Part shown: one piece after another, positions 1-64,000 of the stretch | Position numbering within the stretch: the first letter of the stretch is position 1 | Layout: the number at the start of each line of letters is the position of its first letter | Assembly: GCA_025594325.1 (NCBI GenBank) | Contig: JANHCV010000005.1 | Span: 1,674,001-1,738,000 of the forward strand | DNA from: Blastocladiella emersonii ATCC 22665 | Lineage: Eukaryota > Fungi > Blastocladiomycota | Direction of reading: 5' to 3' | DNA: 64,000 nt | Translations under genes and position numbers: made by a program | Notes under the pieces: generated by a model | What the model was told of the DNA's origin: nothing | Databases searched by the model: none | What the model saw: only the letters and a program-made list of their open reading frames with translations

Positions 1-2513
1 CGTCCAGTGCACGGGCGCCATGATGCGGTTGAGAATGAGCACCACCTTGCTCTGCTTGCGCATCACGCGGACCCGGGCGACGGAGACGGGAGAAGGCAAG
101 CATATAGTCAGCGGGACGTCATTGACGTCTAGGCAGGCAGCGCCGCCGTTCTCGAATCGATTTTCGTCGGATGGGAGCGATAAGGCGCACTGCTCCTGGC
201 CCGGTGGGATCGCGAGCGTGACCTCAAAGTGGTCCAAGTGCTCTGCTGCGTCAGTCACTGGCAGCACCCAGCTCGCGCGAGCCTCGCGCGGATCTTCGCG
301 GCTCGCCATGATGCCGCTCGCGGGAGCCCAGAACACCACAGCTGGAATAAGTAGCATCGTGCAGGACTTGAGCGGGACCAGTTGCCCGCCAAGAAGCTCG
401 CGCGGCGGGCAGCTCGCTCCAGGAACCTTGACATATTCGCGGTACACGCCAACGACTGCCTTATCGAGGTAAAACTCAACGATTTCCACCGGCAAGTAAA
501 CAAAGACGCAGAAATGCCGCGGCGCAGTCGGAGAAGGTGTCACGGCAAGCGACTCGAACCGGCGCGTCTCGCCGTCCATGGTCATCTCGACGATGAGATC
601 GAACGGAGGGAGAACCATTCCGTCGCGTGAACCACGGCCAATCGGAACCGTCAGTCTGACGCACGTGTGGTCGTGGTTCAGGCCATCACCCGTTCCCACG
701 CCGTACAGCATCGCCATGTGCAGAATTTCGGGGTCGGTTTCCAGCGTTGGGTCGATGAGATCGCGCCATAGATTCGTTGGATAGAGAGGCCACGGCGAAA
801 TCGTCGGGTTTGCACCGATCCACGTCAGTCGGCCGGACGCAAGCGCGAACCCAACGATTTTGGGCAGCAGCACCCGGCACTCGAACGAGGACACTAGAAA
901 CGGCGGGAGAAGGTTGAGTGGTACGTAAGGTCAAGACCTAACGTTGCACGAGTGGGTCGCGTACCTTTCAGATCATAGCGCGACACGAACTTGCTCAAGG
1001 CAGACTGGACCAGCGGAGACGACTGGAAGGAAATCGGGACGGTCGCTGGAGTGCGCGAGAAGAACGTAAAGTACTCGATTCGCCGAGGGTCTGCGCCGTC
1101 AACGTGGTGCGGCGCAAACCGGCGCACCAGGTTTTTCCAGTGGGCATCGTTTGGGAGCTCAAGAAGTCCAACACCAAACAAAGTCGCATAAGACTCGAGA
1201 GGAAGACCGGTCGCGAAAGCCAAGTACTCGGTTCGCGAAAGCTCCATGGTGGGAGCCCGTGCCGAGTAGGTGAGAGTGTGAGAGGCTCGGTATGCGTGCG
1301 GGGAGGCTTTGAGCAGCGGAGCCGCGTGAACAAGGAGTCCGAGCAGGCCGACCGTGTCCTGAAGGCCGCCTGTATCGACAACATTGAAGCGTTTGGACGG
1401 GTCCGCGGCAAACTCCTCCATGAGCCGCAGCGCATGGCCGACCGCAAAGGTAATCGTGTTGCGCGGGCTTGCTCCGCGACCAAATGCCGTGCGCAGGGCT
1501 CCAACCCAGTCCCACACCTCGTCGACGAGCTGGTGGTTAGGAACCTCCATGGACGCCGCGGTGTCAAGCGACTCGAAGGGAAGCGTCGTGTTGGGCACGG
1601 CGTAGTACACGGTGCCGTCCGCGCGGGCGAGAAGGAAAGTGGAGTTAACCTTGAGCCATGGGTTGCACGGGCGGACTTGAAAGGTTTGAGCATCAGCGTG
1701 CCACTCAGCCACGCATGCGACGCGGCCAGCAATCGAGCCGCTGAGGCGCTTGCCGAGCCGAGCTTTCACCCGCTCCAAGTAACGCTTGGCGATGAGCGGA
1801 GCGCTTGCGTTGCGAACGGCCGGATCCCAATGCGATGCCGTGTACTGCGCCCGCTTCTCGAGGAGCGACTCGACGGACCAATCGACGCCAAGCCAAGCGC
1901 GCCAGCAGTGGCGGACCGCCCGCTGGGTTTCAATGTCAAGGACGCGAATTTGGGCCGTTTGAGAGGTGACCCAGTCTTTGGCAAGGCACGCACGCAGCTG
2001 GCCCTCCCAGAAGGCGCACACGTTGGGGTCGAGGAGCAACGAGAACCAAAGCTGCGCGATACACCGCATTAGGGCTTCCTCGACAATGTTACCCGCGACG
2101 ATCGCGTGCAGAATGAGCAAGTTACGCGCGAGCGCCTCGGGGCGAATGTCGTTGAGCAAGAAGCGGATTCCGTGGTCCGCATCCCTGCTCCGGGCTTCGC
2201 TGACGGTACGAGCGACGTCGCGGAGGTCGCCGCAACCAAGCACGAGCACGTCCGCGTCCGAATCCGTCGACTCGTCCTCCTTGTTCTTGTGGGCGGCGTA
2301 GTACAGCAGGAGATCGCGCGGGTGAGAGCGGCCGTATGGACGGAAGACCTCGGACCGCTCGTAGCACATGCGCGTGCGGCAGCTCAGCGGGAACAGGATG
2401 GGCTCAGCGCCCGGAGGGGGCGAGCCTTCGACGACGATCACGAACGGCGTACGGGCTTTGGCGCCCGAGGTGGTGCCGTTGCCGGAAGTTCCATTAGCTT
2501 TCTTTTTCTTCAT
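1..2513 (-). CDS. DUF4470-domain protein, copy 1 (runs off the left edge)
   Basis: ATG at 2513 (MKKKKANG). Contains VLVLGCGDLRDV and NDIRPEALARNLLIL, the DUF4470 signature. Predicted 71-nt GT-AG intron at 964-894 joins in frame to an exon that stays open from 893 to position 1. Confidence 0.8.
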
Positions 2514-2831
2514 GGCTGCATAGACTGAAGGACAGAGAGAGGGGAGCGGGGAAGGGTGTCGAAATTGGGTGTTGTCGTTGGAGGCTGCCAACCGTATCAG
2601 CCGAGCCACATGCCTCGCAGCGCTCCTTTTCTCTCGACCTGACCTCGTACACAGATTGTCGACCGCAAAATCTCGCACGCAACTTGTTGCAACTGGCTTC
2701 CGACTTCGCTGTAAGGCACCTTCTCAACTCGCTTCAGCCCCTTTGCGCCCTGCATCATTTTTCGACATGTCGCAGTTGGCTAGTCGTTCTGGGCCACGCT
2801 CCCAAGCCGCCGAGCGCGATCGTGACCGCCC

Positions 2832-3386
2832 GTGTGTGCATTGCACTTCCGTGCATATGTATCTCGGAGAGGTATGTTCGTCGTGCTAAGCACCTTCAGA
2901 TTCGGCGTAGAATTGCTCACATCGCGTTCCAACAGCGTCCTGACCTTTATAGCTTTGATGGGAGCCGTCACCTTCCCATCTTCACATTCACAAACCAAAT
3001 GGCAGCGCCTTCACTATCCCGAGGCGCTCGACGAGATCGATTCTGCCCTGATCGTCAAAGATGGCCGCGTGGTCGCAGAAGTGGTTGCCAAAGGCTATCA
3101 TCTCGTTCCTCGGCGATACTGGTTGTACGGCGAGCTCGGCAAGGGCAACCGCAAGACGGGTAAGAAGCCCGCACCATCGCTTCTCGCACTCACTGAGGCG
3201 AAGCGGGCCCAGCACGCACACTACGCGCGCAACGGAATGAACGTGGGCCGATTCCAGGTTCAACGCGTTCTTGCTGCGTACGAGCTGCTCCGCCGGCCCT
3301 CCTACAACGACCCGCTGGCCGAGCTTTCCATCAAGCTCAACAACATGGAAAATTCGCCTCCCACAAACGGCAACGGTGAGATGTAA
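2832..3386 (+). CDS. hypothetical protein, start uncertain
   Basis: 184-aa ORF whose C-terminal two-thirds looks protein-like (WQRLHYPEALDEIDSALIVKDGRVVAEVV). No recognisable family. Confidence 0.3.
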   Translation: MCALHFRAYVSRRGMFVVLSTFRFGVELLTSRSNSVLTFIALMGAVTFPSSHSQTKWQRLHYPEALDEIDSALIVKDGRVVAEVVAKGYHLVPRRYWLYGELGKGNRKTGKKPAPSLLALTEAKRAQHAHYARNGMNVGRFQVQRVLAAYELLRRPSYNDPLAELSIKLNNMENSPPTNGNGEM

Positions 3387-3941
3387 GCTTTCCTCTTGTA
3401 CTCTCTTGAATAAATGGATTTCACTTGTGACCCTCCCGCCCTGATATCAAACGCTCAGCAGGTATGCGTGTAAGGACTCATCGCGCCGGTCATCGTGCCA
3501 CGGTGCCCATAGTTTTGACGTGTCGTGTCGCTGTGAAAGCAGCGCGAGTCGCTCAAAGTCCACGGTATTTACTTGATTCGCCATCTCCGCGCACTCACTG
3601 TGTTCCTGCGGCCGCGGGCACCAAAAGACATCCGCCGTTCCCCCATACCGCCTATGAATACAGCCTGCTTACCGGCAGGGATTTCAAGTATCGATCCATC
3701 GGACAAGCAACGGCGGCAGAAGCGCCCTAGGCCGGTGAGACCACGAACACGGCAGCCGCGGGCGACACGCGCTTGCACTGCACCTTTGGGCGACAGTCGT
3801 CATACCACGCGCCGATCCCTGTCCGCCCGCTCTTCATCTCAACGCGAAAGAACCGGGTCTCGTGACCGAAAGCGCCCTACAGCGCCTTCAGACAGCGCCT
3901 TTGCGGCCGAGCGGAGACGCGTTTCGATATCACGTGAGCAG

Positions 3942-4142
3942 TGCGAGACGCGTTTTGCTCGCTCGCTCGCCCACTTCGCCCTCCGCCGGAACGCGTTCAA
4001 GTCTCCGAAACCAAGTCATCGCGCGTGCTCGAGACGATGCGGGTACGGGCGGCATGTGCGGGTCAAGGTTGCGGCCGAACGACCTGACGAACACGGCGCC
4101 CTCAAACGAGCCCGCCATGGACGAGCTGCACGCGCGCATGTG
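3942..4142 (+). repeat. degenerate, internally deleted direct copy of 6727-7535
   Basis: 3942-4017 aligns to 6727-6804. 4028-4142 aligns to about 7415-7535 in the RhoGEF 3' coding region (MRACSSSMAGSFEGAVFV vs MRARSSSMARSFEGAAFV). Confidence 0.8.
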
Positions 4143-4254
4143 TTTTATAAATGAATAGCATAAATCGATCAGACAAAAAACTTCAAAACATTAAGAGGAC
4201 GAATCGGGGTGACTCCACCGCCCGCACGAGCGACCTGCGCGACCGCGATCTCCT

Positions 4255-6437
4255 TCACTCCTCCGCGGGCATCGCCGAGGCGTCCTGCCCATGATGGTCG
4301 CCACCCTCGGATGGCAAAGCATCAGGATCCACGAACTTGACGACCTTGAACGCGTGCTCGGGGATCATGTCCCAGAAGGAGGCTGGAACGGACATGAAAA
4401 TGAAGCCGTTTCGGATGAGCGACCCGAAAGCAGCACGCGGATGAGCCGCAAAGAAAAGGCCAGTTGCCACGGCCGCGGTCGCGTACGGGTTGCAGCTGCA
4501 GGCCGGCTGAGCGCCAGGGCGAGCATCGCGCACACGACTACTGCACTCGGTGATCCGCTGCCACGTGGAAGCGATAAGCGAATATTTTGGCAATCTTGCG
4601 CACGTCGTAGGGGAAAGTGGAGGCGAGCGTCACCAGCGCGGCGCGCCACGGCTGCTGAACAGCAAGCGGGCACCTGTGACAAAGCGCGAGACCAGGGATC
4701 GGGGTCGCCGGCTGCAGGTGAGATTGGTTGAAAACAATGGAGAGCGGAGCGAAGGCTGAAATGAGCGTTTTCAGCACCGGTCCCGCGCACTCCGACTGCT
4801 GGATGATGTTGATTGCGGCGTCGCGGCACTCTGGACGAGCGAGGACGGCGACAAGCAGATTTGAGAGCTCGCGGTCGCGCGACGTGTACATGAAGAGGAC
4901 CATTTGACTGAGGTGCGGTGCGATCATCGTCAGCAGGTCGAGCGGGTTGACGACCATGTTGCCGCCGCGGAGTAGGCCCCAGGCAAGCTCAGCGACGCCT
5001 GCGCCGGTGAACGCATTGGCCACCTGTTCCAGGGTCGCGACGCCAGAGGACAGCGCAAACTGCATCACGGCTTGGGCTCCCATGTGCGAGGTGAAGGGGC
5101 AAAGCTCGACTCGAAAGGTTACGCACACGAGCGAGCGGTGAGATGGTTAGCCTTCTCGTGTCCAGGCGATTGCCCGCATGCGCGCAGTCACACGGTACCA
5201 TTCAACAGGGCCTCACGCCACGCGTCGTGGCCCGTGTACCGCGCCTTGAGCTCGTCAACAAACTCGAACTCGCCACGGCTTACGGCAAACGCAAGGATGC
5301 AGCCCATGAAGTGGGGGCCAAACGGCGCATAAGTCTCGATCCGCTTGATATCCGCGACACCCACGCGGCCTTCGTAGCACCAGTCCAAGAGCTGTTTGCC
5401 AAACCTTGCATTAAAGAGCACGGTATCCGAGTCAAGCGATAGGGCAGTCACGACCGGCTCAGGGAATCGCGCAAGGAGAGGAAAGAAACACTCGGGCCCA
5501 GCGGCGCTGAGGCCAAGCTTGAGGAACTCGTTGCGAAATCGGAACCGTGCACGAGAACCCAAGCTAAAAGCTCTGCAATATCTGAGGTGGGCTCGATGAC
5601 GCGTCGGTACGAGTCAAACAGGATCGAGTCGTTTGGATCCGCTCCGCCGAGCAGGCGGAAGACTACGTGCGTGTCGATTTGGCAGCGCGGGTCGGCGAGC
5701 AGCGGCCGGAAGAGTGATGGCATCCAGCGAGAGACTGACAGGGCGGTGAGCAAGTCGACGAGGCGAACGGCATCGATGTAAGGCAGGCATTGGTCGGAAA
5801 CGTTCTCGGGCCGCATGTCGTGCTCGCAGATGAACGGGACCCACTCGAAGGAAGTGAGCTGAATTTCGAGAAGGTTTGGAGTGTGAGTCAGGATATAGTC
5901 GAGCATGAAGCAGATGATATCAGGCCGCCCAACCGAGACGGAGAGGAGCAGAAAGCGCAGGAAGCCGGGCAGCGGGGCTCGGGACGCGACAGGCAAACCG
6001 AGCGGTGTATCGCTTGCAGAAGCCCCAATGCGGCGCCGGATTGCGCCCGCGTTCATGTCTGCAAAACGGAGCCGGCGGCCGAGGTGCACTGCGTACTCGA
6101 GTAGAAGCTCTGTCGGCAGCGGAGCGAGCCGAACACCGTCATAACCAGTGGGATTGACAAAAGGCGGAAGCAAAAGGCGCGTCGCGGTGTCAAACGACGA
6201 CTCGGGCGTTCTGTACGTGTTGCAGTAGGCGGGCAAGCGAGCGGCCCGTAGGATGTACAGGATCAACCAGTACCGCTTGACAGGGCGGTCGCGCATGCAA
6301 GTAGCGAGCGCAGCCGTCGAGGCGGCAAGCGCGGAGCGCGGTGCGCAAAGCTGGAGCACCAAGGACGTGAGGCCGTCGGGCAGATCTGCAAGCGTGTAGG
6401 CCGGCGGGTCGCCGGGAGGATACATGGTGCAATGCAT
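4255..6437 (-). pseudogene. F-box-like protein, subfamily A, copy A (frameshifted)
   Basis: N-terminus LADLPDGLTSLVLQLCAPR...KRYWL. Four ORF pieces (5448-6437, 5188-5562, 4538-5128, 4255-4593) are collinear with the paralogue at 19932-22230. Frame changes near 5540 and 4600; one intron at about 5190-5110 matches the paralogue's intron position. Confidence 0.7.
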
Positions 6438-7006
6438 AGCAAATTTGGGGGCCAGGTCGAGGGGAGAGAGAGCGAGAACCGCCCGCGGGAAACGAGAAAG
6501 CGCATGCTCGGCCGCGGCCGTGACCGTGGGAACCGTGATCTCCTGAGGCCCGCGTGACCGCGTTGCGCCACATCGTAACCCCACCGTTCCGCGCGCACGA
6601 CTTGAGGTATACATGAGCACACGGAACTTGAGACTCATGAGCGCAGCGAGCGACTTGCTCGGGCGGGCGCGGCGGGGGACGCCTCGGAGCGTAGTGGCGG
6701 AGGCTGGAACGTCGACGGGCGCCGGTGCGAGACACTTTTCCGTTCGCTCGCTCGCTCGCTTCGCCCGCCGTCGAAACGCGTTCAAGTCCCTGAACCCAAG
6801 TCCTTGCACGGTCGAGGCACGCAAGTCTGAGGCACGCGAACACCGAGGAATGTAGAGGATGAGCAAAACTTGGAATATAGCAACGAGCAATACACAACGA
6901 CAACAACAAAACCGACGAGCAACGAATGCAAGCACACCGAGAGTGGACACGAAAAGGACGAAGAAGAGAGAGGACTGTACAAGAGATCGCCACGCCATCG
7001 CGCAGC

Positions 7007-9804
7007 TCAGAACCCATGCGACTTGAGCAGATCGCGCGCCGCATTACTGCCGGCGTCGGACCCGTTTCCGCGGGACCGCTGGTCGCGCGACGGCGTGCGG
7101 CCGCGGCTGCCCGCGCTGCCAACGAACGCCGGGTTGCTCGGGTCGAGCGACGGCGGGTACGCGTACACGGGGCTGCGGGACGGCGTCGGGTACGCGGACC
7201 CCGACTCGTGCTGGTACTGCTGCTGCTGCTGCTGCTGCTGCTCCATCATCTGCTGCTGCTGGGCGTACATGTACAGGTTGGCGTCGACGGACCGCGACCG
7301 GTGCAGCGGGTTGGGCGACGCCGCGGCGCCCGCCGGCGCCCCGCCGCGGTGCGGCGACCCGTGCTCGCCCGTCGAGACGGGGAGCGTCGAGTAGACGTGG
7401 GCGGGGACCGAGTGCGTCGAGACGGCGGGCGACGCGGGGACGGGCGGCATGGGCGGAACGAGGCCGTGGCCGTACGATCCGACGAACGCGGCGCCCTCGA
7501 AGGACCGCGCCATGGACGAGCTGCGGGCGCGCATCAGCGACGAGGCGACCGACCCGCGGCGTGGCGGCGGCGACCCGCCGTACCCGCTGTGCGGCGAGCC
7601 CGCGAGCGTCGAGGCGTTGCCGCCGTACGACGGCCGGCGCATACCGCCGTTCGGGATCGGGATCGGGATCGGGATCGGCATGGCGCCACCCGGCACGTTG
7701 GCGGCCGAGTGGCCCGAGTAGTTGCTGCGGAGCGATGCGGCGGACGGCGAGGGCGGCGGGTTCGCGTTGCCGTTGCCGCCGTTGACGACGGGGAGCGAGC
7801 CGCGGCGTGGGCCGCCGGGGAAGAAGTTGGCGGACGACGGCGAGCCCATGGACGGCGAGTGATGCCCGGAGCCGTACGAGGTGCGTGCGCCGCCGAGCAT
7901 GAGCGGTTCGGGCGGGCCGGCAGTCCCACGGCGGAGGCCGCCGTTCTGGAGGTGCGACATGGCGTCGTTGATGAGTTTGATCCAGTGCTCGCGCTCGTCG
8001 CTGGACGCGGCGGCGAGGGCGTACTGGCGCTTGCCGGCGACGATGTGGAAGGCGTAGATGCGGGGCGCGTTGGGGTCGCGGGTCTGGTCGTCGACCTTCT
8101 TGACGTAGGACGTCCACAGGTCGAACTCGTCCTTGTACTCGAAGGCGTTGTCCTTGACGCGCTTGGCGACGACGAGCAGGTCCGAGAACAGGAACACGGT
8201 GCGGCGGTCGAGGGCCATGAGCATGGGCGTCTGCAGGTCGGCCTGGGCAATGAAGCGGCGCGCGGGCGACACGAGCGCCGTGGCCGAGGCGGGGCGGCCC
8301 TGCAGCGCCGCGGCAATGTCGAGCACCTTCTTCTGGGCCTCGAACTTGCGCAGCTCCTCGTTGATGTGGTCGGCCATCTTCTTGACCTCGGCGACGCACC
8401 GGCCGAGATCGGCAAAGTCCGGGTGGTCCTCCTGCGTGTAGTGGACGAGCTGCTCGAGCAGCATGATGTAGCGCGGGATGCGCTGGATCGGGAGGATCAT
8501 GTAGGAGGTGATGTCGAGGCCCTTGAACCGCGGCGAGTCCTGGGCGGCCTTGATGAGCTTGCTGGCGTCGGCGTAGGCCTTGGCGTTTCCCGCGGAGCGG
8601 ATCTTGGTGAGGGTGTCGAGGGCGACCGGGTAGTTGGCGAGGTACAGCTTGTAGATCTTGAGCCAGGGGACGATGGTGAGGAAGATGTCCGAGATCTTCT
8701 GGTCGTCGGACCACAGCGCGTGGCGCTCCTGCAGGCCGTCGAGCAGCGTCAGGTGGAATGTGTAGATCTCCTCGACGTTGCCGAACAGCTTGTTGATGTC
8801 GTCGACGGGCAGCACGGGCTTCTTCGGGTTGGCCTTGGCGCTCTCGCGCAGCGGGTACACGACCACGTCCAGCAGCGTGCGCAGCATCTCGCAGTACGTC
8901 TCCTCGGTCGACACAATCTCCTTGACGGCCTTGGCGCGGTTGCGGGCCAACCGCATGGCTAGATTGCGAGGGTGGTGTGGTGGGGAAGAGTGAGTGACGG
9001 GGTTCGTGACGCGCCACATCGTGCGATGGTTGGCCACGCGGCCAAAGCGGCGAGGCGGGGGCGGCGGCGGCTTGACGCTCACTCACTCACGCGACGCGAC
9101 GCCGCCGCCGCGACGCCGTTCGAGGGGCGCGTGGGGCGGCGGCGGCGGCGGCGCCGTCGTGCACGAAAATAGGTGGTGGGAAGAGGGGTCACCCGAGTCG
9201 ACGAACGAAAGAGCGCGTTGCCCGTACCGTTTTCTTTTGCTGGATCGACACCGGCGGCGCTCGAGTCGGCGTAGAAGCCGTAGATATCGTCGAGCTCGTC
9301 GGCGCGCTGCTGCGCGGACCAGCCCTCGGCGGCGGCGGCGGTGGGCGACGCCTCGACCCCGTAGTCCTTGTACGAGAGGTGCAGGTCGCCGAGCATCTGC
9401 GAGAGAAAGTCGTCGGACGAGACGAAGGTGGTGGTCGGGCGCGACGCGGTCGAGGCGGCGGGCGACCCGGGCATGGGCGGCGGCGACGCGAAGTGCGCCG
9501 AGTAGTGGCCCGAGAGCCCGCGCGCAGAGTCGGTCTCGGACAGGTGGCTCGGCGCGCGCAGCGATCGTGGCGACTCGCCGGGCGACCGCTGGCCGAGCGC
9601 CTCGTCGTCGCCGCCGGCGGTGAGCGTCGACAGGTGCTTGTCGTCGGACGTGGACGAGGAGGACCGCGCGGCGGCCGCGGCGGCGGCGGCGGCGGCCTCC
9701 TCCTCGCGCTGCTTGCGCTTGCGCGCGGCGTGCGCGGCGAGGTCGACGCCGTAGGTCGCGTGGTACGCGCTCATACTGCCCATGCTGTTGGCCATGGGCA
9801 TCAT
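7007..9804 (-). CDS. Rho guanine nucleotide exchange factor (DH-PH)
   Basis: DH motifs RAKAVKEIVSTEETY and YMILPIQRIPRYIMLLEQL, followed by a PH domain (RTVFLFSDLLVVAK...SDEREHWIKLINDA). Predicted intron 9227-8959 (GTACGG...CTAG) joins ORF 9079-9804 in frame (KENAMRLAR). An upstream exon is possible. Confidence 0.9.
7218..7260 (-). repeat. CAG microsatellite encoding polyQ in the RhoGEF tail
   Basis: (CTG)n tracts on the + strand; QQQQMMEQQQQQQQQ. Confidence 0.85.
7652..7680 (+). repeat. (GGGATC)n hexamer repeat encoding IPIPIPIP
   Basis: About 5 tandem copies. Confidence 0.8.
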
Positions 9805-11127
9805 CTTGGCGGGCAGGTGGTGGTGGTGGTGGTTCGGACGTGATCAGGGAGGGGTCGAGCGCCAGCGCTGGAGATTGTCGCGAGACGGCGCGATGGATGG
9901 TTTTTCGTAGCGGGAGCGGAGCGTGGAGGTGAGGGAGGGAGGGGGAGCGCGGACAGCAGTCCGTTTTGTCCGTTTTGTGTGTCTGTGGCACCGCCGGCCG
10001 CTCACAAGTCCCCAAGCGAGGCGCCGTGGGCAGCAGCAGCAGATCACAGCGTGATGATGCGCGGCCCACGCGGCGGGGGCCGCCCGGCCCGCGTGGCGCT
10101 GCCTTCCCGCATCCGCATCCGCATCCTCCTGCGGCGGCGGCGTCTGCGGCGCGGCCCGGCGGCCGGGTGGCTAGCTCCATATCGTATTGCGCCGGTTTCG
10201 CAACGCAGAGCGCAGATTGGTCCGCCACCGCCCGCGAAACGCCCTCCTGCGGCTTGCTGCCTCGAACCGCGTGACCCGCGCCCTGCGTCGCCTGACCGCG
10301 CGGCCCACATGACCCAGGGCGCGCGGCCGATCGCGTCACCGCCCGCGCGCTTGTCTCGCGCTGCTGTCTCACGCGTCCGCGATCGGTCGTTGGCCGCTTT
10401 CGTTGGTGATGCAACTCGTCGGCACGCCGTCCGTGACTTTCATGAGGGGCCCTGCCGTCCGGACCGGCGATTGCGTGCGTGCGTGTGTGTGCGACCGCGT
10501 CGCGCCACGGCCAACTCCGCCACGCGACTTCCACCTCCAACATCGATGGCAGCGGTGGCGCAAGCTCGACGCAAGGTTGATTCCGCCGCCGCCACCCATG
10601 CACGGCGCCGCCTCGCGCTGTTTTCATGTTTTCACCGCCGCCGCGCCACCGCCACCCGCGACTTGTATTCAGCGCGTGCCCTTCGATGGTCGGATCATCC
10701 CGCCGCCACGGCGGACAAGGGACGCGCCGCGCCGCGCCGACCATCGCGCGCGCGACGACTACGCTCGGATCTGGGCCCATGGGGTCCGACCTTGTGCGCG
10801 ATTCGCGGCGAGGCTTGAGTGAGGTGTGGGCCAACGAAGGAGCCGTTCTTGGCGCTCTCGGGTTTTCAGGTCGCTCAGGGACCACGCAGGTCGGTGATAC
10901 GGCGCATCCCTGAGTGATGATAAGGCGCCGCTTGAGGTTGCTGCGGGTGAGCGGACGTGTCTCGAAGTCGGATTCGAGGACGCATCGTTCATCCCGGATC
11001 ACCGCGCGCCATCACGGCGACCGTGCTGAACGCGTCCTCCGTGTTCCTGCTCGCGACTCAGGAATAGAGACAGAGACAGACAGATGATAAGCCATGGAAT
11101 CTATGGTCCTGATACACAACACGCAAC

Positions 11128-13569
11128 TCAGAACAGCCGCATCCCCGCCGCCGCGCCCGCGAGCACCGCGGTCCGCCCATCGAGCGCCCCGCTACTCTGC
11201 GCGGCCGCGCGCGCCTTGACCTCGAGGTCGGCGTAACGCAGCGACGTGGCGACAATCGTCTCCTCCGCCACCGTCTGCTGCTCGCTCCCCGCCCGCGCGA
11301 CGGTCCCGCGGAACCGCGCCTGCGGCAGGTACGCCTTTCCGTCCTTGTCGACGGGCACGAGCCGCACGACGTACGCGGGCGGGCTGTCGCCGACGCCGGG
11401 CACCTCGACGAGCGCCATGGTCGTCGGCTGCATCACGTCGATATCGCCGATCCCGTTGCCGACCATCGCGGCGGCGGCACCCTGGTCGGTGTCGCGCGGG
11501 TAGTACGCGTACTCGTACGCGGACGCGAGCGCGAGCGCGTTCTGCGAGCCCCACTGGAGGACCGACGCGAACACGATGACGGCGAGGAACGCGGCCGCGG
11601 AAACGAGCAGCAGCCACAGCTCGACGCGCACCGCGGTCCGCGTGTACAGCTGCGGGCCGTCCGCGTCGGTGTTCGTCTCGTACCCGCGCTTGGCGGTACC
11701 GCTGCCAGAGACCGACTTGGGCGTGGCCGTCACCCACCCGCCCGACGACGGCGCCGCGAGATCGAGCAGCGCCCACCCGTCGCCGCGCCGCTTGCCCGCG
11801 GTCTCGTCGCTGTCGCGGAGCTTGGTGAGGGCGCCGCCGAAGAACGAGGGCTCGTCGACCTGGCTCAGCCCGTCGCTGCCGGCCGTGCGCGGGAGACAGC
11901 GCATCGCGACGGCCTGCGGCTGCGGCGCGATCTGCATGGCGGCGACGAGGTCGACCTGGTTATCGGCCTTGCCGTCCGCGAGCGACGTGTTGCGGGCCGC
12001 GTCTGACGGCATCGGGAACAGCGTCATCTTCGTCTTGCACACCTGCGCGCCCGACAGGTACACGAGCAGCGGCACGCCGTTCTTGTCGTTGGACGCGGGC
12101 ACCGTCTTGTCGCCCGAGAAGAGCGGGCCGGACCCGCCGCGCGCCGAGAGCGTGCACCGCTGCGCCTTGCGGTTGCCATTGCGCTTGAGAATGTCCGAGT
12201 ACGGGTTCGCGGCGCGGACCGCCGCCAGCTCGTCGTTGGGCGTCACCGTGTTGGGCTTGAACTGCGCGAGTGACCGGTCCGCAGGCACGCACGACTGGTC
12301 GATGGCGCCGCCGAGGCCCGACCGCGCGGCGTAGTACTCGTGGCTGGCCGACACGTTGCGGAAGTGGATGTCCGAGGCCGTCGCGAGCGAGGTGCGCTTC
12401 GTGTACAGGTCGCCGCTCACCTCGGACCCGAACGACAGCGCCTCGATGGTCCCCGCGCGCACGGCGTCGGCCGTGGCGTGTAGCAGCAGCGAGTGCGAGG
12501 TGCCGTACGTTGACCCCGACGTGTCCATGTCGTACTGCGACATGTCGAGGTACATGAACGGGCCGACGTTGAGCTTGGTCGATTTCGGGTCGCGGTCCTC
12601 GGAGAAGGCGACCGCGTCCTTGGCGCCGGCGCGCGCGTCGATCCACGCCTTGACGTCGTCGGACGTGAGCCCGCACCGCATGCTGTACCCCTGGACGGCG
12701 GTCTTGACGACGGCCGCGCCGTAGATGGCCTGGGTCTGGTCGGTCACGGCGCCGCCGCCCGTGGCCATGGCGGACCGCGTCTGCCCCGCCGACTCGGTCG
12801 TGTACACGAGCGGCACGGGCACGGCAAACTCGGCGGCCTTGTTCTGGAAGTTGGGGTCGGCGGCGCTGAACAGCTGCACCGAGTACATCTTGACCTGGAA
12901 CCCGAAGACCGACGACCGCCGGTGCATGAACTGCGTCGTCTCGGCAAACGCGCGGCGGCCGACGGCGGGCGACGCGAGGTGGCTCAGGTCGACGGGCTGG
13001 AGCTTGCTGCCGACGGGCTCGCCGCCCGGGCAGGTGTCGGGGTACAGGATGCCCGCGGCGGCGTCGATCTCGGTGATGGTGCCCGAGGTGCGGACCCAGT
13101 CGCGCTCGGCGTCGGGCGGCGCGAGCCCCGGCGCGGGGACCGCAGCGCGGATCGCGGCGTAGACGGACTCGCGCGGGACGGCGCGGCCGACGCTCGCCGA
13201 CGCGACGAACGGGCGCACGGCGGCGTTGGTCTGCTGGACCCACGCGAGCCGCGTGTCGCCCGTGCGCTGCAGGTTGGCGAGCGCGCTCGACATGGCCCAG
13301 TCGGCGATCAGGCCCGTCGCCGCGACGAGCGTGAGGAGGAGTACCAGCGCGCCCTGCGCCGGCTGGCCCGACTGGAACTTGCGCAGCGTCTGGCGAACCG
13401 CCACGGGCACCGCCGACGGGATCGACAGGTTCATGAGCAGCGGCAGGCCGGGGCGCGAGGCGAAGAAGACCTGGTACGCCAGCGTGGCGAGCGCACTCGC
13501 GCCCACCATGCGGAACAAGGTCGACCACAGCGTGTACTCGGCCGGTCCGAGGAAGACGGCGAGCGCCAT
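11128..13569 (-). CDS. uncharacterised membrane protein (N-terminal TM segments, large putative ectodomain, C-terminal TM)
   Basis: 813-aa ORF with strong GC3 codon bias. Hydrophobic segments near the N-terminus and at VELWLLLVSAAAFLAVIVFASVL. Confidence 0.75.
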   Translation of the reverse strand: MALAVFLGPAEYTLWSTLFRMVGASALATLAYQVFFASRPGLPLLMNLSIPSAVPVAVRQTLRKFQSGQPAQGALVLLLTLVAATGLIADWAMSSALANLQRTGDTRLAWVQQTNAAVRPFVASASVGRAVPRESVYAAIRAAVPAPGLAPPDAERDWVRTSGTITEIDAAAGILYPDTCPGGEPVGSKLQPVDLSHLASPAVGRRAFAETTQFMHRRSSVFGFQVKMYSVQLFSAADPNFQNKAAEFAVPVPLVYTTESAGQTRSAMATGGGAVTDQTQAIYGAAVVKTAVQGYSMRCGLTSDDVKAWIDARAGAKDAVAFSEDRDPKSTKLNVGPFMYLDMSQYDMDTSGSTYGTSHSLLLHATADAVRAGTIEALSFGSEVSGDLYTKRTSLATASDIHFRNVSASHEYYAARSGLGGAIDQSCVPADRSLAQFKPNTVTPNDELAAVRAANPYSDILKRNGNRKAQRCTLSARGGSGPLFSGDKTVPASNDKNGVPLLVYLSGAQVCKTKMTLFPMPSDAARNTSLADGKADNQVDLVAAMQIAPQPQAVAMRCLPRTAGSDGLSQVDEPSFFGGALTKLRDSDETAGKRRGDGWALLDLAAPSSGGWVTATPKSVSGSGTAKRGYETNTDADGPQLYTRTAVRVELWLLLVSAAAFLAVIVFASVLQWGSQNALALASAYEYAYYPRDTDQGAAAAMVGNGIGDIDVMQPTTMALVEVPGVGDSPPAYVVRLVPVDKDGKAYLPQARFRGTVARAGSEQQTVAEETIVATSLRYADLEVKARAAAQSSGALDGRTAVLAGAAAGMRLF

Positions 13570-14051
13570 GGCTGGTCGGAGAGTCGTCTAAGGGGGTCTA
13601 TCGAGGAGGGTGGCGGTCGCCGAGATGATGATGATGGCGCACGAGGAGAGGAGAGAGCGAGCGCAAGGGACGCTCACCGCAAAGGCTTGCGGCCGGCCGA
13701 AACCGCCACCGAGTCACCCGCTTGGGTCCACCTGCGCCACGCCACCGCAGTCATGACGCTGCGCCTCGCGGTGCTGTGGCGCAGCGCGTGCTGCATCGCG
13801 TATCCCTGAACGGGTCCATTGCTCCCAGTCGCGACATCGGCTCGCGCTTCATCCAATGCATCGAGTCGTCGTCCCTGCTCGCGACCTTAGCGACTTGGCG
13901 GGGGAGGTGGCGGTGTTGACCGCGGCGCCGGAGGCGCACGTGCGTCATCAGCGCGACGCGTCTCGCAGTGCGTCTCGCGTCTGCGCGCCGGCTCTTGCAA
14001 TGCTCACGCTCGACACCCACCATTGATGCAACTCTATGTAACTCTGTGCAA

Positions 14052-14712
14052 ATGAACAGCAAACCCGCCCCGCTGCTTCCGACGGGACCCCCCAAATCCG
14101 CGGCGACGGCGCCGCACGTCCCGCGCCTCTACTTCCCGCTCGCCGCCCTCGTCGGTGGCTTCTGCGTCATCGACCTCGCCCTCGTCAACTTTGGCGGCTA
14201 CATGCGCCACTCGCTCTACATCCTCGGCAGCGTCTTCGTCGTCCAGGTCCTGCTCGTGATTCTCGCGATTGCCCTGCTGCTGGTCCTCGTCGCGAGCACG
14301 CGCGCGTTTCGCGCCGGGCACATTCCGCTCATTGCGAACACGGTGCGCCGGCCGCTCCAGGCCGCCGCCGCGTACGCCGCCCTGCTCCTGGCTGCGCGCG
14401 GGTATCAGCTGGTGCGTCGTTTAGTCGCGGACGATGAGTCGGTGGGAACTCACGCAACGTCGCGCGTAGTCCGAGTATGCCAAGTGCTGGTACCAAGTGT
14501 GCCCGTCACCATCCGCCGCGAGCGCAACCATCTGGACATCGCCGTTCATCGCCGCCCAGGTCCTCATCAAGCTCGGTACGACCTGCATGCTCGAATGGGG
14601 ATGATTCGGACGACTAACGACTCGTCTCGGTGCAGGCTCGCTCGTCTACTACACGGCCGTCGGATGCACGCTCGCACGCATCCTCGCCATCCCCAACGTG
14701 CCCAACGCGTAG
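14052..14712 (+). CDS. TMEM138: TMEM138-like ciliary membrane protein
   Basis: Three exons with predicted introns at 14412-14469 and 14576-14635 (branch site CTAAC). Spliced product has VQVLLVILAIALLLVLVASTRAFRAGHIPLI...YAALLL...WTSPFIAAQVLIKLGSLVYY, matching the TMEM138 pattern (NTFVFQAGLVNLL...YFAL...WTDGLQMLFVFQRL..VLY) as I recall it. Confidence 0.65.
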
Positions 14713-15307
14713 CCCGATCCACCGCCTCACGGCAGCTCCGCAGAAGTCGGCGACGCTGCTCACCTCGACTCTCTCAACGTCGACCCGCTCAATCCCGAGC
14801 GCTATCCCCAACGACGATTGCCGCACCATCGACTCACGGGTCCTCGCGGACGCTGAGCCTGGCCACTGGCTCGCGCTACACTGGCCCTGGCTGCCCGGTC
14901 CCCACTGCTTCGCGGGCGATGCGATTGAGCATGGAAGGAGAAAAACCTTCAGCCCAAGCACTTTCGACGTTGTGAGATCCTGAATTGGTTGACGTGGTGG
15001 AATGATAATGATCGTGATTGAGTTGACGTGGTCCTCAGAGGAGCGTGGTGTCCACGGGGCCGACCATGGCCAAGCGGGTGCCGTTCAGGCTGTAGGCGCT
15101 CGTTTCTCGCTCTTGCTCCTTCTCCCTCGAGCTTCGACCCGCCTTGCTATGCGTTGCACCGTGTGTCCACTGGGCAACCCGCTGGTCCACACACTCGCAG
15201 AATCGCAGAATCGCAGAATCGCCCCACGAGCTTGCTCTCGTGGCGAATTAGTTGACCCTACCGCGTCTTGCCAACAGCAGTTGGGAGCGTTGGCAACGTA
15301 AGCAGCC

Positions 15308-15617
15308 TCAACCGGCTTGCAGCTGCAACCCGTACGCGACCGCGGCCACTGCGGCTGGCCTTTTCTTTGCGGCCCATCCGCGTGCCGCTTTCACGTCGCT
15401 CATCCAAAGCGACTTCATTTTCATGTCCGCTCCAGCCTCCTTCTGGGATATGATCCCCGAGCACGCTTTCAAGGTCGTCAAGTTCATCGAAGCTGATGCG
15501 CAATCCGAGGGTGGCGACCATCATGGGCAGGACGCCTCGGCGATGCCCGCGGAAGAGTGAAGGAGATCGCCGTCGCGCACGGGCGGTCGCGTCGCCCCGC
15601 TTTGTCCTATTGTTATA
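15308..15617 (+). pseudogene. 3' fragment of F-box-like subfamily A gene with 3' UTR
   Basis: Near-identical, inverted copy of 4190-4500 (PACSCNPYATAA...DHHGQDASAMPAEE*). Confidence 0.8.
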
Positions 15618-15620
15618 TTG

Positions 15621-15638
15621 AATCGAGGGCTAAAGCCC
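15621..15638 (+). repeat. left subterminal inverted repeat AATCGAGGGCTAAAGCCC
   Basis: Exact reverse complement of 19657-19674; contains the palindrome GAGGGCT-AA-AGCCCTC (15625-15640). Confidence 0.9.
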
Positions 15639-15744
15639 TCTTTCTAGACCGCATCGCGGCCGGATAGGCTGCCGACGCTCACGTGAGCATGTCGCCCTCT
15701 CGTCATGTGAATGTCCTCAAAACGCGTGACAGACGCGTCGTTTG

Positions 15745-16864
15745 TCATCTGACCGCTGTGGCGCAACGCGTCCTGGCTGCGCACGTGACGTGCTTCGGCC
15801 CAACCCGCGGATGCGTGGGGTTCGGCTGGTCGCGCAAGCGCGTTGCTCGACGCGCGGTGCGCTTTGCACCGACTTGCGCGGGAAGATCAGATCGTGGGAA
15901 AGCGAAAAGTCTATCTTTGAGCGAAAGGAAACAAGAGTCTGCTCGAGGGGAATGAACAAAGTCGGGGCGGGAGCGAGTGCAGCAGGTCGACGAGGACAGG
16001 CGGCCGCTGCGGCGCCGCTTGGGCTGCGCCTCGTGCTCGTCGTTGACGACGCACTCCTCGTGCTCCTCCTCGGCGGCCGCGGCGGCGGTCGCCGCCGTGC
16101 GCTTCGTCGCGTTGGCGGTAGACGTCGGGACACCGGCTTGGTCGTCACCGATGGCGGCGGGCGTGCACGCCGCGAGCGCAGCGGTTGTCGGAGCCGCAGC
16201 TGCGGCCGCGTCGTCCATGTCGCACCCGACCGACACGGAGTTTGAGTCCGGCACCCCCACGACGATCTTGTCGATGCTGCCGATCGCGATGAACGAGTGC
16301 GTCCAAATGGGGTCCGCGCAGCTCGGGAAGCCGCCGTACTTCTTGGTGCCGGTGTTCTTGCCGCCGGCGTTCTTGGTGTTGGCGGGCGAGTTGATGGCGG
16401 GCGGCACGACAGCGGGCGGCTGGATCGCGTGCTCCTGCGTCACGGGCGCCGCGGCGGGCGAGACGACGGCGGCCGAGATGTTGACGGGCTGCTGGATCGT
16501 GAGCTGCTGCGCCGCGGGTTCCGCGGCAATCGAGGCGGCGACCTGCTGCACACCGTGACCAGCGGCGCCCGATGCGACGCCGTTTGCCGCGGCGCGGGCG
16601 GCCTGGTGCGCGGCGAGGTTGTTGACAAAGTTCTCGCGGCCGTCGCGCATGCACTCGTGGTACACCTCCGTGGCCTCGTTGAGCTCGGCCCGCATGCCCT
16701 TCATCGTGCGCGGCACGCCTGCCGAGGTGAAGGCCTCGTCGCCGGGGAAGCCCGGGTCGTCGTCGGATTCTGAAGAGTCCGACGCGTTCACGTCGCAGAG
16801 GAACCGCGGCTGCGGCGGTGCCGTCAGCGTCGCGCGAGCCGGAGCCGTGCTTGGCGACGTCGGT
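15745..16864 (-). CDS. cargo ORF inside the Helentron-like element, probably 5'-truncated
   Basis: Open frame with strong coding bias (EATEVYHECMRDGRENFVNNLAAHQ; EEEHEECVVNDEHEAQPKRRR). No in-frame ATG at its start. Confidence 0.55.
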
Positions 16865-16869
16865 CAGTC

Positions 16870-19529
16870 GGAGAACGACATTGTTCTCGACCCGACTATC
16901 GTCAACTCGGACGTGGAGGGCATCCTGGCCGACAACGGCGAAACCGAGGCGAACCTCGAGCGCATCAAGAGCGTGACCTCTACGCTGATCCCTGGAATGG
17001 GCCACGGCATGATGGGCACCCTGCTCTTCCCCGACGTGCAGCCGTTCGATGTCAACGCCGCGCCGCCGCCGCCGTACCTCGAGACGCCCATCTCGCCGAC
17101 TGACGTCAAGAAAATCATGGCTCAACTATGCGCTGCCGCGGCTCAAGGTCATCCGACCGCGGATGTCGGCGCCGTACCTGTCGTTCCCGGGCCCAGGCAG
17201 CCGCCCATGATCGGTATTGTTCCCGCAGTGCCATCTGGAGCCTTGAAAAACACATCTCAGCATGGTATCGACCCGGAAATGGCCGCCGACGTGCCCGAAC
17301 CAGAACTCGGACCACCCGTCGACGTTTGGCGCAGCGCCTTCACAACCACGCCAACGGATCCTGACGCGCGCGCGCGGTTCCTCATCACCAAGGCCGCGCA
17401 CTCGATCAGCAACTTTGCCTACGACACACGCGGCGACGAGTGGAGCGACGGAAAGCAGCGCACTGTGCACACGCCCGCGTACGCGAGCCTCGCGCAGGTC
17501 TCGCTCAAGTTCAACCTCAACGAAGAGCAGCACCGCGCGTTCGTGCTCTTTCTCATGCCGCTCATCGACACCTTCATCGGCGGCAACGCGGGTATCGCTC
17601 GGCCGAGCAGAACGTGATCCTGTTGGGCCGCGACAACGTCCAACATGTCGTCGGCACCGCGGCCCTCCCGCCCATGAGCAAGGACCGGACGCCGATCATC
17701 CTCACCGGCTTGGGCGGCACGGGCAAGTCGCGCGTCGTCGATGCAATCCGATACTTTCTCGCGTCCTGGAACCGGGAAAGTGCCTCATGGTCATGGCCAT
17801 GACCGGGATTGCGGCCGCCGACATTGGCGGTACGACCATCCACGCCGCGTTCTCTTTCTCGCTAAGGCCGAAAGAAAACAGCCCGGACGTGGCCCGTTTG
17901 CGTACCGATCCTGCGGTTGCCATCGCGTGGAAAGGGCGTCTCGGCGTCGTCATCGACGAGTTCTCCATGTGCGACGCGACTTTACTCGGCCGTATCGACG
18001 CGAACCTGCGCCTCCTGCGGCGGTGCGACGAACCATTCGGCGGGTGCATCGTCATGCTCGCTGGCGATCATTTACAGCTGCCTCCCGTCAACGGAACTGC
18101 CCTGTACAAGGTGCCCGCCGTGCTCAACGACGCGCCGGACTCGTTCTACCTGCGCATGACGTCAAATCAATTGACGGTCCCCGAGCACGTGGATCGAGGC
18201 CAGGTCGCGTACTGGCGCACTACACGCGCTGTTCGTCTCGTGAAGAGCAACCGATTTGTCGACGATCCACCATGGGGCAACGAAATGGACGCGCTCCGCC
18301 TCGTCGAGGCGTCGGACACGCTGTCCGACCTGATCAACTCGCGTACGACCACTCAGCTTCAGCAGTACGTCGACGAAAACGGCAACAACGTCCACAAGGA
18401 GATCCTCAAGAAGCCCGGACTCACGGTTATCGCGCCCGACAACCACACGCGCCACGCCTTCAACCTGCTCTACACGCGGCTCGCAGCAGCAAACCCGAAC
18501 CGCATCGTGTTCCAGACCAAGGGCAACATCACGCGCCCGCGTGATAGGCGCCGCACGCGTGAACGCGTCGCCATCTGCGACAAGGACGTGTTTCGCCTCG
18601 GAGGAGAGCCAGAAACCACGACTGAACTGCCGGCCATCCTCAAGCTCTTCGTCGGAATGGAGATGCGCGTCAAGACCAACCAGTGCGTAGCAAAGGGGTG
18701 CGCGAACGGTGCGGTTGGCGTCGTGCACCACATCGACTGGAAGCCCGAGACCACGTTTACGCGAACCGCGTCCAACATGTACCGGCCATCCTGCGCTCCA
18801 CTCAACGTGTGGATCGACCTGCCCGACGCTCCTTGTGGCCCTCGCTTCCCGGGCATGCCGGCCGCGTGGCCTGACACGGTCATCCCGCTTGCCGTGGAGA
18901 AGAAGGACCTCCTGTACATGGCGGGCGGTTCCCCGTCGCGAGAGCGGGTCGTCAGCACAACGGGGGATTCGCTCCCACTCTGTGTCAACAACACCAAGAC
19001 CAACAGGAGCAAGTATCCTAATCATGCCGTCGCGCACATCGAGCAGTACCCGATGGTGCCAGCCTTCGCCATGATGGTCCACGGGGTTCAAGGCGTGACC
19101 AAGAACGCCATCGCCCTGGCAGCTCCGCGTCCCGCGGGCATGGAGCGTCTCATCAGCGGCGCTTCCCTGTACGTGGCGTTATCGCGGCTTTGTCGCTCAA
19201 AGTACCTGTGGGTGCTTCAGCCGATCCCGAGAGCCGTGCTCAAGTCCATGAAGCCGGATCCACTCGCAGTGGCCGAGGACAACCGGCTCCAGATGCTCGA
19301 CGAGCTGACCAAGACCGCTTTCGATCAAGGTACAGCCATCGCGCCAGGCGACCCGCGCATCGCTAAACTCTTTGACGACGCGACTCTCTTCTCGCGCCAG
19401 CACGCGGCTGAGAAGATAGTCGCCAAGCGCGCGTCAGATGCTCTCAACGCAAGGTTTCGGCGATTGGCCAACAAACGTGCTGGAGGCGAGGACGGCTCAC
19501 AGAACGCCAAGAAACAGAAAACACAGTAG
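16870..19529 (+). pseudogene. PIF1-family (Helitron-type) helicase with two frameshifts
   Basis: LNEEQHRAF, Walker A GLGGTGKS, AMTGIAAADIGGTTIH, VIDEFSM, GDHLQLPPV, QYPMVPAFAM, YVALSRL. Frame changes near 17600 and 17775. Confidence 0.88.
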
Positions 19530-19656
19530 AGAATTAACCTAGTGTATTCCATCATCCAATCCATCAATAGCACGATTTCCATAGCTCGATCACCTAAATC
19601 TCCTGTGCGGGACGCACGCGACAGCACCTCCACCACTCGTGCACCATACGTGGCGG

Positions 19657-19700
19657 GGGCTTTAGCCCTCGATTGAAAACCAAACGCGAAGCGTTTAGGT
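19657..19700 (+). repeat. right subterminal inverted repeat plus 3' stem-loop
   Basis: GGGCTTTAGCCCTCGATT (19657-19674), then AAACGC-GAA-GCGTTT (19682-19696). Confidence 0.88.
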
Positions 19701-19931
19701 GCCCCAAGTATAATTTTTTGTTTGGTTGATTACATGTTCTTCCTTGACCAAACACAAATCCCTGCGATGCCGCGAGAGTATCGCGGCGAGCGTGTCAGGT
19801 GTGGCGCAACGCGGTCACATGAGGCGATCAGGTGCGCTGTTCCCACGCTTGCGCGCGACCGCGGCGCGACTGCTGCTCGTCGCGCCAACTCTTCCCTCGC
19901 GCCCCCACTCTATTCAATAGCCTAATTAGCG

Positions 19932-22230
19932 ATGAACGACACCATGCAATCCGCCGGCGACCCACCGGCCTACACTCTTGCAGGTTTGCCCGACCAGGTC
20001 ACGGCTTTAGTGCTCCAGCTCTGCACACCGCGGTCGTGGTTCGCCGAATCGTCATCTCGCATGGCTGCTTGCGCACGCGACAACCCCGTCGAGCTGTTCT
20101 GGACGTTCAAGATCGTCACCAACCTCACGCACAAGCCTGCCCTCGTCGGAAATTATGGTTGGCAGAAGGACGCTGCAACCAGTCTCTTGATCCCACCTTT
20201 CGTCCGTCCCAACACCTCCGACCGCTCTCGTCAGCCGCCGCTTCCGACCACACTTCTTGTCAATTACGCGACCCTGCTCGACCGTCGGCTCCGCCTCGCC
20301 AACGTGGACACGGCGATGCTGCGGCGCTGCATCTCAGTCCCGATCATCGACGTTCATTCCGCACGCGCTTTTTTGTTCCAGCACCCGCTCATCGGGTATC
20401 TTCGACTCCTTTTCTTGTCGACCGCTACTGGTCGCCTCGACGTTGCGAACGCCATGCTCAATACGGTGCTTACCCGCGCGCCGCAGCTGCTTGACGTCGA
20501 GCTCGCGGTCTTGGAGTGGGTGCGACTCGTCCATCGGGACCTCGCCTGGACCGGTCCCAGTCCTGGGAACGACGACGAAGACTTTTCGACGTATGACAAC
20601 AGCGTGCCGCTCGACTCTCCCTTGCGTACCGTTCGGCTCGTCGACTTTCTCTTCTTCGTCTCGATTGCGTGCTGGGAATACCCAATGTTTCAACGGCTTC
20701 TTGCGGAGACTTGTTGCCACATCGACACGGACGCTGTTTTCCACATGCTCGACGCGTCGGGCCCGTTCACCGTCATCCGTTCTTGCGTGCCGGAGCCCTC
20801 ATCTGACCACGAGCTGGAAATCTCCGAGATCATGATATGGGTTCTTGAGAACGGCGCGCTCAAGCTTCCTCGTTACCGTGACGATTTCGTTTCGGCCGGC
20901 GTGCGCCATGGTCCTTGGGTGTTTTTCGCGCTCCTTGCACGCGTTCCCGAGCTGGTTGCGCCGGCGCTCTCCGCTGACAACAACTCGGAGAACACTCCGT
21001 CTCGCCGATTGTTTCACAGGGACCTGTTGGAGTGGCTGTTCGCGGGACAAATCGGCCTTGCTGACATCAAGCGCGTCATGACGCACCTGTCCCTTGGCGA
21101 CAGCGCCATGTACTCCATCATTGGTTATGCCGTGCCTCGTGACGAGTCAGACTTTATCGCCGAGATACGCGCGCGCTACACGGAGCGCGATTGGGCCACG
21201 TTCATGGCCAAAGGTGCGTCATTGCCTTTTTTTCGCTCTCACAGGATGACTGCTGACCTCCACGCATTCGTGCGCGCAATTAGCTTTCATCGCCGCGCTA
21301 AATGACTCTCAGAACAAGTGCAAAGCGGCTCAGCACATCCTTCGGTATTCACTAACCTCTGGATCCGCAACCATGGCCGATTTTACGAGGTCTTTCAACC
21401 GCCCACATGCTTTCATCCACTGTCGGGCACTGCTTCAAGATGGAGAGCTTGTCGCGGATCCGCTCGACGTGCTTACTCTCATCGCGCCCCACATCGATGA
21501 TATAAAGCGTTATTCTTTGAACTCTTGCGACCTTCTTCTCGCTCGAATAGTCATCGGCGTAGTTAATTGCCCCGAGTCTCTTGAACCCGGCTTGCAAATC
21601 ATGGAGCGAGCGAACGTGGAGGACACGCTGTTTTACGTTCTTGCATCGGCGTATAAGCAGCTTGCTCCTTCGCGTCGCCAAACTGGCGCGCAACCTACTC
21701 TTCCTATTTCTGGGGTCGATCTTTGTCTGCATTGCCCACTCGTCTACCAGCTGCCCTGGCGCGACGCCTTGCACGTTTTCTCGCTCGAGTTCCCAAAAAC
21801 GCTATGCGATCTCGTAAACGAGACCCTTCATGATGACTTGTGGAAGCATCTTGTCGAGTTTAGCGTTCCTTCTCACACCAGCGTTTGCAACGGCGACGGA
21901 TCTCAATCGAAACCAGCGTGCAGCTGCGACCGGCTTGCCTCGGTCGCCATGGTCGTGCGATGCTTCCTCATGCCCGATCCCCACTCAGCGTTCGAGGAAA
22001 TCCTTGGCAATCGCCGAGTTGGGCTCATGACCATCCCCTTTCCATTCTGGGACATGGTCCCTGACTCTGCGCTTCCAGCACTCAAGGACGTCTTACCAAC
22101 TACGGCGAGGATTAATTTGATGACGAGGACACGGACTATGGGGAGGGCACGGACTATGGCAGCTACGAGGACTCGGATTGCCGGGAGGAAACGGACTACG
22201 ACGACGACGAGCATTCGGATTACGACTAAG
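19932..22230 (+). pseudogene. F-box-like protein, subfamily A, copy B (damaged C-terminus)
   Basis: LAGLPDQVTALVLQLCTPR N-terminus; intron at about 21213-21282. The acidic tail (DDEDTDYGEGTDY...) lies in another frame behind a frameshift and a stop near 22100. Confidence 0.65.
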
Positions 22231-22626
22231 AGCTGCGGATTGTGTTGCTGCACCAACGTCGCGCCAATCACCAATCCTTTGGCGGGCAACCGAGGTTGTC
22301 GAATCCTTGAGCACGAGATTACTGACTTTACGAGATTACTGACCTTTCTGATTTCCGTTGAAAATGCATTTTATGTTGGATTGATCCTGCTCTAGGAACG
22401 GTGCGTTCATCGCGTTCTCGGCTGCATCAGGTCCAGCCTGCCGGGCGAACGGACCTCGAGATGCGGCGCCCCAGCATGCTGCGAGGTTGTCGAAAATGCC
22501 TCAGAACAGGCTGTGACGCGTCGAAGGTAAGCGAGCGACCAGCTCACCCAGGAAGTCGCGCGCTCAAACGACAAATGAATACTAAGGTTACACGTTGACG
22601 ATTCTACATGACAGGAACAAAGACTC

Positions 22627-25305
22627 CTAGATCCGCAGCGCATGAATGCCGACGCTGTAGTCGCAGGCCAGCGTTGCGAGTCGGCGTGCACCGTTTGGCG
22701 CGAACGCGAGCGCCTGGACCCTGCGATTAGCCTGGATGTCGGCGTTGGTCTGGGTCGGGCCGAGACAGGGATCCGTGGTCGGGTTGTACTGTGACCGAAC
22801 GTAACGCAGGTCCCACACCATGACGCCGCCAGCCTGGCCCAAGGCGCCCGTCGCTGGCGACTTGACGTCGTTGGTGCCGGTCACGAAATACTGGTTCTGG
22901 TACGGGTCAATGGCCGCGGCATGGTACCGCGACAGGTTGGTGGTGGACGCGAAACCCCAGACGGCCTGCGCGGTGCGCGTCATGTCCGCGTTCGGCGCGG
23001 CCTGCAGCGTACGCGTGTCGATGACGCCGAACTGCGACTCGGTGGACGCGAGCGAGTAGTAGACGAGGTGCGGGTCGGCCGGCGTCGCGATGACCTGGTT
23101 CACGCGCTGGCCCTTGACAAACGTTGACCACTTGGTCACGTTCTTCTCGAGGTCCGTGCACGCGAGCCGGCCGTCGAGCCCGCCCGTGAACAGCGCCTTG
23201 TTGACGAGCGCCATGCTGTTGATGAGCGACGTGTGCGCCGACGGTACGTCGTACTGCCGGTAGTCCTCGGCCGCCTGTAGAACGCCTGGGTACGTGCCGC
23301 CCGGCAGCTCTGCGAGCTTCCACAGGTGGATTTTCCACTCGGTGCTGCGGCCCGCCGTCACAAACACGCGCGGGTCGAGCGGGTCGGCCGTGAGCGCCGA
23401 CATGTCGTTCGTGTACGGCACAAAGTCGAACGTGTGGTCGGTCGTGGTCACGTTGCCGCCCGCAACGTTGACCGTCAGCATGCCGAGCCGCTTCTCGTCC
23501 TTGATCGCACCTTCGCCCGACCGGTGCGTGACGACTGCGAGGTGCGAGTCGCCGACGAAAGCCATGGCCTCGAACCGTAGCGTCTCGTCGGCTTGGAACA
23601 CGGCGCGGTGCAGCACGCGTCGGTAGCGCGTGTCAACGAACCGCGCGCCGCTGTCCAGGTGCGAGATCACGATCATGTCCGACGCCGCGGCCGACGGGAG
23701 CCACAGGATCCCGCGCGGCTTGCGCTGGGTGAGGTTCCTCATCACCGTTGAAGACTCAAAGCCGAGCAGCGACGCCGTCGTCACGGGGACCTCGGCGGCA
23801 GCAGCAGGTGGTGCGCGTACACGCGGAGCCGTGGGTGCAGGAGCGACCTCGCGTTCAGTGATGCGAACAACCTCAGGACGTACTGCTGGCGTAGGAACAC
23901 GCGCGGGCGGAGCCGCCTGCGTGGGCGCGCTCAGCGTGGCGCCGAGCTGCGTGAGCGCGGTGCGGATCGGCTGCTCCTCGGCGTCGCTTCCCGACAACGC
24001 TTCCACGATCGCCGCAACAGCCTCGCGCCGCTCAGCCCCAAGCGCGGCGCGCTGTGCGCGTAGCGCCGCAACCTGCTCGTCGAGATCGGCTGCACGTGCG
24101 TCGAGTTCGGCCGCACGTGTGTCGAGAGACTGGAGCCGTGCGACGGCCTCCTCGACGGATCTGAGCGCAGCGAGAGCGTGCCGCGGGACCGCGTCAGCGA
24201 CGACGGCGACTGGCGGTGCGGGCGGTGCGCCGACGACAATGGGATTGACCGAAGGCGCGAGCGGAGTAGAGCCGGACGCGTTCGACTGGTAGTCGACCTC
24301 CGTAAGCCCATACGGGGCCTGCGCGAACAGGTGCGGGGCCGCGTCGGGAGCCGTGAGCTCGGCGGGTGCAATAGACGGGGTCGGTGCGGGCGGACGGTCG
24401 CTGGACGGGACAGCGGCGCGAGGAGCACTTGGTGCAGGTGCGGGGGCAGGGGCGGGATCGTGGTTCCGCTGCCGCTTCGTAACGCGCGCCGCGGCTTCGG
24501 CATTGCTCTGCCGCTTCTCCGGTTGGCGGCGCGGGTCCGTCGGCGGCGGCCGCACGGGTTGTTGCGCTTGCTGGGGTTCAGCAGCGGTCAGGGCGGCGGA
24601 CGACGCGGGCCCGCTCTCGACCACGCGCGGTTGAGGTGGCGGTGGCGGTGGCGAGATGGCGTCGTTGTCGACGTAGACGACCTCGCGCGGCCTCGGCCGC
24701 TGCTGCTGCTCGGCGCGGACACGCGAATGCTGGATCCGCTCCCGCTCGCGCGTCGTTTCATTGCCCGAGCTGCGCTGCTGCTGCTGGATCTGGTTCTCGC
24801 TCTGCACAAGCGTGACGCGCTCGATCTGCGCCTGCTGTTGCATCGGGCCGGCCGAGCGGTGGCTGCGATCGCCATCGTAGTCGTCGCGCGGCCGGTTACC
24901 GCTTCGCTCGCCACGGCTCACGTTCCCGCCGTTACTGTCGTTGCGGTTGTTGGGCAGCTGCGGCGCCGACGAGCGACTCGACTCCCGCTGAAAATGAGGC
25001 GCGACCTGCCGGTCGGACCCGCCGCGGTACTCGGTGTCGCGCGTGTGCGCGTCGTTTCGGCCGCGGCGGTCACGATCACGGTCCCAGTCGCGGTCGCGGT
25101 CGTCGTAGCCGTATCCATCATCATCATAGCCGTAGCCGTAGCCGTCTTCGTCGCGGAGACGGCTCCTGCTCGCGCGGGAGTGGTGACTGTCGCGGCTGCT
25201 GCTGCGGCTGTCTCCATTGTCCTCGAGCTTGATCTGACGGGCACTGCGTGCGCCTGCCGCCCTGCCGCTGCGGTAGTCGGTTGGGCGGCCGCGACTGTGT
25301 TCCAC
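22627..25305 (-). CDS. WD40-repeat protein with low-complexity N-terminus and coiled coil
   Basis: 892-aa ORF with FVTAGRSTEWKIHLWKL, AHTSLINSM...LFTGGLDGRL and VMVWDLR. The ORF start directly follows a TTTTGCAG acceptor-like site, so an upstream exon is likely. Confidence 0.8.
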   Translation of the reverse strand: MEHSRGRPTDYRSGRAAGARSARQIKLEDNGDSRSSSRDSHHSRASRSRLRDEDGYGYGYDDDGYGYDDRDRDWDRDRDRRGRNDAHTRDTEYRGGSDRQVAPHFQRESSRSSAPQLPNNRNDSNGGNVSRGERSGNRPRDDYDGDRSHRSAGPMQQQAQIERVTLVQSENQIQQQQRSSGNETTRERERIQHSRVRAEQQQRPRPREVVYVDNDAISPPPPPPQPRVVESGPASSAALTAAEPQQAQQPVRPPPTDPRRQPEKRQSNAEAAARVTKRQRNHDPAPAPAPAPSAPRAAVPSSDRPPAPTPSIAPAELTAPDAAPHLFAQAPYGLTEVDYQSNASGSTPLAPSVNPIVVGAPPAPPVAVVADAVPRHALAALRSVEEAVARLQSLDTRAAELDARAADLDEQVAALRAQRAALGAERREAVAAIVEALSGSDAEEQPIRTALTQLGATLSAPTQAAPPARVPTPAVRPEVVRITEREVAPAPTAPRVRAPPAAAAEVPVTTASLLGFESSTVMRNLTQRKPRGILWLPSAAASDMIVISHLDSGARFVDTRYRRVLHRAVFQADETLRFEAMAFVGDSHLAVVTHRSGEGAIKDEKRLGMLTVNVAGGNVTTTDHTFDFVPYTNDMSALTADPLDPRVFVTAGRSTEWKIHLWKLAELPGGTYPGVLQAAEDYRQYDVPSAHTSLINSMALVNKALFTGGLDGRLACTDLEKNVTKWSTFVKGQRVNQVIATPADPHLVYYSLASTESQFGVIDTRTLQAAPNADMTRTAQAVWGFASTTNLSRYHAAAIDPYQNQYFVTGTNDVKSPATGALGQAGGVMVWDLRYVRSQYNPTTDPCLGPTQTNADIQANRRVQALAFAPNGARRLATLACDYSVGIHALRI

Positions 25306-26095
25306 TGCAAAAGGTGTGTTTGCCAGCTTCGACTATGAGTCAGTAGATGGCGGAGGCGGCGCGAGGTATCGAGCCGCCGCCGCTGGGCGGACCCTGATCG
25401 GAACAGCGAATTGTCTCGCACATGAAGTAAACAAGGGGTGGCGGGTCAGGGGCTTCCTTTCTTTTTTACGTCGCCCAAACCAACGATATTGAGTGAGACT
25501 TAGTAAAGCGGGCTGGTCGGGAGACATGCGAGACGCGTCACTGAGCGCTCACCGCGCTGATCCAAGTTGCCGTTATTCGGCTCTCCATCGCAGTGCATCG
25601 GTCCCTGTCTTCATCTAGCGCCCGCTTCTCTATCAAAGTAATCACCTTGAAGTGATACAAGTTTCCTAGCTCTCTCATGAGCCGTTTCCAGTCAATCAAC
25701 CGGCTAGGTATTTCGATCAATTTCATTGGCAGCCCTGTCCACCTTATTCGTGAGTTACTTGTCAAAGGTTAGGTTCAGGTTCCAGGTGGGTGGCGTCCGT
25801 TTGCAGTTGGTGGACTCGGATGCGAACCAACGGAGCTTGAAGACGTGACGCGCCACCCACGTGAAGTGGCTCAAGCACTCGGATCAATTTTAGCCACTGT
25901 TTCAGGCTGAGAGTGCGGCGGTGCCGGCTCAAGCCACAACACCCGTCCAATCACTCGTCGCTCGTTCGGGGGCAGCATTCCGTACACCGCCACGCACGCA
26001 ACGACGTGATGTGCTGTCCGCCGATGGCCAACTCGCGCTCCTTCCTGATCCAGAACACTTCTCTCCCTGCCAGTCTTGATGCCAGACTTGATGCA

Positions 26096-27873
26096 ATGAA
26101 TCACATGAAACTACCTCTCTTGCTTGTTGCAGCGCTGGTCGCGTTCCTCGCTTGCGCCGCTCAGCCGGCCCATGCTGCCTTGATCAACAATCCGGCCGTC
26201 GTTTACATCCCGTCTCTCAAGCGCTTGTATCAGTTTGGCGGGTATACCGAGATTGTTGACCAGATGCTGGCCACCGCGCGGTACCTCGATCTCAGCCAGC
26301 CCTTCCCGATCGACAAACCGCCGTTTACTTCGCTGCCCGATCTTCCCGTGCCCGCGTCGCAGCTGATTCCGCTCGTCTACCGAGGCGCGAAAGACGGTGA
26401 ATTCGTCATCGAGCTCTCAACGGGCACAATCCGCCGTCCGACCGCCACCAACAGCACCACCAACAGCACCACCAACAGCACCACCAACAGCACCACCAAC
26501 AGCAATCCCACGTCCAGCAACACCACCATGTCCAACTCGGCCGTGTGGCGGTACGACGTGCCCGCCCACACGGTGCGCACTCTCGATGCCAAGACCGACG
26601 CCAGCTTTCGTATCTGTGCGCGGTCGGCCACGACGCTTCCGATCCAGGAGTGGTTTGGGCCGGCCGTTGCGCAATCGGAAACCGACAACTCGATGTACTG
26701 TTTCGGCGGTTATCTGCCCGACCGCCTAAGCCATCCCAATACCGACGTGCTTCGCGCTGCGGGCGCCAACGGCAACTTGCGCGTCTTGAAATCGATGAAG
26801 CCGGGCCCGCCGCCTCGCTTCAGTGGCGTCATGACCCGCCTCAACTCGACCATGGCGATTCTCTCTGGCGGCGCCTTGGAGACCCAGAGCGAGGTTTTGT
26901 TCGATACCTGGCTGTTCAACGTTTCGGCTTCGACGTGGTCCCTGTACCCTCACTCCCTTCTTGCCGGGCGCGAAGCGCACCAGCTCCTTGGGTACACGGC
27001 GCCAAACGGGCGCCATTACGCTATCACGATTGGCGACGGGTCGCCGCTCATCGAGTACTTTGACTTGACGCGGTTGAGCCCTGCGACGCTCGGTTTGATT
27101 AAAAACGCGGCGGACGGCCCGCGCAACGTTTACTACAACTCGGCTGTCCTTCTGGGCAACCAGATCCTGCTGATTGGAGGCTTCATGGTACGTTCTCACC
27201 ACCTTGCACTGGAGCGCGAGCAACATCTAACACACGCATTCTTCAGATCGGTGCGCCTGACCAGCGCGAGATGCGCGTCCTCAAAATCGTGCCGAACGAC
27301 TCTGGCCTCGAATTCGAGTGGTCCACGACGTTTACCCCGCCGACCTCAGCCGAGCTCGCGCAAGCGTACGGACTCAACGCGAGCCCGACCGCTTCCCCGA
27401 ACGCGACTGGTACCTCGATGCCCGACAACTCGCTCGCTTCGAATCAGCCCTCGTCCTCGTTCCCGGTCCTTCCTGTCGCTCTTGGCGCGGGTGCTGCCGT
27501 GGTTGTGCTTCTCGGCGCGGCGGTCGTTTTCTTCGTGCGCAGACGGCGTAACGCGGCGGCCAAGTCGACCGTAATGGTCCAGCGTCTGGACCGAGCGGCG
27601 GCGTTCGAGGACGGCACGCTCTTGCTTCCCGCCAACCTCCTGGGCAACGACAACGGGACGCTACTTCTGCCCGCTCAACCTGTCGCTTACGATGATGGAA
27701 CCCTGGTTCTTCCTCCAAGCGCCAGTCATGCTGACATCGGGACACTGCTGCTTCCTTCTCCCGAGGATCAGCAACAGATCCTGAGCCCGGACGCAGCACC
27801 TGGCAAGAACGACGTGGTCCCGATCCAACCAGTGCCGTTGATGCCTGACGAATTTGTCACGAAGTCCAAGTAG
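26096..27873 (+). CDS. secreted kelch/galactose-oxidase-like beta-propeller, single-pass membrane protein
   Basis: Signal peptide MKLPLLLVAALVAFLACA; kelch motifs LYQFGG, MYCFGG, ILSGG, ILLIGG; intron 27188-27246; TM segment VALGAGAAVVVLLGAAVVFFV followed by RRRR. Confidence 0.8.
26447..26503 (+). repeat. 12-bp tandem repeat encoding (TNST)n
   Basis: ACCAACAGCACC repeated about 4.7 times. Confidence 0.9.
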
Positions 27874-28117
27874 GGCAAGGTCGGCGGACCAGTATTGCAC
27901 GTTGCGATTGATAAAACATTGTTTCTTCGTCACCGAGCCGCTCCCCTGTCTGGCCCATCAGCACCCTTTTGCCCGAGCTCGCCAAGGTGTTGGTAAACGA
28001 ACCAAGCGACGGCCACCGACGCGAACTCGCGCTCGACTTTCTCGCCCTGGCGCTGCAATGAACCAAAATTCGAGTGTTATACATGGCGCGAGGTATCAAT
28101 CCAAAGAAAAACTACAT

Positions 28118-30142
28118 TCACACCGCAGCAGGGACCTCCTCGCCCTCCGCCGCACTCGCGACCGCGTCCTGGATCTCAGACAGCGCCTTGATCACGGCGC
28201 GGTTCCGCTCCTCGCGCATGCGCTCGAGCGCCTCGATCCCGCCGCCGTCCTCGCCGTGGACCGCGCGGAGTGCGCGCGGCGTGGCGGTGAACTGGCGCAG
28301 CTCGGCCGAGAACTCGGACTCGGGGCGGTTCGCCTTGGCCCACTCGCGCAGCTTCTCGGTGCGCGCGAGGGCGCGGACGCGGCGGTCGTGGTCGACGGGC
28401 GTGGCGGCGATCTCGTCGAGGATCCCCGTGACGGCGTCGTCCCACTGGTTCTCGGCGGCCTCGTCCTCGTCGATGCGCGGAACGAAAGCCGGCTGTCGCG
28501 GGACCACGTTCTCGACGCCGCGCTCGTCGGCGAGGTCGGCGACGCGGCGCAGCTGGCCGATGAGCGCGTTGATGGCGTCGAGGCGGTCGGCCGCATCGTC
28601 GACGGCGACCTCGGCGTCGTTGAGCGCGTGCTGCTCGGCGACAACGCGCTGCAGCTCCGACTCCCAGATGCGCTTCCACGCGGGGGTCACGGCGTCGATG
28701 CGCGTAACGGTCTCGGTGACGAGCTGGGCGACAGCGGCGCCCTCGGTCTGTGCGTAGTCGAGCGTCGCGCGCGAGGGGACCGCGGACCGCTGGACCATGT
28801 CGAGGCGGACCTGCTCGACGGTATCGGCGAGGTCGGCGGTGCGCGCGCGCAGCTCGGCGGCGGCGCGCTCGATGGCGGGCTTGGCGTGGGTGACGACGCC
28901 GCGGTGCAGGGCGCCGGCGCCGTCCTCGGACGCGGCGAGCGCGGCGCGCGTCACCTGCTGCGTGACGGTCGCGACCAGGTCCGCGAACGACGCCTGCTGG
29001 TCGAGGATGTCGGCGCGGAAGTCGTCGAGCTCGCGCCGCAGCGTGTACACGGCGCCAAGCTTGAACCGGATCCCCGTCGCGTGCGACTGCGGCGCCGTCG
29101 ACGGGTGCGCGGCGGGACCCGGCAGGACGAGCGGGGACACGGGGATCGAGCCGGGCGGCGGGGGCAGCAGCTTGAGGATGCACCCGTCGTGCAGGTCGTG
29201 CGTCAGGTCCTCGAGCTCAAAGAACTGGCGCGAGTCGCGGTCCTGCACGTAGATCTTGGGGAACGGCGTCGACGGGACGAGCTGGAACCGGTGGACGAAC
29301 AGCGCCTGCAGGCCCGCGAGCGTGAGCGAGGCCGCGTCGTCGACCTTGACGCGCTTGACCTGGTCCTCGTACTGCAGGAACAGCTTGCGGATCGGCTCGA
29401 TGATGTCGACCGTCTGGTTCGGCGCGACGGTCGACTTTGGTTTGGTGGCGGCGACGCCACCGGCGCCGCCAGGCGGCTTCTCGGCGGCCTGCAGGTACTG
29501 CCGGTGCTTGTCCTGCAGGCTCCGGATGAGGTGGTGGACGAGCACGTTGATCTGCTCGTTGGCGGCGCTGCTCTCGGCCTCGACGATGATGCTGGCGCGC
29601 GCGGCGGCGAGCTCGGGCGAGACGTCGCCGGAACTTGCAATCGACGCCGTGAGGGCGGGCGAGTTGGCGGGGTTGGACCGCGATACGAGGTCCTCAATGG
29701 ACCCGCGCAGGTCGTCGGGGAACGTGCGCAGATCGGCGACGTCGATCTGGTTGGCCTCGAGCACGTCGAGCGTGTGGAAGAACTCCTTGACGACGGCCGT
29801 GTACAGCAGCGAGACGTGCTCGTCGGTGACCTCGGACACGTCCAGCACGCTGAGCAGCAGCTGGCGGCACGAGCCCGTGATGCGCTTGATGCTGGTGTGG
29901 ATGAGCATGGACGCGTCCTGCGACGCCGAGACGAGCAGGTTGGCGGCGACGGTCGAGGTGCCCGCCAGGGAGATGGACGAGACGGGGTCGCCGTCGCGCG
30001 CGCCCGCGGTGGCGTCGTCGAGCGCTTTCGCCGTGTTGGGCAGCAGCGACCCGAGCGCCTTGGGGATCGGCACGTACGGCAGCCAGCCCGTCCCGGACAT
30101 GGTGCCGAGCCTGCGGCGCGCCCGCGCGGCGAGGCTGCTCAT
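28118..30142 (-). CDS. BUD6: actin-interacting protein 3 / Bud6 polarisome protein
   Basis: LFLQYEDQVKRV...LTLAGLQALFVHRF...PKIYVQDRDSRQFFELEDL...DGCILKL, plus IDVADLRTFPDDLRGSIE and a C-terminal coiled coil, typical of AIP3. Confidence 0.85.
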   Translation of the reverse strand: MSSLAARARRRLGTMSGTGWLPYVPIPKALGSLLPNTAKALDDATAGARDGDPVSSISLAGTSTVAANLLVSASQDASMLIHTSIKRITGSCRQLLLSVLDVSEVTDEHVSLLYTAVVKEFFHTLDVLEANQIDVADLRTFPDDLRGSIEDLVSRSNPANSPALTASIASSGDVSPELAAARASIIVEAESSAANEQINVLVHHLIRSLQDKHRQYLQAAEKPPGGAGGVAATKPKSTVAPNQTVDIIEPIRKLFLQYEDQVKRVKVDDAASLTLAGLQALFVHRFQLVPSTPFPKIYVQDRDSRQFFELEDLTHDLHDGCILKLLPPPPGSIPVSPLVLPGPAAHPSTAPQSHATGIRFKLGAVYTLRRELDDFRADILDQQASFADLVATVTQQVTRAALAASEDGAGALHRGVVTHAKPAIERAAAELRARTADLADTVEQVRLDMVQRSAVPSRATLDYAQTEGAAVAQLVTETVTRIDAVTPAWKRIWESELQRVVAEQHALNDAEVAVDDAADRLDAINALIGQLRRVADLADERGVENVVPRQPAFVPRIDEDEAAENQWDDAVTGILDEIAATPVDHDRRVRALARTEKLREWAKANRPESEFSAELRQFTATPRALRAVHGEDGGGIEALERMREERNRAVIKALSEIQDAVASAAEGEEVPAAV

Positions 30143-30596
30143 GGTGGCGGGAGGTGGCGGTGGTCGGTCGAGTACGGGTTCTGCGGTCGGCAGAGTCGTC
30201 TATGATAGTGTGCTGATCGGGTTGCGCGAGGTTACTCGTCAAGATCCATGGTATGGGGCGTGGTTTTCAGCGGAAAAGGAGGAAGGGCGGAGGAGGGCGA
30301 GGCGCCACAAGAGTGAATCTGGTGGCGCTGCCCAAGCCCCACCCACGTGGGCCACGCGCGAGTGACCGACGCGATCGGCGGCCCGGCGCGCACCTGTTCG
30401 GGGACCTTGGCAGGTCAGCAGACGAAAATCGAAACACATGGCCGCTGTTGAGTGCAACGGAAGACCAGTGTGGGCGAAGAAGAGTTGCGTTTCGCGTCAA
30501 GCCGAGTGAGGCGAGTCACCCCGCAGAACGGCCGGTTCTCACGGCGCGCGACGCGTCCACGCTCTCGCCGCGTCCACCGAAACTCCAATCCTCGCA

Positions 30597-31793
30597 ATAC
30601 TAAGCTCATGCAACTCCCCGCAAGGTGATCGGGCCGTCGAGGCGAGCCCGATAAGCCTGGCAGCGGTCCCGTCTGAGGTTCTTGCTGATATCATGGCGCT
30701 CGCGGGACGACGCAACTGCATGCTCACGGCGAGCCGCGAGCTCTACGAGTCAGCCAAGTCAAAACGCGTTAAGCTTTCCTGGATGATCTCATTCTTGGCG
30801 GTCAACACACATCCGACCGCTTTGTACGTCTATCCCACGTCTGGAGCTTTGACTCTGCGCTCCGACCTTGGCGCGTATCTCGAGCAGCAATACTTTTGCG
30901 CGGGCAACCCACCCGAGCCTTCTCTACCGTCTACGTCATTCCTCGAGGCAGCACTCGATTGCCTACTCGACTCGGTTCCAGAGTTTTGCCCACTTGACGA
31001 CGCGTCAATCGCCCAGGACAGAGTCAAACGGGCCCAGAGCCTCCTTGAGCGCCAGGTAGCCGCCATCAAGCCTCGAATGCAATGCTTTACGGATTCTCCG
31101 GCTATCTCGATCGCGCAGATCCTCATTTACGCCACGACCCTTCGCGAGTCGGCTGGTCTACGAGATATGCTTTCCCAAATCGTCGACCGTGCGAACCTCC
31201 TCCTTTGCGTCACGCTGCCTCTCTCGACATGGAATCGCATGCTTGCCGCGTCGTATAACACCGACTGGGAGTTGGAGTTTGCCCGAAACCGCAAATCCAA
31301 CTTAGGCGTCCGCTTCGTCACGTTCCTTGGCCTCTCGGCGCTAGGCCGATGGGACGCGGATCTGTTCGAACTGCTCACCGATGGCACGTTTCCGGTCGAC
31401 CGAGACGCGATTGTCACGCACCTCCGCCACGGAAAGTTTGTCGTGCTCGCGCTCGAGAAACTCGAATTTTTGAAGGCTCCGCCCACCGACGATATCATTC
31501 GCATCCTCGACTGGGTCATCGAGCACGTGTGGGAGGAGGGCGCCCGTACTGTTGGCGGCAAACCTCTGGAATCGTACTTGAACTTCAAGCATCTGGCGGC
31601 GATGCTCTCTCACATCAAGCGTCATCCCAAGCTCTACCTGACGCCCCAGAGTGGCTCGCGTCCCGGCACGAATGCCGCTGGATCAGCAACTCCTCGCGCC
31701 CAAGCGACCAGTTCTGCCGCGCGCTCGGCTCCCGACCTCGAGCTCTCATCGCTCAAAAAGGCGCTACCGGGGCTTCGCGGCATGTTTAACTAA
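30597..31793 (+). CDS. F-box-like array copy 1; ancestral ATG mutated to ATA
   Basis: ATA CTA AGC TCA TGC AAC replaces ATG TTA AGC TCA TGC AAC. Motif LAAVPSEVLADIMALA lies upstream of the first ATG (30693). Ends SSLKKALPGLRGMFN. Confidence 0.65.
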   Translation: MLSSCNSPQGDRAVEASPISLAAVPSEVLADIMALAGRRNCMLTASRELYESAKSKRVKLSWMISFLAVNTHPTALYVYPTSGALTLRSDLGAYLEQQYFCAGNPPEPSLPSTSFLEAALDCLLDSVPEFCPLDDASIAQDRVKRAQSLLERQVAAIKPRMQCFTDSPAISIAQILIYATTLRESAGLRDMLSQIVDRANLLLCVTLPLSTWNRMLAASYNTDWELEFARNRKSNLGVRFVTFLGLSALGRWDADLFELLTDGTFPVDRDAIVTHLRHGKFVVLALEKLEFLKAPPTDDIIRILDWVIEHVWEEGARTVGGKPLESYLNFKHLAAMLSHIKRHPKLYLTPQSGSRPGTNAAGSATPRAQATSSAARSAPDLELSSLKKALPGLRGMFN

Positions 31794-32157
31794 CGCGACG
31801 TCGGTTGTCTCGTGAGCCGCGTCTTTCAATTGGCTCGAAGTTAAATATAACGGTGTTTTCGTGATCGGACATGCCGTTGCCATCGAGTCGGGTACGCTCA
31901 GCCTCTTGATTGCGACGAGAGCCTCGATTTGAGAATCTTGGCAAAGTCGAGGATGAACTTGACGGCTACGCCAAAATCGCGTTCCATCAAAGTCTTCGAT
32001 TGCGGCGCCACGATTTAGATTTAGTGATGAGGGCGGTGATGTGTTGGGCGGGGTGAATCACGCTTCGAATGTGGCGCACGGACGCGCGTCGTTCAAAACG
32101 CGTTCGCTCGCGCAGCCCGCATCCGCGCTACCCGCAACGCACGCGACACTCCCCGCA

Positions 32158-33357
32158 ATGTTAAGCTCATGCAACTTCCCGTAAAACAACCAGGCTGTCA
32201 TGGCGGACCCGCTCGGCCTTGCCACGCTCCCGTCCGACCTCCTTGCCAACATCGTCATCCTCGCGACGCCTTGCCACCGCGTGCTTACTGCCAGCCGCGA
32301 CCTCTCAGAGTCGACAGACTCGAAGCGCCTCAAGCTGGCTTGAATGAACGCAGTCTTCTCGCTCAAGACTACCCCGGAAGCTTTCCATGCCTATCAGTCT
32401 CGCTCAGGCTTGACCGTACACACCAAGTTCGGCGCGTACCTCGAACAGGACTTAGCCAACTTGGCCACGGCTCCCATGGGTCCCCGCTGCATGACCCTTG
32501 TTTTCAATGCGTTTGATTGCCTCCTTCGCACCTTGCCGGTGGACTTCAGCACCATCCCTGACAATGCCATCAAGGACCTCCGCCTTCCTCTGGCCGATGC
32601 ACAGCTTCGCCGCCGGGTGAGCGCCGCCGGCGACCAAGTGTATCTCTTTAAAAAGTTTGCTGCATTTTCCGTCATTCAGATCGTGCTCTACATCTACTGC
32701 GAAATGTATTGGCTCGCCAAGCACTACGTCTTGGTCGAGATTGTCAAGCGCGCGGACATTCTCATGTCCATCTCGATGCCGTTTGCTTCGTAGATGCGTG
32801 CGACTTCTGTCGCGTTCGATGTACTATGGGAAAGTGAGTTTGCTCGCGACCGCTCGGCGTATAACCTGCCGGTTCGGATGGCTTGTTTCCTCGGGCTCTC
32901 GTCGCTTCACCGCTGGGACGTAGACGGCTTTTTCTTGGTCGTCGAGGGCAACTTTTCAGTTGATCGAGAGTTGCTCGTCTGCCTCTCGACCTGTAACAGG
33001 TTCATCACGCTTGCGCTCATCAACCTTCAGCATTTCTATGTTCCCGCTAAAGCCGTCATCCGCATCCTCGACTGGCTGATCGAGAATACTTGGGCAGACG
33101 GACGCGCCTTCATCAGCAACCATCTCGAAGCTTTCTTGGCCCACCCGCGTCTCGCTGAAATTCTCACGCATGTCAAGCGCCATCCCAAACTTCATCCGAG
33201 TCGCCAGGACGTGTCACGACGCGACCATCGTGCCGCAGGCCAAGCACCCACTACCGCTCGTCCATCGACTTCTGCGGCCGCGTCGGGCGCGGGAACGGCC
33301 ATGGACGTTTCGTCGCTCAAGGACGCGCTCCCCGGGCTCCGTGGCATGTTCAAGTAG
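32158..33357 (+). pseudogene. F-box-like array copy 2
   Basis: In-frame stops at 32182 (TAA), 32341 (TGA) and 32791 (TAG), otherwise collinear with copy 3. Ends SSLKDALPGLRGMFK. Confidence 0.85.
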
Positions 33358-33696
33358 GTTAAGGCTGTTTGTCGGAGCTCTCCCTTGTGGGCCGCAGAGC
33401 TGAATAACAGTCAGCTCTCTTCAACTCCTTGCGTACGCCAGCTGCGCGTGAGACGAAGGCAGCATCGCTGGAATCGCTTGATCGCAGGTCAAGGCTGAAG
33501 TGAATGGAGAAGGCGACGAACCATGTAATTTCGGCCCACTACAGTACACGGCTGGGCCATGGCGGCCCAAGCGAGGGGGGCGACAGATATGCCAGAGCGC
33601 TTGAAGCTCGCGCCGCGCCGAGACGCGAGTTCACACGCGTCGCCGTGCACCACGCGTCCCCGCTCCGTTTGTCACCACCCACAGACACTCCCCGCC

Positions 33697-34893
33697 ATGT
33701 TAAGCTCATGCAACTTGCCGCAAAATGACCTGCCCGCTCGGTCGGACCCACTTGGGCTGCTCGCACTCCCGCTTGACCTTCTTGGCGAAATCGTCATCCT
33801 CGCTGAGCCGCGTCACCGCGTGCTCACGGCCACGCGCGAGCTCTCCGAGGTTTCGAAACCGACACGGTTCAAGCTCGCCTGGCTCAATGCGATCCTGTCG
33901 AACTCTGTCCCTCAGCGCGTCGTGGATGTCTACAAGGCTTTCCCTCTCCTCAACATGCGGTCCAACCTCGGCGTGTTCCTCTTCAGCAACGATTTCATCC
34001 CTAAGGACGAGACGATTCGCGAGCTTCGATGCTCGCTTGTTGCCACTGCGTTTCTGCGTCTCATTGACTCGGCTCCAACCGAGTTCCGCATCCCCATGGG
34101 CCGCGCGGATACTCAACTCCGGATCCGGCGGGCCGAAGCGCCCTTGAAGCGCCAAGTCGATGCAGCCGGTACTCGCTTCCACTTTTTCACCAAGTACCCG
34201 GCCCTCTCGATCATTCAAACCGTGCTCTTCCTCGCCGGCGCTGGCGACGCGATCGGCTTGAAGGCCTTTCTTAAGCGCACAGTTACTGATGCAAACGCGC
34301 TTATCTGCATCAAGCTTCCGTTCTTAACCTGGGCCCATTTGACCGCGAAGACGCTCAATCCAGTGTGGGAGCGCGAGCTCAGCGTCGTTCCCAAGTCCAA
34401 CATCCCCCTCCGTCTCATCGCGTATATCGGCCTCTCTGCTTTGAGTCGCTGGGATGCGGAAGTTTTCGAAGTGGCTACCGAAGGCATGCATGGTCTCGAC
34501 CGTGACCACCTGATTGGCCTGCTCAGCGAGGAAAATTTTGTCCACCTCGCGCTCATGGAAATCCAGCGCGCTGGCGCGCCTGTCGGCCGCGCCACTCGAA
34601 TCCTTGACTGGCTCATCGAGAACGCGTGGAAGCCTGGGCGCACGTTTGCCGGCCAACCGCTCGAGGCTTTCTTGACTCTGCCGCATCTTGCCGATGTTCT
34701 CACACACGTCAAGCGCCATCCGAACCTGTACCCGAAGCGCAAGAACGCGCCTCAACCCCGCCGCGCTATTGGTGGCCAAGCAACCAATGCCACTCGTACT
34801 CCAACCGCTTCGACTGCCTCGGTCTCGAGTACGACCATGAATGTCTCGTCGCTCAAGGACGCGCTTCCCGGGCTTCGCGGCATGTTCAAGTAG
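33697..34893 (+). CDS. F-box-like array copy 3 (intact, 398 aa)
   Basis: MLSSCNLPQ...LLALPLDLLGEIVILA...KLAWL...RILDWLIE...HVKRHP...SSLKDALPGLRGMFK, uninterrupted. Confidence 0.8.
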   Translation: MLSSCNLPQNDLPARSDPLGLLALPLDLLGEIVILAEPRHRVLTATRELSEVSKPTRFKLAWLNAILSNSVPQRVVDVYKAFPLLNMRSNLGVFLFSNDFIPKDETIRELRCSLVATAFLRLIDSAPTEFRIPMGRADTQLRIRRAEAPLKRQVDAAGTRFHFFTKYPALSIIQTVLFLAGAGDAIGLKAFLKRTVTDANALICIKLPFLTWAHLTAKTLNPVWERELSVVPKSNIPLRLIAYIGLSALSRWDAEVFEVATEGMHGLDRDHLIGLLSEENFVHLALMEIQRAGAPVGRATRILDWLIENAWKPGRTFAGQPLEAFLTLPHLADVLTHVKRHPNLYPKRKNAPQPRRAIGGQATNATRTPTASTASVSSTTMNVSSLKDALPGLRGMFK

Positions 34894-35304
34894 GCGAGTT
34901 TGGTTGATCGTCCGTTCAGCGGTGTGTGTTCCCGCTTCTCTTGTTCGAAATAGCATTCAGTTGTTTCCCTCCTTGATCGATCGCCCGCGAGTGCAGTCTC
35001 TCAGTGAACTCGCACTCGCAGCACCAGCGGCTTCGGCTCGCCCGCTCAAGTTCATGCTCGACCGTTGTACCAGTCGATGAGGAGGGCAAACTCGCTGGAT
35101 TGAATTTTCTAGAGACGTCCAAGTCGGCCTCCCTCATTGTTGTGACTGTTCGGCCTTGCAGGCGAGGCGGGCAGGACTCGAACACGACTACAACGCGTCG
35201 GTTACATTCGCACGCCAAGCGTGAGTCAGCGTGAGACCAGCTTCGCGAGCTTGCGCGACGTGCTCTCGCTCCCCCCGTTTCGCCACCACCCGATATTCCC
35301 CGCA

Positions 35305-36503
35305 ATGTTAAGCTCATGCAACTCCCCGCAAACGGATCGGCCCGCTGAGGCGGACCCGCTTGGCCTACTTGCGCTTCCGGTTGACCTCCTTGGCGAAATT
35401 GTCATCCTCGCCTAGCCGCGCCACTACGTGCTCACCGCCACGCGCGAGCTCGCCGAGGTCGCGGAACCGACACGGTTCAAGCTCGCCTGGCTTAATGCAA
35501 TTGTTTCGACCGACGTTCCTCAGCACGTCGTGGATGCCTACAAGGACTGCCCAATCTCAATTGTGCGGTCCAACCTTGGCGCGTACCTCTTGCACGACGA
35601 CTTCGTGCGCTTTGGCGAGTTTACTTGCCATCTCCGGGCCACTCTCAATGCCGTTGCGTTCTCATGCCTCCTCAACTCGCTTCCGGCTGATTTACGTGGA
35701 TCCACGGACTTGGCCATCCAGGGCCAGCGGACCAAAGTTCTCTTGGAGCGCCAAATCTGCAAGGCTGGGACGCGTGTCCACTTTTCACGAAATATCCGGC
35801 GTTCTCCATCTACCAGATCTTGTTCTTTGTCGCCGGCGTTGGTGATGCGCCCGGCTTGGAGGATTTTCTCAAGTGGACCATGCGATGTGCGCCTGTTCTT
35901 TTGGGCGTCCAACTCCCCCTTTTTACGTGGGTCCGCTCGAGCACCAAGACGCTCAATGACCTGTGGGAGCAAGAGCTCAAGGTTAACCGTACTTTCAACT
36001 TCCAAGTCGGCCTCATTCCGTTCCTTGGCCTCTTCGCGCTGAGCCGTTGGAATGCGGACATTTTCCATGTGGTCACCGAGGGCTTTCACGGAATCGGCCG
36101 TGATAACATCATCGAGCTGCTCAAAAGAGAGATCTTTGTTAACCTTGCGCTCGTGGAGCTGCGGCGACTCCCTGTTCCCGCCGACCACGCCATCCGGATC
36201 CTTGACTGGCTTCTCGAAAACACCTGGAAACCCCGGCGCACCTTCGCGGGGCAGCCACTCGAGGCCTTTCTGGCTCTGCCGCACCTTGCCGATGTTCTCG
36301 CACATGTCAAGCGCCATCCCAAGCTGTACCCGAAGCGCAAGGACGTGCCTCGACCCAGCCGCGCTGTCGGAGGCCAAATACCCAATGCCGCTCGTGCTCC
36401 GACCTCGGCAACTCCCTCGAGCTCGGGTTCGGGCTCCGGTTTGACCATGAATGTCTCGTCGCTCAAGGACGCGCTCCCCGGGCTTCGCGGCATGTTCAAG
36501 TAG
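35305..36503 (+). pseudogene. F-box-like array copy 4
   Basis: TAG at 35413 and a frameshift near 35810; closely related to copy 3. Confidence 0.85.
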
Positions 36504-37048
36504 GCAAGAGTAGTTGCTCGTTCGCGGTGTGTGCTCCCGCTTCTGCTGCTCGAAATAACAATCAGTTTCGATTAAGAGTGTCACATCGCCAGGCTTGTCT
36601 TGACAGCAGTCAATCACTTTGATCGCGCTCTCGATTCAAGCCTTGCCCGCTTGGCCTCACATGCTTCGTTACAAGCACGTCTCCCACTTTCGGCGACGCA
36701 CCCGTGACGATAATGGAACACTACCTGTACCGTCTACCCGAGAGGCTCCACTCGCGCAGCTATCGGTTTGTGAGTTCTCCGCGCAGCTTCCAGCCGATTG
36801 ATGCAGGGTTCAGGACACTGGACCCGCTGGGTTGAATCTCGAAGCCTGCTACTAATGCATTTGCGCAACACCGATTAACGGAGTGTTAGAAAGGATTTTC
36901 TCTTGACCTGATGCTCATCACGCCGGGGGAAGGATCGACCGTCAAGCGCGTCTGGGTGAGTGAGTCGACAAACGCAGCAGTGGACGCGAAGTTCACACGC
37001 ATCACCGCGCTCAGCTCCTCTCGCTCCCCATCGAAGACACTCTCCGCA

Positions 37049-37360
37049 ACGTTAGGCTCATGCAACTCACTGCAACGTGATCATTATGCCAAGCCGGCCC
37101 CTCTTGGCCTTCGCGCACTCCCGCTTGACCTTCTTGGCGAAATCGTGCTCCTCGCCAAACCGCGCCACTACGTGCTCACGGCTACCGGCGAGTTTTCCGA
37201 GATTGCCGAGCCGAAGCGATTCAAACTCGCATGGATCAATGCAATCCTATCGAACGCTCTGTCTCGGCACGTCATGGACGCGTACCGGGACTTGCCCGTC
37301 TTGACGATGCGGACCAACCTAGGCGCGTACCTGTTCAACGACGAGTACAGACCCTTTTGC
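37049..37360 (+). pseudogene. F-box-like array copy 5 (ATG to ACG, 3'-truncated)
   Basis: LRALPLDLLGEIVLLAKPRH...RTNLGAYLF, after which homology is lost. Confidence 0.75.
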
Positions 37361-37618
37361 GACTCGTTTCTCGTGGTGACTTGTCATGTTTCCCTCGTCG
37401 CACCCTGCGCCGTGACGTCTTCGACCACAATACACACCGTGGAGCTCTGTGAGTATTCTATGTCCATGATATCGACCAAGGGTGTGTCCGACAGCGCGAA
37501 GCGACGGGCATGAGTCAGCAGCCATCGCGGCGACGCGGAAACGAGCGCGAAAACCGACGCGCGCCTCGTAGCCCAGTCCTCGCTCCTCCGCAGCCCCCCT
37601 CACACGCAACTTCCTATC

Positions 37619-37900
37619 ATGCTAGGCTCATGTAACTCCCCGCGAGGTGATGAAGGTTCCGAAATGGACACGTTGGGCTTCGCTGCGCTGCCTTCCGACC
37701 TCCTTGCCAATATCGTTACCCTTGCTGTTCCGCGCTACAGGGTGCTCACGGCCACCCGCGAGTTCCGAGAGCTCGCGCACTCGAAGAACTTCAAGCTGGC
37801 ATGGATCAACGCCCTTTGCACAATCGACACGCCTCCGCTTGTCCTCAACGCCTATACCTATCCGACCTGCTGGACCCTGCTCGTGCGCTCCAATCTCGTG
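37619..37900 (+). pseudogene. F-box-like array copy 6 (3'-truncated)
   Basis: MLGSCNSP...FAALPSDLLANIVTLA...VRSNL, after which homology is lost. Confidence 0.7.
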
Positions 37901-38017
37901 TTGAGTTGCATGACAGGACCCTCACGACCCCGGCTGGAACGTTTCAGAAGGCCGAAACGCTTTCTCCCCGAACGTCGCCGCTTCGCTCTCCCCTTGCTTC
38001 ACGATCGACTACACACC

Positions 38018-39596
38018 ATGCAAAACGAATGCAACACCCTGCAACGGGTCGAGCCCGACCAGCCCGCCACGCTTGGACTTGATACACTCCCTGCGGACCT
38101 GCTTTCCCTGGTCGTCAAGCTTGCCGTGCCGCGCCACCTTGTCTTGGGGGCGAGCCAGATGCTCGCAGAATGCTCGCGCTCGGTCCGATTCAAGCTGACG
38201 TGGATCAATGGCCATTGCACGATGCGCACCCCGCCCGAACTTCTCGCCGAGTACATGCGCCGCCCCAATTACAACGTGCGCACCAACCTCTGCGCCTATC
38301 TCGAGCAGCACTACCTTAGCGCCGATAAAGCAGCTGTGCCGCAGCGCCCTGGCTTTGCCCAGTTCCTCTACCTCGCGACAGACTGCCTCCTCCGCAAGAT
38401 CCGGCCTGCCATTCGACCGGGTGGAAAGGGCAGCCTCAGCGTCGAGCGTCTTGAAATGATCGGTGGCATGGTTGAGGGCGAGATTGCTTCCGCGGGCCCT
38501 TCGCTCAAGATCATGACCTCGGCTCCGTGTTCCTCGCTCGTCCAGCTTCTCGTCTTCGTGACATGCCGCCGCCGCAGTGGGCCCCTGCTTAAACAGATCC
38601 TCGTCCGTGTTCGCGAAATTGCAGTCGAGCTCCTGTGCATCGAGACGCACTTCGCCACATGGGCGTACGCAACCACCGAGGCCGCGGAACTCGTGTGGCC
38701 CGAAACCTCCGCGAGCACAACGACTGGTTCTCCAACGCCGCTGGCATTATGGCGCTCATCTCCGTCTACCGCTGGGACTCGAGTGTGTTTGACGTGCTGA
38801 CCAAGGACAATTTTACGCTGCATACTGAGCGCCTCGTCGACTCGTTCCAAATCAACTCGACGGCTGTCCTTGCGCTCAACAGGCTGGCTGATTTCCGCTG
38901 GCCCGCGCCCGAAGCAACCCCGATCCTCGGCTGGCTTATCAAAAATGTGTGGACCGGTAACCGCTGGTTGTTTGACGGCAAGCCCTTGGCCTGGTACCTC
39001 ATGCAGTTCCCCACGGCCGAGTTGCTCGCGTACGTGATCGAGCAGCACCCGCGCTACTCAAGCGACAGCCTGCACGACCCCCTCATCAGCCTTGTCATTA
39101 CTTCTCGTCTGGCTGCCTGGTGCCGCATCGACACCGGGATCGACGCGCTCGCGACTCTCGACGACCACGACTTGATGGACGAAACTTCGTGGCTGGTCGT
39201 CCTGCGGGCCGTGCTTGGCATGAAGGAGGCCGACCGTAAGTCTAGCCCGCTCGTCAAGCTTGCTGTTGAGCGGCTTGGTCGCAACCAGGGGACCATTCTT
39301 GTCGAGAGTACGTTCGCTCACGCGCCCATGTTTTCTGAACATACGAGCTGACTTTTTGCCTCGGTGTAGTTCTTCATGGTCGCGATCGGAACGACGATGA
39401 TTGCGCAGCCGACGTTCTTCGATTTGCGAAGCAGTACATCTCTGCCAACCGCGAGCTGATGCGCAACCTCGAGTTTCTCGCTTCCGTCCAGATCGTGCGT
39501 CGCCGCTCGTACGAGAGCGATGACGACGAGCCCGCGCCCTTCGAGGGATTGTCTCTCCGCGCTGCGCTCCCTGGTCTCGCGGGGCTCCTCAACTAG
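38018..39596 (+). pseudogene. F-box-like array copy 7 (divergent, one frameshift, one intron)
   Basis: LDTLPADLLSLVVKLA; frameshift near 38705; predicted intron 39308-39369; last exon ends LRAALPGLAGLLN*, matching the family tail. Confidence 0.65.
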
Positions 39597-40167
39597 AACT
39601 AATGCCCTTCCGTCCCTTGGCAGCTTTCTCATGAGTGTGACCTCTATATAGTTGTTTGATCTGTCACTGAACGTTACAGCCAACGTTCGGTGAGCGCCTC
39701 CTCCTCCGCGCGCGGCCTCCGTCAGCGTCATCCAAGCCGACGCAGACACGCGTCCTAGTCCCAGTGCTTGGCCAGTTCCGTTGCGTGCCAATTCATCCGA
39801 GCCTATCCGCAACTGTGCAGTTTATGACCGTGCTGCTGGCCGGCGGAGATGTGCCGTGATTCCTTGTGGTAGCACGCTTGCGAGCAGTTCGAGCTTACGC
39901 GAGCTCAAGGACGCGCGCTGAGTTCACGGTCCAGACTTCCCCCATGAACCCCACACTCAACCTCCTTGAGTGGATCTCATGAGTGAATAAACACCGTCTA
40001 CGCGTCGTCTGCTCCACGGCGAAGAGATCGGCTGGTGCGTCAAGCTCGAGTGACAAGGACGCGTTCCAATATCGTGTGACCCGTCAGGTGGCGTCCAGGG
40101 GGAGCGAATCAATCGAGTTCGCCGGCGCGCGTCGCGCCGTTTCTCACTCCCCTGCGCATGTAAACCA

Positions 40168-41360
40168 ATGAAGCAGAAGAAAAAGACTGCTCGCAACGGC
40201 GGCCCCAAGGCTCAAGGAGACGCCCCAGCCGTAGTTGTGGCCACCAAACCGCCGATCCCCTAGTTGACCTGTGCGACGCTTGCTCTCGACGACGTCACGG
40301 ACCCGTACTACTTCTACGGCCGACCGTATGCGCGCGACCTCTTTATCCACTACCACCCGCGCGCCTCCAGACGCCTCGATGCCCTCGTTTTCCAGTGCGG
40401 CGACTTGCGCGACGTTGTGCGGACGTTCAACGACGCCAAGCGCAAGTACGGCACCGCCGACCTCGCTTTTGTCCTTAGTGACACGCGTCCGGTGGTGCTT
40501 GCCCGCAATTTGCTTGTTCTTCATGCAGTCACATCCTCGACGTTCGTAACGCGCAGCGAGTTGACGCGGCATATCGGGCAGCTCACGTACTCGCTTCATC
40601 TCGATCCTGCGACCCGCGGGTTCTGAACCGTGTGGCTGCACGATTGCCTAGCTTGCCCGGACGCAACGTGGACCGACAAGAGCTCGGGGTTTTGCGTGCT
40701 TGACGAGACGACGCTGCGCGCTGTGCGCCGCTGTTGGCAGTCGTGGCTCAAGCGCGACTGGTCGATTGAACGGCTGACTACGGAGCGCGACACTTACTTT
40801 GCCCGTGCTCGCAAAGGCAGGGGAACTCGCGACCACGTTCAGGCCGCTACCAAGCGCTTTGTGGAAAATTTAATTAACGTACACGGTGACGGCTGCACCA
40901 TTTCCGAGGACTTGGCGAGCCACGTTCGCCCACTTCTTACTGCCGGTGCCTTCTTCCTCAATCCAGCTCATGCGACTACAGCTGCCTCAACTGGCGCTCT
41001 TTCCGAGAACCCGACAATGCTCCTTGCCGGCGCTGACGGCACGCTCTCGTTTTCAGCCCCAGTCGACGTAACCCCACTCGATGTGGTTGACATAGACCCA
41101 AACGATGTACGTGGTAGTATGCAGCGCGCTCTCGACCAGTACATCGACATACTTTTTAAGGCGTTCGGCCAGCGTAGTGGCTGCCAGCCACTCTTGCTGG
41201 AACTCACTCGTTCCGTTGAGTGGGCTGCCAGTCCAGTGAGAGCGTCGTTCGTCTGCAAACTTGTCTTTGTAGTGGGCCATCCCATCTCGGTCATGGAAAG
41301 GCTTACTCCGCAGTCTCAAATATGCCATCCCGCTATTCCCGCGCCGGCTCTTTTCGATCA
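40168..41360 (+). pseudogene. DUF4470-domain protein, copy 2
   Basis: MKQKKK start and LVFQCGDLRDV...VVLARNLLVL. Stops at 40261 (TAG) and 40624 (TGA); homology ends at about 41360. Confidence 0.8.
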
Positions 41361-41730
41361 GACGGTGCGCCCGCTACGCGCTGCAGACTCGCAACGCAAC
41401 GACGACGGAGCGGGAGAACCGGTCGTGGAGAGAAATCGTAGTCAAAACTTGAAAAGCCGGCGGAAAGAAAAAATGAAGTGTCGAAAACAATAATACTGGT
41501 GGACTTGATTAGCGGGTACCAACTCGCGGGGGTTGTCTGGTGGTACTCTCTTTCACGGTGCAACGGACGGATATCGAATTGCTTACTCAAGGCTCAACGT
41601 CCCGCCTGGCCAAGGCGGGGTTTCGAACGAAGCATCTTCGTCTCCCAATTGCGCACCCTAGACATGTACCAACCAGATCCCACTCCGCACCCGCTAACCA
41701 AGCCACGTCTCCAGGAAGAGAAACCTCGCC

Positions 41731-41780
41731 CTTATACCCTTGTACCCTCAGACCCTCAAACCCTCGAACCCTCAAACCCT
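41731..41780 (+). repeat. degenerate octamer repeat (TCAAACCC-like)
   Basis: TTATACCC TTGTACCC TCAGACCC TCAAACCC TCGAACCC TCAAACCC. Confidence 0.7.
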
Positions 41781-42727
41781 CCAAAGGAGGGCCACATACC
41801 ACACGAAACGTCAACTGAGCCCCGCCCTGCGTGAATCGTGCGTGAGTAGGTCGAGTGGGCTGAGATACTGGCTGACCGTGCCTGTGGCCCTGTGGACATG
41901 ATTCACGCGTTTTTACGCGTTTTTCCCTACTCAATGGATGATCAAAGCGACTCCGATACGTCCGGCACGATGTCGGGTTATACGATGCGAATCCGGATTC
42001 GCGTGTGCTCGGCCGGTCATCCGCATATACCACGTGATGCTGGGAAGCTGGGGGATGGATGGACGCGGCGCCGCCCGAGTTCGCTCCCCGCGTCTCCCCT
42101 CTCCACTCCCCGCTTACCGCCATGCAAGTTGAATGCAAACCCGGACTAGCTGCAATGTACTCGAGATGGGCAAATGCACCTGTGGGAGCCACACAAAGTG
42201 GAAATCGGGAATGAATAGGAAACTCTGCGGCGCGGGCACGGCCGGCGCACCACACGCACGCCCAAGCCCGCACGTCCTGCTAGAATAGTTTTATGTGCTA
42301 CAAACAGCTTCCTGTTCGTGACCCCCTCGGTCCTTTGCCTTGCACCGGGCCGTCTCGGTTGGGCGCACGTGGCGCGCGCGCGCGCGTGCGCGCGCGTCGG
42401 GCCGCCGCCGCCGTTTGTTCTTGTGGTTGACCCACCCATCTGGAACGGCGGAACGGAGACCGAGACCGAGCCCCGAGCCCCACCAGATGATCCCGGCGTC
42501 GTTGCTATATTTTATTCCATCGCGCAGACGCGTCAGCTTTTCATGACCGGCCCCCGTGTCGCCGCCGCGCCTGCAACTTGAAGCGAACCCACCCGCAGCA
42601 ACACGCTTACACGCTTACCGTCGTCGCATGCGTTCACCGGTCGGCTGGCTTCCTCATCCTCCCGTTGCCGAACCACGACAAGCAGAACCACCAATCGGAC
42701 CCCTGTTTTGGGGGATTTCAAAAAATT

Positions 42728-42775
42728 CAGCTGGAGCTTCGCTCCAGCTGGTTCTTTTCCGTGCGCCTCGCGCAC
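42728..42775 (-). other. double hairpin resembling a Helentron 3' end
   Basis: Perfect 10-bp stem CAGCTGGAGC-TTC-GCTCCAGCTG (GAA loop on the minus strand) and palindrome GTGCGC-CTC-GCGCAC; on the minus strand the hairpin is followed by AATTTTTTG. Confidence 0.45.
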
Positions 42776-43149
42776 CTTTTCATGCGTTCGCACGTAACGT
42801 TGTACGCCGGTAGATGCACTGCCCGCCGTCCTCTTGATTCGGTTGATATTCTTTAGTATTCTGTCATGACCTTTTTGCGACCGGTAGCGTTAAGAACTTC
42901 TTTTCTCCTTCATCGCATTAGTGTACTTCGTCAAGGCGTTTGCAATATTGGAACTGACTTGAAGGTCACCCCACTTAATCCCCAGGTCATAACTCGCACG
43001 TCTCGAGCTGAGTCGCAAGCAGTTGCGCTTAGCCCTCCCTTCGCCTTGTGCGGCCTCTGACCCATCAAATTCTAAGCTAAGCAATTTGCGGTTTGTGCTT
43101 GTACGTAGGACCTCTCGACGCGCGATTCGTGGAATGAAAGTGATGTATC

Positions 43150-43972
43150 GGTGCGAGGGAACGGACAACCCACAGCCGCGCGTGGTGCGCCGCGAGGGGC
43201 GTCGTGTCGCATGTTCTCGAAAATGAGAGTCTGTACGCTCGACGGAAGTTCGAGCAAGCGAGCTAACGCGGCAGTCAGGTTGCACGGCCTAAAAAATAAG
43301 CTGCGTACGGATTGAGCAGGAGATGCCAGCGCATGGTTATGGACCGCAATTCCATCCTCATTGAACCGACCGCGGTCAATCCGCATTCCCTTGGCGTTGC
43401 CGGAGGCAATATCGCTGTAGCTGCGGTTTTTGGTCGCGTCGCCCGCCTTCATGAAGGCCGGCTAAGCATCCAGGAACGTGGAGGTCAGAGCCGAATGTGA
43501 AGAACTGTTGGAAAGTGAAGAGATTACGAACATATTGCATGCTTGGCATTTCAACGTACGTGTGAGCCCCAACGACGCCCGCGACGACAAGAAACAAGCG
43601 TTCGTCTTCGTTCGAACGTTCGTGAAGATCCGTGCTACTAGGCGGCAAAGCAAGCCCCGATTTGCGCCACCAGTCCAAGGCGAGATAGTGATTGCCGCGG
43701 GCGGCCCCGAGCTAGGCCTGGCTCGTGTAGGTTGTGGGCAGCGTGGATCCGCGCCATAACTCGAGAGCCGCGACGTTCCCGCGCGCGCTCAACTCGTCCA
43801 CGGAGAGAAGGGAGCAGCACCGCAAGATGGCGCGCGTGACGCCCGGGATGTCGGCGCGGCGCATGACCCGCGCATACCCGGCCGGCCCACGCAGGTCGTT
43901 CGGGTCATGGAGCTGGACGGCATAGACAAGGATCCGCTCATAAACGTGCAGCAAGTTAGGGCCTGAGTACAT
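43150..43972 (-). pseudogene. F-box-like/ankyrin-like + LRR family, copy a (truncated)
   Basis: NLLHVYERILVYA...RRADIPGVTRAIL...LDWWRKSGLALP. In-frame TAG at 43712; most of the LRR region is missing. Confidence 0.8.
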
Positions 43973-44193
43973 CTTGTTGCCATGAGTTTCGTGCGTTTTA
44001 AGAGTGGAGCGAACGCGGAGCCGGGGCGAAGCGCGAAAAAGCACGCCAACTGGGTGGGGGCGCAGTCACGTGCTTCACGTTCGATATGAACGACGCGTCA
44101 TCGAGGCGCTTTTTTTTGCGTGTCGCGGTGCTCGAAGCTGCCCTGTTAAGGTCGGATGCGTAGGACTTTTGTGTTGGAGCTAACATATCCAGG

Positions 44194-45934
44194 TCATTCC
44201 GTGCAATGCCAGTGTGGAATGTATTTAAACTGAAATGCGGGTCACCAAGCCCATGAACTCCCAGGAGCCGTACCGCACTAAGCCTCGATACCAGTAGTTC
44301 CCAAATGGTCTCACCTGAGGGATGTGGGTCTCCCCGAACGACAAACCCAGCTCGCTGCCCTCCTCGATTGACGTGATGTACTGCACAAGTTGGGGAATGC
44401 AGGCGGCCGTGATGGGATTCTCGTCGAGCGCGAGCGCCGTGATTCGCGGAGATAAACGTTCCGCCAAGATGGCCACGTCCGCATCGGTGAGACCCACCGC
44501 GCAGAGGTACAGGGTCGTGAGCTGCGAGAGCCGATCAACTGACAAGACGAGTTTGCGGCAGTCGCGGGCAGTTGCAGTGGTTAGCGAGGCGTGGCCTTTG
44601 CCGTGGAGTTTCAGGCTATGAAGCTGGTCGGGGAGTCCGCGCGCGAGGCTCGCGAGATCGTCGTTGTTGGGATCGCAGAACATGAGGTTGAGGCTGCTCA
44701 GAGTGGCGGGAAGGTGCGGAATCAACGCAGCCATCGAGCCGCCGGCAAAGCCGTTACTAGACAAATCGAGGAAGTCGAGCGACGCGGGAAGAGCTTGAGC
44801 AAGCTTCTCGAGGGCTGCAGTATTCAGACCGCTTTTGGCTATCTTAAGCGATTCGGTCGAAGCCGGGAGCGAGCGAAGAAGTGCAGCAAAGGCCGGAGGC
44901 ACCAAGTTGTCGGACTCAGTGTGGGCAGTGAAAATGCACCCGGAGAAGTAGAGGTCGTAGAGCGATGCCGGAAGATACGTGAACAAGGTCGTCGACTCGA
45001 CAAGCTCGCTGAAGTCGTAGTCGAGGAAGCGCAGGACCTCGAGACCGGCCGGGAAGAGACTGCCAAACGCTGCATCGGAATGCTGGTCGACGCAGGAGTT
45101 TTTGAAAGTCAGCGCGGTCACGGAATCGGGGAGCGAATGACCAGGAGAAGCATCGGGAGCTCCGCAGGGCAGGTCGTGTCGAAGAGCCTCGAAGTCGAAC
45201 GTCGTGACGTTGGCCGACGGCGGAAGCGTGATTGAACGGACGGCATCGATTGACAGGTTGCACGGATCAAAGTGAAAACCCCTGAGGGCCTGGCAGTTGT
45301 GCGAAAGCGCGCCATTGAGGGCCTCGATCCCGCTGGCCGTCAGCCGGCCACCCTTGATCGAGAGGTAGTCGAACTGGCCCGCGGTGATGGCCGCGAGGTT
45401 GCGGTTGATATACTCGTCGCCGGGCTCAACGAAATTGTCGGGAAGCTATGAAGCATGCGTTAGTATCCGTCGGTTAAGTTCGTCGCTAAAAGCACGTACA
45501 ATCCGAAGCTCCACCATCTCGGCGATCGCCCGCGCCCCAACCACACCCGCGACGACACGGAATTCAGTTGCTTGAAGCTCGCCATTGTAGGGCGGAAGAG
45601 GAAGTCCGGAGTCGCGCCACCAGTCGAGTACTCCGTAGTGGTTGTTGCGAGCGGCCCCAAGCAGTGCTTTGGCCGAATAGCGCAGCATAGACGCCGATTC
45701 GCACCAGAGCTCAAGAATTTTGAGGTCCCCACGCGTGCTCGCCTCGTCAATTGACAGCAAAGGGCAGCGCTGCAAGACGACGCCCGTGACGCGCGGGATG
45801 TCGGCGCGGCGCATGACGCGCGCGTACTGCATGAGCCCGACTAAGTCGTTTTCGTCGTCGTGAAGCTCGACGGCGTAGCAGAGCACGGCTTCGATGATTT
45901 GCGGCAAGTCGAGGCCCTTCATTTTTGCATTCAT
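44194..45934 (-). CDS. F-box-like/ankyrin-like + RNI-like LRR protein, copy b
   Basis: Exon 1 has LDLPQIIEAVLCYA...VLDWWRDSGLPLP. An intron (about 45500-45448) joins in frame to LRRs (LPASLDFLDLSSNGF, LPATLSSLNL). A short third exon is likely. Confidence 0.8.
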
Positions 45935-46176
45935 TGGTTTCTCATCAGGTTCAGCGAGGAGAGCCGACGTGGGAACGCGACTCGTCGTGCGGTCGGGTCA
46001 GTCCGCTTCAGCTCACGTGGGTCAGACGTGATAACCCGACGCGTCTCGCGCCTCACCAAAGGTGCTGGCCTCGCATCTCGCGCTAACTCAACCGCGAGCA
46101 GGAGACGGTATTGGTGAAGACATTGCTCAACGCCACTACTGGCAATACAACAGAACATGGTCAAACACCACATGCA

Positions 46177-48452
46177 TCAATCAATCTCAATAATACGGTC
46201 GTCCACCTCCTCATCAAGCGAATGGGCGTTCGAAGCGGGGCCGCTCGGAACACGCGCGTCATTGGCTGATTTACGCGGCTCAACCGTATGCGGAGGCGCG
46301 ATAGGGACCTTGTACTGCGCGCCGCGGCTCGCGTACAGGGGAAACATGTAACAGCGCTGCATGGCGTCGCTCAACTGGGCGTGGAAGCTAGGTTTGAACG
46401 TTCTGCGTCCATCCACTTTCTCGTGCTTGGTCACTGCGTAAGCACCTTCGTGAAGGCAGTCGAGTAGGCAAAAAACGTAGGGCCGGCGAATCGCAGGGGA
46501 ATTGACCGCGCGTGGGGGCCATATGCACGATACTCGGGAGCAATTTGATCGAGGGAGTCAAAAGGTTTTCCATCCTGCGAGTCATGCCGGGGGAAGAGGC
46601 GCGTTTTCATAACCGTGCTGAGATCTAGGACAGGAGTGTGCGCACGCGACGCGTCAGTGGGTGGGAGAACGAACAGATGGTGCAGGAGCAGGACGCAAAA
46701 AAAGATGGGTTGCTCAAGGTCAGGCTTTGCGTCGTCGAAGACAATCTCCACAACCCGCTCGCCGCGCGCATAAGCGTTGAACAGGCGTGCGATCATGACA
46801 CGGAGAAAAGCCGTCTGCTCCCAAGCTGATGGAAACGCCAAGCGTTCGAGGCCACGGAGAGTATCGCCGACGCCTTCCATATTGCGTTCGAGCGCAAGCA
46901 ACGCCGCATGCTGGTCAAAGCGACAGATCGCATAGCGCGGATGAAGCTTTGCGTGGTTGTGAGTGGTCGGGGCAAGCGGGCCAAAAATCAAGTCAGGAAA
47001 TTCTGGGGACACCCCGCACACAAGGGCAGGTGACATATCGCGCGAAACGGTGATCTTGACAACGCGCTGCTGTCTTTTGCATTCAATCGATTTGATCGCC
47101 GCGCGATACGGGAGTCGCAGTGTCTGCTCCTTGCCGCTCACCATAAATTTGATCAGACTGGAAGCGCGCTCTAATATCACACCCGCTGGTGCGCTTTGTT
47201 CGATTTGATGGACGCGCCCACAAAGATGCGCGTCAGTGAGCGTAAGGGTGATCGAAAGCTTGTTGCCCGACTCAATGGCGCCCACAATTGGCAGAGTCGG
47301 TTGCGAATCAAGGTCCCGTTTGGAGCACATCAAGCAGACGATGGCGTTAAGCGCGTTGGCGATGATGGTGAAAACGCTTGGTGGACGACGAAAGAAATTG
47401 CAAGGGCCGAAAGCCTCCGCTAGAGTCTCAACGTATTGACAAAGCCGGCGCTCGAGACCCTCGTACACATCGTAAACGTTGACCTGGAAGACGTCAGGCG
47501 GGGAGAAGGCAAACGGGGCGTAGAACGAAAGCGCACTGTTTGCGCCGACAAGAAGCATGGTCGGATTGACAACGAGGTCGTTACGTGCGCCAACGTAGTC
47601 GCCAGTCAAATCGCTTCCTTCCTTGGTAAAGAAGGTGCTGCTGACAAGAAGCGATCGGACTTCCCGCTCGAACTTGGCCCGCTGGTCGCCAGCCGGGAAG
47701 CGTTCGCCGTGAACGCTGCGTGCGGTATCGATAATCCGATCAAAAGCCGTTTGGGCGTGATCATCGTGATCCTGGCCAGCATGAACACGCGCAAAGTAAG
47801 CGCCACGCTCCTCGTTGAGCTTGTCGAGGGACCAGTCGCACGCAAGCCACGACTGCCAGCAGTGGCGAATGGCACGCAGAGTGTCGTCGTCGAGCACGCG
47901 CAACTGCGCGTCCGGGCGGTCCCAAGTCGCACTCAAGCATGCGCGCATTTCGGCGGCCCAGAAATCACGAGTTGTGGGTTCGAGGAAAGTGGAGTACGTA
48001 AGCTGGCCGATGTGGCGGACAAGCTTGGACTTTGCCAACGTCGGTTGGTTCGCAACAGCGTGTAAAACGAGGAGGTTGCGGGCGAGCACTTCGGGGTGCG
48101 CGTCGCTCAAAACGAAAGAGAGCGGGGATATCCACGCAGCTCTACAGATTCATGGTAGGTGCGTGCAACATCACGAAGATCGCCACACTGGAAAACGAGC
48201 GCATCAAGGCGCCTCCCCAAAGGCCGATGATGAAAAAAAGAGGTCGCGCGCATACGACCGACCATAAGGGTAGTAAGGGTCGACAGTAGTGTCGCTGAGT
48301 GCAAGCGTCGCGCACGTTAGCGACGGCGAGGTTGTCGAGTGAGCCACTGGCTCGATAGCAGGGCCGACCTTGGGGTCGGCGCTGCTTTCGGATTCAACAG
48401 CAGCCGGGCTGTCGCCGGTGCGATTGCGATAAGTCTTTTTCCTTTGCTTCAT
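46177..48452 (-). pseudogene. DUF4470-domain protein, copy 3 (frameshifted, internally deleted)
   Basis: MKQRKK start at 48452 and LVFQCGDLRDV...EVLARNLLVL. Frameshifts near 48235 (T run), 48125 and 46450. Confidence 0.75.
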
Positions 48453-48481
48453 GGTAGTGGGGTTCATGGGCGAGGGGACAA

Positions 48482-48546
48482 GAGGGCGGCCCCAGGGGGG
48501 CGACAACGGCCATCCGCGTGCCATAAAGTCGAGTGGCTGCCACTCC
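48482..48546 (+). repeat. left TIR and subterminal motifs
   Basis: GAGGGCGGCCCCAGGGGGGCGACAAC vs right-end reverse complement CAGGGCCGCCCCAGGGGGGCGACAAC; CGCGTGCCATA (48515-48525) and CTGCCACTCC (48537-48546). Confidence 0.85.
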
Positions 48547-48656
48547 TTTCAACGCGTCCCCCACGCGTCTCGCTCGCGCGCGGCGGTCAGCTTACCCTCC
48601 CGTCGACAGCTCCTTCCGCTTCGCTCATCGTGCATGAACGACTCCCACTCTATGCA

Positions 48657-51600
48657 ATGAAATGGCCACTCCATGAACATGTGATGTCGGAGAACAAGTT
48701 CCGCGAACTTATGCTCGAATTCATGACCCCGACCGACATCACGCGCGTCATGACGTTCCGGCGACGCGTCGCCCGCGAGGAGGCGCAGATGTTCCGAGAG
48801 ATCCTGCGCCAGTCGACTACCGCGCGAATCGAGCACTGCCACCGCCGCGCCCTCGCCCTCGCTGGCCCGCAGGACCATCCAACTGCTTGGGATGCGGCGC
48901 GGGGCGCGGCGCTCGGCACGTTTGCGCGCGCCGAGTCGGACCTGGAGCGTAACCTCGCTAGCGCCATCCAGGAGGTGAACGCGCGGTACGAGCTGCACAT
49001 GCACAAGGCCGACTGGTACTGGGGGTACCGCGTGTGGGACGAGCCGACGCGCTACTGGCTCGCGTCCATGCAGGAGTACGAGACGGGTGTGGTCGAAAGT
49101 CGAGAGGGCGGTGGAACGTCTCCGCGCGACGGACGTTTGCACCTCGAGCCCCGACGTGCCGAGTTTTGTCCCGCTCATCTCCTACTCGGAGCTACCCTCG
49201 AGTCCATCGACTTCTTCTGCCGAGCTCGTCCAAGAGCTGGGCTCCGGCTCGGGCACAACGGCCGCACCCGCGCCGGCGTACGGTCTCCACGCGCCCGCCG
49301 ACCTCGCCGGCGCCACGCACGGCCTCGACGCGCCCGCCGACCTCGCCGGCGCCACGCACGGCCTCAACGCGCCCGTCCACCTGCCCGCTGCGGCTCCCGG
49401 GTTCCACACGCACGCCGCTCAACCTGCCGTCGCGGTCGGGTTCGGTGTCCCGCTCGCCCAACTCGGGCCTCTCGCCGCTGCCGCCGCCCATCAACTGGAT
49501 CCGTTCCTGTAAGCTCAAGCTCAACTTCGAGATCCGCATGGCTTCGCTGTCGTGCAAGCAGCAGCCGCTGTCGCGCTCGTTCTCGAACTTGACCTCCCAT
49601 CATTGTCCATTGCCCGCATGATTTCCTCCCTGTATATACTCAGATCTATTCACCGTCCAATGCTTCACTCCCTTGTTCGCCACGCTGCGCTCTTCGACGT
49701 GCGGCGGGTCCAAGGACGTGCAGTCGCTCGCCATTCTTGCCGTGCAGATCGAGGACAAGGAGGGCATCGAGCTCCTCATCCAGCTGGCCACGGCGCTGTC
49801 CAAGGACGGCGTGCTCCCCCGCAAGCAGTTTATGTTCCTACATATTCGCGACCAAGTCCGCGGCGTTCTCGGCATCACGACCACGTTTTACGATCCCGCG
49901 ACGATCGAGGAGTGGTGCTACTTCCACGCCGAGGGCGGCGGCCACAAGGCGTTCCGGTACCTGCGCGGGCCCGGAAAGGCCGTGCCCGCCGGCCTGACCA
50001 ACGGCGTCCGTCACAACGCACACGGCACCCCGCACCTCATCAACCTGTTCATCCCGGACACGCGCACAGTGCAGCGCAAGGCCAAGCAGGACCTGGACAA
50101 GAAGAACCCGATCGGGCTCCAGTACGGCCGCATCAAGGACGTGGTCAAGTACGTGACGGGGCAGAAGGCCAAGGGCAACATTGTGGAAGCGTGTGTCGCG
50201 TTCGACGGCACGGACAAGCCCGACGAGCCGCGTCACTATGAGGACAGCATCGTCCAAGGCGGCCCAGAGTTTGGTAACCTCGACATGACGTTCAAGCTTC
50301 TAGCGGAACCCAGTGCGGCTCGCTTCGTGCGTTTTTGTCGCTCGATACGCGCGCCCTGACGTCCCGATCCGCGTGTAGTCCACGACGAGCGCTTCAAGGA
50401 CGCGTCCGACCCCAAGTTCGCGCTCCCCGTTGAGCTGATCGACAAGCTCAAGGTCGACGAGCTCAACGACGCGTGCGATGCGGCCGAGCAGGCCGTGTCC
50501 GAGTTCCACGCCGCGCCAGCCGCAACAGCAGCAGCCGCGGTCGGGTCGGAGAGCGGCGGCGCGGCACCAGCACCGGCCACCGCCCTCCCCGGTTTCAACG
50601 AGAAGGACAAGCTTTGCAAGTGCGCGCAGCAGGTCATCGACACGCTGCGCTACCTCTGCGAGCGCGCGAACGTGTACTCGGAGGCGCTCGCTGAAAAAGA
50701 GGAGAGGAAGCGGAGCAAGCTCGAGAGCCCCGAGACCTCGGACGCCTCCAAGGAGAAGGCCAAGGTGGCCCTCGCCAAGCTGAGCGCCAAGCGCAGCCGT
50801 GTCCACATGTACCGCTCAACAGGTTTGTGGTCGGCGATCATGACCGCTTACATTTGCTGTGTCTAATTAGGAACATTTCCTGGCTCGAGCTCCACGCGCA
50901 GCAGCTCGAACAGCAGATGGCCATGGTCATGACTGAGCAGGTTCCGGTTCAGCGCCTGACCAAGGTTGCCCTTGATCTGCTGCAGCTCATCATCGAGGCG
51001 CGCGACGGTGCCCACGACGCGCTCGTGGCCGTCACCGCTGCGGCGACGAAAATTCTCGTCTTCACCGTGACCGACGCGCTCAACAACCTGCAGTTCGTGG
51101 TCGCTCGCCTTCTCGTCGCATCCGAGTCCGCCAGCATCATTCTACCCGTACTGCGGTACATCAACTACGAGCTCAAGAAAGCTGGTATCTCGGTGGCCGC
51201 CCAAGCGTACGTTCTCCTCGTCCCACATCAGCGGCGCTTGCTGACAGCGAGTTTGCTTGTATAGGAGCGACGGCTCGAACGCCAACTGCCTCATGGGTCG
51301 CGGACCTGGCGCGGCGTGCTACCCGCAGATGGTTCGTGACGCGCAAGCGCAGTGGAAGAACATGGAGGAAGATGCGCTGCGCGAGTGGTTCAACTGCAAC
51401 GTCGATTCGGCCATGTCGCTGCTCAACAACTCGAGCGACGTCAAGGCCAAGTGGAATGAGCACTACTTCACGACCTGGAAGAAGGACGTGCACATCAAGG
51501 CTATCATCGAGGTCCGCGACAAGCTGAGACGGAGCCCTTCCGCGACGGTCACACAGGCGGCGTTCACGAGCGTGCAGACGGTGCTGTGGATCGACGCGCG

Positions 51601-52624
51601 CCTGAAGCTCAACCCCAAGCACGACGTACGGCGAGTACCATGGGTTCCTGTCATTCGAGTCGGGCTCGACGGTCAGCTGCACGAGATCGTGACGGTGCAC
51701 GACCGCGACCACGCGTTCAAGCGCGCCGCGATCCACTTCAGCGAGAGCTCCATTGAGGGCAAGACGGACCACACGCTGATCGACAAGATCATCAAGCTGT
51801 TCCCCGAGGTGCTCGGCCCAAAGTGGAAGAAACGCGATCGACAAAACGTTCCCGAGACGCTAAGGCTGTTCTCAATGGAGTGCATCGACAAGGTGCGCGA
51901 GGCGGCCGGACCCAACAACGAAAAAGGTACTGGACTCTGCATCATCCTCAACACCTGCCGCAAGCTCCAGGACGCGATGAACAGCTCCAACCTCGGCATT
52001 GAGCAGCGGCACCAGCTCGTCGACGAGGCCGGCAGCATCTTCTACCTCGCGTTCCTCGAGAAGTGGTGTTTGGCCAATGGCGGGTCGCCGACCAAGTACG
52101 TGTCCGGCATCCCCGCCTGCACCATCACGGCCCTGTTCAGCATCATCGGCGCGTTCAAGGCCTTTGACGAGCGCTACGCTCGCGCCAACCCAGAGCCGAA
52201 CGCCAAGCCGTGGCGCCAGCGCTTCCTCACCACCGACATGGTCGAGGCGTACTTCTCGGGCTGCCGCAACGCGTGGGGCCAGGACGGGCGCGCCAAGTCC
52301 AACACGCTGCCGCGCATCGTGATCCTGCTCGCCATGAGCAAGGCCGACCACTCGGCCGAGCAGCTCGCGAAGCCGTTTGACGAGCGCGGCGGGTTCGTCG
52401 GGTCCTCGTCGCGGCACTCGATGATCGGCGGGTACAAGCGCAACACGGGCGTGTGGGGGACGATGCGCGGCGAGGGATGGGCACGCGGCACTCCGATCGC
52501 TCCCGCCGCCCCCGCCGACCGCCCGCGCAAGCGCCCAGCAGACGAAGTCGAGGGCGGCATCGAGTCGAGACCGAGCAACCGCGGCTTCCACCGCAACGGC
52601 ACTCATGTGGGTCCCCAGTCGTAG
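48657..52624 (+). CDS. P-element/THAP9-like DDE transposase (multi-exon; 5' exons uncertain)
   Basis: Exons 49643-50312, 50379-50808, 50871-51206 and 51265-52624 join in frame through canonical GT-AG introns. Motifs FRYLRG...IPDTRTV, VAFDGTD (D 50204), AGISVAAQASDGSN (D 51269), DRDHAFK (51701), DRQNVPETLRLFS, TTDMVEAYFSGCR (E 52244). Confidence 0.75.
49280..49378 (+). repeat. 39-bp tandem repeat inside the transposon
   Basis: About 2.5 copies of ACGGCCTCGACGCGCCCGCCGACCTCGCCGGCGCCACGC. Confidence 0.8.
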
Positions 52625-52857
52625 GCACAGTCGGCGAGATCATGCCGGGCGCAGCTTCGCGCCGCGCGCCGAGTCCAACGGGTCACGGGCCCGCGAGGGA
52701 AGTCAGAGATCGGGCAGTTGCAGCAAGAGAGAACATTTTTGTAATGCATAGTTATCATGTTTATTGCGATCCACGGGCTTGCCGAGGTCGAAGAGAGAGA
52801 GAAAAGCGGCCGAGGCGATCTGGCGGGTGGCGCAAGCGGAGGCCTGAGAGGCGGATT

Positions 52858-52947
52858 GGAGTGGCAGTCTATGGCACGCGTCGGCTTCCCTGTGTCGATC
52901 ATCGCTTCCACAGCGCGCGCGGTTGTCGCCCCCCTGGGGCGGCCCTG
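52858..52947 (-). repeat. right TIR and subterminal motifs
   Basis: GGAGTGGCAG (52858-52867), TATGGCACGCG (52870-52880) and the terminal repeat at 52919-52947. Confidence 0.85.
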
Positions 52948-52991
52948 CAACGAGATCAGGGTTTGACGCAACTTCGAAACTCGCCGGGCAT

Positions 52992-53022
52992 CACGTGACG
53001 CAGGCGTGATATCCCAACGCGT
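52992..53022 (-). promoter_or_regulatory. shared CACGTG / GATAT / ACGCGT upstream module; displaced promoter of DUF4470 copy 3
   Basis: CACGTGACGCAGGCGTGATATCCCAACGCGT aligns with 46014-46044 and, inverted, with 40059-40090 upstream of DUF4470 copy 2. Confidence 0.55.
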
Positions 53023-53529
53023 CTCTCACTCAGCTTTCTTGTGCTTTCTGTGAGGCCCAATTACCAGTAGTTCCACCCATAACTCCGTTCGGTCGCTAAT
53101 TGTGCGGTACTTTGTCCAAGTGCCCTCCCACTGCGATCAACTGGCACAACGGACACCCAATCGACGCGTGATGCATGAACTTCATGGTTTATGAGCTGGG
53201 AGGCCCGAAACTTGCTTCAAGTGTAGCGCTTACTATGATAGTACTTTGGACCCTCGATGTGCAGATGCACTCGTGAGAGGAGTCGCAACACGTCAGGAGT
53301 CAGGAGCGCGTTGGGGCCGACACGACGCACCTAGTTCTGGCTTCTGCGCGTCACGGCGATCGTGAACCAACAAAATGCGCTTTGCTCAACGAAGGGGCGC
53401 GACGATTTGGATCCCCCTCGTCCTCGCGTCACGCGACAAGTTTTCCGCCAAGAAAGCAGTCGAAGACGTTGCCGTTTGCGTCGCACGCCATGATTCACTC
53501 GTTTTTTTTTTCCCTTTTCTTTGCCCAAT

Positions 53530-55245
53530 TTAATTGTTCATATTCAGCTCCCACCAGAATTGATAAGTCCGAAAATAATCGCTTTCAGCTGCAAACTTGA
53601 AGAGTGTACCCTCCGCGCTCATGGTGAGTTGAGTGTTGCTGATGGACATTTTCAGAAGGTGAGTTTGGCGGCCGGCAAAGCTCAGTAGTGGAGCAAGGCT
53701 GGAATCGGATATCGGGTTTTCGTCCAAGGCTAACACACCCATGTTGCACGGGAGGTGGTCCAGCATGGGGATCAAATCAGCGTCGGTCAATCCGAGCCCA
53801 AGGAGCCAGACTTCGTGAATGTGGGGTCGTTGCGCGATGGAGCGACAAAGATTCCGGCGGTCTGGGTTGTCCGCACGCCGCAGTACATCGTTTGGGACGT
53901 TATTGTACAGCCGAAGCGCAACTAGATTCTGCGGGAGTCCAAGCGTCAGGGTCGCGAGGTCGTTGTCATTGAGCGCAAAATGCATCAGATCGAGCTCAAC
54001 GAGGGTTTCGGTGAAGTGCGGGGCGAGGAATGGCATGAGGCCGGGAGGAAGCCCGTTCTCTTGAAGTCCAAGCGCCACGAGTGCCGGGGGAAGGCAAGAA
54101 GCGAGTGCATGGATATCCGCAGCAGTCAAGCTACAGTTGTCGAGGTCGAGAGACCGAAGCGATTCGGGTAATGAGCGGAGGAGTGCGGCAAATGCTGGAG
54201 CAATCTGCGCTTCGACAGTGTTCGATCTGCACCCGAAACTGCAGTTCACGAACACGAGATCGCGGAGGCACGCAGGAAAATACGTGAAAAAGGTTGTCGA
54301 GGCCGCGAGCTGACCGAAGTCATACCGATAAAAGTTCAAGTTTGAAAGCTGTTGCGGGAAAAGAATGGCGAAGGCCACGTCGCGGTGGGAGTCAATCGAC
54401 GAGCATTTGAAGGTGAGCGTTTCGAGCGAATTTGGAAGCGGGGCACCAGGTGCAGCGCGCGGCGCGTTGCGAGGGGCGTCGTGGCGCATACTCGAAAACG
54501 TAAGCTTCTTGAGTGTCGGTGGAAGCACAAGGTACCTGGCGGACTCTGGCGTCATGTTGCAAGGGCCGAGGTCCAAGCTCCGAATTTGCTGCCTTGGTTT
54601 CGACAGCGCAAGATTTAAGATGGAGATGCCGGTGGCAGACAGCCGGCCTGAGTGCAACGTCACCGCCTTTAACGTGCCGTTAGCGATTTCTTTGAATTCC
54701 CAGAGGACGCCTTCGTCGCCAGGCTCCATGGCCGTAGCGGTAAGCTAGCGTCGAGCAGCGGTCAGAGCTTGCATCAGGGGGAGCTGGTTTGTAGCGACCA
54801 CACGCACCGACTGCTTATGTCGCATCTCAGCGGTCGCACGGGCCCCGACCACGCCTTCCACGACTGAAAACGCCCGCAGGTCGTCGGATCTGTACGACAA
54901 GTCGTCCACCGTGGGCAACGGAAGGCCTGAGTCGCGCCACCAGTCCAAGACGTTGAAGCGGTACGCGCGGCCCGCTCCCAAAAGCGCTTCGACCGTGTAT
55001 TTCAAAGGCAGTCCCGATTGACGCCACAAGTCGAGCGCGGCTACGTTTCCGCGCTTGCTTGCTTCATCCATGGAGAGAAGTGGACAGGTTTGCAAGATGG
55101 CGCGTGTGACGCGCGGGATGTCGGCGCGCCGCGTGACCCGCGCGTACTCGGCAAGCCCGCGCAGGTCGTTAGGGTCGTCGTGCGCCGCCACGGCGTAGCA
55201 AAGGACCCGCTCAATAACATGCGGCAAGTTAAGTTTGCAGTCCAT
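53530..55245 (-). CDS. F-box-like/ankyrin-like + RNI-like LRR protein, copy c
   Basis: LNLPHVIERVLCYA...SMDEASKRGNVAALDLWRQSGLPLKYT; conserved intron ending at 54745; LRRs LPESLRSLDLDNCSL and LPPALVALGLQENGL. Confidence 0.82.
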
Positions 55246-55453
55246 TGGTTTCCATTACTTGCGGTGTCGGGGTGGGGAGCGGCCGTTTAACGCTGGATCC
55301 GTCGCGAAATTATGTCTCCACCCGCGCACGTGACAGGCGTAATTTCTCGACGCGTTCCAGCGCGTTTCGTGGAAGGCTCACAACGCCGAGAGCCGAAATG
55401 ACGAAGGGATTAACAAAAATATATCAACATCAACATGAGACCACCTATTCGAG

Positions 55454-57294
55454 TTAGAAGATAGCAGGCCACTCGGCTGGCGGCAAGTTGACGGGCGGAA
55501 GATATCGCTCGACGACGATGCGGCGACAGCTGTGCAGCTGGCTCGACCCCATGGGCACCCCCGAGTTGTTCAAATAGAGACAGAGAACGCGCGGAAGCTC
55601 CTCGGCGAAACGTAGGAGTGGGGCCACGCTCGCCTCGGTGAGCGAATTTCCCACAAGCGCGAGCTCGTGCACGCGCTTGGACAACCCATTAAGGAGCAGC
55701 GATAGGTTCGGGTCGGTGAGACTCAGTCCGCAAGCCCATAGCTCTTCAAGGTTTTGCAGCTCTCCGGTGGCGAGGACGAGATCGCGGCATGACGGTGCCG
55801 CCTGGCTTGCGTCTAGTATGGAGCGCCCACCAAGCCCAAACTTCAAGGAACGAAGCTGTTTGGGAAGGTTGCTCGCAAGAATTGATATGTCCTCGATGTT
55901 GAGATCAAAACCGACGAGATTAAGGGTATCCAAGCTCGTAGGGAAGTACGGAGCAAGGTGCTGGATTGTTCCGCATCGAGGATAGTTGTACGACAGGTCC
56001 AAGCGCTCGAGTTTGGCAGGGAGGCACGGCGCAAGCATTTTGATGTCTTCTGCGGTCAAGCAACAAGTCTTCATGGACAGCCGTTTAAGCGACGAAGGAA
56101 GCGATCGGAAGAGAGTGCCGAGGACGGGGGTTGGACGCGAAGGCCGCAGAGTGGATGGCGTGGCCAAAGCGGTCAAAGCAGAGTTCAAGTCAGATCCGGA
56201 CCCTGAGGCCTCCTCGTCGACTGGTTTCTCGGGCTGGTGATCATAATCATCCTCGTCGTCGCTGTTCTCGCGGGAAAAGGCACAGTAGTAAAGCGTGATC
56301 GTGTCAAGAGTCGCTGGAAGAAATGTGAAAAGCGTCGACGAATCCTCGAGCGCATCGAGTTCGTAGAAGTAAAAGGTCAAGACGCTGAGCTTCGCGGGCA
56401 AGAGACTCCCAAGCGCGATGTCGCCGCTGCGTTCGACGCGCGATCGACACAAGTGGATCTTGGTGATGGAATCAGAGAGCGGCGGAGCGGGAGCAGCATA
56501 TGGCGCGCCGCGAGGAACGTCGTGGCGCATGCATTCAAACTTGAGCGTGTCGACGGTCGGTGGAAGGAGAAGAGTCCGAGCAGTACCAGCAGTCATGTTG
56601 CATGGGTCAAACGCCAAAAGGGTCACTTGCTGATCGGGATCGGCGAGAGCGTAGTTTAGAACCTTGATTCCAAATTCACTCAAGCGACCGTCGGAGATCT
56701 GCAAGTGAGCACACTCGCCCTGCACAATGTCCGGATATTGCTGGAGTACGTTCTCGTCGTCGGGCTCCATGGCGGCAGCGGCCAGAGGTTTCTACCGTAC
56801 ATTTGGAGGTCAGCGTCGGCTGGACCGGATGGAGGACAAGTTACACGCACCGGACCAAAGTCCATCATCTCGGAGACTGCGCGGCTCCCAATGACGCCCA
56901 CGACCGTTGGGAAGACATCATCGTTGATGTTACCGGCGAGCCGCGGAAGTGACAGTCCCGAGTCGCGCCACCAGTCAAGCACCTGCCACTTGCAAGCATG
57001 GCAAGCTTCAATGATCGAATACAACCCGTCCCTGCCGACCTCAACCATGCCGAGCTCGCGCCGCGTCTCAAGGCAGGCAACGTTTCCGTATCGACCAGCG
57101 GCTTCCATGGACGCCCCAAGGCAACATTGCAAAATGGCACGCATGACGCTCGGGATATCGGCGCGGCGCCTCACGCGCGCGTACTGCGCGTAACCTTCAA
57201 GGTCCCAAGACTTGCTGTACGTGTCCGCGTGCGCGTGGACGGCATAGTAGAGTACACGGTCGATGATTTGCGGTAAGTTAAGTCTCGAGTCCAT
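55454..57294 (-). CDS. F-box-like/ankyrin-like + RNI-like LRR protein, copy d
   Basis: LNLPQIIDRVLYYA...VLDWWRDSGLSLP; conserved intron at about 56848-56792; LRRs LPAKLERLDLSYNY and FPTSLDTLNL. Confidence 0.82.
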
Positions 57295-57671
57295 TGGTTT
57301 TCATCTCTTGCGGTCTGCCGACAAGGAGCGGGAGCAGCGCATCGATGACTCCGACCGCGCGGAAACCCAGACTGCTCGTTGGACCATCACGTGGCTCGCG
57401 CATGCATATGAACGACGCGTCTGAAGTGAAGCGAGGCAATGAAGGTGTTAACGACCCCACTCCGACTCTGAATCAGCTCGGAAACTCGGCGACGCGAGAA
57501 GCGGAGGTGAAACAGACCTGGTCGTGTCCCGCCATGGGCCAGCACACGCACGTGCGTATCCCATCGAGAGCCAGTACACGCACTGGTTTTCTGTATGCGT
57601 GTTTAATCGGAGGAAAGTCTATTTATTGGATTTGACACGCTCGTCATGAAATCCCTAGCACGCTCTCGCCG

Positions 57672-58668
57672 TTACACAAACCGCGTGACAAACTTGAGCG
57701 CCGCAGTGAGCACGAGCGCGATCCCAGCCGCGACAGCGTGGGTGTTGCTGACAATCGACGCGCGCATCGTGTCGGCCTCGATCGTAAACACTTGATAAAA
57801 GCTTGGCCAGAGGTTGTGCGACGCGGAGACCAAGAGCGGGACCAGGAGCGGCGCGAGCAGGGCGGCGATCGCGAGCGGGACGGCCACGAAGGAGCGCAGG
57901 ACCGAGTGCAGGACGAGGCCGCCAAGGATGCCGAGGTACACGAGATTGACAGCGACGAGGACGTACTTGTTTCAGGTGCTGAGCGAGGGCCACTGCTGCA
58001 AGAGGTACGGCGCCATGGTCGACGTGGTTGCGATCAGGAGACCGACCTCGACAAGAATGCAGGTGACGAGGGGCGAAGATGATGACCCCGAATCCGGTCT
58101 CGGGGAAACCAGCTTCACCTTGCTCATTAGGCTCCGGTTTCCACCACGGGAGCTCGCCGTCCTGCTGAGCATTTCCGGTCTCGAGCTGGTCCTCGATGCT
58201 TAAAAGCGACACAAACTTGGGCGACAGCACGACGATGATGCCGTGCAGGGACCAGCTCATGACGACGAGAAAGTGGGCCGCCCTGGGCTCGCCAAACGGC
58301 GTCGGGTTCTTGGGCAGCACGAAAGCAAGAAGCCAGATGGCCTTGGCAAACTCCATGACCAGCGAGACCACGATGTAGAGCGTGAAGAAAGTGCCGAGCC
58401 CCTTCTTAGGCTTCGTGTCCTGTTCGGGCTCGAGCTTATTGCGCAGCGCGCCGCAGCACACGAGGGGCTTCACGCAGGCCATGGCCGTCGCCTTGATCCA
58501 CTGCGAGTGCCAGAAGGTGGCGTACTGGAGGAGGCCGAAGACGAGCGGGATGACCAGGCCGGGCCAGCCGAGCATAATCGGGTACTGCTGGATCATGTCC
58601 TCGGCGCTGCCGGGCTCGATGCGCGGAAGCAGCGCCGTGGTGTTCAATCGTTGCGCAAAATGATTCAT
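57672..58668 (-). pseudogene. multi-pass membrane protein, disrupted
   Basis: Series of TM-like segments; +1 frameshift in a C run near 58075 and an in-frame TGA at 57972. Confidence 0.6.
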
Positions 58669-58958
58669 GGACGTTTCATGTCGTGTGGGTTGATGGCCTG
58701 GAGCGAAAGCCGTTCGCGAGGGTTTTGAACGCAGCGCTGCAGGGGCGCGAAGTGACACCGGCCCTCGCTTTCTGCGCCCGGCCGAGGCCGAGGGCGTGCA
58801 TGGCCGCATTTCGAAAGAGGAAGAGACGAGCCTGTGGCGGAAAGCGTGACCGGCGTCATCTTGCACGTCGCGGTCGTTGCTGGCCATGACCACGGTTGCC
58901 TCTCTCTCACCCCTCACTCGCCCCTCACGACGTTATATACAACAACCAGATCTCGATT

Positions 58959-61175
58959 TCACCACAAATTCGACGGCCGCGCCGCCCCTGCCCCCGCGCC
59001 CGCGGCTGCCGCGAGCCCGCCGATCCTCCGGCCCGTGGTCGTCGTCGCGGCCGCCGCCATGGACGCCGGCCGCTGCCCTCCTCCTCCCGCGGTGCCGTAC
59101 CCCGCATACAGCGCGGGTTTCCCGAACAAACCCGCCGGTACACCGCCACCGGCGATCCCGCCCGTCGACGCTGGCCGGCCGTTGCCCGCCGCTCCCGCCG
59201 CAGACGTCGTGGTCGTGGTCGTGGATTTCGGGATGCGCGACGGCGGCGGCGGGACTTGCGCCGCAGCAGCCGCGGCAGCCGCGGCCGCGGCGGGCCGCTT
59301 GGACGGGCTGATGGACCGGTGCACGGCGCCCATGAGTCGGTTGGCGGTGTGCGAGCGGAGCGGCGACGTGGAGCGGAACGGGCCGGGGGCGGCTGCGGGC
59401 ACAGCCGCGGCGGCGGCGGACGGGAACGGGAAGCTGAGTGGGTCCGAGGCGGGGTCGGCAAAGTCGCCGAAACCGCCGTTGCCGCCGCCCGCGCCAGCGG
59501 CAGCGTTCACGGTGCGCCGGTACGTCTCGTCCTTGAGGTTGTCGTGCAGCCACTCGATGGCTACGAGGAGCGAGACGGGAGGTGAGCGAGTGAGCGGGGA
59601 CCACGCAACGTGCAGTGAAGACGTACTCTTCTTCTGCTCGACGTTGGCCTTCTGGACCTCGTCCAGCTCGCCACGGACGCGCACGAGCTCGTCGGCGTTG
59701 CGCTTCGCGTCCGCGCGCGCGTCGTCGAGCTTCTGCCTCGTCCGGGCCGCCTCGTCGCGCGCGGCGTCGAGCTCGGCCTTACACGTCCCGAGGATCTTCT
59801 CCTGCTGGAGCGTGACGAGGTTTTTGGTCTTCATCTTACTCTTGGCGTTGCGGATCTCGGCCTGGAGCTTCCCAATGATCGCGTTGCCCTTGTTGATATC
59901 CTCGGCAGCATGCTGCCGCGCATCCTCGAGCTGGCGGATCTGGGCTCGCGCGGCCTCGAGGTCGAGCGCGGCCTGCTCGCGGCGCTGCTTTTCCGACGCC
60001 AGCTCGAGCTCGGCCGCGTGCAGGTGCTCGGCGCGTTCCTGCGCGCGCTCGTCGAGCCGCGCGTACGCCTCGCGCAGGCGCGCCAGCTCGTCGGCGGATC
60101 GGTCGAGGTCGCGCTGGTGCGCGGCGGCGCTCGCCTGCGCGCTGCGCAGGCTCGCCTGCACCGCCGAGTGGTCCGACGACAGCTGCGTGTGCGCGTCGCG
60201 CAGTTTGGCGAGGTCGGCCTCGAGCGCGCGCACGCGCGAGGTCAGCTGGTCGTTGTGCCGCACCAGGGTCGCGTTCTCGGACGTCAGCGTCTGGATCTAC
60301 ACTCGGGCGCGCGCGCGAGTCAGCGGTGGCGCGGGGACGCGGTACCGGGTGAAAGGAACGGACTTTGCCCTCCAACTTTTCGCGCACCTCGCGACTCTCG
60401 TCCTCGAGCGCGCGCCGCTCACGGGTCCGCTCCTTGCTCGCGGCGTCGCGGTCGCGTTTCGACTCCTCGGCGTGGGCAGTCTCGATGCGGACGACCTCGC
60501 GCGCGTGGTCGGCGCGGGCCTGGTCGAGCTGCGCGCGAAGCGACTCGGCGTTGGCCTCGGCGGCACGCGCCTGGTCGGCAAGGGTCTGCGACAGGTGCTG
60601 GGCGTTGTTGCGGGCGGTGGCGAGCTGGTCCTTGAGCTGGGCGACGATGCCTGCGAGGTACGTCTTGACGGCGGCGTCGTTGCCCGGGACCACGGCGAGG
60701 GCGAGGTGGCCGACCTGCTTGAACTTGGTGGTCTCGATCACCTTGAGGGTCGCGGGGCGTGCCGGGTCGTCGATGACGAGCTCGGCGAGGAATCTGGGTG
60801 CAATCGCTAGTGAGCCGACGTCCCGGGGCGGCGTCAAGCGACCGAGCAAACGCACTTTCCCGGCTCCCCCGCTCCGGGCATACACGCCTCGAGGAGATCG
60901 CTCACATTGGCGGGAAACGCGCCGAAATCGACGACGATCCCCTGCTCAGTGCGCAGGACGTGGTAGTCGTCCTCGGACAGCGCGAGCGAGTAGAGAAAGT
61001 ACGGGTCGGCGTCCTGGGTGACCGTGACGTGCAGCAGGCGGCGCGGCTCGCGGCGCGACGACAGCGCGATCAGCGCCTGCACCGTCGACACGCGGTCGCG
61101 CGAGCGCAGGTTGAGCGGGACCGTGCCCGACCACAGCGGGGTCGCGGCGTTGGCGGATGGTGGTGGTGCGTTCAT
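58959..61175 (-). CDS. SAS6: centriole cartwheel protein SAS-6
   Basis: Head domain DPYFLYSLALSEDDYHVLRTEQGIVVDFGAFP...LKVIETTKFKQVGHLALAVVPGNDAAVKTYLA, followed by a long coiled coil (EDINKGNAIIGKLQ); about 3 short introns. Confidence 0.9.
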
Positions 61176-61528
61176 GGTTGCTGGTTCATTGCAGAGAGTG
61201 CGAGGTGCGAGTGCCCTTGGGTGTATGCAGGCTGGCAAGAGAAAGGGGGGAGGAGGAGCGGCCGAACCGGCGACCCCTGAGACGGCGCTGCAGTCGTCAC
61301 GCCCAAGTCACGCCATTTCGCGACGCGCCCGCCGGATCGCGCTTTTGTCTCGCGCCTCCTGTGACGCGACGCGTCTCCCGGCTTCCGCGCGTCGGCTCAA
61401 AAGCTTCGCGCTCCCGCAACCCGCGCTCTCGCTCCCCTCATAGACGCTCCCAACCAGCCATGCACTCCATGCAATAGACAACCGACGATAGAGATAGACT
61501 AGAACTAGACGCTACCGCCCTGCACACC

Positions 61529-63543
61529 ATGACCAAGATCACGCCCATCGACTCGGCCGTCGAGTACACGGACGCGCCGGGCCCGAAAGAGTCGCGCAAA
61601 TGCCGCGACGTGTTCTGGCTGCTGCTGTTCGCCGCGTACTGGGTCGGCATGATCATCCTCGCGATTCTGGCTATCACCAACGGCGATCCGCGCCGCCTCG
61701 TGTACGCCTACCTCCCACTGTGCCGGCCGCCACCGCATCTGACACCCCACGCACGTGTAGCCTCCCGACCGACTCGTACGGCAACCTGTGCGGGATCGAC
61801 AACACGGGTCTTCGGACCGGCGGGCGCAACCTGACGGCGACGCCGTACCTGTACTTCTTCGACCCGACCGACGGCCGCGCCAAGCAGGTGTGCGTGTCCG
61901 CGTGCCCGCGGGACACGACGATCCCGCTGTACACGAAGCTCAACTACATCTGCGACTACGGCGTGGTGCCCGCCAACCAGACAGACCTCGCGGCCAAGCA
62001 GATGAACGGGACGTGCGCCGCGGTGACCTACGAGTCGCAGCCCATCATCAACCGGTGCCTGCCGTCGGGCGACCTGGCGCTCGCGTTGGGGCTGGGTCTC
62101 GCGGGGTCGTCGGCCGGGTCCGCGCAGACGAACGCGAGCACGAGCTCGCTGCTGACGCAGGGCATGGATTTCGCGCGGGTCTTTGTGCAGGACATGCTGA
62201 CGACGTGGCCGTGGATGCTGGGCGCGCTGGGCGCGTCGGTCGTGGTGTGTTTCCTGTGGCTGCTGTGCCTGCGGGTGTTCGCGGGCGTGCTGACGTGGGT
62301 GTCGCTGGTCGCCGTCGAGGGCGGGCTCGCCGGGTTCGCCTACTACACGTTCACGCTGTGGCAGGCCTCCGCCAAAACAAACGCGGCGGTCGCGTCCCCG
62401 TCGGCGAGCGACGTGCAGACCGAGAAGATCAACCTCGGCCTGTTCATCTTCTGCGTGTCGCTGGCGTCGCTGTTCCTGGTGATCATGGTGGCGCTGCGCA
62501 ACCGGATCCGGATCGCGATTGCGATCATCAAGGAGTCGTCGAAAGCCGTGACGGCGATGCCGCTGATCGTCGCGTTCCCGCTGATCCCGTACGTGCTGAT
62601 CGTGCTGCTCACGGCCTACTACGCGATCGTCGCCGTGTACATCGAGACGTCCAACGACGTGACGGACCTCGGCAAGATCGGGATCCAGCAGTCCATTACC
62701 TACATCAAGTACTTCCAGTGGTACCACCTGTTCGGGTTCCTGTGGACGCTGGCCTTCCTCGTCGCCATCAACCAGACGACGATCGCCGGCGCCATCGCGA
62801 CCTGGTACTGGGCCCGCGACAAGCGCCAGATGCCGCGAACCGCGGTCCTGCGCTCGTTCTGGCGCACGGTCCGGTACTCGCTCGGCTCCCTCGCGCTCGG
62901 ATCCTTCGTGATCGCGGTCACGCAGCTGATCCGGTTCGTCCTCGCGTACCTGCAGCGCCAGCTGCGCGGGTCGCCGAACAAGGCGGCCAAGTTCCTCCTC
63001 GCCTGCCTGCAGTGCTGCTTCGCGTGCCTCGAGCGGTTCCTCAAGTTCCTCAACAAGAACGCGTACATCCTGATCGCCGTCAACGGCACCTCCTTCTGCA
63101 CGTCGGCGCGGACCGCGGGCGAGCTGCTAGTGCGCAACGCGTTCCGGCTGATCGCCGTCGATTTCGTCGCCGGGTTCCTCCTCTTCCTGTCCAAAGTCGT
63201 GGTCGCGGGCGGGACCGCGTTCGGCCTGTACGCGGTCCTCAACTACACCAACTCGACCAAGGTGACGGCCGCGCAGACGGTCGGCGGCGTGTGCCTCGTG
63301 GTCCTGGTCGCGGCGTGGATGGTCGTCAGCTGCTTCTTCGGCGTTTACCGCATGGCCATCGATACCGTGTTCCTGTCGTTCTGCGAGGACTGCGAGCGCA
63401 ACGACGGGAGTCCCGCGAAACCGTACTTCATGTCCGAGGGACTCGCCGCGCTCACGTCGGTGCGGGCGACGGGCGCGCCGCTGATCGCGAACCAGGGCGG
63501 CGCGGGAGCAGCGGCGCCGGTCAAGAAGATGAAGCAGGTCTAG
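61529..63543 (+). CDS. choline transporter-like (CTL/SLC44/Pns1) protein
   Basis: RKCRDVFWLLLF, PTDSYGNLCG, YHLFGFLW...AGAIATWYW, RYSLGSLALGS, FLKFLNKNAYILIA, AIDTVFLSFCED; intron at about 61702-61760. Confidence 0.92.
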
Positions 63544-63636
63544 GGGAAGGAGGATATTTGCTGTTGTTATTCGATTCCAATTACACTACTACTACTATGC
63601 TAGGGTGGGTTCCAAAAAGGCGGTGGTGGTGCTGGT

Positions 63637-64000
63637 CTACTCGTCGTCATCGTCAAAATCCTCGTCATCATCGTCATCGTCATCGTAATCCTCCTCATCC
63701 TCCTCCTCGTAACGCTCAACCTCCTCCTCTTCTTCCACATGCTGCCCTTGGCGCTGCGCCATCTGCTGCGCCCGCGCGCGGTCGCGCTGGACACTCCGCG
63801 CGTGCTCGATCGCCTGCGCAACCCGCCGCTCCTCGCCGCCACGCACGACGACGACGTACGCGGCGAGCATCGCGATGCCCGCGCCGATCGCGGCGATCGA
63901 CTGGACCGTATCGCGTGACACGGAGGACCGAGACGACGCGACCGCGGTGCGGGCGGCAGTCACGGCGCCGCGGACCGAGTCGGCGACCGCGGTGGTGAAC
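63637..64000 (-). CDS. 3' end of a hypothetical membrane protein with acidic tail
   Basis: TM-like AAIGAGIAMLAAYVVVV and a D/E-rich C-terminus; continues beyond the window. Confidence 0.55.
   Translation of the reverse strand, partial: FTTAVADSVRGAVTAARTAVASSRSSVSRDTVQSIAAIGAGIAMLAAYVVVVRGGEERRVAQAIEHARSVQRDRARAQQMAQRQGQHVEEEEEVERYEEEDEEDYDDDDDDDEDFDDDDE

Follow-up and report, generated by a model that had tools for sequence, protein, structure and literature searches.

We found that the segment at 15623 to 19713 of the window (the whole 64,000-nucleotide stretch of DNA analysed) is very probably an inactive copy, no longer autonomous, of a rolling-circle transposon family of the Helitron2 type (HLE2) in Blastocladiella emersonii. 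HLE2, the group comprising Helitron2 and Helentron in the HELIANO study, is defined by short TIRs of 12–16 nt, a stem-loop after the right repeat, and T-T insertion, with DUF6570 upstream of Rep as a marker (PMC11417382). The assignment to this group, a probable one drawn from sequence, relies on the marker DUF6570, present in the closest RepHel relatives, and on the layout of the ends. As in other HLE2 elements (PMC11417382), T residues flank nearly all copies if the 5′ T is counted as host DNA, and the short repeat is followed by a stem-loop on the right: the repeat spans 16 nt, its 3′ arm lies 41 nt from the tip, and a hairpin then follows at 19680–19699.

Ends of the element

The bounds were taken from 20 copies aligned with their flanks, whose ends were sharp and identical, and genome-wide matches to either end broke off at 15623 and 19713. 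The window copy is on the plus strand, is 4091 bp long and internally deleted, starts with TCGAGGGC at 15623 (15624 if the T belongs to the host) and finishes with GTATAA at 19713. Its inverted-repeat arms run from 15618 to 15638 and from 19657 to 19677 (21 nt, 95% complementary), with an exact 18-bp core (15621–15638 and 19657–19674); the chance expectation of such an exact 18-mer in 4.8 kb is, by our own estimate, about 2e-4. A sequence-only reading of this DNA had described the 18-bp repeat at the termini. The repeat is present, but only 16 nt of it (15623–15638 and 19657–19672) are family-wide. In the window repeat, the first two A's and the additional TTGAA belong to the flanks outside the element; their match reflects a target that is usually A-R-T. 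Since the family repeat covers only these 16 nt and the rest is flank, the start proposed in that reading (15618) lay 5–6 nt too far to the left; its end (19713) agreed with the 20 aligned copies.

The 5′ arm is located at the 5′ tip and the 3′ arm inside the 3′ tip, and both arms form hairpins. The 5′ terminal palindrome, TCGAGGGC-TAAA-GCCCTC (15623–15640, plus strand), includes the 5′ arm. On the other side, a plus-strand subterminal feature at 19655–19672 consists of a palindrome (19655–19670) holding the 3′ arm. The 3′ stem-loop CCAAACGCGAAGCGTTTAGG (19680–19699, plus strand) carries a GCGAAGC mini-hairpin, a structure described as stable (PMC13037366), at 19686–19692 and ends 14 nt from the tip. 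The remaining tail, TGCCCCAAGTATAA (19700–19713, plus strand), represents the 3′ terminus according to the copy alignment and the right flanks. The 5′ palindrome (15625–15640), the 3′ palindrome and the 3′ stem-loop were each predicted to fold as single-stranded DNA with a z of about −2.8. GCGAAGC was unchanged in 18 of 18 distinct 3′ ends, and one stem pair of the stem-loop had changed from A-T to G-C with a G-T intermediate, a compensatory substitution. The proposed GCGAAGC stem-loop 3′ of the right repeat arm was thereby borne out, both in its fold and in its invariant loop.

Insertion sites

All 34 distinct left junctions had T at −1, and R was found at −2 in 33 of them (A in 21, G in 12) and A at −3 in 23. 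On the right, T occupied +1 in 29 of 30 copies and later positions varied. The T run at 19714–19719 (plus strand), which had been read as part of the element, is host DNA; only its first T recurs beside other copies. Flank comparison in 20 complete copies revealed no target-site duplication of at least 2 bp. As an approximate empty-site control, we used a paralogous unoccupied site at 4139–4511 on the minus strand, a diverged paralogue rather than an allele, with which the joined flanks aligned at 84% identity over 374 nt. The alignment extended 43 nt beyond the junction and was collinear across it, with no duplication and a junction difference of at most 1 nt, and the unoccupied site read G-T at the insertion point. 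These results uphold the earlier claims of an internal empty site and of insertion without duplication.

T stands on both sides of nearly all copies, and the 5′ T is equally readable as the first base of the element. The first T of the 5′ palindrome (15623) may be host DNA. Alternatively, this invariant T may be part of the element, which would then have TC as its first two bases and insert 3′ of A or G, closer to canonical Helitrons. The latter possibility bears on a different classification, in which the element is a variant of canonical Helitron1 (HLE1) with a TC start, A or G before it and T after it, and the inverted repeat is a lineage-specific addition. The readable TC, the preceding A (21/34) or G (12/34), and the following T all fit such a variant, as does the 3′ hairpin 14 nt from the tip, which is near the canonical 10–12 nt (PMC5148889). 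However, the 3′ end is GTATAA rather than CTRR, the 16-nt inverted repeat is asymmetric with palindromic arms, resembling that of Helitron2 and FoHeli1/2, the HLE2 marker DUF6570 occurs in the nearest RepHel relatives, and the helicase is weakly similar to that of Helraiser; we therefore consider an HLE1 variant highly unlikely. The canonical Helitron1 combination of 5′ TC, 3′ CTRR, a hairpin 10–12 nt from the end and A|T insertion was not found in this element. The sequence-only reading had contrasted the element with TC...CTRR Helitrons, which holds for its 3′ end, but the element may literally begin with TC. With Helitron1, the family shares an HUH Rep with two tyrosines and a PIF1-like helicase (as in Helraiser, PDB 7LCC), insertion free of target-site duplication, a hairpin near the 3′ tip and possibly the 5′ TC; unlike Helitron1, it has no CTRR end and possesses an asymmetric inverted repeat.

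The end layout nearly matches that of FoHeli1 and FoHeli2, Helitron2-type elements of Fusarium oxysporum (Chellapan et al. 2016, PMC5148889). In both systems, the 5′ tip is a hairpin starting with T-C, the 5′ bases recur inverted, again as a hairpin, inside the 3′ tip (38–51 nt in FoHeli1/2, 41 nt here), and the 3′ tip is A/T-rich. Both also insert after ...A-T without target-site duplication, leave the first T ambiguous between host and element, have copies inserted a few bases apart, and are 4–6 kb long (PMC5148889). The terminal sequences differ (GTATAA here versus ATATTTT in FoHeli1/2; PMC5148889). In addition, unlike FoHeli1/2, the present family has an additional hairpin with a GCGAAGC cap downstream of the 3′ repeat, before the tip, its host is a blastocladiomycete of about 60% G+C, and the copies examined here are without Rep and carry an antisense ORF.

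Copy number and derivatives

The 3′ subterminal 18-mer was found 73 times exactly and 113 times with at most one mismatch in the 32.65-Mb genome, with no occurrence of the reversed control, and each element end had at least 40 matches. We estimate the family at about 75–110 copies, which are approximately 95–98% alike. In derivatives of 1.8–2.0 kb, the shared sequence is confined to 193 nt at the 5′ end and 66 nt at the 3′, and short deletion derivatives without any helicase are present. The expectation that the termini would be multi-copy and accompanied by small derivatives was thus confirmed. The genome also contains a sister family of about 5 kb with 1139-codon frames (contig 17 near 322–327 kb and contig 19 near 666–671 kb), which has the first 19 nt and the 3′ repeat in common with the present family.

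Internal anatomy of the window copy

Comparison of the window element with the sister copies L048, L053 and L041 by blastn and with the ORFs of L072 revealed a deletion junction at 16860–16863 (plus strand). About 1.28 kb of L048, containing the Rep tyrosine motif and linker, is absent at this point, and a further HUH segment of L072 is likewise missing. Downstream, tblastn of family ORFs against the window placed a linker upstream of the helicase in frame 2 (16862–17599) and the helicase P-loop segment in frame 1 (17599–17778), with a frameshift at both ends of the latter; a 1-nt deletion relative to L041 lies near 17770. The remainder of the PIF1-like SF1B helicase follows in frame 3 and extends to the stop codon (17778–19529; Pfam PIF1, E=2.1e-18), with 88% identity to the L053 ORF. 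All three segments are on the plus strand. The window copy retains only this frameshifted helicase, and it is unable to move on its own because Rep is deleted and the helicase is interrupted by two frameshifts.

On the minus strand, an antisense ORF of 348 aa (15745–16791) is of low complexity, has no Pfam match and is kept open in several copies. Its dN/dS was about 0.3–0.7 in frame, below that of shifted frames, a figure that few differences underlie. The element is located some 100 bp upstream of a minus-strand gene, measured from the start codon.

Rep remnants in sister copies

In sister copies, HUH and tyrosine motifs are found upstream of the same helicase, and all these remnants are broken. 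An HUH ORF in L072 matched Helitron_like_N (E=1.4e-5), the match ending at the H-x-H motif. An N.D...Y..KY.TK motif in L053 and L072 aligned with near-invariant columns of RepHel relatives, and in L071 a Helitron_like_N piece is joined to the same type of 3′ end. The components pointing to a RepHel origin (HUH, two tyrosines and an SF1B PIF1-like helicase) were therefore found at the family level only. Stop codons or short open frames were present in eight of eight related HUH loci. DUF6570 occurs 15 times in the genome, with open frames that bear it on contig 21 near 865 kb and contig 19 near 541 kb, and the N-terminal Rep part (DUF6570 plus Helitron_like_N positions 1–135) was not seen joined to this subfamily. 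The sequence-only reading had proposed looking for autonomous Rep-Hel copies; Rep is missing from the window copy, and the assembly yielded no intact RepHel bounded by these termini.

The nearest relatives outside the genome are RepHel proteins that combine DUF6570, Helitron_like_N and PIF1 domains, and a word-index protein search with a 987-aa sister ORF returned only two matches, both from the same organism. No endonuclease domain was detected in the window ORFs, the longer sister ORFs scanned or the five nearest outside relatives. This result bears on whether the family is a strict Helentron, that is, an HLE2 element whose autonomous form has an apurinic/apyrimidinic endonuclease domain. 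The end layout is common to Helentron and Helitron2 and so agrees with either; the absence of the domain from all these ORFs and relatives leaves a strict Helentron with very little probability. The family yielded no intact autonomous copy. From the joint Helentron/Helitron2 class proposed earlier, we retain the Helitron2 end layout and drop the strict Helentron.

Relationships of the helicase

A quick LG+G4 tree search, on a sample without named HLE1, Helitron2 or Helentron references, placed the window helicase inside a 52-row clade (SH-aLRT 97) that holds each of the 17 Rep-bearing rows and is separate from a 30-row clade of PIF1-only proteins, one sampled member of which is named PIF1. The helicase did not group with cellular PIF1, the outcome that had been named beforehand as adverse to a Helitron origin; it instead lay among Rep-linked helicases. 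In comparisons with solved structures, it scored nearer to cellular PIF1 than to Helraiser (Helraiser E=6.6e-8). This score is weak counter-evidence, because a profile of bona fide RepHel relatives was likewise nearer to cellular PIF1 than to Helraiser. An annotated Rep-bearing protein gave no phmmer match to the Helraiser Rep among solved structures, and a profile of 12 RepHel relatives plus the L053 and L072 ORFs matched Helraiser in the helicase only; the catalytic residues are therefore not mappable onto a solved structure.

These comparisons also bear on a non-Helitron origin, in which the segment would stem from duplication of a cellular PIF1 gene or from a mobile element of another type (cut-and-paste or virus-derived), the inverted repeat having arisen by chance. 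The window copy does show a PIF1 domain only, and its best solved-structure matches are cellular PIF1. Conversely, the roughly 75–110 copies have exact shared ends and include derivatives without helicase, target-site duplications are lacking, in sister copies this helicase is preceded by HUH and tyrosine motifs, and the tree puts it among Rep-linked helicases, so that we regard an origin outside the Helitrons as scarcely credible. Specifically, we rejected a cellular PIF1 paralogue on the copy number, the exact ends and the Rep remnants, and a cut-and-paste transposon on the missing target-site duplication and the asymmetric repeat.

Proposed mobilisation of the family

Following the known Helitron pathway, a RepHel acting in trans would nick the plus strand at the 5′ tip, beside the terminal palindrome, and its 5′-to-3′ helicase would then peel the strand off. 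The 3′ subterminal palindrome, an inverted copy of the 5′ tip, and the GCGAAGC hairpin would mark the stop point, and a second cut would fall 14 nt past that hairpin, after GTATAA. The freed strand would be circularised and inserted at an A-R-T|T site without target-site duplication. In this scheme, we infer by analogy where the strand is cut, what the hairpins do, the formation of a circle and the source of the RepHel. Head-to-tail junctions of the form GTATAA-T-CGAGGG are present in the genome (L049 and L015); for these, insertion beside a resident copy is as good an explanation as a circular intermediate.

It is conceivable, though rather unlikely, that a Rep-less lineage consisting of the helicase and a conserved antisense gene itself spread to about 75–110 copies in a genome whose assembly holds no intact cognate RepHel. 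If Rep-less copies are still mobile, a RepHel of another family with other termini might serve them, for example, the intact 1481-codon RepHel frame on contig 2 near 728 kb. Alternatively, the retained helicase and the antisense product might help to recruit a foreign Rep. Either route, if true, would divide the labour in a way unusual for Helitrons.

The element adds to the known Helitron2 kind and by itself opens no new question; the analysis defines the exact ends, target preference and internal structure of a Helitron2-type family from an early-diverging fungus. No account of Helitrons from Blastocladiella came up in our literature searches, and the findings lend support to published work in which the non-canonical type makes up most fungal Helitrons. 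For annotation, the helicase ORF in the window should not be called a cellular PIF1 gene but treated as a transposon remnant. A piece of the element family has been absorbed into at least one public gene model, which is named rad14.

Boundaries and copy number of the element

The window element (15623–19713, plus strand) is a real, well-bounded, non-autonomous Helitron2-type copy, ordinary in kind. The window belongs to contig 17 (1674001–1738000) of a 32.65-Mb assembly with 21 contigs and about 60% G+C, and the boundaries of the element were set by aligning 20 family copies including their flanks. Likeness among these copies began at TCGAGGGC (window 15623) and ceased at ...CAAGTATAA (window 19713); thus, of the limits proposed from the sequence alone, 15618–19713, the right end was correct and the start lay 5–6 nt too far left. 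The exact 18-bp inverted repeat noted in that reading was present as the core of 21-nt arms that are 95% complementary (15618–15638 and 19657–19677), and its family-wide part was only 16 nt. The additional repeat-matching bases of the window copy are flank, matching because the target is usually A-R-T. The termini were multi-copy: a genome search gave at least 40 scored matches for each end, and the 3′ subterminal 18-mer had 73 exact occurrences in the whole genome, or 113 when up to one mismatch was allowed (reversed control, 0).

Target site and empty site

At 34 distinct 5′ junctions, the base directly before CGAGGG was always T, the second base upstream was A in 21, G in 12 and T in one, and the third was A in 23. 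Directly after GTATAA, T was found in 29 of 30 cases. Since the positions past this first T varied among copies, the T run at 19714–19719, which the sequence-only reading had listed after the stem-loop, is host DNA. No flank repeat of 2 bp or more was detected in the 20 complete copies, consistent with the proposed insertion without a target-site duplication. The proposed empty-site control also held, as the joined flanks aligned with the paralogous site at 4139–4511 (minus strand) with 84% identity over 374 nt, extending 43 nt beyond the junction, where the two differed by a single base. With the 5′ T counted as host DNA, the occupied and paralogous sites would be collinear with a G/T substitution; counted as an element base, it would leave a 1-nt gap. 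The same doubt, whether the first T is host or element, was raised by Chellapan et al. for FoHeli1/2, Helitron2-type elements of Fusarium oxysporum (PMC5148889). The two sites are the upstream regions of a paralogous gene pair (15258–15524, minus strand, occupied; 4290 onward, plus strand, empty), and the insertion is upstream of the minus-strand gene copy at 15524, about 100 bp from its start codon.

Terminal hairpins

The palindromic ends and GCGAAGC hairpin recognized by the sequence-only reading were borne out: the 5′ tip hairpin (15625–15640), the 3′ subterminal palindrome (19655–19670) and the 3′ stem-loop with GCGAAGC (19680–19699) all fold as single-stranded DNA with z of about −2.8. 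GCGNAGC mini-hairpins are on record as exceptionally stable (PMC13037366). Among 18 distinct 3′ ends, GCGAAGC was unchanged in all, and four of the sequences carry a compensatory A-T to G-C change at one of its stem pairs, of which a fifth shows the G-T intermediate; together these observations lend modest support to selection on the hairpin. FoHeli1/2 have a nearly equal layout, with a hairpin tip whose bases recur inverted, again as a hairpin, 38–51 nt from the 3′ end, and share with the window family insertion after ...A-T and copies landing side by side (PMC5148889).

Coding content

The only domain identified in the window copy was a PIF1-like helicase (Pfam PIF1, E=2.1e-18), spread over three frames, the frame changing near 17599 and 17778, and about 1.28 kb present in sister copies was missing at about 16862. 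Two sister copies, L053 and L048, start with a motif, N-x-D ... Y-x-x-K-Y-x-T-K, that matches near-invariant columns in an alignment of RepHel (HUH nuclease plus helicase) relatives. A third, L072, has a Cys-rich CRYG-LP segment and an extra ORF that closes with an H-x-H motif and whose match to Helitron_like_N (E=1.4e-5) spans the final 56 positions of that domain, and at another locus (L071) Helitron_like_N pieces were linked to a 3′ end of the window type. The autonomous copies with these termini that the sequence-only reading had called for were not recovered: no intact cognate RepHel was found; all eight related HUH loci contained stop codons or lay in short open frames.

A 1481-codon open frame with a full Helitron_like_N match (E of about 1e-23) was found at L061 (contig 2, 726886–730536); no termini of the window family lie near it, and it may be an intact RepHel belonging to a different Helitron family. 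An 8.7-kb family copy (L047; contig 15, 2369900–2379200, minus strand) carries two additional internal blocks of about 2.4 kb compared with the window copy. P0002, a public contig 18 gene model of 1100 aa that bears the name "DNA repair protein rad14", includes a stretch 93–95% identical to the family helicase C-terminus, and this model probably merges a gene with a piece of transposon.

The 5′ 1.2 kb of the element contains an antisense low-complexity ORF (15745–16791, minus strand) without a Pfam match, which terminates in an acidic stretch and then a basic PKRRR-type tail. Several copies keep it open, and its in-frame dN/dS of about 0.3–0.7, values based on few differences, is below that of shifted frames, which is weak evidence that it is under coding constraint.

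Classification

Exhaustive HMMER searching yielded 4556 relatives, and the best matches outside the host genus were long proteins whose similarity extended over the helicase as well as the C-terminal region of Rep. A Pfam scan of the five best outside relatives revealed Helitron_like_N and PIF1 in four, one of the four showing only a weak terminal fragment and two of the four also having DUF6570; the fifth had PIF1 and Peptidase_C48 without Helitron_like_N. Local phmmer labelling placed DUF6570, an HLE2 (Helitron2 plus Helentron) marker according to the HELIANO authors (PMC11417382), in most Rep-bearing matches. Grouping with cellular PIF1, the outcome that would have spoken against the sequence-only reading, was not observed: in a 91-row helicase tree built without named HLE1 (Helitron1) and HLE2 references, the window helicase fell inside a 52-row clade (SH-aLRT 97) holding all 17 Rep-bearing rows, distinct from the 30-row PIF1-only clade, in which the one named member among those sampled is called PIF1. 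Its nearest named relative was a Blastocladiella britannica protein. Cellular PIF1 structures gave the window helicase higher scores than Helraiser did; the ranking was the same for a profile built from bona fide RepHel relatives and is therefore no argument against Helitron membership. Since no scanned ORF contained an endonuclease domain, a Helentron in the strict sense is not supported, and neither is a canonical Helitron1, because the 3′ terminus is not CTRR.

Mobilization and neighboring copies

In the established Helitron pathway, from which we infer the steps linking the observed ends, flanks, hairpins and Rep remnants, a RepHel acting in trans would nick at the 5′ tip, its helicase would unwind 5′ to 3′, termination would occur past the two 3′ hairpins, and the freed strand would be circularized and integrated at A-R-T|T. 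Head-to-tail joints between copies were found at four loci (L049, minus-strand 4505/4506; L015, 1502/1503; L040, 1670; L017, minus-strand 1499). Two were exact, GTATAA-T-CGAGGG or TGAGGG; in the other two, the upstream copy ended at CAAGT, 4 bases short, which would accord with the A-G-T target preference. The GTATAA-T-CGAGGG joints are compatible with read-through or a circle-like joint and equally with insertion next to a resident copy, because the resident 3′ end and its flanking T remake the preferred A-A-T target.

Sister-family copies were located 7 and 35 bp downstream of window-family copies. This sister family (L050, minus-strand 4510; L054, 4283; L022, minus-strand 1709) has the first 19 nt of the 5′ tip in common with the window family before diverging from it, uses the same 3′ repeat, and is about 5 kb long, its open frames reaching 1139 codons. 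Two contig 20 copies about 7 kb apart in opposite orientation, L044 (631600–636400, plus strand) and L055 (620100–624900, minus strand), have 3′ flanks identical over at least 45 nt and different 5′ flanks, which looks like an inverted duplication with its inner edge at the 5′ tip of the element or close to it. Elsewhere in the window, an ORF at 13968–14975 (plus strand) matched TMEM138, a ciliary transition-zone protein, barely above the Pfam cut-off, which fits a zoospore-forming fungus.

Follow-up and report, generated by a model that had tools for sequence, protein, structure and literature searches.

Element borders and termini

A transposable element of 4,444 bp occupies positions 48493-52936 of the window, the 64,000-nt stretch of Blastocladiella emersonii DNA that was analysed. 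Its borders come from the comparison of genomic copies and from the break points of contigs assembled from DNA runs: the homology shared by four genomic copies begins with CAGGGGGG and stops with CCCCCCTG, and contigs break exactly at 48493 and 52936 in the assemblies of four DNA runs. These positions replace the borders 48482-52947 given in an earlier note on this DNA.

Terminal inverted repeats (TIRs) of 18 bp, with one mismatch and 15 bp perfect, bound the element and open with CAGGGGGGCGACAAC. The left TIR, CAGGGGGGCGACAACGGC (48493-48510, + strand), has its perfect match in the first 15 bp; the right TIR (52919-52936, - strand) reads CAGGGGGGCGACAACCGC as its reverse complement. Directly outside lies a 9-bp target site duplication (TSD), GGGCGGCCC, at 48484-48492 and identically at 52937-52945, which is itself palindromic. 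The 29-bp TIRs described previously were the true TIR and this palindromic TSD read together, and the 3-bp TSD (CAA) described with them becomes 9 bp on copy comparison. The combination of 29-bp TIRs with a short TSD had seemed atypical because the borders had been misplaced.

Two further observations of the earlier note hold, namely that an inverted repeat surrounds the gene and that extra subterminal motifs accompany it. An inverted-repeat 25-mer occurs twice in the whole window (expected, 0), both times flanking the element. The motifs CGCGTGCCATA (48515-48525) and CTGCCACTCC (48537-48546) form a + strand block at 48515-48546, 23-54 bp from the left end, and exact inverted copies of CTGCCACTCC and CGCGTGCCATA lie on the - strand at 52858-52880, where the distance differs, at 57-79 bp from the right end. 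They are candidate transposase-binding sites.

Gene structure

Three predicted GT..AG introns (50274-50378, 50809-50870 and 51207-51264) join four exons on the + strand into a stop-free core of 917 aa that ends at 52624. The four in-frame exons had been noticed before, and their predicted splicing stands, but the gene so described was incomplete: an upstream exon and a 199-nt intron had been missed. Both are present in the gene model of a sister copy, P0008, which encodes 1,150 aa.

The N-terminal exon (48657-49444, + strand) matches the N-terminus of P0008; Pfam and ESM-Atlas gave neither a recognisable domain nor a THAP in it. It contains three 39-bp tandem repeats, coding for 13-aa units, at 49277-49393 (+ strand), and copies L001 and L003 are one 39-bp unit short. 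Comparison of indels among the copies places a 2-nt deletion in this exon of the window copy, at 49094/49095, which shifts the frame; a DNA-run contig carries GA inserted at that very site. The window copy therefore looks defective, and to judge from its sequence it is probably non-autonomous.

The remaining features all lie on the + strand (a slash marks an exon border or joint). Intron A, predicted at 49445-49643 (199 nt, GT..AG), is needed for the P0008-type joint ...AVAVGF/DLFTVQ.... Exon B (49644-50273) holds a THAP9-like helix-turn-helix (HTH)/'PDTRTV' region, followed by predicted RNase H strand 1 with the D1 motif (VAFDGTD, codon 50205-50207) and strand 2. Predicted intron 1 (50274-50378, 105 nt, GTAACC..TAG) has an alternative donor at 50313, also in frame, which is the one in the NCBI models. 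Exon C (50379-50808) codes for a helical low-complexity insert running from RNase H strand 2 to strand 3. For predicted intron 2 (50809-50870, 62 nt, GTACCG..TTAG) the in-frame donor AT/GTACCG at 50809 is also the one that NCBI gene models use for the sister copies. The best-looking donor, AG/GTTTGT at 50823, would give an intron at 50823-50870 and was rejected, as it breaks the frame in all copies.

Exon D (50871-51206) completes the insert and continues into strand 3, helix 1 and strand 4 of the RNase H fold (KILVFTVTD...GISVAAQA). Predicted intron 3 (51207-51264, 58 nt, GTACGT..ATAG) leads to exon E (51265-52624), the first part of which contains D2 (SDGSN, codon 51269-51271), a second helical insert and strand 5 with D(2)H (DRDH, 51701-51712). 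Its remainder contains the insertion domain with W.KRDRQNV, the E motif (DMVEAYFS, codon 52244-52246), a C-terminal tail and the stop codon.

Copies and mobility

Four copies are present in the assembly GCA_025594325.1 of strain ATCC 22665, the window copy and three others, with 98.2-98.3% identity and homology that reaches precisely to the TIRs. Around each full copy, of which there are three, lies a perfect duplication of its own, 9 bp in 3/3 cases, with AGCGCGGCG and GGCCCTGCT at the two that lie elsewhere in the genome. Contigs from the four DNA runs carry other flanks beyond the element ends, and in these contigs the depth inside the element is 3-6x that of the flanks; joints within them may represent internal-deletion derivatives. 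Between copies dN/dS is 0.38-0.50, exonic indels are mostly multiples of 3, and a 1-nt indel at 50812 falls within intron 2. The element is a genuine DNA transposon of the cut-and-paste kind that moved recently, present at low copy number in the water mould-like fungus Blastocladiella emersonii.

Existing annotation has absorbed related sequences under other names. The 'hypothetical proteins' H9P43_009285, H9P43_010043 and H9P43_004598 are transposon-derived, as is a transposase fragment with which a 302-aa model named 'AAA ATPase midasin' starts.

Transposase motifs and fold

All the motifs quoted in the earlier note (VAFDGTD, DRDH, KRDRQNV...LFS and TTDMVEAYFS) are present, and the D2 motif, GISVAAQA/SDGSN, spans the intron 3 junction. 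The full series D...D...D(2)H...E is thus represented by all four motifs, which are kept in most relatives; the structural models of this region are of low confidence, and in them a beta-beta-alpha-beta pattern is predicted ahead of D2, in exon D. In sister-copy numbering, D407, D700 and E1025, together with the D(2)H motif, are candidate active-site residues.

The spacing from D(2)H to E is 181 residues; it is 192 in the Drosophila P transposase DmTNP and 199 in hTHAP9 (PMC8230255). The spacings further upstream depart strongly from those of P: D1 to D2 is 293 residues versus 73 in P, and D2 to D(2)H is 144 versus 36, both four times the P value. The RNase H fold is longer than in P by ~220 residues from strand 2 to strand 3 and by ~105 from strand 4 to strand 5. 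The absence of a C2CH-type THAP domain, already claimed from the sequence, is borne out: there is no Pfam THAP match, the first 225 residues contain two Cys, and the best Atlas score is <= 0.59.

Distant relatives

A search for homologous proteins with P0001 and with the family profile returned the B. emersonii copies and P0004, nothing else. Exhaustive HMMER with the C-terminal 452 aa yielded seven matches among 1.84 billion protein representatives, none of them an Allomyces or rust protein. About four of the seven are distant relatives, at 26-34% identity, and these have in common W.xRDxQNV, D(2)H, FY and (T/N)DxxExxFS...G.DGR. At the D(2)H site the family has DRDH or DPSH, not CxxH. Scanning metagenomes with the pattern W[YK]xRD[RIK]QNV gave no confirmed relative. 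Full-length MAFFT alignments came out with visible errors when fragmentary relatives were included (A4, A6), and modelling was done without these alignments.

The relatives L005 and L006 come from sequence of 31-36% GC and end in CAGGGGGTGC, sharing the CAGGGGG terminus with the B. emersonii element. L005 is a complete element of 3,350 bp with 17-bp TIRs. It has no intact TSD (ATTGCAACC versus ATTGTTGAA), and the 9-bp TSD is therefore shown for B. emersonii alone.

Superfamily affinity

The earlier assignment to the P superfamily had been made from motifs. Several weak signals now agree on P, but all curated P families stay sub-threshold: PF21787, PF21788, PF21789, PF12017 and PF12596 reach their gathering scores in no piece and no relative, and neither whole exon pieces nor whole relatives had any match in Pfam scans. 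Below threshold, PF21787 (TNP-like_RNaseH_N) is the top or sole match, over profile positions 64-132, to L006 (E 6e-4), L005 (E 4e-3) and P0008:640-730 (E 6e-3), the last being the equivalent of exon D; the short-window scores in these three members are 17.4-20.5 bits against a cut-off of 24.6. PF21789 matches the E motif of P0005 at E 0.02, also sub-threshold, with short-window scores of 13-15 bits against a cut-off of 24. The D1 and HTH pieces gave no sequence match to the D1 half of PF21787 or to PF12017, and a profile search of PDB sequences gave zero matches.

In ESM-Atlas, PF21788/PF21789 occur in neighbours of the C half (score 0.94) and PF21787/PF12017 in those of the N half (0.90-0.91), so that neighbours of both halves present the P families in the correct order along the protein; they include unannotated clusters from Basidiomycota. 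Structural comparison, the check proposed earlier, gave a divided answer. The AlphaFold2 models are poor, with pLDDT 41 for the C-terminal half of P0008 and 46 for the L006 ORF. For the first of these (pLDDT <50), the top Foldseek matches out of 350,542 chains were those of P transposase, 6p5a_A and 6pe2_A (E 0.037, probability 0.97), but the second returned noise only. VIA-align matched DmTNP 339-527 to model residues 210-385, which start at D(2)H and stop shortly before E, at Z 6.5, a value no better than for unrelated helical proteins, and RAG1 scored 7.1. The DmTNP insertion domain as defined covers this aligned D(2)H-E stretch (PMC8230255). At 9 bp the TSD fits P/THAP9, where 7-8 bp is usual with 9 bp in some lineages; a range of 7-9 bp is recorded for P elements, and 9 bp for the Drosophila buzzatii P element and BuT5 (PMC3698922).

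The observations are best explained by a P-type DDE transposase that lacks THAP and whose gene has introns, in a zoosporic fungus; support for this is convergent and weak to moderate. The main rival is that the element belongs to a separate, unnamed DDE superfamily, or to a deep sister of P, hAT and Transib, and resembles P through the RNase H plus alpha-helical insertion plan alone. Such an origin would suit the sub-threshold Pfam matches, the DDE spacings so unlike P, the missing THAP domain, the near absence of the family from databases and the RAG1 insertion domains that align as well as those of P (Z 7.1 versus 6.5). We nevertheless consider it unlikely: each independent weak signal points to P families in particular, in their expected order along the protein, and none of the scans brought up a family of the hAT, Transib or MULE type. 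A D(2)H motif with LKR behind it and the DxxE..FS motif also resemble P.

That the element is a divergent hAT is far less probable still. The terminal consensus of the hAT type is YARNG, which the terminal CAGGG fits, an S..E..FS motif near the C-terminus recalls hAT transposons, and an insertion domain is present; yet the TSD is 9 bp in 3/3 copies, not 8 bp, the motif is D(2)H where hAT has C(2)H, neither the dimerisation domain nor an RNase H family of hAT is matched at E up to 10, and hAT families are missing among the Atlas neighbours. A Mutator-like element (MULE), whose 9-11-bp TSDs would accommodate the one seen here, is the least probable of these, given short TIRs, zero matches to MULE, Transposase_mut or SWIM, and a long insertion domain before E along with D(2)H, neither of which is a MULE feature. 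A Transib/RAG1-like identity does not fit, with a TSD of 9 bp not 5 bp, termini of CAGGGGG not the CACxxTG type, and a likeness confined to the generic insertion domain.

Within the P superfamily, the lineage appears to be a new, divergent member, a verdict with weak to moderate support. P elements are already on record in fungi, in the blastoclad Allomyces and in rust fungi (PMC5751038, PMC3164196), and the novelty is therefore that of a family or variant, not of P in zoosporic fungi. The 'undescribed P-related lineage in zoosporic fungi' of the earlier note accordingly survives as a new family or variant but not as the first P there, Allomyces having been recorded already. On a broader reading, to which we give about an even chance, the element and its few relatives are a deep clade within the P superfamily, or a superfamily sister to it, that has not been described before. 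In this group the termini would always be CAGGGGG and the TSDs 9 bp; a new DNA-binding region at the N-terminus would stand in for THAP, and two extra inserts would split the RNase H fold besides the insertion domain of classical type. So rare a group would have been missed by Pfam and by almost every protein database, and it would remain active in an early-diverging fungus.

Proposed mechanism and significance

The feature is quite likely a copy of a low-copy, recently active cut-and-paste transposon with one five-exon gene, encoding a DDE transposase of ~1,150 aa, a very remote member of the P-element/THAP9 superfamily. Binding of the transposase to the conserved CAGGGGG termini and to the subterminal motifs would probably involve its N-terminal region, to which no domain is assigned, and the THAP9-like helix-turn-helix. 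The RNase H-fold active site (D407, D700 and E1025 with D(2)H) would then excise the element, and reinsertion would proceed by 9-bp staggered target cuts, here at GC-rich sites. For the window copy itself, transposase would be supplied in trans by an intact copy, for example that on JANHCV010000016.

P/THAP9 transposases are known chiefly in animals and are thinly sampled elsewhere. A young, near-intact lineage in a blastoclad fungus would broaden the known architectures of the P superfamily, in this case to one that has no THAP and accommodates ~325 additional residues within the RNase H fold, with a 7-bp terminus kept across relatives of very different base composition. It would serve as a test case for end recognition without THAP and for whether the GTP-dependent insertion domain is ancestral. 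Blastocladiella is a model for optogenetics and zoospore biology, for which the element could yield a native transposon tool.

Comparison with known systems

RAG1/Transib proteins have an RNase H fold with an insertion domain that is topologically similar in the models (VIA Z 6-7); they differ from the B. emersonii element in their 5-bp TSD and heptamer-like termini, and neither sequence nor language model gave a RAG1/Transib signal in it.

The fungal P elements in Repbase, from Allomyces macrogynus (Blastocladiomycota, the same phylum) and from Pucciniales (P-1_MLP, P-1_PSt), were found through PF12017 and PF12596, and their TSDs are 8 bp long (PMC5751038, PMC3164196), descriptions that set the B. 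emersonii element apart.

The P element of D. buzzatii and its MITE BuT5 share with it a multi-exon transposase, 8-9-bp TSDs and non-autonomous derivatives (PMC3698922). This insect P element differs in having a THAP domain, 3-bp TIRs and readily detectable P similarity (PMC3698922), and no relationship to it was detected in these searches.

DmTNP (6P5A/6PE2) and human THAP9 are among the nearest in plan. As far as the models can be followed, the B. emersonii transposase likewise has a DDE RNase H core with an alpha-helical insertion of ~190 aa from D(2)H to E; the strand 3-4 region (PF21787, sub-threshold) and the DxxE..F(F)S-type E motif (PF21789, marginal) are also alike. Further common points are short TIRs, subterminal motifs placed asymmetrically, introns in the gene and a TSD of the 7-9-bp class (PMC8230255, PMC3698922). 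DmTNP and THAP9 carry a THAP zinc finger, which the B. emersonii element lacks, and the latter has the two RNase H inserts (~220 aa between strands 2 and 3, ~105 aa between strands 4 and 5) in addition to the canonical P/THAP9 fold. Its protein is accordingly longer, at 1,150 aa versus 751 for DmTNP and 903 for THAP9, and its ends are CAGGGGG with a 9-bp TSD where P has CATGATG and 8 bp.

Element ends and target sites

A word-index search found three near-identical hypothetical proteins of B. emersonii ATCC 22665, P0001 (827 aa), P0008 (1,150 aa) and P0009 (636 aa), and loci L001–L003 were taken from GCA_025594325.1 for copy comparison. The three full copies (the window copy, L001 and L002) show 98.2–98.3% mutual identity; L003 is truncated. 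Shared homology opens at CAGGGGGGCGACAAC and closes at GTTGTCGCCCCCCTG, and the sequence outside differs from locus to locus, so that the window copy spans 48493–52936 (4,444 bp). Contigs from four DNA runs (one sample) break exactly at these two positions and go on into other flanks, one of them the L001 flank, which is independent support for the borders.

The window copy has identical 9-bp target site duplications (TSDs) on both sides, GGGCGGCCC (48484–92 and 52937–45); the copy-end alignment gives AGCGCGGCG for L002 and GGCCCTGCT for L001, such that TSD length is 9 bp in all three full copies. Each terminal inverted repeat (TIR) of the window copy is 18 bp long, and the pair has a single mismatch (15 bp perfect). 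A repeat finder reported a 28-nt inverted repeat (48483–48510/52919–52946); a 25-mer from it is found nowhere else in the window, with 0 occurrences expected. Because the window-copy TSD is a palindrome, both this tool and an earlier note made from sequence alone took it into a TIR of 28–29 bp and saw a spurious 3-bp TSD beyond; the borders of that note, 48482–52947, are replaced accordingly. Its subterminal motifs are real: CGCGTGCCATA and CTGCCACTCC form exact inverted pairs, 23–54 bp from the left end and 57–79 bp from the right.

The left end lies ∼17–25 bp upstream of a minus-strand ATG (48467–48465; MNPTTMKQRKK...), and the insertion is in the 5′ region of a neighbouring gene (46431–48110), whose expression the transposon may affect. 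The three target sites are 67–100% G+C, in a window of ∼60% G+C. Insertion in 5′ gene regions and G+C-rich targets recall P-element target preferences, three sites being too few for a test.

Possible derivatives and fragments

In the DNA runs, summed depth within the element is ∼3–6 times flank depth. Contig joints 49680>51704 and 49680>51848 skip ∼2.0–2.2 kb of the transposase gene and joint 51924/51929>52013 replaces 83–88 bp; such joints may come from derivative copies at other loci that have undergone internal deletion or rearrangement. In run X4, contigs have loose ends at 52883 and 52946 that carry ATAACTTCGTATAGCATACATTATACGAAGTTAT, a loxP site; the likeliest source is the linker of a mate-pair library rather than biology. 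The B. emersonii protein P0002 (‘AAA ATPase midasin’, 302 aa), encoded on the 2.5-Mb contig that also carries L003, shares 98% identity over residues 4–63 with the insertion domain of the transposase (AIHFSESSIEGK...KRDRQNVPEALRLFSMECIDKVRE), and its remainder is unrelated; apparently the host gene model has absorbed a transposon fragment, or such a fragment has been exonised.

Gene structure and coding state

Three-frame translation gives four long open segments across two frames, which three predicted GT..AG introns connect to form one uninterrupted frame of 917 aa that ends at 52624: intron 1 at 50274–50378 (105 nt), intron 2 at 50809–50870 (62 nt; donor AT/GTACCG) and intron 3 at 51207–51264 (58 nt; donor GTACGT). 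The most canonical-looking intron-2 donor, AG/GTTTGT (50823), was rejected since it breaks the frame; the in-frame donor at 50809 resembles that of intron 3 and is the same in NCBI gene models of sister copies. All motifs quoted in the earlier note are present (VAFDGTD; GISVAAQA/SDGSN, interrupted by intron 3; DRDH; KRDRQNV...LFS; TTDMVEAYFS). The gene is longer than the four exons of that note. The P0008 model begins ∼1 kb further upstream; its extra N-terminal exon maps to 48657 or 48741 through 49444 in the window and is followed by a predicted 199-nt intron (49445–49643). The added exon contains three 39-bp tandem repeats (49277–49393; 13-aa units HGL[D/N]AP[A/V][D/H]L[A/P]GAT); one unit is missing from L001 and L003, so repeat number varies among copies.

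At 49094/95 the window copy is 2 nt shorter than L001 (one contig of run X1 also has the extra GA). This difference shifts the frame within the N-terminal exon, so that the window copy is unable to make full-length protein and is probably non-autonomous; in L002 and L003, 38 nt are deleted here. The remaining exonic indels, of 3, 12 and 39 nt, all have lengths divisible by three, and a 1-nt indel at 50812 is located in intron 2. Between copies dN/dS is 0.38–0.50 (14–20 synonymous, 23–28 non-synonymous differences), which indicates protein-level selection in the active lineage.

Distant relatives

With the 452-aa last exon as query, an exhaustive HMMER search of 1.84 billion representatives returned only seven proteins, none from Allomyces or rusts; a JGI metagenome scan for family relatives found nothing. 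Four of the seven are distant relatives, P0003–P0006, at 26–34% identity; their source contigs are one from an ENA metagenome and two from Logan run SRR7244338 (31–36% GC). These proteins keep S(F)DGG, (E)DPSHVLKR, W(Y).RD.QNV, AWDS, FY and ST(N/D)xVExFFS...G.DGR, and ORFs upstream conserve FPSRQT(V/L) and (L/F)DETDF, whose B. emersonii counterparts in hhalign, at low probability, are NLFIPDTRTVQRK and VAFDGTD. P0003 (L004, contig GROS21-1 scaffold_22506 of the ENA metagenome) has NGG, not DGG, at the D2 position, with part of its core replaced by acidic low-complexity sequence; such changes may reflect decay or domestication.

Among the loci of these relatives, L005 holds an entire element (3,350 bp; 17-bp TIRs starting CAGGGGGTGCTC) that has no intact TSD, and the L006 contig stops exactly at ...GGCACCCCCTG. 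CAGGGGG is confined to element ends in all fetched loci; shared by the B. emersonii element, L005 and L006, this 7-nt terminus is therefore conserved between elements that differ greatly in base composition and share ∼27% protein identity. Repeated subterminal motifs in L005 (TCCTAYCATGGTAGGA; 93–110, 3214–3231, 3338–3353) and L006 (GGGAGACAC; about 3098–3190) differ from those of B. emersonii, whereas the tip is identical.

Superfamily assignment

Neither exon pieces nor relatives matched any Pfam family above threshold, and the family profile matched no PDB sequence. Four independent weak signals, however, name P/THAP9. In short-window Pfam scans, below threshold, PF21787 (TNP-like RNase H N-terminal) was the top or only match, at the same profile positions, 64–132/137 (L006:980–1279, E 6.2e-4, 20.5 bits; L005:1528–1731, 4.1e-3; P0008:640–730, 5.6e-3), and PF21789 fell on the E motif of P0005 (E 0.022); these scans matched neither the D1 half of PF21787 nor PF12017. 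ESM-Atlas neighbour clusters carry PF21788/PF21789 for the C-terminal 452 aa (score 0.94, 191 shared features) and PF21787/PF12017 for residues 225–720 (0.90–0.91), the right P-family order along the protein. With a poor AlphaFold model of P0008:636–1110 (pLDDT 41), the best Foldseek matches among 350,542 chains were 6p5a_A and 6pe2_A, complexes of the Drosophila P transposase (DmTNP), at E 0.037 and probability 0.97, with RAG1 next. VIA-align matched model residues 210–385, which run from DRDH and stop just short of the catalytic E, with DmTNP 339–527; the DmTNP insertion domain is delimited as D339 of D(2)H to E531 (PMC8230255), and in the predicted fold the aligned stretch would be its counterpart.

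The P assignment of the earlier note is favoured by these signals. Against it count the sub-threshold Pfam scores, the unmatched D1 half of PF21787 and PF12017, a second model (L006 ORF, pLDDT 46) that gave only noise in Foldseek, and a VIA Z for P (6.5) equal to those for RAG1 (7.1) and unrelated helical proteins. A separate lineage outside P proper is the serious alternative, if an unlikely one. A hAT element would fit the CAGGG terminus, but TSD length, the hATC domain and C(2)H all fail. A MULE fits in TSD length alone, and Transib/RAG solely in its generic insertion-domain fold.

Comparison with known P elements

From D(2)H to E the B. emersonii protein has 181 aa, close to the 192 of DmTNP and the 199 of human THAP9 (PMC8230255), and 9-bp TSDs are published inside the superfamily for the D. 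buzzatii P element and BuT5 (PMC3698922). Canonical P has a THAP finger, whereas the first 225 residues here are without one, with two Cys only, no Pfam match and an Atlas score of 0.59 or lower, as the earlier note held. D1–D2 is 293 aa compared with 73 in DmTNP, the excess being a helical, low-complexity insert from strand 2 (IVQGGPEF) to strand 3 (KILVFTVTD), and D2–D(2)H is 144 aa compared with 36, with five additional helices predicted in low-confidence models. L005 and L006 have inserts at both same places, making these family traits.

Fungal P elements are on record from Allomyces (Blastocladiomycota) and from Pucciniales, the latter with 8-bp TSDs (PMC5751038, PMC3164196), so that P in a zoosporic fungus is not in itself new. 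The B. emersonii lineage escapes detection by the Pfam models used in those fungal P surveys. Judged against Pfam models and the exhaustive HMMER search, it is probably a new and divergent lineage within the P superfamily.
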